Assembly (NCBI GenBank): GCA_031390075.1
Contig: JANMTD010000458.1
Span: 1 to 37,570 of the forward strand
Direction: 5' to 3'
From: Deltaproteobacteria bacterium
GTDB taxonomy: Bacteria > Myxococcota_A > UBA9160 > UBA4427
DNA length: 37,570 nt
Shown here: one piece after another, positions 1-37,570 of the stretch
How the letters are laid out: each line of letters starts with the position of its first letter
Position numbering within the stretch: the first letter of the stretch is position 1
Notes under the pieces: model-generated
The model's input: only the letters and a program-made list of their open reading frames with translations
What the model was told of the DNA's origin: nothing
Databases searched by the model: none
Program-made: the position numbers and the translations under genes

Positions 1-74
1 CCGATGCCGCGGCTCGCGCCTGTGACGAAGGCGATCTTGCGGGTGCTCTCGGATCCTTGGGCGGGGGTCAACAC
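1..74 (-). CDS. SDR family oxidoreductase, N-terminal fragment (runs off the left edge)
   Basis: Not in the ORF track. The reverse complement reads GTG-LTPAQGSESTRKIAFVTGASRGIG (Rossmann TGxxxGIG motif), with GGAGA 6 nt upstream of the GTG. Confidence 0.85.
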   Translation of the reverse strand, partial: MLTPAQGSESTRKIAFVTGASRGI

Positions 75-210
75 GCTGGCTCTCCGTTCGTGGCCCCGGA
101 AACACCGCCGAAGAACGCGACGCAGGGGGCGGGGGGGCGACCCCGACGCTATCGACCGGCTCTTCCCGTCGCAAGCGTGCGCCCCCGCGCTACGTTGCCG
201 GCGACGTCTC

Positions 211-257
211 CTGCTTGCTCTTGCGTGCTCTTGTGTGCTCTTGTGTGCTCTTGTGTG
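211..257. repeat. 10-bp tandem repeat (TTGTGTGCTC), about 4.7 units, in a divergent promoter region
   Basis: ctgcttgctc ttgcgtgctc ttgtgtgctc ttgtgtgctc ttgtgtg, read directly from the sequence. Confidence 0.9.
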
Positions 258-276
258 AAGAGGGGCGGAAATCCGA

Positions 277-765
277 ATGCTCTCCGACGAACGCCAGATC
301 CTGAATCTCCTCCATCTCTACTGCGAGCTTCAGGACGCCGCGGACTTCCGGGCCGTCTCCGAGCTGTTTCGCCATTCGGGTTACCGCGTGAAGGGCGGCC
401 AATCGCTGTTCGGCTTCGACGAGGTCTACGCGCTCAAGACGAAGCACGACAAGATCCACGAAGACGGCACGCTCCGGACCAAACACGTCACGACGAATAC
501 CATCCTCGAGATCGATCCCGACGGCCGCACGGCGAAGACCCGGTCCTACTTTACGGTCTACCAGGGCACGCAGGCCCTTCCGCTCCAGTGCGTGATCGCC
601 GGCCGCTACCACGACCGCTTCGAGAAGGTCGTCGGCGAATGGCGCTTCTGCGACCGCCTCATCCTCGGCGATCTGCAGGGCAATCTCTCGCAGCACCTGC
701 GCGACAATCCCCTGGACCGCTCTCCTCTCGACCGGAAGGCCCTCGACGCCCACTCGGGTCCCTGA
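277..765 (+). CDS. SnoaL-like / NTF2-family protein
   Basis: 162 aa with the SnoaL_4-type pattern (I..LLHLY...D, TKHVTTN..IEID, SYFTVYQ, GRYHDRF..V.GEWRF..R). Confidence 0.85.
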   Translation: MLSDERQILNLLHLYCELQDAADFRAVSELFRHSGYRVKGGQSLFGFDEVYALKTKHDKIHEDGTLRTKHVTTNTILEIDPDGRTAKTRSYFTVYQGTQALPLQCVIAGRYHDRFEKVVGEWRFCDRLILGDLQGNLSQHLRDNPLDRSPLDRKALDAHSGP

Positions 766-786
766 GTGGCTGAGGAAGCCTCGCGA

Positions 787-1617
787 ATGGGCGCACTCGA
801 CGGACAGATCGCATTGGTCACCGGTGGGAGCCGGGGCATCGGCAAGGGCTGCGCGCTCGAGCTCGCAGCGCTCGGCGCCACCGTGTACCTGACCGGCCGC
901 ACCGTCCTGCCGGGAAGCCACCCGCTGCCCGGCACGCTCGGCGCCACGGTTTCCGAGATCGAGGCGGCCGGCGGACGCGCCGTCGCCCTCGCCTGTGACC
1001 ACCGGGACGACGCCCAGACGGAGTCCGTCTTCGCGCGCATTGCCGCGGACCACGGCCGGCTCGACCTGCTCGTCAACAACGCCTTCCTGATTCCGAAGGA
1101 GCTGACCCAGCGCAAGCCCTTCTGGCAGGTGCCGCTGTCCAACTGGGACGACATGCTCGACGTGGGCACGCGCTCGGCCTACGTGGCGAGTGTGTACGCG
1201 GCGCGGATGATGGTCGAGGCCGGTCGCGGGCTGATCGTCAACATCAGCTCATCCGGGGCCGCCGAGTACGCTTGGCACGTCGCCTACGGCGTCGGGAAGT
1301 GCGCCCTCGATCGACTCACGAGCGACACCGCGCATGAGCTGCGCCGCTACGGCGTCGCCGTCGTGTCCCTCTGGCCGGGCTTCGTCCGCACCGAGCGCAT
1401 CGACGTCGGCGTCGCGACGGGGACTCTGCCGGCGAACCTCGACGCCACCACCGCGGAGTCCCCGCGCTTCAGCGGCCGCGCGGTCTGCGCGTTGGCGACC
1501 GCTCCCGACCGGATGGACTTTTCTGGCAGAGCCGTGACCGCGCGTGATCTCGCGGATCGCTTCGGATTTTGCGACGTCGACGGACGTCTCCCCCCAGGAC
1601 CGCTCCGCCACCGCTGA
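787..1617 (+). CDS. SDR family oxidoreductase (DHRS1-like)
   Basis: TGGSRGIG, VNNA and catalytic YGVGK motifs. ATG 787 follows GAGGAAG; GTG 766 is an alternative start. Confidence 0.92.
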   Translation: MGALDGQIALVTGGSRGIGKGCALELAALGATVYLTGRTVLPGSHPLPGTLGATVSEIEAAGGRAVALACDHRDDAQTESVFARIAADHGRLDLLVNNAFLIPKELTQRKPFWQVPLSNWDDMLDVGTRSAYVASVYAARMMVEAGRGLIVNISSSGAAEYAWHVAYGVGKCALDRLTSDTAHELRRYGVAVVSLWPGFVRTERIDVGVATGTLPANLDATTAESPRFSGRAVCALATAPDRMDFSGRAVTARDLADRFGFCDVDGRLPPGPLRHR

Positions 1618-1634
1618 CGACGCTCGACAACCTT

Positions 1635-1667
1635 CGACACTGACCGACACTGACCGACACTGACCGA
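1635..1667. repeat. 10-bp tandem repeat (CGACACTGAC), about 3.3 units, intergenic
   Basis: cgacactgac cgacactgac cgacactgac cga, running into the RBS (GAGGT) of the 1675 ORF. Confidence 0.9.
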
Positions 1668-1674
1668 GGTCCCC

Positions 1675-2394
1675 ATGCGCATGCAGCTCGACGCCCCGAC
1701 CCCCCGCGCCCTCTTCGTGGTCCTCGCCAATCCCAAGCCCGAGCACGAGGCCGAGTTCAATCGCTGGTACGACGAGATCCATGGTCCCGACGCCCTCGAG
1801 AACGGCTCCTTTACCGCCGTCCACCGCTTTCGCGCGGTCGGCCCGGGACACCGCCCCGCGCCCTATCTCGCGCTCTGGGAGGCGCCCTACGACTCCGAGG
1901 CCGAGGCCTGGGCCTACATCGGTCCGCGGGCCCAGGCGCTGCGCGAGGCCGGCCGCGCCGGCGGCGAGGTCGCGTCGGTCCGCTTCGCGCTGATGCTCTG
2001 CGCGGCGTCGAGCGAGCACGGTGCTGGACTCGAGTCGGTCGGCTCCCTCACGACGTTCCAGAACGACTGGCGCGATCCGAAGGCAGCGCCGCCGGCGAGG
2101 ACCTGGTGGCACTCGCTGCCGATCGACGCGCTGCGCGCGCCCGTTCGCTGGCTCGCCACCAGCGACGTCGCCGGGCGCGGCCCCGGCTACCACCTCGCGA
2201 TCCTCGCGTCGGCGGGAAAGCAGGCACCGGGCGCGGAGAGCGCGAGCGCTTCGCACGGCATCGCAAGCGGCATGTCGCCGCTGCCGCCCTACCAGACGAT
2301 CTTCGGCACCACCGTCGGAAGCGACGAGAGCGAGCTTCCCCGCGCCGACGCCTGGCGCATGCACTGGGAGCCGGTCATCAGCCAGCGCGCCTGA
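1675..2394 (+). CDS. Hypothetical protein with an N-terminal EthD/dimeric alpha-beta barrel-like domain
   Basis: EAEFNRWYDEIHGPD...PYLALWE pattern, RBS GAGGT, GC-rich third codon positions. Confidence 0.65.
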   Translation: MRMQLDAPTPRALFVVLANPKPEHEAEFNRWYDEIHGPDALENGSFTAVHRFRAVGPGHRPAPYLALWEAPYDSEAEAWAYIGPRAQALREAGRAGGEVASVRFALMLCAASSEHGAGLESVGSLTTFQNDWRDPKAAPPARTWWHSLPIDALRAPVRWLATSDVAGRGPGYHLAILASAGKQAPGAESASASHGIASGMSPLPPYQTIFGTTVGSDESELPRADAWRMHWEPVISQRA

Positions 2395-2397
2395 TCG

Positions 2398-3645
2398 CTA
2401 CTTCTTCGCTTGCTTGCGCGCCAGCTCGACCGCCTGTGCGACCGGCAGCTTCGTCACCTTCGGAGGCGGCGCCTTCGTATCGCGCTCACCGACCCAGCGA
2501 AAGGTCATGAAGCCCCGGCGATGGCCGGCGGTCTCGATGTAGTTCGGGTGGTCGGTGCGCGCGTGGGCGATCACGAAGCGGACCTTGCCGTCGGCGTCGA
2601 CCGTCACGTCGTCGTGGGTCCGCGCGGTCTTGCGCTTTGCGTAGTCGACGGATTCGTGCCAGGGATTCTCGATCGCGAAGTTCCAGTAGCGCACGTCGAG
2701 GCGCTCGACCTCGACGATCAGGGCCTCGTCCTCCTCGATCTCGTAGGTTCCGATCAAGTAGAGGTTGTCGATGCTGCTGATGTCGGCGCCGAAATCATCG
2801 CTGTTCAAGCGCACGAACCCGTTCACCGAGTCTCCGAGCCCCGGCTTGACGTAGTGATGGAGGCGGCCGAGGCCGTTCACGGCGGAGAGCGTCGCCCGGA
2901 TGCCGTGGGCGACCTCGGCGTCGGTGGACGGCGCCAGCGGATCGAAGGGTTTTCGGCCGACGACATCGAGCTGATAGGTCGCGAGCTTTTCGACGGCGCG
3001 GTCGCCGACGTACTGACGAACGAGGACGGAGCCTTCGCCCGCCTCGGTCTTGACCCAGACGCCGGGCTCGGAGGGCTTCTTCTTCGTGAGCCAGAGCGTG
3101 AAGTCGCCGTTCGCGTCGGCCTCGAGGTCGCGTTCATTGACGTAGCCGATCGCGCGGCTCCGGCCGTTCGGCTGGCGGAGCAGGATCGTGAAGGAGAGAT
3201 GGTCGAGGGTCCCGCGATTGCCGCGGATGCGATAGTCGTAGGCACTGTTCCAGGCGAAGTTGTCGTATTCGGCGTTCGGGTTGTCGCCGCCGATCTTGCG
3301 CCGCGGCGTATCCATGCGCGCGAAATGCGGGGCCTGCGGATAGCCGTCGCCGGAGACGTCCTGCGACATCGCGAGGGTCCGGAGCAGGAAGCGCATGCCC
3401 TCGGAGGCTTCGCGCTCGCTCGTCGCGTCGGCGAGGATCATGTTTCGCATCTCGGCCATCGTGGCCATCAGCTGGTCGAAGGCCGCAACGCTCTCGAGCC
3501 CCTCGAAGCGACCGGCCGGGACACTCGGCTCTTCGGCTGACGCCGCTGGCACCACCGCCGCGACGGCCATCATCAGCGCCATCATCGCCGGCAGGCCCAG
3601 TACTCCGATTCCTCGCTGCTTTCTTCGCTGCTTTCCTCGCTGCAT
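2398..3645 (-). CDS. Secreted DUF1214-domain protein
   Basis: Basic N-terminus plus hydrophobic signal peptide (ASA-EE). GGDNPNAEY, YRIRGNRG, YWNF..ENPWHES.DY, DADGKVRFVIAH and GFMTFRW match the DUF1214 family pattern. RBS GGAGG. Confidence 0.8.
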   Translation of the reverse strand: MQRGKQRRKQRGIGVLGLPAMMALMMAVAAVVPAASAEEPSVPAGRFEGLESVAAFDQLMATMAEMRNMILADATSEREASEGMRFLLRTLAMSQDVSGDGYPQAPHFARMDTPRRKIGGDNPNAEYDNFAWNSAYDYRIRGNRGTLDHLSFTILLRQPNGRSRAIGYVNERDLEADANGDFTLWLTKKKPSEPGVWVKTEAGEGSVLVRQYVGDRAVEKLATYQLDVVGRKPFDPLAPSTDAEVAHGIRATLSAVNGLGRLHHYVKPGLGDSVNGFVRLNSDDFGADISSIDNLYLIGTYEIEEDEALIVEVERLDVRYWNFAIENPWHESVDYAKRKTARTHDDVTVDADGKVRFVIAHARTDHPNYIETAGHRRGFMTFRWVGERDTKAPPPKVTKLPVAQAVELARKQAKK

Positions 3646-3768
3646 GGACGTCCCTCCAAAATGGCTGATTGCGAGGCGATGCTACGCGAGACGGACCCCA
3701 TTGCCAGCACGCCTTCACAGCGCGACTCTCGCGATTCCGCTTTCGAGACTCCCCCTTCGAGGACGACG

Positions 3769-4788
3769 ATGAACCCGACCCAGGAAGATCCGCTGCGCGC
3801 GAGCCTCGAGCCGTGGATCGGCAAGCCCATGAGCAGCAGCGGTCCGGCAGTGGCCCCGGATCCCGTGAACACTGCGATGATCCGCCACTGGGTCGACGCC
3901 CTCGACGACCACAACCCGATCTATCTCGACGAGGCCCGCGCCCGGGCGAGCCGATTCGGCGGACTCGTCGCCCCGCCCGCCATGCTCCAGACCTGGACGA
4001 TGGGTCGACCCCGGCTCGAGGGCATCGCCGAGCGCGGCGGTTCGTCGAGCGAGATGGATCCCGGGAGTCCCTTCGTCGCGCTCGCGAAGGCGGGCCTCGC
4101 CGGTACGCTCGCCACGAACTCCGAGCTCGAATTCCTCCGCTACCTCCGGCCCGGGGACGAGCTCCACGCGACCTCGGCCCTCGAAGCGATCACCGAGCGC
4201 AAGACGACCGGCCTCGGCTCGGGCTATTTCGTCACCTGGATGACGCTCTACTACGCCGGTCGGGACGAGCTCGTCGGGCGCCAGCGCTTCCGGATCTTCA
4301 AGTTCGCGCCGGGCGGCGGCGCAGCCGCCGGCGCGAGCGACGCGGGGGGCGCGGCCGCAAAGACCTCTGCCTCGCCCGCAGCGGCAGCGGCTCCCGCCGG
4401 TGCGGAGCTCCCCCCCTTCGACCTACCGGTGACGACGACCCGCATCGTCGCCGGCGCGCTCGCGTCGCGAGATTTCATGCCGGTCCACCACGATCGCGAC
4501 TACGCCCGCAAGCAGGGCGCCCCCGACGTCTTCATGAACATCCTGACGACGAACGGCTATGTGGCGCGCTACGTCACCGATTGGGCGGGCAGCGAGGCGA
4601 TGCTGCGAAGTATCAAGATCCGCCTCGGCGGCCCGTCGACGCCGGGGACGACGCTGCGCTTCAGCGGCCACGTCAGCGCGGAATCGAAGACGGAGAACGA
4701 GCGCGTGCTCGAGGTGAGTCTGCGCGCGGTGAACGAGCTCGGCATGCACGCGAGCGGAACGGTCGAGCTGACGCTGCCCCTGGCCTAG
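3769..4788 (+). CDS. Double hot-dog MaoC-type enoyl-CoA hydratase (ChsH2 N-domain fused to a ChsH1-like domain)
   Basis: N-half has DPVNTAMIRHWVDAL.D.NPIY.D, VAPPAMLQTW and ATNSE.EF.RYLRPG. An Ala-rich linker follows. C-half has ALASRDFMPVHHDRD, DVFMNILT and RYVTDWAG. ATG 3769 follows GAGGA. Confidence 0.85.
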   Translation: MNPTQEDPLRASLEPWIGKPMSSSGPAVAPDPVNTAMIRHWVDALDDHNPIYLDEARARASRFGGLVAPPAMLQTWTMGRPRLEGIAERGGSSSEMDPGSPFVALAKAGLAGTLATNSELEFLRYLRPGDELHATSALEAITERKTTGLGSGYFVTWMTLYYAGRDELVGRQRFRIFKFAPGGGAAAGASDAGGAAAKTSASPAAAAAPAGAELPPFDLPVTTTRIVAGALASRDFMPVHHDRDYARKQGAPDVFMNILTTNGYVARYVTDWAGSEAMLRSIKIRLGGPSTPGTTLRFSGHVSAESKTENERVLEVSLRAVNELGMHASGTVELTLPLA

Positions 4789-4841
4789 CAGCCCCGGCGG
4801 AGATTCAGGTCGAGTCGGAACACGAGAACGAGGTGAGTGCC

Positions 4842-5630
4842 GTGACGGAAAGAGCGGGGAGAATCGAAGGCAAGGTCGCGGTCGTGACCGGCGCGGGATC
4901 CGGGATCGGACGCGCGATCGCAAAGCGCTTCGTGGCGGAGGGCGCGACGCTGATCGCGAACGACATCGTGGCCGAGGGGCTCGAGTCCCTCGCCAAGGAG
5001 TTGGCCTCCGTAGGCGGGCGGGCCGTGATGTTTCCCGGTGACATGAGCCAGTCGGCCACGGCGCAGGCGATGGCCGATCTCGCCGTCCAGCAGTTCGGCC
5101 GGCTCGACGTCTGGGTCAACACCGCCGGCGGCTCCTATCCGATCGCCTTCACCGACATCGACGAGAAGGCCTATCGCGCCGAGTTTGCGAAGAATCTCGA
5201 CACCGCCTGGTTCGGTTGCCAGGCGGCGATCCGCGTGATGGAGAAGCAACAGTCGGGCTCGATCATCAACTTCGCCTCCGGTGCCGCGATCCTCGCCTCA
5301 CAGGGCCTGCACGCCTACTCGGCGGCCAAGGCGGCGATCCTCTCGCTGACGCGCAATCTCGCCCTCGAGTACGGGCCGATCGGGATCCGTGTGAACGCGA
5401 TCGCGCCCGGCGCCATCAAGACCCCCGTCTTCGAGGTCTACCTCGATTCGCTGCCGGACAAGGGCAAGAGCCAGGGGGATCACATCCCGATGAAGCGGCT
5501 CGGCCGACCCGAGGAGCTCGCGGCGGCCGTGCTCTTTCTCGCTTCCGACGACGCGAGCTACGTGACCGGCGTGACGCTCCCCGTCGACGGGGCGATCACG
5601 GCGGTCCTGACCCCTCCGAAGGGCCTCTGA
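4842..5630 (+). CDS. SDR family oxidoreductase
   Basis: C-terminal part of ORF 3669-5630. GTG 4842 follows GAGGTG. TGAGSGIG, YSAAK, IRVNAIAPG and YVTG..LPVDG motifs. Confidence 0.93.
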   Translation: MTERAGRIEGKVAVVTGAGSGIGRAIAKRFVAEGATLIANDIVAEGLESLAKELASVGGRAVMFPGDMSQSATAQAMADLAVQQFGRLDVWVNTAGGSYPIAFTDIDEKAYRAEFAKNLDTAWFGCQAAIRVMEKQQSGSIINFASGAAILASQGLHAYSAAKAAILSLTRNLALEYGPIGIRVNAIAPGAIKTPVFEVYLDSLPDKGKSQGDHIPMKRLGRPEELAAAVLFLASDDASYVTGVTLPVDGAITAVLTPPKGL

Positions 5631-5644
5631 AGAAGGGCCTCTGA
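5618..5644. repeat. 13-bp direct repeat GAAGGGCCTCTGA duplicating the SDR 3' end including its stop codon
   Basis: Identical copies at 5618-5630 and 5632-5644. Confidence 0.85.
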
Positions 5645-5672
5645 CTTTTTACATGCGATAAGGAGAACGTCG

Positions 5673-6719
5673 ATGCAGGCATGGGTCGTCCGAGACAAGG
5701 GTCTTCCGCGAGACGTCTTCCGCTACGAATCGTTTTCCGAGCCGACCCACGCGGCGATGCAGCGCCTGGCGATGGACATCGAGGGCCTGCGCGAGCGGCG
5801 CCCGGGCGAGGCCGCCGTCGACCACTACGCCTTCGTCCGCGTGCTCGCGGCGGCGCTCGCGACTCCCGACCACACGATGGCGACCGGTGCCTATCCCGTC
5901 CCGATCTCGCGGCCTTACATCTCGGGCCAGGAAGCGGTCGGCATCGTCGAGGACACGACCCCTTCCCTCGCCCACCTGAAGGGCAAGCGCGTGATGGGAT
6001 TCACGCCGCAGCCCTTCGGCAGCTTCGCGTCCCACTGCGTGATGGCGCTGCCCACGATCTGGGAAGTTCCCGATTCGATGAGCGACGAGGAGGCGGCGGG
6101 CTTCGTGATCCCCGCCCATACGGCCTATCACGCCGTGCATCGCCGCGGGAAGGTGCAGGCGGGGGAGATCGTGCTCGTGCTCGGCGCGGCGGGCGGTGTC
6201 CCCTCTTCCGCGATCCAGCTCTGCGCGGCGGCGGGCTGTCGCGTGATCGCCGTGGCGGGCGGGGCGGAGAAGGCCGATTTCTGTCGGAAGCTCGGCGCCG
6301 AAATCGTGATCGACCACGCCCGGGAGGATTTCGCCCTGGCCGTGAAGCGCGCGGTCGGCGATCACGGCGTCGACGTCATCGTCGACTTCGTCCAGGGGGA
6401 GCCCGGGCGCCGCGCCCGGCCGCTGCTGCGCGTCGAGGGCCGGCATCTTCTCTGTGGCCACGCCGGCGGCCTGATCCCGATCCACCCGAGCGAGTTCTAC
6501 GTCCAGAACTGGACCCTCGTCGGCGTCTGCATGGGCTCGGGCTACGGCCCGAAATTGATGGAGATCGAGCAGAAGGCCCACGACGACCTGATGGACCTCG
6601 TCCGCACGGGCCGCTACCGCGCAACGACGAGCCGCGTCATCTCGTTCGCCGAGATTCCGGCGGCGCTCGAAGATCTCGCGGGGCGCAAGACCTTCGGGCG
6701 CGTCGTGGCAAAGCCCTGA
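5673..6719 (+). CDS. MDR-family NADPH:quinone oxidoreductase-like protein
   Basis: PYISGQEAVG, TAYHA, VLVLGAAGGV, GVDVIVD and KTFGRVV motifs. No obvious Zn-ligand cysteine cluster. RBS AGGAG. Confidence 0.88.
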   Translation: MQAWVVRDKGLPRDVFRYESFSEPTHAAMQRLAMDIEGLRERRPGEAAVDHYAFVRVLAAALATPDHTMATGAYPVPISRPYISGQEAVGIVEDTTPSLAHLKGKRVMGFTPQPFGSFASHCVMALPTIWEVPDSMSDEEAAGFVIPAHTAYHAVHRRGKVQAGEIVLVLGAAGGVPSSAIQLCAAAGCRVIAVAGGAEKADFCRKLGAEIVIDHAREDFALAVKRAVGDHGVDVIVDFVQGEPGRRARPLLRVEGRHLLCGHAGGLIPIHPSEFYVQNWTLVGVCMGSGYGPKLMEIEQKAHDDLMDLVRTGRYRATTSRVISFAEIPAALEDLAGRKTFGRVVAKP

Positions 6720-6729
6720 TCGGCCTGTC

Positions 6730-6898
6730 GCACAAGTCGCGACCGGCGCGGTGCACGGGATGCGAATGGCTCGCCCGACGGGCGAGCGATGTAGCTACCC
6801 GACTCGAATCGGCTCGACGACCGCTACGCAGAAGCGACTTCCGGCTGCGCTTTATTTCGCATCCCGTGCACCGCGCCGGTGGCTCGCAGCTGCGCTGA
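6730..6898 (+). repeat. Structured repeated intergenic element, copy 1 (169 nt)
   Basis: Perfect 25-bp inverted repeat 6742-6766 / 6856-6880. Conserved motifs are shared with the copies at 30287-30455 and 30532-30701. Confidence 0.9.
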
Positions 6899-6958
6899 CT
6901 GATCGGCCAATCGGGTGGTCGTGGCGGTTTCGGGTCGATTGACTTCGAGCGAATCGAC

Positions 6959-6969
6959 CGCGACTTGTG
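6959..6969 (-). repeat. Isolated inverted terminal motif (CACAAGTCGCG) of the repeated element
   Basis: cgcgacttgtg is the reverse complement of 6731-6741. Confidence 0.8.
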
Positions 6970-6982
6970 AATCCGATCCGTG

Positions 6983-7324
6983 CTAGGTCGCGTCCCGCTC
7001 GGCGAAGACGGCTGTGGCGACTCGGAAGCCCGCGACTGCTGCGGGCGTGCCGGCGTAAATCCCGAGCTGCATGATTGCCTCGCAGATCTCCTTGCGTGTG
7101 AGGCCGTTGTCGAGGGCCATGCCGATATGGGTGCGGAACTCCTCCATGCGGCCCAGAGCCCCTAACACCGAGAGCGACATCAGGCTGCGCTGCCCGGGCG
7201 CGAGCCCCGGCCGCTGCCAGACGGCACCGGCCGAACGGGCGATCAGCGCGTGCATGTCGTCGCGGATCTCCGCCGGGATCGCAAGGGATGCCAGGATGTC
7301 TTCGCGCGGGACGGTGTCGGCCAT
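6983..7324 (-). CDS. Carboxymuconolactone decarboxylase (CMD/AhpD-like) family protein
   Basis: VWQRPGL...RSL, E.RTHI..AL.NGLT..EI.E.IMQL.IYAG.PAA motifs. RBS GAGGAG precedes ATG 7324. Confidence 0.9.
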   Translation of the reverse strand: MADTVPREDILASLAIPAEIRDDMHALIARSAGAVWQRPGLAPGQRSLMSLSVLGALGRMEEFRTHIGMALDNGLTRKEICEAIMQLGIYAGTPAAVAGFRVATAVFAERDAT

Positions 7325-7383
7325 TGCGTCTCCTCGTTCGATCGAGCCACGAACCCCGACGGCGGGTCGCCGAGCGCTGCGAT

Positions 7384-9003
7384 TCAGCGCTTCGGCTCGG
7401 GGGGCGCGGGCATCTCGTCCGCGATCTCGCGGAGCTTGTTCTTGGCGACCTTCTCGAGGGTCGCGGTCGGGAAATCGTCTCGGAAGTAGACGGCGCGCGG
7501 AACCTTGAAGCTGGCGAGCTTGCCCTTGCACTGGGCGAGGATCGCCGCGGCATGCTCGGGCTCGGAGCGTTTCTCGCCGGGAGCGCGGATCACGAAGGCG
7601 ACGGGGACCTGGTCGAGCATCTCGTGCTTGCGGCCGACGACGGCGATGTCCGCGATGCCACCGACCTCGCGGCAACAATCCTCGACCTCTCGCGCGGAGA
7701 CGTTCTCCGCCCCGACCTTGAGCGCGTCCTTGTCCCGCTCCTTGTAGAAGAAATTGCCCTCTGCGCCGAGCATGACCCGATCGCCGGTCTTGAACCAGCC
7801 GTCCTCGGTGAAGGATTTCTTCATGGCGTCGGGATTGTCGAAGTACTCGAGGAAGAGCTGGACCCCGCGGCGCCCGCGAATCCAGAGCTCGCCGGTCTCG
7901 CCCTGGCCGCACGGCTTCCCCGAGTCGGGATCGACGATCGCGAACTCGTAACCCGGCGTGGGTTTCCCCATCGAGCCGACGGGATAGGTCTGGAGCCAGT
8001 CGTTGCGGGTCGCGTGGATGACGGTCTCGGTCATGCCCCAGGCGGCCATCACGCGGATGCCGAACATCTTCTCGAGGTCCGGCATGATGAGGCCGAATAC
8101 TCCGACCTTGAGCTTGTGCTTCGGCACGGGTTGGCCCCCGATCGCCTTGAAGACGAAGGGGATCAGCGAGATGTGGGTCACGCCGTGCTTCATCACGACC
8201 TCCCAGAACCGGCTCGCCGAGAACTTCGGTTGCAGCACGACCGTCGCCCCGGCCCCGAGCGCCGTCCAGAAGGACCAGCTCTGCGCGTTCACGTGGAAGA
8301 ACGGCAGGTAGACGAGATACGTGTCGTCGGTCTTCATGTCGATGTTGGCCGGGCCCATGCGACTCGCCCAGAGCGCGTTCGCGTGGGTGTGGACGACGGC
8401 CTTGGGACGCGAGGTCGTGCCCGACGTGAACATGATGCCGGCGGGGGCCATCGGGTCGGCGGCGCGGGCGGGGAGCGAATCGCCGTCGCCCTGCAACGCC
8501 GCGAAGGACTCGAGTCCGTGGCCTCGCTCTTCGGCCGTCGCCGGATCGCCCGAGTTGTCTTCGGTCACGACGATGAAGCGGAGCTTCTTCGCGCTCTCCT
8601 TCACGAGCTTCGCGAACTGCGGCTGCGTGATGGCCCCGACGCAGTGCGTGTGCCCGGCGAAGTACTCGATCTCGGCGCCGGCGCTCTTCGTGTTGGTCGT
8701 GACCCCGACCGCGCCGAGCTTCGCGCAGGCATACCAGGAAAGGACCGCCTCGGGGCAATTCTCCGAGTGGATCAGGACCTTGTCCCCCTTCGTCACACCC
8801 CTCGCGGCGAGGCCCGCCGCGAGGTTCGCGACCTCGCGATCGAACTCCGCGTAGCTGTAGCGCCGACCCTCGCCGCTCTTCGGCTCCCAGACGAGGAAAG
8901 GATGGTCGGGTTTGTGCTTCGCCCAGTGCGACAGGAGCCAGGGGATGTCCTGGCCGGCGAATTGGAAGGCATCGACGTATTTCGGATCCAACATATCCAA
9001 CAT
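7384..9003 (-). CDS. AMP-binding acyl-CoA ligase (CaiC-like)
   Basis: FTSGTTSRPK, WGMTET, GWFKTGD and C-terminal KVAK adenylation motifs. Start at ATG 9003 or 8994. Confidence 0.93.
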   Translation of the reverse strand: MLDMLDPKYVDAFQFAGQDIPWLLSHWAKHKPDHPFLVWEPKSGEGRRYSYAEFDREVANLAAGLAARGVTKGDKVLIHSENCPEAVLSWYACAKLGAVGVTTNTKSAGAEIEYFAGHTHCVGAITQPQFAKLVKESAKKLRFIVVTEDNSGDPATAEERGHGLESFAALQGDGDSLPARAADPMAPAGIMFTSGTTSRPKAVVHTHANALWASRMGPANIDMKTDDTYLVYLPFFHVNAQSWSFWTALGAGATVVLQPKFSASRFWEVVMKHGVTHISLIPFVFKAIGGQPVPKHKLKVGVFGLIMPDLEKMFGIRVMAAWGMTETVIHATRNDWLQTYPVGSMGKPTPGYEFAIVDPDSGKPCGQGETGELWIRGRRGVQLFLEYFDNPDAMKKSFTEDGWFKTGDRVMLGAEGNFFYKERDKDALKVGAENVSAREVEDCCREVGGIADIAVVGRKHEMLDQVPVAFVIRAPGEKRSEPEHAAAILAQCKGKLASFKVPRAVYFRDDFPTATLEKVAKNKLREIADEMPAPPEPKR

Positions 9004-9132
9004 GAGGGGGGGTTCCTTTTCGATTCCCGGGGCGTCTCGCCTCGAGGTCACCTCGGGTCGAACGCGACGGGAGTGTGCCGAACGAGGATCGTCCGGTCGA
9101 CTGGCTTCGCCGGACGAGTCAGCCCCGCCCGC

Positions 9133-9885
9133 TCATGACTCCGACACGTAGCTCTGGTGCAACTGCACCGGCTCTGCCTTCGCCGGCCGGATCCGGATGT
9201 TCAGGACCTCGACGAAGATCGAGAAGGACATCGCGAAGTAGATGTAGCCCTTCGCGACGTGCTGCCCGAAGCCGTCGGCCACCAGGATGACGCCGATCAG
9301 GAGCAGGAAGGAGAGCGCCAGCATCTTCATCGTGGGATGGCGATCGATGAAGTCGGCGATCCTCCCCGCGAACACCATCATCACGCCCACCGCGATCACG
9401 ACGGCCGTGATCATGATCTCGATATGCCGCGCCATGCCGACGGCGGTGATCACCGAGTCGAGCGAGAAGACGATGTCGAGCAACACGATCTGGACGAGGA
9501 TCGCGCCGAAGGCAGCCTTCTCCCGAGGCTTGCCGTCCGTCGCATGACTCTCGCCCTCGAGCTTGTCGTGGATCTCCCAGGTCGCCTTGGCCACCAGGAA
9601 AAGCCCGCCGAGCAACAGGATCAGGTCCCGCCCCGCGAAGGAATGGTCCATCAGGGTGAAGAGCGGACGGGTCAGTCCCATGACCCAGCTGATCGCGAGC
9701 AGGAGCGCAATCCGCATGCCCATCGCCAGCAGCAGCCCGATCCGGCGCGCCCGCGCCTGGTCGGCCGCAGGCAGCTTCCCCACCAGGATGGAGATGAAGA
9801 CGATGTTGTCGATCCCGAGCACGATCTCGAGGCTCGTGAGCGTGAGAAGAGCGATGATGCTCTCGGTCGTGAATAGCTCCGCCAT
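9133..9885 (-). CDS. TerC family integral membrane protein
   Basis: LEIVLGIDNIVFI, DIVFSLDSVITAVG, HPT.KMLALSFL and KGYIYFAM motifs. Confidence 0.95.
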   Translation of the reverse strand: MAELFTTESIIALLTLTSLEIVLGIDNIVFISILVGKLPAADQARARRIGLLLAMGMRIALLLAISWVMGLTRPLFTLMDHSFAGRDLILLLGGLFLVAKATWEIHDKLEGESHATDGKPREKAAFGAILVQIVLLDIVFSLDSVITAVGMARHIEIMITAVVIAVGVMMVFAGRIADFIDRHPTMKMLALSFLLLIGVILVADGFGQHVAKGYIYFAMSFSIFVEVLNIRIRPAKAEPVQLHQSYVSES

Positions 9886-9892
9886 GCGAGTG

Positions 9893-11023
9893 CTAGTTCT
9901 CCCTTTTGGATTGGTTCTTCGATGGGTCGAGCGGTGATGGATCGAGCGGTCCGTCGATTGACAGTGCGACCGCGGGACGCGCCGGAACCTTCCAGTGCTC
10001 CCCGACGGCCATCACGCGGACGCGTTCGTCCGCTCCCGCGCGATCCGAGATGACGCGGGCGAGTTCCTGCGGCGGCCAATCGAGGGGCTCGTCGGTCAGG
10101 TCGAAGGTCCCCCAGTGCATCGGCAGCATCGCGCGCGCTCCCAGGTCGAGAAAGGCCTGGTAGGCCTCCGCCGGATCCATGTGCTGATAGGCCATGAACC
10201 AGCGCGGCTCGTAGGCCCCGATCGGCAACATCGCGACGTCGATCGGCGCGAAGCGCTTCCCGTACTCCGCGAAGCCGGCGAAATAGCCCGTATCCCCCGC
10301 GAAGAAATAGCGGTAGTCCCCCGAGTCGACGAGCCAGGCACACCAGAGCGTCTCGCGCTCCCCCTGGCCGAGGCGCCGGCTCCAGTGCTGCGACGGAAGG
10401 CACGTGATCGTGAAGCGGCCGCGGCGGGCGCTCTCCCACCAGTCGAGCTCCGTCACGTCCTCCCGGCCCCGGTCCCGGAACCAGCCGGCCAAGCCTTTCG
10501 GAACGTACCACCCGACGCTCGCCGGCAGCTCATTCACGGTCGCCTCGTCGAGGTGGTCGTAGTGGTTGTGCGAGATCACCGCGAACGCATCCGCGGGGAT
10601 CGACTCGAGCGGCAGGCCGGGCGGGACCGCGCGTGCCGGGATCAGCGCACGCTTCGAGAAATGCGGATCGGTCAGGAACACGTCGCCGCGATCATGAACG
10701 GCAAACGTCGCATGGCCGACCCAGGTAACGGTCGCAGAGTGCTCGACGCCGGCGAGGTAGCGGCCGTCGTTCTCGATCCGCGGGATGACGGGCGGACGAT
10801 CCTTGTCGTACGGATTATTGGCCGATTTCCACTGGATCATGTTCCAGAGGGACGGCCGCACGAACCGACTCCAGGGATTGAAGAACCCGTCGTCGTCGCG
10901 GTGTAGCGCGTAGAGCGCTGCGGGATCCCGATCCTCCGCCGACGTCGAGCCGAATGCGATCCCCGCCAACACGACCGCCGCGAGCGCCGCAATCGAGATC
11001 GCCGTTCTGCTCACCCTGCGCAT
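9893..11023 (-). CDS. Secreted MBL-fold metallo-hydrolase (NAPE-PLD/RomA-like)
   Basis: Signal peptide; TWVGHAT, LTDP, SHNHYDHLD, FFAGDTGY, LPIGAYEP and PMHWGTF motifs. Confidence 0.92.
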   Translation of the reverse strand: MRRVSRTAISIAALAAVVLAGIAFGSTSAEDRDPAALYALHRDDDGFFNPWSRFVRPSLWNMIQWKSANNPYDKDRPPVIPRIENDGRYLAGVEHSATVTWVGHATFAVHDRGDVFLTDPHFSKRALIPARAVPPGLPLESIPADAFAVISHNHYDHLDEATVNELPASVGWYVPKGLAGWFRDRGREDVTELDWWESARRGRFTITCLPSQHWSRRLGQGERETLWCAWLVDSGDYRYFFAGDTGYFAGFAEYGKRFAPIDVAMLPIGAYEPRWFMAYQHMDPAEAYQAFLDLGARAMLPMHWGTFDLTDEPLDWPPQELARVISDRAGADERVRVMAVGEHWKVPARPAVALSIDGPLDPSPLDPSKNQSKREN

Positions 11024-11166
11024 CACAGCACCCCCTCGAGCGGCTCGACCGGACGCCCGGCCGACAGGTCGCCGACGGCGAGTGCGACGATCCACGGCCC
11101 GTGATTCACGAGGAGAATTTGGAAGTCGGGCATTCGGGCTCGGTCCGGGGTTTCGATCCGGGCGCG

Positions 11167-12156
11167 CTACACGATACCGCTCGCCCGTCCCGGCTGGAAT
11201 CCCGGACCGGAAAGGCCCCGCGAAGCGGGAGAAGCGAAGGCGCGCGGGTCGGCAGCGGCCTTCTCGGCACTCCCGATACAGGCTGCGACGTCGTCGAGCA
11301 GTCCGTCGGAATCGCGCTCGAGCTCGAGCGACATCGCTCGATCCGGTCCGAAGCCGACTTCGCGCAGGGCCCGAAAGAACGCGATCAGGTCGAGCTTCCC
11401 CTCGCCCAGAGGACAGCCCGAAGCGAAGAAGCCCGCGCTCTCGTGATCCTTGAGGTGCACCCCGTGTACACGCGGTCCGAGCCGAAGCAACGCCTCGACC
11501 GGATCCTCGCCCGAGCGGATGAAATGGCCCGTGTCGACGCAGGCACCGAAATTCGGCGCACGGCCCGCGAGCGTGGCCTCGACGTCGGCGATCTTGTCGT
11601 AACGGGTCCAGGGGCCGTGGTTGTGGATCCCGAGCCGGACCGTCGGATGCTCGAGGCAGAGCCGGTCGAGCGCATCGAGCACATCGTCGCCGGGCGAGAT
11701 GGTGAGCAGCGGAATCCGAGCGCGCGCAGCGAATTCGAAGAGCTGCTTCGCGTGCTCGGCATCGGAGATCGAGTGCACACCGGAGGCCGAGATCGAGAGG
11801 CCCCGCGACGAGACCGCCCGGACGACCCGATCGATCTCGGCCGCGTCGTCCGTGACGGGAAAATGGGAGCCGAAGCTGTAGAAGAGGATCTCGAGGTCCG
11901 GGATCAGCTCGACCTGGCGAATCCCGAGCGAGACCAACACGTCGAGCATGGGCTCGAGCGCGTAGCGGCGGAGCGTGAAGCTCTGGATCCCGAGCGTGAG
12001 ATCGGCGCCCGCCGAGGACAGCGCAGCGAGCGCGGCCCGGGCGGACGACCCCGCGAAGGTCGCGCTCGCGAGACCGGCCAGCGCGGCGACGACGAATTCA
12101 CGCCGGGTCGCCGCGAGTCGGCGCTCCGAAGTCGAGCCTGGGTCCCGGTTCGGCAA
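11167..12156 (-). CDS. Tat-exported sugar phosphate isomerase/epimerase (AP endonuclease 2 TIM barrel)
   Basis: TRREFV twin-arginine signal; GIQSFTLR, IHNHG, DTGHF, VHLKD, LGEG.LD and SLE motifs. TTG start. Confidence 0.85.
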   Translation of the reverse strand: MPNRDPGSTSERRLAATRREFVVAALAGLASATFAGSSARAALAALSSAGADLTLGIQSFTLRRYALEPMLDVLVSLGIRQVELIPDLEILFYSFGSHFPVTDDAAEIDRVVRAVSSRGLSISASGVHSISDAEHAKQLFEFAARARIPLLTISPGDDVLDALDRLCLEHPTVRLGIHNHGPWTRYDKIADVEATLAGRAPNFGACVDTGHFIRSGEDPVEALLRLGPRVHGVHLKDHESAGFFASGCPLGEGKLDLIAFFRALREVGFGPDRAMSLELERDSDGLLDDVAACIGSAEKAAADPRAFASPASRGLSGPGFQPGRASGIV

Positions 12157-12160
12157 TGGC

Positions 12161-12739
12161 TCAGGCCTTGAGCTTGCCCGAGGCCTTGGCCGCGTGGGTC
12201 GCGATGGCGTCCATGAGGGCCGGCGAGAGGCAGTCGTAGGGAGTCAGGCCGAGCTCCTCGAGGCGATGGCGGACCTCGCCCATCCGGGCCGGGTCGGCGC
12301 CCGACTCGATGATCGAGGAGACGAAGGCGGCAAACTCGGGGGCTGCCCAGCCCTTGTCCTTCGAGAGCCCGACGTGGATGAAGTCGAGGCCGTGGAAGGG
12401 ATGCGCCTGATTCTCGATGCGGCCGAAGAGGTGGACACCGCAGGCCTTGCAGGCATGGCGCTGGATCGGCGCCTTCGGATCGACGATGGCGAGCTTCGAC
12501 TCGTTCGCGACGACCGAGAGCTTGTCGCGCGGGACTACCGCCACGAGGGAGAAGAGCGCGCCGCCGGGCTTCCAGCATTTGGTGCAGCCGCAGACGTGAT
12601 TGTGGGCGCACTGCGCCGAGACCTGGACCGACACCGCATCCTTCGCGCAATGGCAGCTCAGTCGGCCGCCGCCGAACTGCGGGTCGCCGGGCTTGACGCC
12701 GCTGTCGACGACCGGGTGGATCGAGATCGACTTGCTCAT
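12161..12739 (-). CDS. gfa: S-(hydroxymethyl)glutathione synthase (glutathione-dependent formaldehyde-activating enzyme)
   Basis: [46 protein letters not shown] and [11 protein letters not shown] closely follow Paracoccus-type Gfa. Confidence 0.95.
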
Positions 12740-12855
12740 GCCGAGGCCCTCGTGTGCGTCCGGTCGGCTCGCTGCTTGCCATCGATCGACGGCGGTGCAA
12801 CCCGACGCGGTGTGCCGCCGAGTATACGCCTCGAGAGGGCTACGTCAGCGCCCGC

Positions 12856-14349
12856 CTACGGCGAGTCGCCGACCTCCAGCTTGTCGGATTCGGCGAGCAC
12901 CGAGAGGTCCGCCGCGTCGTCGTCCTCGGCCTCCACGACGTCGCCCAGCATGACGTCGCCCGGATTCCGGAAGAACTCCTCTTCGGTTCTCACCTGATCG
13001 AAGGCGTCTCGGTACTCGGTCCCCGCGTCGAGCGGAATCGATTGTCCCAGGATCGAGAGCGACGGGGCGTCCGGGTCGAGCGCCGTCACGGGGCCCTCGA
13101 GCCGGACGTCGTCCTCGCCGGCCTCCGCATCTTCGCGTTTGATCGAGAGCGCGCGGGCGGCGCTCGGTCCGGTCGCGACCGCCTCGACCTCGAGGTACTG
13201 GCCGGCCTGGAGCTCGGAGAACGACAGGTTCTCGTCGTCGAGATCGCTTTCGTCCTCGAGCTCCGTATCCCCATTGGCCGAGATCGTCACACCGAGAATG
13301 ACGAGGGTCCGTGCGACGGCATCGACGCTCGTCACGGCCGCATCGATCCGGACATCGCGGCTCTCTTCGTCCTCGGACTCGACCTCGGTGGCGATCAGCA
13401 CGCCGTTTTCCAGCCTTCCCTCGCACTCGACCCGATCACCCGGCGCCGGCACGAAGCCCGGCGGCTCGAAGGTCGCCCCGGAATCGTCGATGGGGACGCC
13501 GCTGACGCAGTAGTCCGGCGACTCGGGGCAGAGGGCCACGATTCCCTCGACCTTTGCATCGTCGCTGTCGCCTCCGCCGAGTCCCGACGACTCCCGCTCG
13601 ATCTCGCTGGCATCGATTTCGTCGGCGCTGATCAGGAGCCCCTCGACCTCGACGAGGTCTCCGGCCGTGAGGGTCGTACGCGTCAGGTCGTCGAAAGTCG
13701 TCGTCGAGTCGTATCGGACGGTGATCGTCCCGAGATCGAAGATCCCGCTCCCGTCCATGTTCTTGACGAGATTGGCGACGTTTCCACGGAGCTCGACCTC
13801 GTCGTCGACCGGGAAGGCACCCTTGCGCTCGATGCGGGTCGCATGGACGGCTCCCGCCGCGTCGACGAATCCGCTGACTTCGACCACGTCGTTCATGACG
13901 AGCCCCGCGAAGCTCGCGCCGTCGTCGAACGAGGTCTGGTCGACGCGCATGATGATCGTCGTCCCCAGCACCGAGAACGTCTTCTCGAGGCCCGGCACCG
14001 TCTCGACCGGGTTGCCCTGGATCGGCCCTTCGATCGAGTCGTCGAATTCGACGCTCTGGGCTTCGCCCGAGAGGCCGTTGCCCGATCGATCGCCCTCGAC
14101 CCGCACGACCATGCCGACGCGCAGCGCAGACTCGTTCGCGACCACACCGTCGAGCTCGATCCTCGCCTGCGAGACATCCCACTCCACGCCGTTCACGAAG
14201 ATGCTCCCGAACGAGCTGATCGAGCCCTGGCTGATCCCGGTCCCGCTCATGCCTCCGCTGTCCGAAGTCGAAGAGGAGCAGGACGAGCCGAAGCCTGCGA
14301 GCACGAGAGCTCCGAGCGCGATCCACTTCATCCCCACGCGTTCATGCAT
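12856..14349 (-). CDS. Acidic multi-repeat DUF5666 protein, probable lipoprotein
   Basis: Signal peptide ending LAGFGSSC. G.I..FGSIFVNG and repeated L..G..V.VEG / A..IE units. Start at 14349 (overlapping the DUF6502 stop) or 14331. Confidence 0.82.
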   Translation of the reverse strand: MHERVGMKWIALGALVLAGFGSSCSSSTSDSGGMSGTGISQGSISSFGSIFVNGVEWDVSQARIELDGVVANESALRVGMVVRVEGDRSGNGLSGEAQSVEFDDSIEGPIQGNPVETVPGLEKTFSVLGTTIIMRVDQTSFDDGASFAGLVMNDVVEVSGFVDAAGAVHATRIERKGAFPVDDEVELRGNVANLVKNMDGSGIFDLGTITVRYDSTTTFDDLTRTTLTAGDLVEVEGLLISADEIDASEIERESSGLGGGDSDDAKVEGIVALCPESPDYCVSGVPIDDSGATFEPPGFVPAPGDRVECEGRLENGVLIATEVESEDEESRDVRIDAAVTSVDAVARTLVILGVTISANGDTELEDESDLDDENLSFSELQAGQYLEVEAVATGPSAARALSIKREDAEAGEDDVRLEGPVTALDPDAPSLSILGQSIPLDAGTEYRDAFDQVRTEEEFFRNPGDVMLGDVVEAEDDDAADLSVLAESDKLEVGDSP

Positions 14350-15184
14350 CGTCATCGTTTCCGTCCTCGAAGTAGTAGATCCCGACCATCGCGCGGCGCC
14401 GCGGCGCATCGCTCGAGACCGCCGCGACATCGCGGTCGTTTCTCGCCATGTCTTCATTGAGAGCCTCGAGCAGCCCCTGACCTCGCTCGGCCAACAGTGC
14501 GCGCAACGCAGGCAAGTAGTCGGCCGGCAGATTGTCGTAGGCGACCTTGCGCTGGAAGAAGCGAAGCGTCGCGGAGGGATCGAGGTTGTGCTCGATCGAC
14601 GCGATCAGATCGGCGACATCGGTCCCGAGGATCTCGAGCTTGGCCGCCTCGTCGCCGGCGGGAATGTAGGCCCGCTCGACCAGATGGATCCGCCCATCCT
14701 CGAGACGCACGACGGCCCCGACGCGCATGAGCTCGTCGAGCACCGCACGCGGCGGTACGTCCGCGCCGTGGAGCGCGACGAGCCGTGCGAAGGTCGGCCC
14801 CTCACTCGCGTCGAAGGGCAGCTCGGCCGGTGTACCGCTCGCGTCCCGAAACACGGAATCGACGGCCCACGCCGACACGACACGGGCGGCGCGATTGACG
14901 CGACGACGTGCCTGCGATTCCGAGACGGACGGCTCTTCCTGCATCAAACGACTGGCTTCCTTGCGCGTGAGGCCCGTCAGGACGGCCACTCTCGAGATCG
15001 TCAGCTTCCGGCCGGGGACCGTGAAGTCCTCCTCGGCCGCTTCGACGTAGGCGCGCTTCAAGAGCTCGGCGAATTGTCCGAAGGCCATGCCCCGTTTCAG
15101 GACGAGCCTAACCAGCGGGCGCAGCAGGGCGACCACGGCTCGTTCGAGTGCATCGGGGATCTTCCTCGGCAATTCTGGCTTCAC
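14342..15184 (-). CDS. DUF6502 family protein (predicted N-terminal HTH)
   Basis: LLRPLVRL, F.ELLK.AYV, ISRVAVLTGL.RKE and DV.P.AVLDEL patterns. Adjacent to DUF5666 genes. Confidence 0.82.
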   Translation of the reverse strand: MKPELPRKIPDALERAVVALLRPLVRLVLKRGMAFGQFAELLKRAYVEAAEEDFTVPGRKLTISRVAVLTGLTRKEASRLMQEEPSVSESQARRRVNRAARVVSAWAVDSVFRDASGTPAELPFDASEGPTFARLVALHGADVPPRAVLDELMRVGAVVRLEDGRIHLVERAYIPAGDEAAKLEILGTDVADLIASIEHNLDPSATLRFFQRKVAYDNLPADYLPALRALLAERGQGLLEALNEDMARNDRDVAAVSSDAPRRRAMVGIYYFEDGNDDDA

Positions 15185-15215
15185 CTTCCGGCGGGCATCC
15201 GACTTTCAGAGGTGG

Positions 15216-15259
15216 GGGCGTCCCGGCCGGATCACCGCAGCGACCCGGCCGGAACGCCC
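15216..15259 (-). terminator. 20-bp intercistronic stem-loop (terminator or mRNA-stabilising hairpin)
   Basis: Minus strand gggcgttccggccgggtcgc-tgcg-gtgatccggccgggacgccc pairs fully when G-U is allowed. No U-tract. Confidence 0.55.
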
Positions 15260-15306
15260 GACTTCTCTAGCCCAACCGACCCGGGCTGTCGCCCGGATCG
15301 CGAGGC

Positions 15307-16893
15307 TCAATCGTCGTCGCCATCGTCGTCCTCGTCGTCATCGTTCTCGTCGTCGTCATCGTCATCCGAGTCATCATCATCCGAGTCGTCGTCGTCGCCG
15401 CCGCCATGGCCGCTGTCGTCGTCCTCGAGATCCGGCTGCTGGAGCTCGACCTCGTCGGCCACGTCGAACACGGTCTCGTCGCCGTCCTGGTCGTCGTCGG
15501 CCTGGACGATGATGCCGGGGGTCAGGGCGGCGTAGAAGGCCGCTTCGGTCGTGGGGATGTCGTCGTCGGTCTCGAACTCGGTGCCCGCATCCGTCTGGAT
15601 CGTGACGCCGAGGATCGTGAACATCCGGCCGACTGCATCGATCATGTCGACGGGCCCCCGGAGCCGGAGGTCGTCGCCCACTTCCCGCTCGAGCCGGGTC
15701 GCCGTCACGCTGCCATCCGCCCGGGCCACGCCGCGGACTTCGAGGAAGTCGCCCGCTTCGACGTCCGCGAGTCCGAACGCCTCGTCGTCGTCGCGGCGGT
15801 CGCGGATCTCCGTCGCGGAATCGACGTGGATCGGGATGTCGAGGAGCAGAAGCGTCCCCGCCACCGCATCCACGTCCAGGCTGTCCGCGACCTCCGCGTG
15901 AATGCGGACCTCGCTCGACTTGAACTTGATCTTCTCCGCCACGAGCACACCCGCAGCGTCGATCTCACCCTCCGCTTCGACGCGGATGCCGTCGCGCAGC
16001 AGCGTCGGATCGTTCGGCTCGAAGCGCGCGCGCGACGCGTCGACGGGCTGGCCCGCGACCTTGAAGGCCGCGAGCGAAACGAACTCGGTCACGATGCCGT
16101 GGATCTCGGTCTCGTCGAAGTCGTCGTCGCCGTGATCCCGGAGAGATTCGATCTCGCTCGCCGCAATGCCGTCGTTCGCCAGCAGTCGGCCTTCGACGCG
16201 CACCTCGAGTCCGTCGCGAAGCCCCTGCAGCCCGAAATCATCGATCTCGGTAGTCCCGTCGAATGTCACTTCGCTGGTCCCGATCAGGAAGCTGCTGCCC
16301 GCCAGACCGCTGATCGTGCCCGCGACCTTGACCTCGGAAGAGCCCACGGCCGGGAGTCCGCGGTCGCGCAGGTGGGTGACCTCGATGTCGCCCTCGGCGT
16401 TCGCGAAGCCCGAGACCTCGACGATGCGATCCTCGGCCAGCGTGTCGAAGCTGACGTCGCGCAGACGCGTCTCCGCACGGGAGACGAGCGTCCGGATGCC
16501 GAAGATCGTGAGCACCTTGTTGTCGGGCCCGAGCTCCTCGATCCCGCGCACCGGCCCGCGCAGGCGCGACTCGAAGCGAACGCGCTCGGCGGTGCAGCTC
16601 CCGTCACTTTCCCGTCGGCCTTCGACCCGGACGATCATCCCGATCCCGAGATCGGCCTGGGTGCCGGGTCGACCGTCGATCTCGAACGCCGCGGCGTCCG
16701 TGTTCCAGCGAACGCCGTTCATGATCACGCTGCCGAACCCCGTGATGGGCCCCTCGGACGAAGCGGTGCCGGCCGTCTGTCCGCCATCCCCTCCGTCGCT
16801 CCCAGCCCCGCCGTCGCTGCACGCGAGGTGGAGTGCGACCACAGCGAAAGCCAGCGCGCGCCCCCATCCCCCTCTGATTTTCGTCGTCTGCAT
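15307..16893 (-). CDS. Acidic multi-repeat DUF5666 lipoprotein with a poly-Asp C-terminal tail
   Basis: Signal plus lipobox-like LHLAC; GPITGFGSVIMNG; repeated L..G..V.VEG units. ATG 16893. Paralogous to 12856-14349. Confidence 0.85.
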   Translation of the reverse strand: MQTTKIRGGWGRALAFAVVALHLACSDGGAGSDGGDGGQTAGTASSEGPITGFGSVIMNGVRWNTDAAAFEIDGRPGTQADLGIGMIVRVEGRRESDGSCTAERVRFESRLRGPVRGIEELGPDNKVLTIFGIRTLVSRAETRLRDVSFDTLAEDRIVEVSGFANAEGDIEVTHLRDRGLPAVGSSEVKVAGTISGLAGSSFLIGTSEVTFDGTTEIDDFGLQGLRDGLEVRVEGRLLANDGIAASEIESLRDHGDDDFDETEIHGIVTEFVSLAAFKVAGQPVDASRARFEPNDPTLLRDGIRVEAEGEIDAAGVLVAEKIKFKSSEVRIHAEVADSLDVDAVAGTLLLLDIPIHVDSATEIRDRRDDDEAFGLADVEAGDFLEVRGVARADGSVTATRLEREVGDDLRLRGPVDMIDAVGRMFTILGVTIQTDAGTEFETDDDIPTTEAAFYAALTPGIIVQADDDQDGDETVFDVADEVELQQPDLEDDDSGHGGGDDDDSDDDDSDDDDDDENDDDEDDDGDDD

Positions 16894-17022
16894 CTCTCGT
16901 CTCCCTGGGGCTTGGACCGGCCGGCCCACCCTGCTGCGAGAACCGCGAGTGGAGCCACTGCATGGGGCGAACTCCCTCGCCGTCATCCTCGAACTGCTCT
17001 TCGGTCGGGAGCGTAGTTTGTT

Positions 17023-17038
17023 TGGTCTTTTTTGACCA
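17023..17038. promoter_or_regulatory. Candidate operator palindrome TGGTC-N6-GACCA in an AT-rich divergent promoter
   Basis: tggtc tttttt gacca inside the AT-rich patch at about 17013-17060. Confidence 0.4.
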
Positions 17039-17131
17039 TATATGTACGATGACCCGAAATGCAGCTCCCTCGGGGCAGCCGTGCGGCCGCGCTGGAGGGT
17101 GCAAGTCATCTCATCAGGAGCCCCAAAAGCC

Positions 17132-17673
17132 ATGGCCAAAATCACCTCGAACATCCTCCTCGTGCTTCTGTTCGTCTTGCTCAGCCGGAGCGTCTCCGCC
17201 CTGCCCTTCGATCAGGCCTACATGGTGGCCGGACCGCTCGAGATACCCCGATCGAGAGCTTCGCCATCGATGGACCCACTCCCTGGCTCTTCGTCGATCT
17301 GCCCGGTCTCGGGTCCCTCTTCACGGTCGTCGAGTCGAGTTGGTTCGCTGCGTCCGAGGTTGGAGCCCGCTTCCCGTCGGTCGTCCCCAGCCAGCAGAAC
17401 CTGGAGCATTTCTGGCTGGCGCCGAGCGAGGCGGCCTGGGCCGCCGCGCGGACGACAGGGCGATGGACGATCGACGTGCGCTTCGAGCTCGTCGGAATCC
17501 TGTTCGCTGAAAATGGCGGGATCGGCGTCGGGATCAGCGAGGGCGGCGGTCTGACATCGGTGTCCTTCGACGTCGTTCCGATCCCCGAGCCGGGGACGGC
17601 GCTGCTCGTCGGGGTTGGACTGGTCGGCCTGTGCGCGGCGCGCGGCCGGGCAGAGGACCAAGCCTCCGCCTGA
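17132..17673 (+). pseudogene. Frameshifted PEP-CTERM sorting-domain protein
   Basis: The signal peptide MAKITSNILLVLLFVLLSRSVSA-LP (ATG 17132, RBS AGGAG) is in one frame. The mature domain and the IPEPGTALLVGVGLVGLCAARGR tail are in another. The shift is near 17240-17250. Confidence 0.8.
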
Positions 17674-17708
17674 TGCGGATGCGGCGTTCGGACCGCGGGC
17701 GATACGCC

Positions 17709-17746
17709 CGGCGGGAGCCAGCCGATCGAACGGCCGGCTCCCGCCG
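17709..17746. terminator. GC-rich hairpin between convergent genes
   Basis: cggcgggagcc-agccg-atcgaa-cggcc-ggctcccgccg, with an 11-bp perfect outer stem. Confidence 0.55.
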
Positions 17747-17760
17747 AGCGTGGAGATCGC

Positions 17761-19512
17761 CTAACTCGGCGGCGCCTGCGCCCCGCGCAGGAGTCGGCCC
17801 GGCATCGCGCCGGTCGGCTCGCCGTGTTCCATCACGACCTGACCGCTCACGATCTTCTTCTCGTAGCCCGTCGCGCGTTGGATCAGTCGCCGCGCGCCGC
17901 CCGGAAGGTCGAAGACCACCTGCGGGCGGTGGAGCGTCAGCTGCTCGAAGTCGATCACGTTCAGGTCGGCCTTGTAACCGGGGGCGATCACGCCGCGGTC
18001 GAGGAGCCCATAGAGCTGCGCCGTGTGCTGCGTCATGCGGTGCACCGCGTGCTCGAGACCGATCTTCGGACCGCGCGTGCGGTCGCGCACCCAGTGGGTC
18101 AGCATGAAGGTCTGCAGCGACGCGTCGCAGATGACACCGCAATGCGCCCCGCCGTCGCCCAGCGAGAGCACGGTCTGCTCGCTGTCGAGCATCTCGCGGA
18201 AGGGCTCGAGGTCGCCGTCGGAGTAGTTGAAGAACGGGAGCAGCAGGAGCTCCCGGCCCTCGTCGCGGAGCATGTGCTCGTAGAGGAGCTCCTCTGCCGA
18301 GCGGCCTTCGCGTTGCGCGATCGCCGCGATGCTCTGGTCCGCCGTCGGCTCGTAGTCCGGCGGGTCGCCCATCGGGAAGAGCCGCGCGTAGATCGCCGGG
18401 TTGTCGAGCATGCTGCCCCAGCCCGGCTCGCCGACGCGCTCGGCCGACAGGATGCGCGCCTTGACCTGCGGATCACGCAGGCGCTTGACCCTTTCAGGCA
18501 GCGGCAGGCCAGCGATCTCGACGTAGGCGGGTCGACTCATCATCGGATTCGCGGTCGTCTGGTGGCCGACGAGGATGCCGAAGGGCCGCGCCGCGAACTG
18601 CGCGACCACGTTGCCGCCCCGCGCGACGCTCGCCTCGCAGGTCCGCATCAGCTCGCGCCACTGGTTCGGCCGCGAGTCGAACTGCAGCACCGTGAACGAG
18701 ACCGGCCGGCCGATCTCGACCGACAGCCGCTGCATCCAATCGATCTCCTTCAGCGCGTCGTCGGGCCCGTCGCCGCCGGAGTCGCCCGCCGCGCCCGCGT
18801 TCGCGAGCTCGAAGACCCCGAGGCCCGTGTCCTTCAACGCGCGGCCGATGCCGAAGAGCTCGTCCTCCTGGGCGAAGCTGCCCGGGACGGGCTCGCCGTC
18901 GAGGGCGCGGTGGCCCATCGTGCGGGAGGTCGAGAAGCCGAGCGCCCCGGCGAGCAGGCCCTCCTTCACGATCTCGTACATCTGCTCGATGTCCTTCGCC
19001 GTCGCCGCTTCGTTCTTCGCGCCCCGCTCGCCCATCACATAGGCGCGCACGGCGCCGTGGGGCACGTGGGTCCCGATGTCGACTGCGAGCGTCGCCTTCT
19101 CGAGGGCATCGAGATACTGCGGGAAGGTCTCCCAGTCCCAGCGGATGCCCTCGGAAAGTGCTGCGCCCGGGATGTCCTCGACGCCTTCCATCAGGGCGAT
19201 CAACCACTCTCGGCGATCGGGCGCCGCCGGTGCGAAACCGACGCCGCAATTGCCGGCCACGACGGTCGTGACGCCGTGCCAGCCCGACGGCAGGAGATGC
19301 GGATCCCAGGTCGCCTGGGCGTCGTAATGCGTATGGATGTCGACGAAGCCCGGGGTCACGATCCGCCCCTCGGCATCGATCGTCTGGCGCGCGGCGCCTG
19401 CGACCTGACCGACTTCCGTGATGCGGCCGTCCGATACGGCGACGTCGGCCTTGAATGCGGGGCGGCCGGTGCCGTCGATGACCTTGCCGTTCTTGATCAC
19501 GAGATCGTGCAT
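17761..19512 (-). CDS. N-acyl-D-amino-acid deacylase family amidohydrolase
   Basis: DLVIKNG.VIDGTG, PGFVDIHTHYD, GVTTV..GNCG, VEDIP, GFSTS, DGGAH and G.KADLNVID motifs. Confidence 0.93.
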   Translation of the reverse strand: MHDLVIKNGKVIDGTGRPAFKADVAVSDGRITEVGQVAGAARQTIDAEGRIVTPGFVDIHTHYDAQATWDPHLLPSGWHGVTTVVAGNCGVGFAPAAPDRREWLIALMEGVEDIPGAALSEGIRWDWETFPQYLDALEKATLAVDIGTHVPHGAVRAYVMGERGAKNEAATAKDIEQMYEIVKEGLLAGALGFSTSRTMGHRALDGEPVPGSFAQEDELFGIGRALKDTGLGVFELANAGAAGDSGGDGPDDALKEIDWMQRLSVEIGRPVSFTVLQFDSRPNQWRELMRTCEASVARGGNVVAQFAARPFGILVGHQTTANPMMSRPAYVEIAGLPLPERVKRLRDPQVKARILSAERVGEPGWGSMLDNPAIYARLFPMGDPPDYEPTADQSIAAIAQREGRSAEELLYEHMLRDEGRELLLLPFFNYSDGDLEPFREMLDSEQTVLSLGDGGAHCGVICDASLQTFMLTHWVRDRTRGPKIGLEHAVHRMTQHTAQLYGLLDRGVIAPGYKADLNVIDFEQLTLHRPQVVFDLPGGARRLIQRATGYEKKIVSGQVVMEHGEPTGAMPGRLLRGAQAPPS

Positions 19513-19550
19513 GGGATGTTCCTCTTCTGGGGTCTTCAAAAAGGGAGGGG

Positions 19551-20327
19551 TCAGCTGGAGCGCTTCGGGCCGCCGCGGGTTCCGGGCCAACGGGAGCTGC
19601 CGATCGTGTCGATGTGGGGCCAGAAGGCGTCGGGATCGAGGGGGCCTTCCAGCGTGATCGAGCGCGAGATCGGCTGGTCGAGGGTCAGCTGTGCGCGGAC
19701 TTCGCCGCGGATCGGAAGCCGCTCCGCGATCGGGTCCCACGGACTCTCGAGCAGTCTCAGCTCGCCCTTCACGTCCACCCGATGCGTCGGCTGATAGTCG
19801 GCCTTCACGACGACGACGTGGGGCGGGAAGTCGTAACTCTTCTCGGCGAAGCCGACCGCGCGGGAGACCTTGATCCAGTAGTCGCGATCCGTGAAGGCGC
19901 CCGGCAGCGGAGCCTGGCCGGTGGTCTTGCCCTTGAACTCGAGGAAGGTGTAGCCGTGGTGCGTACAGCGCGCGCGGACCGCGTCGCCGTTGCGGAAGTA
20001 CTCGATCTCCGCGAGGAACTTGGGCTGGCCGTTCGTGTCCTTGCTGATGTAGACGGCGGACTCCTGATCGATGCCGTAGGCGACCGCGTAGCCGCCCTTC
20101 GTCCCGCGGTAGGACGCGTCGACCTTCACGACGATCCCGTACTCGGGCTCGTCGGAGACCGGCACGTTGTAGATCGAGAGCTGGACGTTCGACGTGTCGG
20201 CGGGCTCGATGCCAGGGGGCAGCAGCGCGGCGATCCGTTTGGGATCGGTCGCATACACGATGCGCAGGATCGGCCAGCCGCCGATCTCACCGGGATTGAT
20301 TCGCAGCTCGTCGGGATCGCTCGCCAT
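19551..20327 (-). CDS. Acetoacetate decarboxylase (ADC)-family protein
   Basis: YATDP..IAALLPPG.EP, EY and the G.PK motif (NGQPK, Lys retained). RBS GAGGAGG. Confidence 0.8.
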   Translation of the reverse strand: MASDPDELRINPGEIGGWPILRIVYATDPKRIAALLPPGIEPADTSNVQLSIYNVPVSDEPEYGIVVKVDASYRGTKGGYAVAYGIDQESAVYISKDTNGQPKFLAEIEYFRNGDAVRARCTHHGYTFLEFKGKTTGQAPLPGAFTDRDYWIKVSRAVGFAEKSYDFPPHVVVVKADYQPTHRVDVKGELRLLESPWDPIAERLPIRGEVRAQLTLDQPISRSITLEGPLDPDAFWPHIDTIGSSRWPGTRGGPKRSS

Positions 20328-20353
20328 CTCGCACCTCCTCCTCTCGGACGTTC

Positions 20354-20941
20354 TCAATGGGCCAGGGTCTGCGCCAGGAAACGGGCCGCCTTCGACGCGC
20401 GCTCCCGCAGCGGGTAGCCCTCGAAATGGACCCAGCTGAAGAAGAGCGAGTACCACGCGCCGACCACGACCTCGAGCAGCGTCTCGAGATCGACGTCCTC
20501 GCGGATCTCGCCACGGCGCGCGCCGTCCTCGAGCAGCTCGCCGAAGGCCGCGCGAATCCGCCGGTCGTCGTTGCCCGCCGTCTCGGGGAAGGCCAGCGCC
20601 ATCATGGCACCCATCAGCTCCCGCATCTGCGGCCCCTTCGCGAGCGTGCGCTCGGCGGAGGTCTCGAAGAGCAGGACGACGTGCTGCGCGAAATCCCCGG
20701 GCTGCTTGCGAACCTCCTCGACGTTCTCGAAGAGGTCTCGCATCGAGTGATCCGCCACTTCTCGCAGCAGGTGGAGCTTCGACGGGAAATGGTTGAAGAA
20801 GGTCCCGTAGGCGATGTCGGCGCGCCGCACGATCTCGGCCACCGTCGTCGCCTCGTAGCCCTGGGTCTCGAAGAGCAGCAGCGCCGTCTCGACGATCCGA
20901 TCGCGGACCACGACGCGTTTGCGCTCGCGGCGGGACGGCAT
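20354..20941 (-). CDS. TetR/AcrR family transcriptional regulator
   Basis: RRERK...R.RIVE.A..LF..QGYEATTV.EI..RADIA.GTFFNHFPSK HTH motif. Confidence 0.95.
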   Translation of the reverse strand: MPSRRERKRVVVRDRIVETALLLFETQGYEATTVAEIVRRADIAYGTFFNHFPSKLHLLREVADHSMRDLFENVEEVRKQPGDFAQHVVLLFETSAERTLAKGPQMRELMGAMMALAFPETAGNDDRRIRAAFGELLEDGARRGEIREDVDLETLLEVVVGAWYSLFFSWVHFEGYPLRERASKAARFLAQTLAH

Positions 20942-20981
20942 CACCTCTTCGTCTTTGACCCCGATGAATGCGGCGCCCATC

Positions 20982-22238
20982 TCAGCCCTCGCCCCGGATC
21001 GCTTCGATCGTGGGCCCGATCCGGTCCGCGAGCTTCTGCATGGCCGGCACGTCGAAGCCGTAGACCCGGGCGGCGTTCTCGCCGAGGATCGCGCGGATCT
21101 CGTGCTCGGGGAAATCGAAGAAGGTCTTGCGCAGCGCCGCCATGGTATTCGGCCAGGTGCCCTCGAGATGCGGATAGTCCGAGCCCCAGAGGAGCCTCTC
21201 GACGCCGATCTCGTGGCGGAAATGGGCTTCGTGCCGCGGCATGAAGGAGGCGCCGATATGGCACTGGCGCTCGAAGTAGCCCGTCGGACCCAGCGAGAGC
21301 TTGCGCGTGAAATGCTTGAAGATCGGGTCGTTGGCCTTGAACTCGAGCACCCGGAGCTTCTCGAGGATCCAGCCGCAGCCCGTCTCCGTGAACACGTAAT
21401 TCAGCTTCGGGTGGCGTTCGAAGGCCCCCGACCAGAGCAGCGCCGTGAACGGGCGCTGGGCGAACATGTCGACCTCGCTGATGAACATCGCCGTCGCACA
21501 CTCGACGTCGCCGTAGTCGGGCGACCAGCCCGAATGCGATTGGAGCGGCATCTCGAGCGCCTCGCAGACTTCCCAGAGCGGCTCGTAGCGCGGGTGGTGA
21601 TAGAAGGGATGCGTGCCCGTGCTGGTCGGCAGCAGCACACCGCCCCAGAGCCCCATCTCCCGCGCCGCGCGGACCTCCTTGACCGTCTCCTCGATGTCGT
21701 CGACGTTGATGATCGCGACGCCGGCGTGGCGCTCGGGATTCGCACTGCAGAGATCGGCGAGCCAGCGGTTGTAGGCGCGGCAGCCGGCGAGATTCTCCTC
21801 GGGCGAGACCGGGTAGCGGTACTGCATGAGCCCCGCGCCGAAGGGCGCCATCTGCGGGAAGATGATCTCGCCCGCGATGCCGTCGTCGTCGAGCTCGCGG
21901 GTCCGCACCGCGGAATCGAATTCGCCGCGCCGCGGCGCGAAGGGACTCTGCTCATCCCCGAGCATGTGCATGATCTCGTCGTCGGAGAGCCGGACGCTCG
22001 GGTCCGACATCGCCTTCATGCGCTCGCCGCCCTCGCCCGCCTTCTCGGCGTAGGCCTCGACGGCCTCCTGATCGAAGAAGGTCCCGGCCCGGGTCATCAT
22101 CTCGCGGGCGTGCGCCAGCCACCATGCATTGGCGGCCTCGTGGTACTGGCGCGGCAGGTACTCGTTGTAGGTCGCGGGGAGCGCTCCCGCGTGACAATCC
22201 GAGCTGATGACCATCACCTTCGGCACGACCTTCGACAT
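20982..22238 (-). CDS. Amidohydrolase_2 family metal-dependent hydrolase
   Basis: ISSDCHAG, RAYNRWLAD.C, YEPLW, FERHP.L...TETG.GW and WGSDYPH.EGTWP motifs. Confidence 0.93.
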   Translation of the reverse strand: MSKVVPKVMVISSDCHAGALPATYNEYLPRQYHEAANAWWLAHAREMMTRAGTFFDQEAVEAYAEKAGEGGERMKAMSDPSVRLSDDEIMHMLGDEQSPFAPRRGEFDSAVRTRELDDDGIAGEIIFPQMAPFGAGLMQYRYPVSPEENLAGCRAYNRWLADLCSANPERHAGVAIINVDDIEETVKEVRAAREMGLWGGVLLPTSTGTHPFYHHPRYEPLWEVCEALEMPLQSHSGWSPDYGDVECATAMFISEVDMFAQRPFTALLWSGAFERHPKLNYVFTETGCGWILEKLRVLEFKANDPIFKHFTRKLSLGPTGYFERQCHIGASFMPRHEAHFRHEIGVERLLWGSDYPHLEGTWPNTMAALRKTFFDFPEHEIRAILGENAARVYGFDVPAMQKLADRIGPTIEAIRGEG

Positions 22239-22296
22239 GACTCGACCTCTTACCTCCGGCTTGCCGCCGGGCGGACGGGCTGATTCTGGCCGGCCG

Positions 22297-22326
22297 ACGA
22301 TAGGGCCAGGCCAACTCCGATGGCAA
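22297..22326 (-). promoter_or_regulatory. Sigma70-like promoter for the amidohydrolase-TetR-ADC-deacylase operon
   Basis: Minus strand TTGCCA-N18-TATCGT, with an upstream T-rich tract at 22327-22353. Confidence 0.45.
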
Positions 22327-22360
22327 TCAAAAAATGACAACCGTCCAAAAAAACCTGGAA

Positions 22361-24097
22361 TCAGGCCGCCGGACGAGGCGCCAGCATGGTCCCGGGACGG
22401 GCACCGGTCGCCCGGCCCCCCTCGAAGGTGGCCAGGCCGTCGACCAGCGTGAGGCGAACGGGCGCCGCATCCCGCGTCCAGCGCCAGGTCGTGCCCCCCT
22501 GCCCATCGGGGACGTCGTAGACCTTGCGCTTGGGACGGCGCTCGAGCTCCGGGAGCGCGAAGACCGTGAGGTCGGCGCGTTTGCCCTTCGCGATCTCGCC
22601 GCGGTCACCGAAGCCGAAGAAGCGCGCGAGCTTGCCGGTCTGGATGTGCACCGCCTGCTCGACCGTGAGCTCGCCGCGCTCGCGCACGAACTGCGTGAGG
22701 AGAATGATGTTGTCGCCGGCGCCGCAGAACATCTGCCCGTGCGCCCCGGCGTCGCTGATGTTGCCGACGGAGTGGGGATCCTTCAGCAGGCGCGAGACCA
22801 TCGCGTCGTCGCGGTCCCAATCGGGCGCCGTGACCGTCGAGTCGATGCCGTTCGCGAGCAGCCACTCGGCGAGGGCGTCCGAGGGGTGGAGGTCGAGCGC
22901 GTCGGCGAAGTCGCCGAGCTGGATGCCGATGGGTCCGGCGCCATTCGCGGAATGGTCGAGCAGCATCGGCCGCGGCTTGCGGAAGGGACAGGTCGGGAGC
23001 GCCAGCTCGTCCCATGAATGCCGGGCTCGCGCGCGCCACGCGGGGCTGCGCAGCAGCGCGAATTTCGCGTCGGCGCCGACCGCGCAGATGACCTCGTGCC
23101 AGACGTACTCGTTCGACTGCGCGAAGAGCAGCGACTGCTCGAAGCTGACCACCGTCGTGACCGGCACGTGGGCATAGCCCGTCCAGAAATCCCGGCCCTC
23201 CCGCGCATAGCGTTCGTGCATCTCGAGCAGCGGCTTCTGGATGCCGTGCTCCTTCTGCCAGCGCAGCGTCGGGAGGCCCGCCCACTGCAGCCGGATCGGC
23301 AGCGATCCGATCAGCCGCTCGACCCGCGCGAGGGCCTCGACGGCGGTCATCCGCATCACGGTGTCGATCACGACCTGGAGCGTGGCGCCCGGATGCCGCG
23401 CCAGAACCTCGAAGAGCGCCCGCAGCTCGGCATCGCAAGCGAGCAGCGTGGGCACCGGCCGGTCGGCGCCGTCGTGGTCCATCAGATTGGTCGAGAGGCC
23501 GAGGGCACCGGCGGCGAGCGCATCCTCGAGATCCCGCGCCATCCGCTCGATCTCGGCCTCCGTCGCCGGGCGCTGCCAGGCGTCCATCCCCATCGCCGCG
23601 AGGCGGATCGCGATATGACCGACGAAGCTCGCGTAGTGCGTCGGCACAGCGACCCGCTTCGTCAAAGAGGCCTTGTACTCCGACCAGCTCTGCCAATCCC
23701 AGGGCAGGTTCTCGAAAAAGGGCCGCTCCGGGATGTCCTCGAAGAACGAGAAGATCTTCACGACCTCTGCGCGGGCGGCCGCGTCCTCCGGAAGCGGGGC
23801 GAGCGCGAAGCCGCAGTTCCCCATCACGACCGTCGTCACGCCGTAGCCCGGGAGCGGGTCGAGGTCCGGCTGCCACCACATCGTGCCGTCGAAATGCGTG
23901 TGGCTCTCGATGAAGCCCGGGGCGACATGGCAATCGCGCGCGTCGAACACGAGCTCGCCGGGCACCGCTTCGAGGTCGGGCGCGACGTCGCTGATCAGAC
24001 CGTCTCGAATCCGGATGTCGGCGCGGAAGGCCGGGGCGCCGGTGCCGTCGACGACGGTGCCCCCGCGAATCAATCGGCTGGGACTCGTCTCGCTCAT
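22361..24097 (-). CDS. N-acyl-D-amino-acid deacylase family amidohydrolase
   Basis: IRGGTVVDGTG, PGFIESHTHFD, GVTTVVMGNCG, FEDIP, SDAGAH and GKRADL motifs. Confidence 0.92.
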   Translation of the reverse strand: MSETSPSRLIRGGTVVDGTGAPAFRADIRIRDGLISDVAPDLEAVPGELVFDARDCHVAPGFIESHTHFDGTMWWQPDLDPLPGYGVTTVVMGNCGFALAPLPEDAAARAEVVKIFSFFEDIPERPFFENLPWDWQSWSEYKASLTKRVAVPTHYASFVGHIAIRLAAMGMDAWQRPATEAEIERMARDLEDALAAGALGLSTNLMDHDGADRPVPTLLACDAELRALFEVLARHPGATLQVVIDTVMRMTAVEALARVERLIGSLPIRLQWAGLPTLRWQKEHGIQKPLLEMHERYAREGRDFWTGYAHVPVTTVVSFEQSLLFAQSNEYVWHEVICAVGADAKFALLRSPAWRARARHSWDELALPTCPFRKPRPMLLDHSANGAGPIGIQLGDFADALDLHPSDALAEWLLANGIDSTVTAPDWDRDDAMVSRLLKDPHSVGNISDAGAHGQMFCGAGDNIILLTQFVRERGELTVEQAVHIQTGKLARFFGFGDRGEIAKGKRADLTVFALPELERRPKRKVYDVPDGQGGTTWRWTRDAAPVRLTLVDGLATFEGGRATGARPGTMLAPRPAA

Positions 24098-24150
24098 CAG
24101 GGCGCTCCTCGCTCGGGCGCCGACTCGGGTGTCCGGCGTCGAGCCCGACG

Positions 24151-25542
24151 TTAAACGCCGCGAGGGCCGCCGTCATCGGGCGCTCGTCTGGCAAGAGCCA
24201 GGCGCGGCAGCGTGACCCGAAAGCAGGTTCCGGGCGCCGTTTCCGTCACGACCTCGATCTCGCCGCCGTGGGTCATCAGGATGCCGTGGGCGACGGAGAG
24301 GCCGAGGCCGCTCCCGCCCTCGCGGAGCTTCGTGGTGTAGAAGGGCTCGAAGAGGCGTTTCTTCGCCTCGTCGCTGAGTCCGGGACCGTTGTCGCGGACG
24401 AGCAGGCAGGCGCGCACATCGGATTCCTCGACCCGCACCTCGACCCGGGCGTTGGACTGCCGCGACTCGATCGCGTTGCGGATCAGATTGACGAGCACCT
24501 GCTCGAGCTCGACGGCGTTGCCGCGCACACCGATCCGGCCACGGCCGAGCTGGACTTCGACCCGGGCCCCACGCCGGCGCGCGTACTCCGCCGTCGCGAC
24601 GCGCGAGGACTCGACGATCTCGTTCAGATCGTGGTCGGCGACCCGGCCCGGGTCGGTGCGCGCGAAGAGCAGGACACTGCGCACGATCCGCGCGCAGCGG
24701 AGCGCCTCGCGTTCGATCGTCTCGAGGGCGGCGCGCGCAGATCCTTCGTTGCCTTTGCCGAGTGAAGGCTCGGAGAGCTCGAACTGGGCCGCGGCGAGAA
24801 TCGCTCCGACGGGATTGTTGATCTGGTGCGCGATGCCCGCCGCGAGGGTTCCGACGGCGGCGAGCCGCTCCGCCGATCGCACGCGAGCGAGACTCTCCTC
24901 GAGCTCCCCCTCGCGCTCCACGAGACGAGCCTCGAGGCTCTGCCGGAGCAGGGTCTCATCCCTCACCTTGCGCGCTGTCAGCGCGAGCAGCTGGACGGCG
25001 GCGAGCGAGATCAGGGCCGTCGCGATGACGACCGTCGGCCAATCCCGCGAATGGCCGAGGCTCAGGTTGACCTGGTAGTAGAGATCGGCCGGAATGAAGA
25101 CGAGAAAAGCCCAGGGCAGCGCTCGCGCCGTGGCCAACGCCCGAAGATTTCCCCGCGGCCAGGTCTGCCACGCGGCGAAGGACATCAGGAGCGCGTCGGC
25201 AGCTGCCATTCCGGCATACGCCCAAGGCGCACCCAGAACCGCAGCGAGCGCGCCAAGCCCGAAAGGCAGGACCAGCACGGCCAGCCACTGTCGAAATGCG
25301 ACCCGCCCGCCGCCGTACGCATACGCCCCGGTCGCGAACAGGACCGCCGAGATCGACCCGAGCCAGACGGCGACGGGTTGCCATTCGGGCCCGATTCCGT
25401 CGACGAAGCCCGCAATCCAGCTGAAGAAGTACGCGAAGACCCAATGGATCGCACCGAAGCCACGCACGTGGGTCGTCAACAGGATGAAGACCACCAGGAG
25501 CGGCGCAGAGAGCACGACGACCAGCTCGTTCAGCGTGCTCAC
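24151..25542 (-). CDS. Membrane-bound sensor histidine kinase (NtrB-like HisKA + HATPase)
   Basis: Several hydrophobic N-terminal segments; H-box LAAGIAHQINNP; N-box QVLVNLIRNA; DNGPG; LFEPFYTTK; GSGLGL. Confidence 0.92.
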   Translation of the reverse strand: MSTLNELVVVLSAPLLVVFILLTTHVRGFGAIHWVFAYFFSWIAGFVDGIGPEWQPVAVWLGSISAVLFATGAYAYGGGRVAFRQWLAVLVLPFGLGALAAVLGAPWAYAGMAAADALLMSFAAWQTWPRGNLRALATARALPWAFLVFIPADLYYQVNLSLGHSRDWPTVVIATALISLAAVQLLALTARKVRDETLLRQSLEARLVEREGELEESLARVRSAERLAAVGTLAAGIAHQINNPVGAILAAAQFELSEPSLGKGNEGSARAALETIEREALRCARIVRSVLLFARTDPGRVADHDLNEIVESSRVATAEYARRRGARVEVQLGRGRIGVRGNAVELEQVLVNLIRNAIESRQSNARVEVRVEESDVRACLLVRDNGPGLSDEAKKRLFEPFYTTKLREGGSGLGLSVAHGILMTHGGEIEVVTETAPGTCFRVTLPRLALARRAPDDGGPRGV

Positions 25543-25573
25543 CGCGAATGGCCCTCCTCGCGAAGGCCCGACA

Positions 25574-26431
25574 CTAGCAGTGCGAGGCGGACCCCGGGAC
25601 GACGATCGCCGCCAGCTCGGGCTCCCGCCCCGCGCGCACGATGACCATGTGATTCGGAGGAATCTCGTGCCAGCCGGGATCCTCGGTCAGCCGCTCGGAG
25701 CTCACGATCACGGAGCGCGCGGCATCGCCGTCGAGCGACGGGTACAACGCGCCCGAGAAGTAGTAGAGCGACTCCGGTGCCTCGTTCGGATCGTTCGAGA
25801 AGCGCGAGACGACGGCGGCGTGTCCGTCCGAGAGCGCGCAGTTCAAATAGCTCGGCTCCCCGTCGCCGTGCTTCTCGACGAGCTCGACGACGCGCGCGAT
25901 CGCCCTCTCGAGGGCGTTCGCCATGCGGACGCCTGGGTCGACCGGTGCCTTCGCGCGCAGCATCTCGTCGATCACGAGCGCGAAGATGTGCTCGGAGTCG
26001 GTGCTGCCGTAGACGTTGTCGAAGGCCTCGTCGCGTACGGCGGCCAGCATGTGGCGGCGCACCTTGCGGAACTGGCCAACGTCGCCGTTGTGCATGAAGA
26101 GGTGCGAATTGAAGCGGAAGGGATGGCAATTCGCCTCGTTGACGCCGCTCGACTGGGTGGCGGCGCGAACGTGGGCGAGGATGCATCCGCTCGACACTAC
26201 ACGCGTCAGGCTGACGAGATTGCGGTTGTTCCAGGCGGGCGTGATCGAGCGGAAGACCGCGGGCTCGAGCCGCGCGTCCGCGGCATACCAACCGACGCCG
26301 AAGCCGTCGCCGTTGAGGGGCTCCTCGCGTTCGCGGCTGTGGGTGCTCTGTCGGATCAGCGAATGCTCGGGCTCGAGCAGCAGCGAGGAGAGCCGGATCG
26401 GCTCCCCCATGTAGAGCGTGAATCGACACAT
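25574..26431 (-). CDS. Class II glutamine amidotransferase (EgtC/DUG3-like Ntn hydrolase)
   Basis: N-terminal MCR nucleophile; NGDGFGVGWY, PAWN..NL, AHVRAAT, NCHPF, FMHNG, GSTDSE and VSSE.L motifs. Confidence 0.92.
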   Translation of the reverse strand: MCRFTLYMGEPIRLSSLLLEPEHSLIRQSTHSREREEPLNGDGFGVGWYAADARLEPAVFRSITPAWNNRNLVSLTRVVSSGCILAHVRAATQSSGVNEANCHPFRFNSHLFMHNGDVGQFRKVRRHMLAAVRDEAFDNVYGSTDSEHIFALVIDEMLRAKAPVDPGVRMANALERAIARVVELVEKHGDGEPSYLNCALSDGHAAVVSRFSNDPNEAPESLYYFSGALYPSLDGDAARSVIVSSERLTEDPGWHEIPPNHMVIVRAGREPELAAIVVPGSASHC

Positions 26432-26619
26432 CGCCTGGATCCCCCTTCTGTCGGCCGGAGCGTCTCGCGCGGGGCGACGAACACGTTCGGCGTCCCTTCG
26501 ATCGGACGACCAGCGCTTCGACTCGATGCCACCGGCGTGCGGAGGTCGCGGATCGGTGACAAAGCGGAGGCCTTCGCTCAGGGGATCCACGGAGACCGGA
26601 CTGCGTGCCCGCGTGCGCC

Positions 26620-28210
26620 CTACTCGACCGCCGCCGTCTTCCCCGGCATCTCCTTCGGCATCAGCCACGCGAGCGGGAGGAGCAGGATGAAGAGAACCGC
26701 CATGAACGCGAAGGCGTCGTAGAAGGCTTCCATCATGGCCTGCGAGGCGAGCATGCGGTCGAGGACGTGGCGCGCGGCGACCGCGGCCGCCTCCGGCTCG
26801 AGGCCGCGGTCCATCAGGCCGTCGACGAGCCGCTCGACGCCGGCCGCGGTCCCGGAATCGAAGGCGCTCAGGTGGCGGGCGAGCTCGGCCTCGTGGTAGT
26901 CGCTTCGCCGATCGAGGATCGAAGCCAGCGTCGCGATGCCGAAGCTGCCGCCGAGCTGGCGGAACAAATTGAAGAGCCCTGCCCCCTTCGCGACTTCGCT
27001 CGCCGGCAACGCGCGCAGCGTCGCCGCCGAGAGCGGGACGAAGAGCATGCCGCTCGCCATGCCGCGCAGGGCCTGGGCGATCAGCACGTCGTTCCAGCCC
27101 GACGCGAGGGTCAGGCGGCTCATGTAGGCCAGCGTGAAGAGCATCAGGATCATGCCCAGGATGAAGGGCTTGCGGGGGCCGATGGTCCAGACGAGGTTGC
27201 CGAGGATTCCCATCGTGAGGGCAGTCGTCAAGCTCGAGGGCAGCGACGAGAGACCCGACTGCCAGGCGGTCCAGCCGAGCAGCGTCTGGGTGTAGACGGG
27301 AAACAGGAAGATGATGCCGTAGAGGAAGAGGCCGCCGAGCGCCGTAAAGATGCAGCCGACGGCAAAATCACGGTGGCCGAGCACGCGGAAGTCGATGATC
27401 GGATCTTCGGTCGTGAGCTCGCGGACGAGCAGCGCCACGATCCCGGCGGCGGCGGCGAACGCGAGGAAGACGATCTGCGCGCTGTCGAACCAGTCCTTCT
27501 TGTTGCCCAGCTCGAGCATCGTCTGGAGGCTCCCGATGCCGATGACGAGAAATGCGATGCCCGGCCAATCGATCTTGCCCGCCGGATCGCGGACGAGGTG
27601 CGGGGGATCCTCGAGGTTCGTCGCGCACAACGTCGCCGCCAGCAGGCCGAGGGGCACGTTGATCAGGAAGCACCAGTGCCAGGAGTAGTTGTCGGTCAGC
27701 CAGCCGCCGAGGGTGGGCCCCAGGGCGGGCCCGATCATGGCGCCCACGCCGAAGATGGCCTGCCCGACCCCCTGCTTCGACGGCGGGAAGGACTCGACGA
27801 GGATCGCCTGGGCCGTCGCCATCAACGCCCCGCCGCCCAGACCCTGGACGACGCGCCAGAAGATCAGCGCTTCGACGGTCTGGGACGCGCCGCACATCGC
27901 CGAGGCGGCGGTGAAGATCAGGATCGAGGTCACGAAATAACGCTTGCGCCCGAAGCGCTTCGACATCCAGCCCGTCAGCGGCAGGACGATCACGATCGCC
28001 ACGATGTAGGACGTGACGACCCAGTCGATCTCGTCGAGAGTGGCGCCCAGATTGCCCATCATCGTGGGCACGGCGACGTTGATGATGCTCGTGTCGATGA
28101 TCTCGAGCAGCACCGCGAGCATCACCGAAAACACGATCACGAGCCGCCCTGAAGTCGAGGCGGTAGTCCGCCTCAGAAGTCAGCGAGTAGCTCGCCCCCT
28201 CACCGGACAT
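26620..28210 (-). CDS. DHA2 family MFS efflux permease (EmrB-like); likely +1 frameshift near 28148, otherwise GTG start at 28140
   Basis: LEIIDTSIINVA, WVVTSY, RVVQGLGGG, GPALGPTLGG.LTD, FLINVP and LFRQLGGSFG motifs. The ATG at 28210 overlaps the end of the adaptor gene but is out of frame by one base. Confidence 0.88.
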
Positions 28211-29315
28211 CGACGGTCACGACGGCGGACAGTCCGACGGCGAGCTCGGGAGCGGAATCCACCTGTTCGAGGGACCGCCGACCGTTCGCGTCTTCGACCT
28301 CGTCGAGCACGATCCGGACCGGAACCCGCTGCACGACCTTCGTGAAGTTCCCGACGGCGGGCTCCGGCGGAATCAGGGCGTACTTTGCACCGCTCGCCGG
28401 CGAGAAGGACTCGACGTGACCGTAGAAGACCCGATCGTCGAAGGCGTCGATCTCGACCGTCGCCGGGTTTCCCGGCCGCATGCGCCCGAGCTGAGTCTCC
28501 TTGAAGTTCGCCTCGACCCAGCGCCGTTCGACGCGGGTGAGGGCGATGAGTGACTCGCCGGCCTTCACGATGTCGCCGGGCTCGACGTTCTTGCGGCCGA
28601 CCACCGCGTCGAAGGGCGCCCGGAGCTCGGTCCGCGCGAGCGAGAGGTGCGCTTCCCGGAGCTCCGCCTCCGCCTGGCGCACGGGCGCGGCATTGCCGAG
28701 CACCCCGCGCTCCGCCTCGGCCCGGAGCGTCATGGCATTGACCTGCGCGAGTGCCGCATCGTGGGCCGCCCGTGCGGCATCGAGCTGTTGGTCGGAGGCG
28801 GCCCCGCGCGACGCCAGGGTTTCGGCCCGCTCGAGCTCTCGGCCGGTCCGCCATCTCTCGACGGTCGCGGCCTTGCCTTCGGCGTCGGCCGACGCGGCCG
28901 CCGCTTCGGCGGAGACCATCCTGTTCTGCGCGGCCGCGAGATTCGCCTCGGCACGGGCGACCCGGATCTCGGACTCCTCGCGGTCGAGACGGACCAACAC
29001 GTCCCCCGCCGCGACCCGCTGGTTCTCGGCGACCCGCACCTCGCGGACGCGCCCTTGGATCTCGGGAGCGAGATAGGCGAGGGTCCCGTCGACGAAGGCG
29101 TCGTCGGTCGACTCGAAGCCCCGGTTCGCGAGCCAGTAGGTGACGCCGATCGCAGCCATCGAGGCGATCACCAGGGCGCCAGCGACGCGGGCGAGTGCGG
29201 CACCGGCGCGCCGGCGATCCGAAGCCTCCGGGCAGCGCGGGGATGCGGTCCCGCTGACGCAGCGCGGGGCGCGGCGACTCCGGGCGGATCGGTCGAGATG
29301 AATGGGCCTGTCCAA
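28200..29315 (-). CDS. HlyD/EmrA-family membrane fusion (periplasmic adaptor) protein
   Basis: TM anchor then STDDAFV, ENQRV.AGD.LVRLD, LRAPFD, WVEANFKETQ and GNFTKVVQRVPVRI. The start codon is uncertain; TTG 29315 was chosen. Confidence 0.88.
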   Translation of the reverse strand: MDRPIHLDRSARSRRAPRCVSGTASPRCPEASDRRRAGAALARVAGALVIASMAAIGVTYWLANRGFESTDDAFVDGTLAYLAPEIQGRVREVRVAENQRVAAGDVLVRLDREESEIRVARAEANLAAAQNRMVSAEAAAASADAEGKAATVERWRTGRELERAETLASRGAASDQQLDAARAAHDAALAQVNAMTLRAEAERGVLGNAAPVRQAEAELREAHLSLARTELRAPFDAVVGRKNVEPGDIVKAGESLIALTRVERRWVEANFKETQLGRMRPGNPATVEIDAFDDRVFYGHVESFSPASGAKYALIPPEPAVGNFTKVVQRVPVRIVLDEVEDANGRRSLEQVDSAPELAVGLSAVVTVDVR

Positions 29316-29384
29316 GATGCGGGCACGATAGGTCGACCACGCGGGTGGATCGAGCCCGTCCGAGCGTGTGGACCCTCGGCTAAA

Positions 29385-29401
29385 TCGAGAATTCTTCTCG
29401 A
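29385..29401. promoter_or_regulatory. Fur/PerR-type operator palindrome TCGAGAA-TTC-TTCTCGA
   Basis: Perfect 7-3-7 inverted repeat resembling GAGAATnATTCTC Fur boxes, about 45 nt upstream of the Fur-family gene. Confidence 0.6.
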
Positions 29402-29444
29402 ATTCCCTTGAAGGGTCAGCTTCCCGGGACCTACTGTTGCGGCC

Positions 29445-29781
29445 GTGGATACCACCCCCCCGGTCTCCGACAGGCCGCGCCGCCATCATTCGTTCCAACG
29501 CGAAAGGCTCCTCGCCTACCTGCGCGCGACTCGATGCCACCCGACCGCCGCCCAGATCCACGCTGCGCTCCTGCCCCGCATCCCCACCCTCGCGCTGGCC
29601 ACCGTCTACCGGAATCTCGAGGTGCTCGTGGCCGATGGACTCGCCGCCGAGGTGCCTTCCGCTTCTGGCGCCCTGCGCTTCGACCCGGCGCGTCCAGATC
29701 TCCTTCGTAGGGCGCTGTCCGCCGTGCATGGACAAACAGCCCTTTCGCATTCCGCAATCACACACCGTCAAGGAGAAATGA
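29445..29781 (+). pseudogene. Fur-family (PerR-like) regulator with an internal deletion and frameshift
   Basis: Frame 1 gives QRE.LL..L....HPTA, LALATVYRNL and RFD. Immediately after, another frame gives RVQISFVGRCPPC...stop 29781. The HxH/CxxC middle segment is missing. Confidence 0.85.
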
Positions 29782-29785
29782 TCGA

Positions 29786-30259
29786 ATGGCAATCAAGGAA
29801 GGCGACAAGATCCCGAACGTGAAGGTCAAGGCGACCGACATGACCGACATCACGACCGACACCCTGTTCTCGGGCAAGAAGGTCGTGCTGTTCGCGGTCC
29901 CCGGCGCATTCACGCCGACCTGCTCCAACAAGCATCTGCCGGGCTTCATCGAGAAGGCCGACGAGATCCGCAAGAAGGGCGTCGACGACATCATCTGCAT
30001 GTCGGTGAACGACGCGTTCGTCATGAAGGCCTGGGGCGAGGCGCGCGGTGCGGGCGACAAGGTTCGCCTGATCGCCGACGGCAACGGCGACCTGACGAAG
30101 GCGCTGGGACTCGACTTCGACGGCTCGGGCATCGGCTTCGGCCTGCGCTCCCAGCGCTTCGCGGCGATCGTGCAGGACGGCGTCGTGAAGAAGCTCGCCG
30201 TCGATGCGGGCGGGAAGTTCGAGGTCTCGAGCGCCGAGGCGATCCTCGCGGCGCTCTGA
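29786..30259 (+). CDS. Peroxiredoxin, Prx5/Redoxin family
   Basis: VPGAFTPTCS..HLPGF, SVND.FVM.AW, ADGNG and RSQRFA motifs. RBS AGGAG. Confidence 0.96.
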   Translation: MAIKEGDKIPNVKVKATDMTDITTDTLFSGKKVVLFAVPGAFTPTCSNKHLPGFIEKADEIRKKGVDDIICMSVNDAFVMKAWGEARGAGDKVRLIADGNGDLTKALGLDFDGSGIGFGLRSQRFAAIVQDGVVKKLAVDAGGKFEVSSAEAILAAL

Positions 30260-30286
30260 CGCGGACGGATCGACAGGCTGACCGCG

Positions 30287-30455
30287 GCACAAGCCGCGAC
30301 CGGCGCGGCACTCGGGCCGCGAATGGCTCGCCCGTTCTGCGGGCGCAGTCGCGTTTCGCGCAATGCAGCCGCGCCGGTCGCTGCGCTGGCACGATCTGCG
30401 GCTGCGCTTGACTTCGCGGCCCGAGCACCGCACCGATCGCTCGCGTGGGCGCAGA
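30287..30455 (+). repeat. Structured repeated intergenic element, copy 2 (169 nt)
   Basis: GCACAAGCCGCG...GCGAATGGCTCGCCC-N65-CGGCTGCGCTTGACTTCGC..., with stem arms at 30299-30323 / 30413-30437. Confidence 0.9.
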
Positions 30456-30531
30456 ATACGGCTCGACCCGCCCGAGTCGCTTGGTTGGGTGTTCGCACCG
30501 ACGTACTGAATTCAAACGAATCGAGTCCCGT

Positions 30532-30701
30532 TCAGCGCATGCGCGAGCGGCCGGCGCGGCACAGGGGAGGCGAAATCAAGCGCAGCCGGAGGTCGACTCG
30601 GCGGAGCGTACCGTCGCGACCGCAGCCGCCGAGCCGACGAGAAGCCCGTACCAGGGGCGAGCCATTCGCGTCCCCTGTGTCGCGCCGTCCGCGACTTGTG
30701 C
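30532..30701 (-). repeat. Structured repeated intergenic element, copy 3 (170 nt, inverted relative to copy 2)
   Basis: Minus strand GCACAAGTCGCG...GCGAATGGCTCGCCC-N66-CGGCTGCGCTTGATTTCGC..., with stem arms at 30665-30689 / 30550-30574. Confidence 0.9.
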
Positions 30702-30716
30702 GCCCGAGTGGGTCGT

Positions 30717-32342
30717 TCAGGTCGTTCGCATGCCGGGAGCTTCGTGGCCGCTGGCGACGACGTACTCGGAGTAGCTTCCGGGATAGACGTGGGGGCCCTC
30801 GGGACCGAGCTCGAGCACGCGATTCGTCAGCTTCGACAGGAAGTGGCGATCGTGGGAGACGAGCAGCAGCGTGCCCTCGTAGCCTGCGAGCGCGGTGATC
30901 AGCATCTGCTTCGTCGCGAGATCGAGATGGTTCGTCGGCTCATCGAGCACGAGGAAATTCGGCGGGTCGTAGAGCATGCGCGCCATCACGAGGCGGACCT
31001 TCTCGCCTCCGGACAGCAGCCCACACCGCTTCTCGATCTCGTCCCCCGTAAATCCGAAGCTGGCCGCCAGCGATCGAATGACGCCCAGACTCGCCTGGGG
31101 AAACGCATTCTCGAGGGTCCTCGAGACGGTCTCATTGCCGGTGAGCAGATCCATCGAGTGCTGCGCGAAATAGCCGAGCTTGACGCCCGCGCCGATCGTC
31201 ACGACCCCCGCGTCCGGCGCATTCGCCCCAGCGGCGATCTTCAGCAGCGTCGACTTCCCCGCGCCGTTCGCCCCCATGACGCACCAGCGCTCGCCACGTC
31301 GGATCAGCAGGTCGAAGCCGTCGAAGAGTACGCGCTCGCCGTAGGCCTTCTCGATCCCGGCGAGCCGCAGCACGTCGTCGCCCGAACGCGGGGGGGGACG
31401 GAAATCGAACTCGAGGGTCTGGGCGCGCTTCGGCGGCTCGACCTTCTCGATCTTGTCGATCTTCTTGATGCGCGACTGGACCTGGGAGGCATGGCTCGCC
31501 CGGGCCTTGAAGCGCGCGATGAAGGCTTCTTCCTTCGCGAGCATCGCCTGCTGGCGGGCGTACTGGGCCTCCTGCTCGCGCGAAGCCAGGGCGCGCTGGC
31601 GCTCGTAGAAATCGTAGTCGCCCGAATAGCTCGTCAGCTCGCCGCCATCGATGGCGACGATTTTCGTCACGATGCGGTTCATGAATTCGCGGTCGTGGGT
31701 CGTGAGGACGAGGGCCCCGTCGAAATCGCGCAGCCAGGTCTCGAGCCAGAGGATCGATTCGAGATCGAGGTGGTTCGTCGGCTCGTCGAGCAGGAGCGCA
31801 TCCGGCCGCATCACGAGGATCCGAGCGAGCCCGACCCGCGTCTTCCAGCCCCCCGAGAGCAGCCCGACATCGCCGGCGACCTGCTCAGCGCTGAATCCGA
31901 GACCGGCGAGGACCTCGTGGGCCCGGGCCTCGAGGCCGTAGCCGCCGAGGGACTCGAAGAGCACCTGGGCCTCGCCGTATCGCTCGACGAGCTTGTCGAG
32001 CTCGTCGGCACGCTCGGGATCGGCGAGTGCCAGCTCGAGCTCGTGGAGCTTGTGCGCCGCGTCGGAGACGGCGCCCGCCCCCGCGATCGTCGCCTCGAGG
32101 ACGGACTGGCCCTTCATCTCGCCGATGGTCTGGCTGAAGTAGCCGAGGCTGATGCCGCGATCGATCGCGATGCGCCCGTCGTCGGGCTCCTCCTCGCGCA
32201 TCAACAGCCGGAAGAGCGTCGACTTCCCCGCCCCGTTCGGCCCGACGAGTCCGACCTTCTCGCCGCGCTGAACCGCAGCCGAGGTCTCGAGGAAGAGGAT
32301 CTGGCCCCCGTGGCGCTTCGAGATCGAATCGAGCTGCAGCAC
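30717..32342 (-). CDS. ABC-F family ATP-binding protein
   Basis: Two NBDs (GPNGAGKS, LSGGW, LLDEPTNHLD; GANGAGKS, LSGGEK, LDEPTNHLD), an interdomain linker and no TM segments. Confidence 0.96.
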   Translation of the reverse strand: MLQLDSISKRHGGQILFLETSAAVQRGEKVGLVGPNGAGKSTLFRLLMREEEPDDGRIAIDRGISLGYFSQTIGEMKGQSVLEATIAGAGAVSDAAHKLHELELALADPERADELDKLVERYGEAQVLFESLGGYGLEARAHEVLAGLGFSAEQVAGDVGLLSGGWKTRVGLARILVMRPDALLLDEPTNHLDLESILWLETWLRDFDGALVLTTHDREFMNRIVTKIVAIDGGELTSYSGDYDFYERQRALASREQEAQYARQQAMLAKEEAFIARFKARASHASQVQSRIKKIDKIEKVEPPKRAQTLEFDFRPPPRSGDDVLRLAGIEKAYGERVLFDGFDLLIRRGERWCVMGANGAGKSTLLKIAAGANAPDAGVVTIGAGVKLGYFAQHSMDLLTGNETVSRTLENAFPQASLGVIRSLAASFGFTGDEIEKRCGLLSGGEKVRLVMARMLYDPPNFLVLDEPTNHLDLATKQMLITALAGYEGTLLLVSHDRHFLSKLTNRVLELGPEGPHVYPGSYSEYVVASGHEAPGMRTT

Positions 32343-32353
32343 CGCTTCGCTTC

Positions 32354-34024
32354 CTACTTCGTGCCCTGGCGGGCGGCGCGCTTCGACTCGCGGGCACGGC
32401 GGAGGACTTCCTGGGCGTCGAGGTGGTCCTCACCGGCACGCGCCAGATATTCGTCGTAGCTCCCCGGGTAGTCGCGCACGCCCTCGGGCGTGATCTCGAT
32501 GACCCGCGTCGCCAGCTCGTTCACGAACCAGCGATCGTGGGAGACGAAGACGACGGTGCCGTCGAATTCGCGGACGGCGGCGACGAGCGCCTCGATCGCC
32601 TCGAGGTCGAGGTGATTCGTCGGCTCGTCGAGGATCAGGACGTTCGGCTTCGCCACCGCCTGGCGCGCGAAGAGCAGCCGCGCCGCTTCGCCGCCCGAGA
32701 GCGCACCGAGCTTCTTCTTGCCCTCGTCGCCGGAGAAGAGCACGGCCGCCAGCTGGCTCTTCACGAATCCGATCGGCTGCCCCGGGCAGTAGCCGCCGAG
32801 CCAGTCTTCGAGGTTCTGGCGCTCGGCCCCCGCCTCGGCCACGAGCTGCGATTTGTGATCCTGGGCGACATAGCCCGGATGCGTCTCGTAGCCCCACTCG
32901 AGGCGGCCCGAATCGGGCTTCTTCTCGCCGACCATGACCTCGAGCAGCGTCGACTTGCCGATCCCGTTCGGCCCGATGATCGCCACGCGATCGCCGCGCT
33001 GGATCACGAGGTCGACATCCTCGAGCACCCTCTTCTCGCCGTAGCTCTTCGAGATCCCCGCGAGCTCGACCACCTGGCGCCCACTCGGACGCCGCTGCTG
33101 GAAGCGGAAGCGCGGATAGCGCCGCGAGCTCTCGGGCAGCCGTTCGATCTCGATCCGATCGATCATCTTGAGCTTGCTCTGGGCCTGACGAGCCTTCGTC
33201 GCTTTCGATCGGAAGCGTTCGATGAAAGCCTTGTGCTCGGCGATCACGGCCTCCTGCTTCTCGATCTCGGATTCCTTGCGCTCGCGCTCGTCGCGCTTCG
33301 CCTGCACGAAGTCGGCGTAGTTGCCCGGGTAGGCCTTGATGGCGCCGTAGTCGACGTCGACGATCGTCGTCGCGACGGTGTCGAGGAAACGGTGGTCGTG
33401 GGAGATCAGGAGTGCCACGCCCTTGTAGCCCTGCAGGAACTCCTCGAGCCAGCGGATCGAGAGGATGTCGAGGTGGTTCGTCGGCTCGTCGAGGAGCAGC
33501 ACGTCGGGCTCCGCGGCGAGCACCTGCGCGAGCAGCACGCGGAGCTTGAAGCCGCCCGAGAGGGTCGAGAGCGGCTGCGTGTGGTGAAGGGTCGCGATGC
33601 CGAGCCCTTCGAGGATCTCGCCGGCGCGCGCCTCGAGGCCGTAGCCGTCGCCCTGGAGAATCACGTCCTCGACCGCGGCATAGCGCTCGCCATCGAAATG
33701 GTCCGAGGCCCGGGCGAGGATCTTCTCCTTCTCTTCCATCGCTGCCCAGACGACTTCATTGCCCATCATCACGACGTCGAGGATGCGCTCGTCCTCGTAC
33801 TGGAAATGATCCTGCTCGAGGACGCCGACGACGGCTCGCTTCGGGATCGAGACCTCGCCGTCGGAGGCCGAGTCCTGACCCGCGAGGATCTTCAGGAAGG
33901 TGGATTTCCCCGAGCCGTTGGCGCCCACGATGCCGTAGCGCTCGCCGCGATTGAATTGCAGAGAGGCCCCGGCGAAGAGTGTCCGGCCACCGAAGGATTT
34001 CGAGAGGTTCGAGAGGGAGATCAT
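32354..34024 (-). CDS. ABC-F family ATP-binding protein (YbiT-like)
   Basis: GANGSGKST, LEQDHFQYED..I.DVVMMGN, LSGGFKLRVLLAQ, GPNGIGKS and DEPTNHLD twice. Confidence 0.96.
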   Translation of the reverse strand: MISLSNLSKSFGGRTLFAGASLQFNRGERYGIVGANGSGKSTFLKILAGQDSASDGEVSIPKRAVVGVLEQDHFQYEDERILDVVMMGNEVVWAAMEEKEKILARASDHFDGERYAAVEDVILQGDGYGLEARAGEILEGLGIATLHHTQPLSTLSGGFKLRVLLAQVLAAEPDVLLLDEPTNHLDILSIRWLEEFLQGYKGVALLISHDHRFLDTVATTIVDVDYGAIKAYPGNYADFVQAKRDERERKESEIEKQEAVIAEHKAFIERFRSKATKARQAQSKLKMIDRIEIERLPESSRRYPRFRFQQRRPSGRQVVELAGISKSYGEKRVLEDVDLVIQRGDRVAIIGPNGIGKSTLLEVMVGEKKPDSGRLEWGYETHPGYVAQDHKSQLVAEAGAERQNLEDWLGGYCPGQPIGFVKSQLAAVLFSGDEGKKKLGALSGGEAARLLFARQAVAKPNVLILDEPTNHLDLEAIEALVAAVREFDGTVVFVSHDRWFVNELATRVIEITPEGVRDYPGSYDEYLARAGEDHLDAQEVLRRARESKRAARQGTK

Positions 34025-34115
34025 GGAACGAGCGGTCCTGTCCGGGGCTTCCTGCCGGGAGTCCGGCGGGCGCCTACCTTAGCGGAGAACGCCCGCAAGA
34101 GAATCGGAGGGACCC

Positions 34116-34550
34116 ATGCAGAACTTTCCCCATCAATACGCGGTCTCGGCCCGAGCCGCGGCAGAGGGCGAAGTCACGCTCGAGAGCCCGGGCCTGGCTG
34201 CCCTGGCCAGTGCCCCGCCGGCGGAGTTCGGTGGCCCCGGCAACCGCTGGTCCCCGGAGACGCTGCTGGTCGGCGCAGTCGCCGATTGCTTCGTTCTTTC
34301 GCTGCGAGCCGTGGCCAAGGCCTCGGCGCTCCCCTGGTCGGGGATCTCCTGTCGGGCCGAGGGCAAGCTCGACCGCGTCGAGCGCACGACGCGATTCACC
34401 GAGGTCGTCCTGCACGTCGAGCTGACGGTCCCTGCGGATGCGGACCTCGCCAAGGCCGAACGCGTGCTCGAAAAGGCGAAGACGGCCTGTCTGATCTCGA
34501 GCTCACTGGCCTGCCCGGTGATCCTCGAGAAGAGCGTGCGACAGGCCTGA
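34116..34550 (+). CDS. OsmC/Ohr-family protein
   Basis: FPHQY.V, APP.EFGGPG..WSPE.LL..A.A.C and A...CLIS.SL motifs. RBS GGAGG. Confidence 0.92.
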   Translation: MQNFPHQYAVSARAAAEGEVTLESPGLAALASAPPAEFGGPGNRWSPETLLVGAVADCFVLSLRAVAKASALPWSGISCRAEGKLDRVERTTRFTEVVLHVELTVPADADLAKAERVLEKAKTACLISSSLACPVILEKSVRQA

Positions 34551-34554
34551 GCCA

Positions 34555-34587
34555 TCAGCCTGAAGAGAGCCCTCAGCCTGAAGAGAG
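34555..34587. repeat. 15-bp direct repeat TCAGCCTGAAGAGAG (period 18) just after the OsmC stop
   Basis: Identical copies at 34555-34569 and 34573-34587. Confidence 0.85.
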
Positions 34588-34612
34588 ACCCGACCGGAGC
34601 GGCGGCCCGTAT

Positions 34613-35110
34613 TCAGTCCCGGTGCCACGCCGCGCGGGCGAGGGACGATTTGTCGGCGGTCGTCCTCGGGAGCACGAGTTCGCCGTCCCAGGCGCTCGCG
34701 AGGGCGTGCCCGAGCTGGCTCAACAGCTTTGCATCGGTCACCCGGACGACGAGGGCCTGGCCATCCTCGCGGATCGACATGATGCGCTTCAGCGGGTGCT
34801 CGTCTCGCTCGCGCGTCTCGACGTTGCGAAGGCAGCCCTCGATCTCGTCGCGGTGGGCGGCCGCAAACCTGCCCTCGATCCGAAGCTCCCCCGCCGCGTC
34901 GTCGGCGGCGATGCGCTTGCAGGCGGGACACTCGAGCGCGTAGGAGCCGATCGGCGGCGACTCCCAGGTCCAGCGGCCGTTGCGATAGCTCGCCCGACAG
35001 CCGGGACAGGCCGCGAACTCCGGCAGCTTGCCGGCCGGCTCGTCATGGATACGGCGGGCGCCACGGGGCGTGCTCGCGGCGGGATGGGTCGGCTCTCGGT
35101 GACGGCGCAT
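34613..35110 (-). CDS. BCAM0308-like CxxC zinc-ribbon protein
   Basis: CPGC.A.Y..GRW.W, CPAC.RI.....AG.L, E..EHPL.RIM and L...LG.AL..AW.G.L patterns. Confidence 0.78.
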   Translation of the reverse strand: MRRHREPTHPAASTPRGARRIHDEPAGKLPEFAACPGCRASYRNGRWTWESPPIGSYALECPACKRIAADDAAGELRIEGRFAAAHRDEIEGCLRNVETRERDEHPLKRIMSIREDGQALVVRVTDAKLLSQLGHALASAWDGELVLPRTTADKSSLARAAWHRD

Positions 35111-35185
35111 GCTGAACCCCCTGTTCTCGAATCCGGCCGCAAGACGAGCTCGAATCGATCTCGCCCCTTCTCGCAGCTGGGAATG

Positions 35186-35201
35186 AGCAAGCCCTGTGCC
35201 G
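35186..35201 (-). promoter_or_regulatory. Sigma54 (-24/-12) promoter candidate
   Basis: Minus strand CGGCAC-AGGGC-TTGCT matches GGCAC-N5-TTGC, about 75 nt upstream of the BCAM0308-like start. Confidence 0.55.
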
Positions 35202-35361
35202 CCACGCTGGTGGGTTCTGGGGCACGGGGAGCCGGCCCTGCGAACAGTTCGTGTGCATCCCGGTCACAGGCTGGGGCGACGCGCCACAGGCGCCTCGAGT
35301 GCGGCTGCGGGGTGTTCTCGCGGAGCTTCCCACTGATCGCGAGCTGAAGCCCGACGGACGA

Positions 35362-35404
35362 CGACCCCGGTCGAGACCGACTGAGTCGGTCACGATCGGG
35401 GTCG
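35362..35404. terminator. Long imperfect hairpin downstream of the DEAD-box gene
   Basis: cgaccccggtcgagaccgac-tga-gtcggtcacgatcggggtcg. Confidence 0.45.
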
Positions 35405-35445
35405 ATCTGGATGGATGCGGGCTCGATCCGAGCCCTGCGACCGGA

Positions 35446-36795
35446 CTAACGGAAACCGGCCGGCGCGCTCGAGGAGCTGCTCCGTCCGCCACGCGATCCG
35501 CGTCGCGCCCCCGAGCGGGCGCCTCCGCCGGACTCGGATCGGCCACCCGAGCGGGCGCCGGAGCGAGACCGGTTTCGATCCCCGCCCCCACCGGACCGCG
35601 CCTGCGGACGATCACCGCTCGCGCGTTCGATCGAAGGCGCGTCGACGAGACCCGTGGCCTCGAGGCGCGGGATCTTCGAACCGAGCACGCGCTCGGTGTC
35701 CCGCACCCAGAGTCGGTCCTCGCCTGTCACGAACGTGACGGCCTTTCCCAGGGTTTCGGAGCGGCCGGTGCGGCCGATGCGGTGGGTGTAGGTGTCGGGG
35801 GTCGACGGCGGATCGAAATTGATCACGTAGTCGATGCCGGCGACGTCGAGCCCGCGGGCCGCGATGTCGGTCGCGACCAGCACGTCGAAGGTTCCCTTGC
35901 GGAAGCCCTGCATCGCCCGGTCGCGCTGGACCTGGGACATGTTGCCCTGGAGCGCCACGGCGCGAAGGCCCTTGGCCTCGAGCTGCAGCGCCATGCGCTT
36001 TGCACGGTGCTTGGTGCGCGTGAAGACGATCGCGGTCTTGCAATCCTCTTGATCGAGCACGCGCTCGAGCAGCGAGCGCTTCTGGTTCTCGCCGATCTCG
36101 TAGAGGAAATGCTCGATCGTCTCGGCGGGCTTGGCGTTCGCCAGCTCGACGACATGGGGATTGCGAAGCACCCGGTCGGCCAGGGTCCGAATCGCCTTCG
36201 GCATCGTCGCCGAGAAGAGCAGGTTCTGCCGATCACGCGGCAGGGCATCGATGATCCGCGTCACGTCCGGCAGAAAGCCCATGTCGAACATGTGGTCGGC
36301 CTCGTCGAGGACGAGCGTGTCGATGTCCGCGGTCGCGAGCGCTCGGCGCTGGATCAGGTCGAGGATCCGTCCAGGGCATCCAATCACGATTTCGGGTCGC
36401 CGCCGCAGGGCCTCGACCTGGCCCTGCGCCGAGACGCCGCCGAATACGGTCGTCGTCTTGATCCGCGTGTCGCGCGCGAGCATGCGGAACTCGGCGTCGA
36501 TCTGGACGGCGAGCTCGCGGGTCGGGGCGAGGATGAGGACGAGGGGACCCTTGCCGGGCTCCTCGATCAATCGCTGCAGGATCGGCAGCGCGAAGGCCGC
36601 CGTCTTGCCGGTGCCGGTCTGGGCGAGGCCCAGGACGTCTCGCCCCTCGAGACAGGCCGGAATGGTCTCGGCCTGGATCGGCCGGGGGGAGTCGAAGCCT
36701 GCGTCCGCGATGGCGCGCAGGAGGGTGGAATCGAGCTCGAAACGGGAAAAGCCGCTCGCAATCGGAGCGGTAGGTTGCGCAATGGCGCTAGACAA
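35446..36795 (-). CDS. DEAD-box RNA helicase (RhlE-like)
   Basis: Q motif, AQTGTGKT, PTRELA, DEAD, SAT, ARGLD, HRIGRTGR and an Arg/Gly/Ser tail. TTG 36795 is preceded by a GGAG SD. Confidence 0.96.
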   Translation of the reverse strand: MSSAIAQPTAPIASGFSRFELDSTLLRAIADAGFDSPRPIQAETIPACLEGRDVLGLAQTGTGKTAAFALPILQRLIEEPGKGPLVLILAPTRELAVQIDAEFRMLARDTRIKTTTVFGGVSAQGQVEALRRRPEIVIGCPGRILDLIQRRALATADIDTLVLDEADHMFDMGFLPDVTRIIDALPRDRQNLLFSATMPKAIRTLADRVLRNPHVVELANAKPAETIEHFLYEIGENQKRSLLERVLDQEDCKTAIVFTRTKHRAKRMALQLEAKGLRAVALQGNMSQVQRDRAMQGFRKGTFDVLVATDIAARGLDVAGIDYVINFDPPSTPDTYTHRIGRTGRSETLGKAVTFVTGEDRLWVRDTERVLGSKIPRLEATGLVDAPSIERASGDRPQARSGGGGDRNRSRSGARSGGRSESGGGARSGARRGSRGGRSSSSSAPAGFR

Positions 36796-37381
36796 ATGAG
36801 TTCTCCGCCGTGCCGGGGCGAAATTCGCCGAAAGCACGGCCATCGTTTTCTGACCCAGACAACAACATGGGAAAGAGAGGTAAAGAAGGGATTTTTGCGG
36901 CGCAGCCTCGATCGGGGGATGAAGTCCGAGGCGCTGTTGCTTGCCGCTGCTGACCCGCGTGCCACTCGTTTTTCCGGATCGATCCGGGCGAGGTCCAAAC
37001 GCTCAGCTTTGGGTATTCGCATCCACAGGACGCGGGCGGGTCATGGACCCGACGGACGTTGTGTAGCCCGTCTCTTCGGAGAATGCCACCGGAACTGGAG
37101 AAGCAATTCCAGGGCAGCGGGCTTTCGGGACGCTAGCCGAAGGGCAGCAGCAAGCGCCACGGCCTCGAGCACGTGATCGCGGCGGGCGCGACGGTGACCG
37201 CGGGACCCTTCTCGAGCAGCCTGCGCCTGCGGCACTTCGAAACGACGACATCCCGTACGACTACGCATCGCGGCTCGTCGAGACCGAGCCGGCCGAAGGT
37301 GTCCCCGACACCCATCGCCATCCCGCCGAACCGAGACAGCTGAGGGGGACGGTGCGCATCACTTTCTAGCGCGTCCGGAGA

Positions 37382-37570
37382 TCAGGACATCGACGGCGCC
37401 TCGAAAGCCCGCCGCATCGCCTCGATCACCTTCTGCTCCGCCCGGGCCATCGTCTTCGGCGAACCGAGGAATCCGTGGATCGCGCCGTCGAAGCGCTCGA
37501 GCTCGACGGGCACGCCGGCGGCTCGGAGCTTCTCTGCATAGAGCTCGCCCTCGTCGCGCAGGGGATCGAA
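37382..37570 (-). CDS. Alpha/beta hydrolase (HSL-family esterase), C-terminal fragment (runs off the right edge)
   Basis: Not in the ORF track. The minus strand reads [22 protein letters not shown]...GAIHGF, carrying the catalytic Asp and His motifs. Confidence 0.9.

Follow-up and report, generated by a model that had tools for sequence, protein, structure and literature searches.

The arms of REP sequences carry an internal palindrome and a conserved GTAG, REPIN populations cluster around a master sequence, and the REP/BIME elements of E. coli occur in hundreds of copies. MITEs with long terminal inverted repeats include the Correia elements of Neisseria and ERIC, while the attC sites of integrons are recognised by their fold with one strand active, carry RYYYAAC/GTTRRRY boxes and stand in same-direction cassette arrays. 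The TnpB omega-RNA and the IS110 bridge RNA are models of guide scaffolds, and known scaffolds of this kind are of a length and complexity comparable to the element described below. The available text of three sources describes REPINs as paired REP sequences with RAYT transposases (PMC3116915, PMC3337134, bioRxiv 10.1101/2021.07.10.451892), and that of a fourth treats E. coli REP/BIME elements as 3'UTR elements (bioRxiv 10.64898/2026.03.23.713779).

The DNA analysed here is a stretch of 37,570 nucleotides (the window) from a Myxococcota MAG, and its three copies of a repeat of about 170 bases, here called modules, are confirmed as members of a real, undescribed family of hairpin repeats. As far as the available text of those sources goes, modules resemble REPINs in that a long hairpin arises from inverted arms and keeps its pairing (here a stem of 27 pairs), in the tens of extragenic copies per genome, and in vertical inheritance with long persistence at loci. 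They differ from REPINs in that the module-rich genomes searched yielded no Y1/RAYT gene, conservation of sequence is seen within the hairpin and not in the arms, the arms lack a REP-type internal palindrome and the conserved GTAG, and copies within one genome are only about 70% alike. Modules share with the E. coli REP/BIME elements, as described in the text available, the position of palindromic repeats directly past stop codons and between convergent genes, the alternating orientation of units, and proposed roles in termination or mRNA decay; however, the module is about five times longer, with invariant internal motifs and an apical insert, and occurs in about 10-25 copies per genome in one Myxococcota order.

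Comparison with MITEs such as Correia and ERIC showed that the elements are likewise non-coding, of 150-600 bp, bounded by inverted repeats, intergenic and patchy among relatives, but 25 clean elements lacked a target-site duplication whatever the offset, searches gave no parent IS sharing their ends, and every module "repeat" forms a covarying hairpin of its own, whose wobble pairs are specific to one strand. The likeness to attC lies in recognition by fold, one active strand, bulges, an asymmetric internal loop and a variable apical length. The module termini are CACAAG/CTTGTG without the attC base boxes, however, the modules stand as inverted pairs or singly between housekeeping genes and not in same-direction cassette arrays, and a true attC-like array in related genomes is unrelated to them in sequence. 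Unlike IS200/IS605 elements (PATE) and TnpB omega-RNAs, where a scaffold is expected at one end, the modules are symmetrical at both ends.

The coordinates and layout of all three copies given in the initial annotation, 6730-6898(+), 30287-30455(+) and 30532-30701(-), were recovered, and the features of the two loci are as follows.

5673-6719, plus strand: zinc-dehydrogenase gene (ORF with stop TGA at 6717-6719; Pfam ADH_zinc_N, E 1.5e-20)
6728-6900, plus strand: copy 1 module (covariance model 175.1 bits, sequence and fold)
6730-6741: copy 1, 5' segment GCACAAGTCGCG
6742-6766: copy 1, left arm
6767-6776: copy 1, motif TGGCTCGCCC
6777-6841: copy 1, insert
6842-6855: copy 1, motif CGGCTGCGCTTTAT
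6856-6880: copy 1, right arm
6881-6898: copy 1, 3' segment GGCTCGCAGCTGCGCTGA
6947-6969, minus strand: what is left of the deleted partner module of copy 1 (alignment with the intact orthologous pair of genome G022; terminus pattern scan)
6983-8758, minus strand: convergent CMD-domain gene (ORF with stop codon at 6983-6985; Pfam CMD, E 5.3e-16)
29786-30259: Redoxin gene (Pfam Redoxin, E 1.8e-38)
30285-30457, plus strand: copy 2 module, left half of an inverted pair (covariance model 149.9 bits)
30287-30701, no strand: complete paired element of 415 bp with inverted termini GCACAAGCCGCG and CGCGACTTGTGC
30458-30529, no strand: spacer between copies 2 and 3 (comparison of spacers from 57 pairs)
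30530-30703, minus strand: copy 3 module, right half of the inverted pair (covariance model 151.4 bits)
30717-32342, minus strand: convergent ABC-F gene (Pfam ABC_tran and ABC_tran_Xtn)

The outer terminus of copy 1 starts 11 nt past the end of the zinc-dehydrogenase gene; the module is written in the GCACAAG orientation, with the invariant motifs at 6762-6776 and 6843-6860. On the far side, the inner lead-in gagcgaatcgac is fused straight to an outer terminus, cgcgacttgtg (6959-6969), which lies 14 nt from the stop codon of the CMD gene. Copy 1 is thus, by the alignment, a former pair whose entire second hairpin was deleted between lead-in and terminus. Copies 2 and 3 form a complete pair, with outer termini 28 nt past the Redoxin stop and 16 nt ahead of the ABC-F stop, respectively; the sequence of the spacer varies between loci and was not conserved among the 57 pairs compared. 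Synteny clustering revealed orthologous pairs flanked by the same two genes, Redoxin and ABC-F, in at least five other MAGs, and six orthologous loci were aligned.

Analysis of the modules indicated that each consists of a long stem (P1), two invariant motifs that pair together as P2, and an apical part. P1 has 27-28 pairs in this genus and up to about 45 elsewhere, its sequence being free and its pairing retained. The invariant motifs, AUGGCUCGCC and GGCUGCGCUUUAYUUC on the strand of the initial annotation, leave in P2 an asymmetric internal loop of one against four bases and two bulges. The apical part is a simple hairpin in some lineages and a subfamily-specific insert of 65-68 nt in this genus, and a GCT(C/G)GC-like word recurs three times in direct orientation in each module. 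Among 146 distinct modules, 94.2% of stem cells were paired against 81.9% in shuffles, both-sided (compensatory) changes occurred in 24 of the 27 P1 pairs, the motif columns were identical in 138-146 modules, and none of 500 shuffles reached any of five covariation measures. A covariance model, proposed in the initial annotation, scored 14 copies of the window's own genome at 120-175 bits. In short versions from metagenomes P2 extends into covarying apical pairs, with a mean of 2.92 consecutive outer pairs compared with 0.69 after shuffling (25 distinct inserts). Orthologous modules showed 333 compensated double changes and 150 single differences in stem pairs (80 comparisons), and compensated change amounted to 0.18-0.20 per stem site, near the 0.21-0.34 of the insert. 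The covariation, the invariant unpaired or bulged motifs and the constant insert length within the genus bear out the proposal that selection acts on a folded single strand. No reading frame was kept across copies; an ATG in an invariant motif opens different frames because the inserts are 65, 66, 67 or 68 nt long.

The inner ten stem positions had been described as complementary in all window copies, which is correct throughout for copy 1, but copy 2 carries two C-A/A-C mismatches and copy 3 one C-C. The small GCCC hairpin was found in all three copies, and its columns are invariant across the genus, so that they provide no covariation readout.

Mismatches in P1 were strongly polarised, with 244 C-A against 17 G-U in 144 modules; this lean is shared by at least 11 positions, is reversed at none, and is seen in both halves of inverted pairs. 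The layout given in the initial annotation stands, but this polarity identifies the folded strand as the complement of the one written there, for copy 1 probably the minus strand. The structurally selected strand therefore reads outward, away from the middle of the pair and into the direction of the neighbouring gene. The outward-reading strand is antisense to the adjacent gene and is the same strand as a read-through transcript of the opposite convergent gene. The inserts contain 1774 T and 962 A on the written strand, making its complement rich in A; the rare mismatch type is the one that C-to-T bias of the written strand would generate, which argues for selection rather than mutation bias. 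The opposite strand was also predicted to fold slightly more stably, at a mean of -98.9 kcal/mol compared with -96.3 for the written strand, and had the lower value in 84 of 144 modules (Wilcoxon p 0.005). As G-T wobble is the best-tolerated mismatch in single-stranded DNA too, the strand asymmetry does not separate RNA from ssDNA.

Modules of this genus are mostly arranged as inverted pairs with the ends TCTCACAAG...CTTGTGAGA; the single-module layout first described is sound, but the usual unit is the pair, which has terminal inverted repeats of its own (TCTCACAAGNCGCG ... CGCGNCTTGTGAGA) and an internal spacer of 58-650 nt. Gene calls came from a crude ORF picker relying on GC3, which is known to have erred at least twice. 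By these calls, 139 of 154 outer termini faced a gene 3' end, at a median distance of 30 nt, and 46 of 63 elements lay between convergent genes. The terminus of single modules faced a 3' end in 41 of 48 cases, and where a 3' end lay on one side and a 5' end on the other, it faced the 3' end 10 times and the 5' end once. Solo termini and fragments adjoin full elements.

Searches with nhmmer revealed 17 non-overlapping copies, two of them cut by contig ends, in the window's own 5.2-Mb MAG. Of 41 related genomes, 23 contained matches. In a sample of the phylum, matches were found in 8 of 24 other genomes of the window's order and in none of 126 outside it; judged by this sample, the family is restricted to one order of uncultured Myxococcota. 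The copies are old, identity between nearest paralogues being 0.79 in this genome and no higher than 0.89 in seven other MAGs. Synteny clusters joining loci of different MAGs numbered 25, although the loci counted are not phylogenetically independent, and at the same loci across species the free positions have diverged by about 30% while fold and motifs were kept. The module matches no known RNA family, as had been supposed: Rfam 15 gave no match at gathering score in the whole window, and the best match in a permissive scan of 30250-30740 was flg-Rhizobiales, which scored 14.4 bits (cut-off 55; E 1.4). Among the matches listed in a limited search of the literature on Myxococcota intergenic hairpin repeats, which is no proof of absence, no description of the element was found.

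Insert length was determined in the 119 of 144 modules that matched the motif pattern, and was 65 nt in 4, 66 in 59, 67 in 40, 68 in 15 and 71 in one, counting the motif from GGCTG and hence one base above the earlier measure. The fixed length previously described is therefore constrained within the genus, but inserts are shorter in other families of the order, 11-39 nt in many, which makes the fixed length a genus-level feature. The suggestion that the insert is a guide-like variable segment was not borne out, as inserts form subfamilies common to several loci and have no convincing targets in the genome. BLAST of 13 inserts against their own genome gave chance-level matches only (best 23 nt with one mismatch, E 0.001), and viruses and plasmids gave no match. 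Mutual information within length-matched groups revealed no helices inside the insert and tracked the subfamilies instead; inserts alone were not more stable on the favoured strand (-19.5 vs -23.2 kcal/mol).

Scans found neither a sigma-70-like promoter nor a canonical terminator at either window locus. Rho-independent terminators numbered 0 at both loci, and the stem encloses about 100 nt; the tail after the stem has 3 U in 9 bases (CUUGUGAGA) and is not retained in distant relatives. Comparison of 118 anchored flanks and 57 spacers revealed no promoter motif, nothing being conserved beyond GCTCGC-N4-GYGCTGA. Six RNA runs with small shares were found, and the locus is contained in the DNA runs X1-X6. 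Runs X15, X16 and X17 and the DNA run X1 were readable as contigs only, without strand, start or end. RNA contigs of runs X15 and X16, from one study, cover bins 30294-30347 and 30618-30779, while in bins 30348-30617 X15 gave none and X16 gave 0.29 and 4.22 in the first two bins. The RNA-covered bins correspond to the conserved outer parts of the modules and show raised depth, which would follow from the mapping of contigs from other members of the family; a DNA contig of run X1 spans the whole region.

The initial annotation had also proposed a REPIN/MITE-like element moved in trans. This is only partly borne out: presence and absence at one orthologous locus agree with it, but no target duplication or recent copy was found, nor any RAYT/IS200, TnpB or reverse transcriptase gene in the module-rich genomes searched. 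G000, G022 and G014 have the element at the ADH locus (the pair in G014 being placed by coordinates), whereas this locus is empty in G008 and G003, both of which carry the element elsewhere. Comparison with shuffled pairings at offsets of 0-7 and lengths of 2-8 revealed no target-site duplication in 25 elements with clean termini; one borderline cell equalled the control maximum, and old age could have erased short duplications. The sequence CTGATCGGCC, directly repeated over 10 nt next to copy 1 (6716-6725 and 6899-6908), was considered as a target duplication and treated as chance, since it overlaps the conserved module end GCTGATCG and is absent from the orthologous locus of G022. At the Redoxin/ABC-F locus, the empty-site comparison gave best matches only 42-43% identical in five module-poor genomes, probably paralogues.

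Links to several enzymes named as possible partners found no support in the genomes searched. PF01797 (Y1/RAYT, IS200) was not found in G000 (96.6% complete), G003, G008, G018 or G022, and its matches in 14 of 41 genomes were unrelated to module counts. PF07282 (TnpB/Cas12f-like) occurred in 3 of the 41 genomes, none of them module-rich, and the reverse transcriptase domain PF00078 was not found in G000, G003, G008 or G022. One PF01548 (IS110) gene was present in each of G003, G008 and G022 and none was found in G000 or G014; these genes sit inside an attC-like repeat array and do not adjoin modules, none being detected in stretches of 4.7-7 kb around all three (nhmmer E >=0.23). IS91-family HUH genes were found in all seven module-rich genomes of the genus (G000, G003, G008, G011, G014, G018, G022) and also in 4 of 8 module-free genomes of the genus, and not in the module-bearing G028, G029, G031 and G039. 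IS91 was considered as the mover, since two fragments adjoin modules in G000 (C425 and C410), and was rejected; full-length copies have no modules at their ends. No autonomous element with the same ends and a transposase was found in G000, G003, G008 or G031. The candidates rejected were single modules in G003 and G008, which had only decayed partners; a TIR-like word 1.2 kb from one single module, enclosing a thymidylate-kinase-like ORF (GIDGSGKSTQ, by eye); and two inverted modules 4.9 kb apart in G031, enclosing a shikimate dehydrogenase, an alcohol dehydrogenase and a redoxin-cytochrome gene.

The reading we favour, tentatively and at somewhat less than an even chance, is that the module is an RNA hairpin at gene 3' ends recognised by a putative protein, with MITE-like descent. 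The module would act as RNA, its hairpin serving as a platform whose invariant internal loop is recognised by a putative lineage-specific protein. The hairpin would form in read-through transcripts, which would be stopped, processed or stabilised before running antisense into the neighbouring gene, making the element a 3'-end insulator. A beginning as a MITE-like mobile element is suggested by the terminal inverted repeats of the family, by its decayed copies and by its uneven occupancy of orthologous loci; it has not moved recently. Against the RNA reading, the mRNA of the adjacent gene itself carries the module in the less favoured orientation, a plain terminator would require neither invariant motifs nor a fixed insert length, and compensated change at a rate near that of the insert could result from DNA-level copying from arm to arm without selection on RNA. 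A stronger form, in which an undescribed RNA-protein system that polices convergent transcription in this order uses the modules as its recognition platform, we hold to be quite unlikely; the hairpin would form only in transcripts running antisense toward the gene 3' end, and the protein would end or cut them. In a bolder variant, outward hairpins at the ends of ancient transposons would be scaffolds whose 3' extension into the flank guides some effector.

The copies might instead be non-autonomous elements that move as folded ssDNA, with a structure-specific enzyme encoded elsewhere (HUH-type, a tyrosine or serine recombinase, or another kind) acting on the internal loop of the outward strand; motifs would persist since only motif-keeping copies replicate, following the logic of REPINs with a different enzyme. 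We consider this unlikely but well worth weighing. The family is multi-copy and dispersed, has terminal inverted repeats, breaks the assembly at contig ends, is accompanied by solo termini and fragments, differs in occupancy at the ADH locus and lacks target duplications, as do HUH and IS110-type elements. DNA hairpins tolerate G-T wobble, consistent with the strand asymmetry, and IS91-family HUH genes occur in the seven module-rich genomes, with the two fragments adjoining modules in G000. Yet in none of eight genomes does the identity of any two copies exceed 0.89, and the motifs persist in old copies fixed at orthologous loci, where their loss would be expected. Neither Y1/RAYT nor TnpB was found in the module-rich genomes searched, full IS91-like copies have no modules at their ends, the distribution of IS91 departs from that of the modules in both directions, and no module pair encloses a transposase. 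A guide-RNA scaffold transcribed outward, with flank or insert guiding a trans-encoded nuclease or recombinase, would agree with a folded strand that reads outward and ends at a terminus beside unique flank, and with a length of about 170 nt and internal motifs resembling known scaffolds. It is nevertheless highly improbable, as TnpB was not found in the module-rich genomes, IS110 is single-copy and far from modules where present, and spacers have no conserved promoter motif; the inserts are subfamily sequences rather than unique spacers, without genome targets or viral or plasmid matches.

Supercoiling accumulates between convergent genes, where the elements lie, and a fixed distance between invariant motifs in the genus and the three GCT(C/G)GC-like words per module would also fit a dsDNA binding array for a nucleoid or topology protein, as proposed for E. 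coli BIMEs, with the motifs as protein sites and the arms kept for cruciform formation or symmetrical binding. A duplex site, however, predicts equal numbers of C-A and G-U mismatches, arms that are free in sequence yet strictly complementary are a property of a folded strand, and insert length varies in other families of the order; we regard the array as improbable. The excess of compensated over single differences between orthologues, and a stem divergence near that of the insert, faster than population genetics would predict under classical two-step compensation, could be explained if the modules were functionless old palindromes in which template-switching between arms (quasipalindrome correction) mimics covariation without selection. 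The clean loss of a whole hairpin at copy 1 shows these palindromes to be mechanically unstable. Copying between arms would leave unexplained the invariant unpaired and bulged motifs, the constant insert length and the retention at 25 syntenic loci despite bacterial deletion bias, and the mismatch polarity follows the module and not the direction of replication; this alternative is very improbable.

Long retention of non-coding repeats is rare in bacterial genomes, and here the fold, two motifs and insert length persist. This is a sign of a partner acting in trans and of a role at the 3' ends of genes, in a phylum that at this depth has been reached only through metagenomes. The polarity of wobble-type mismatches makes the family a clean, testable case of strand-specific structural selection, and the unusually fast compensated change of its stems bears on the evolution of palindromes. 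The covariance model can be used to annotate the elements, which also break these MAG assemblies. If the partner protein is found, the modules may represent a new way to end or insulate convergent transcription in GC-rich bacteria without U-tract terminators.

Direct reading of the three stretches confirmed the layout given in the initial annotation for the ~170-nt module, and fold prediction indicated that each copy forms a long stem around ~100 nt. The complementarity claimed for the inner 10 nt of the stem holds overall, but not at two C-A/A-C mismatches in copy 2 and one C-C in copy 3. The following features were recognized in the window:

6728-6900, plus strand: copy 1, the left half of a former pair, as judged from the orthologous locus of the related genome G022, which carries the full pair
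6947-6969: remnant of the partner of copy 1, the partner lead-in being fused directly to its terminus
30285-30457, plus strand, and 30530-30703, minus strand: copies 2 and 3, one inverted-pair element of 415 bp

The fusion at 6947-6969 indicates that the whole partner hairpin was lost. The neighbouring genes are ordinary ones, coding for a zinc dehydrogenase, a CMD-domain protein, a redoxin and an ABC-F ATPase. Copy 1 is flanked by a direct repeat of ten bases, CTGATCGGCC (6716-6725 and 6899-6908), the right copy of which overlaps the conserved module end GCTGATCG; since neither the orthologous locus in G022 nor 25 other elements showed such a flanking repeat, it is probably due to chance.

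A profile built from the three window copies detected 17 non-overlapping copies, two of them truncated by contig ends, in the window's own genome assembly (G000; 5.24 Mb, 652 contigs, 68% G+C). A covariance model (R1) constructed from 13 copies (alignment A2) recovered 14 copies there at 120-175 bits and one degenerate copy at 64 bits. The model matched 23 of 41 related genomes, comprising 16 of the 24 other genomes of the genus together with members of five further families in the order. When the phylum was sampled evenly, it matched 8 of the order's 24 other genomes and none of 126 outside the order. Scanning one genome per species for the exact motif yielded 94 stretches, nearly all from metagenome-assembled genomes (MAGs) titled Myxococcota, Myxococcales or Deltaproteobacteria. 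All genomes compared are MAGs without a cultured representative. Searches of viral contigs and of plasmids gave no match.

Stem statistics were obtained from 146 distinct modules (alignment A4) and compared with 500 shuffles. The long outer stem, P1, comprises 27 pairs, 24 of which have changed in both arms; 94.2% of its cells are paired versus 81.9% after shuffling, double-change cells number 567 versus 136 +/- 14, and no shuffle equalled the observed value for any of five measures. Sliding the P1 register lowered pairing to 34-47%. Two motifs inside P1, identical in 138-146 of the 146 modules, pair together in the RNAalifold structure; the resulting helix, P2, is interrupted by two bulges and by an internal loop of one base against four. 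P2 never varies within the genus and hence offers no covariation test there. In many short versions from metagenomes and other families P2 leads directly to an apical hairpin with variable outer pairs (CCGC/GCGG, GTGCG/TGCAC, TCGC.../...GCGA); consecutive outer apical pairs average 2.92 versus 0.69 after shuffling (25 distinct inserts), and stems reach ~45 pairs with unrelated sequences. Within the genus the apical insert measures 65-68 nt in 118 of 119 motif-matching modules and 71 nt in the remaining one; these inserts form a few subfamilies, in which no covarying helices were seen. The module is non-coding, because the frame from the motif ATG shifts with insert length.

P1 mismatches on the written strand (GCACAAG orientation) are 244 C-A/A-C versus 17 G-U in 144 modules, the lean toward C-A/A-C occurring at at least 11 positions and the opposite lean at none. 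Seen from the complementary strand, the C-A/A-C positions form G-U wobbles. Since mutation biased from C to T on the written strand would give the rare mismatch type, we interpret the asymmetry as selection acting on the complementary strand. This strand is also A-rich in the inserts (1774 T versus 962 A as written) and slightly more stable (-98.9 versus -96.3 kcal/mol, p 0.005), and runs from the pair centre outward to the terminus.

The two best-assembled relatives, G003 and G008, carry 9 inverted pairs plus 3 single modules and 9 pairs plus 4 single modules, respectively; single modules are common in more distant genomes. In the pairs of both, a plus module always precedes a minus module at a distance of 58-614 nt, and the outer ends are TCTCACAAGNCGCG and its inverse. 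Spacers showed no relatedness from locus to locus. According to crude, GC3-based gene calls, convergent genes flank 46 of 63 elements, and 139 of 154 outer termini face a gene 3' end, the median distance being 30 nt; the counts over relatives are non-independent. By the same crude calls the terminus of single modules faces a 3' end in 41 of 48 cases, and by 10 to 1 in mixed contexts. Its outward direction combined with this placement makes the folded strand antisense to the adjacent gene and the read-through strand of the opposite convergent gene. Neither a sigma-70-like promoter nor a canonical terminator was found at either window locus.

Several loci showed individual features. A gene for a DUF5076 protein of 110 aa (Pfam E 4.3e-27; L113:3870-4202, G003:C11, about 299.9-300.2 kb) separates the two modules of one pair, in an unusually long element of 963 bp; the rest of its flank-similarity cluster measures 400-470 bp, too short for this gene. 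In G000, C588:1-124 (L002) and C373:272-320 (L005) share a unique flank and the terminus CACAAGTCGCGG, followed on one contig directly by a module and on the other by a spacer and then an inverted module, which could be an assembly bubble, element inversion or strain heterogeneity. Isolated termini or pieces of arms from additional modules occur 3-30 nt from complete elements (right flanks of L035 and L098, left flanks of L038 and L081), which suggests that insertions clustered, or that elements decayed serially, at the same sites.

Identity among 14 G000 modules is 0.61-0.79, and nearest paralogues in seven other MAGs are at most 0.89 identical; as judged from these sequences, the family has not spread recently. 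Flank comparison revealed 25 synteny clusters linking elements of different MAGs. The alignment of the redoxin/ABC-F pair from six species showed conserved flanking genes and scrambled free module positions. In 80 orthologous comparisons, stem pairs showed 333 compensated double changes, 150 one-sided and 37 other, with a per-site stem divergence of 0.18-0.20 where inserts diverged by 0.21-0.34. Such change is fast for stepwise compensation and suggests that strong selection acted along with either copying from arm to arm or conversion between copies. The zinc dehydrogenase/CMD locus carries the element in G000, G022 and G014 and is empty in G008 and G003. In G003 (L147, G003:C11, about 312500-312700) the locus is instead occupied by 200 nt of different intergenic sequence, which contains a long inverted repeat of its own, GGGCGGGGCCTCG...CGAGGCCCCGCCC.

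A targeted literature search found no description of the module family, and Rfam gave no family at gathering score (best E 1.4 with permissive filters). The family lacks the tested defining features of REPIN/RAYT systems, DDE-type MITEs, IS200/IS605 derivatives, bridge RNAs, retrons and attC sites. Among the bacterial extragenic palindromic repeats, the known broad kind to which it belongs, it stands out as an unusual variant through its much greater length than that of typical members, conserved sequence inside the hairpin instead of in the arms, inverted-pair architecture, clear folded-strand polarity and deep vertical persistence.

Domain searches, adjacency and flank comparisons identified neither a mover nor a binding partner. 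No match to PF01797 (IS200/RAYT) was obtained in G000, G003, G008, G018 or G022, none to PF00078 (reverse transcriptase) in G000, G003, G008 or G022, and none to PF07282 (TnpB) in any module-rich genome. No transposase lies between the modules of any pair examined, and no target duplication was detected around elements. IS91-family genes are frequent, two fragments adjoin modules in G000, and their presence only partially matches that of the module across genomes; full-length copies, which carry no module at their ends, do not bear out the link. The multi-copy G000 element (PF04986, Y2 HUH; 13 domain matches, the domain split in two in many copies) has copies 75-85% alike over 1.6-1.9 kb and occurs in C318 (about 17.7-19.7 kb), C183, C472, C557, C473, C402, C425 and C410 (L166-L177); its fragments lie 150-700 nt from modules in the last two, and copies L169 and L173 adjoin a tRNA-like sequence. 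PF01548 (IS110) is single-copy in three genomes, inside an unrelated attC-like array.

This array, which encloses the sole IS110-family gene of each of G003, G008 and G022, consists of 175-190-nt repeats every ~500-600 nt (L191, G003:C13:78500-85500; L192, G008:C19:18300-25300; L193, G022:C26:900-5649), with weak DNA matches in G000 (C292, C614, C522, C102). Most units begin GCCGCATAAC and finish GTTATGCGGC, ends that we take to resemble attC R''/R' boxes. The array probably represents the cassettes of a chromosomal integron with an attC-targeting IS among them; its sequences are unrelated to the modules.

The invariant motifs in scrambled, old, syntenic copies, the geometry kept to a base or two and the strand-specific wobble pairs are difficult to account for unless a sequence-specific partner exerts selection on a folded single strand today. 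Binding of the module as duplex DNA fits these data less well and appears improbable; purely mechanical maintenance of a palindrome is a poorer candidate again, and a guide-RNA scaffold, as the initial annotation had entertained, is very improbable. The main rival, a REPIN-like single-stranded-DNA element served by an enzyme encoded elsewhere, seems rather unlikely. We tentatively favour action as RNA, since unpaired parts of the folded strand are rich in A, convergent read-through at the places where the elements lie would yield that strand, and the window loci are without ordinary terminators. Under either the RNA or the single-stranded-DNA reading a mobile origin is likely, given the terminal repeats, patchy loci and decayed copies.

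Starting from the observed strand, structure, conservation and placement, we infer for the module as RNA a transcript, a protein and an effect. The hairpin in the transcript would be recognized by a protein, and the recognized hairpin may end, cut or stabilise transcripts before they enter the neighbouring gene in antisense.
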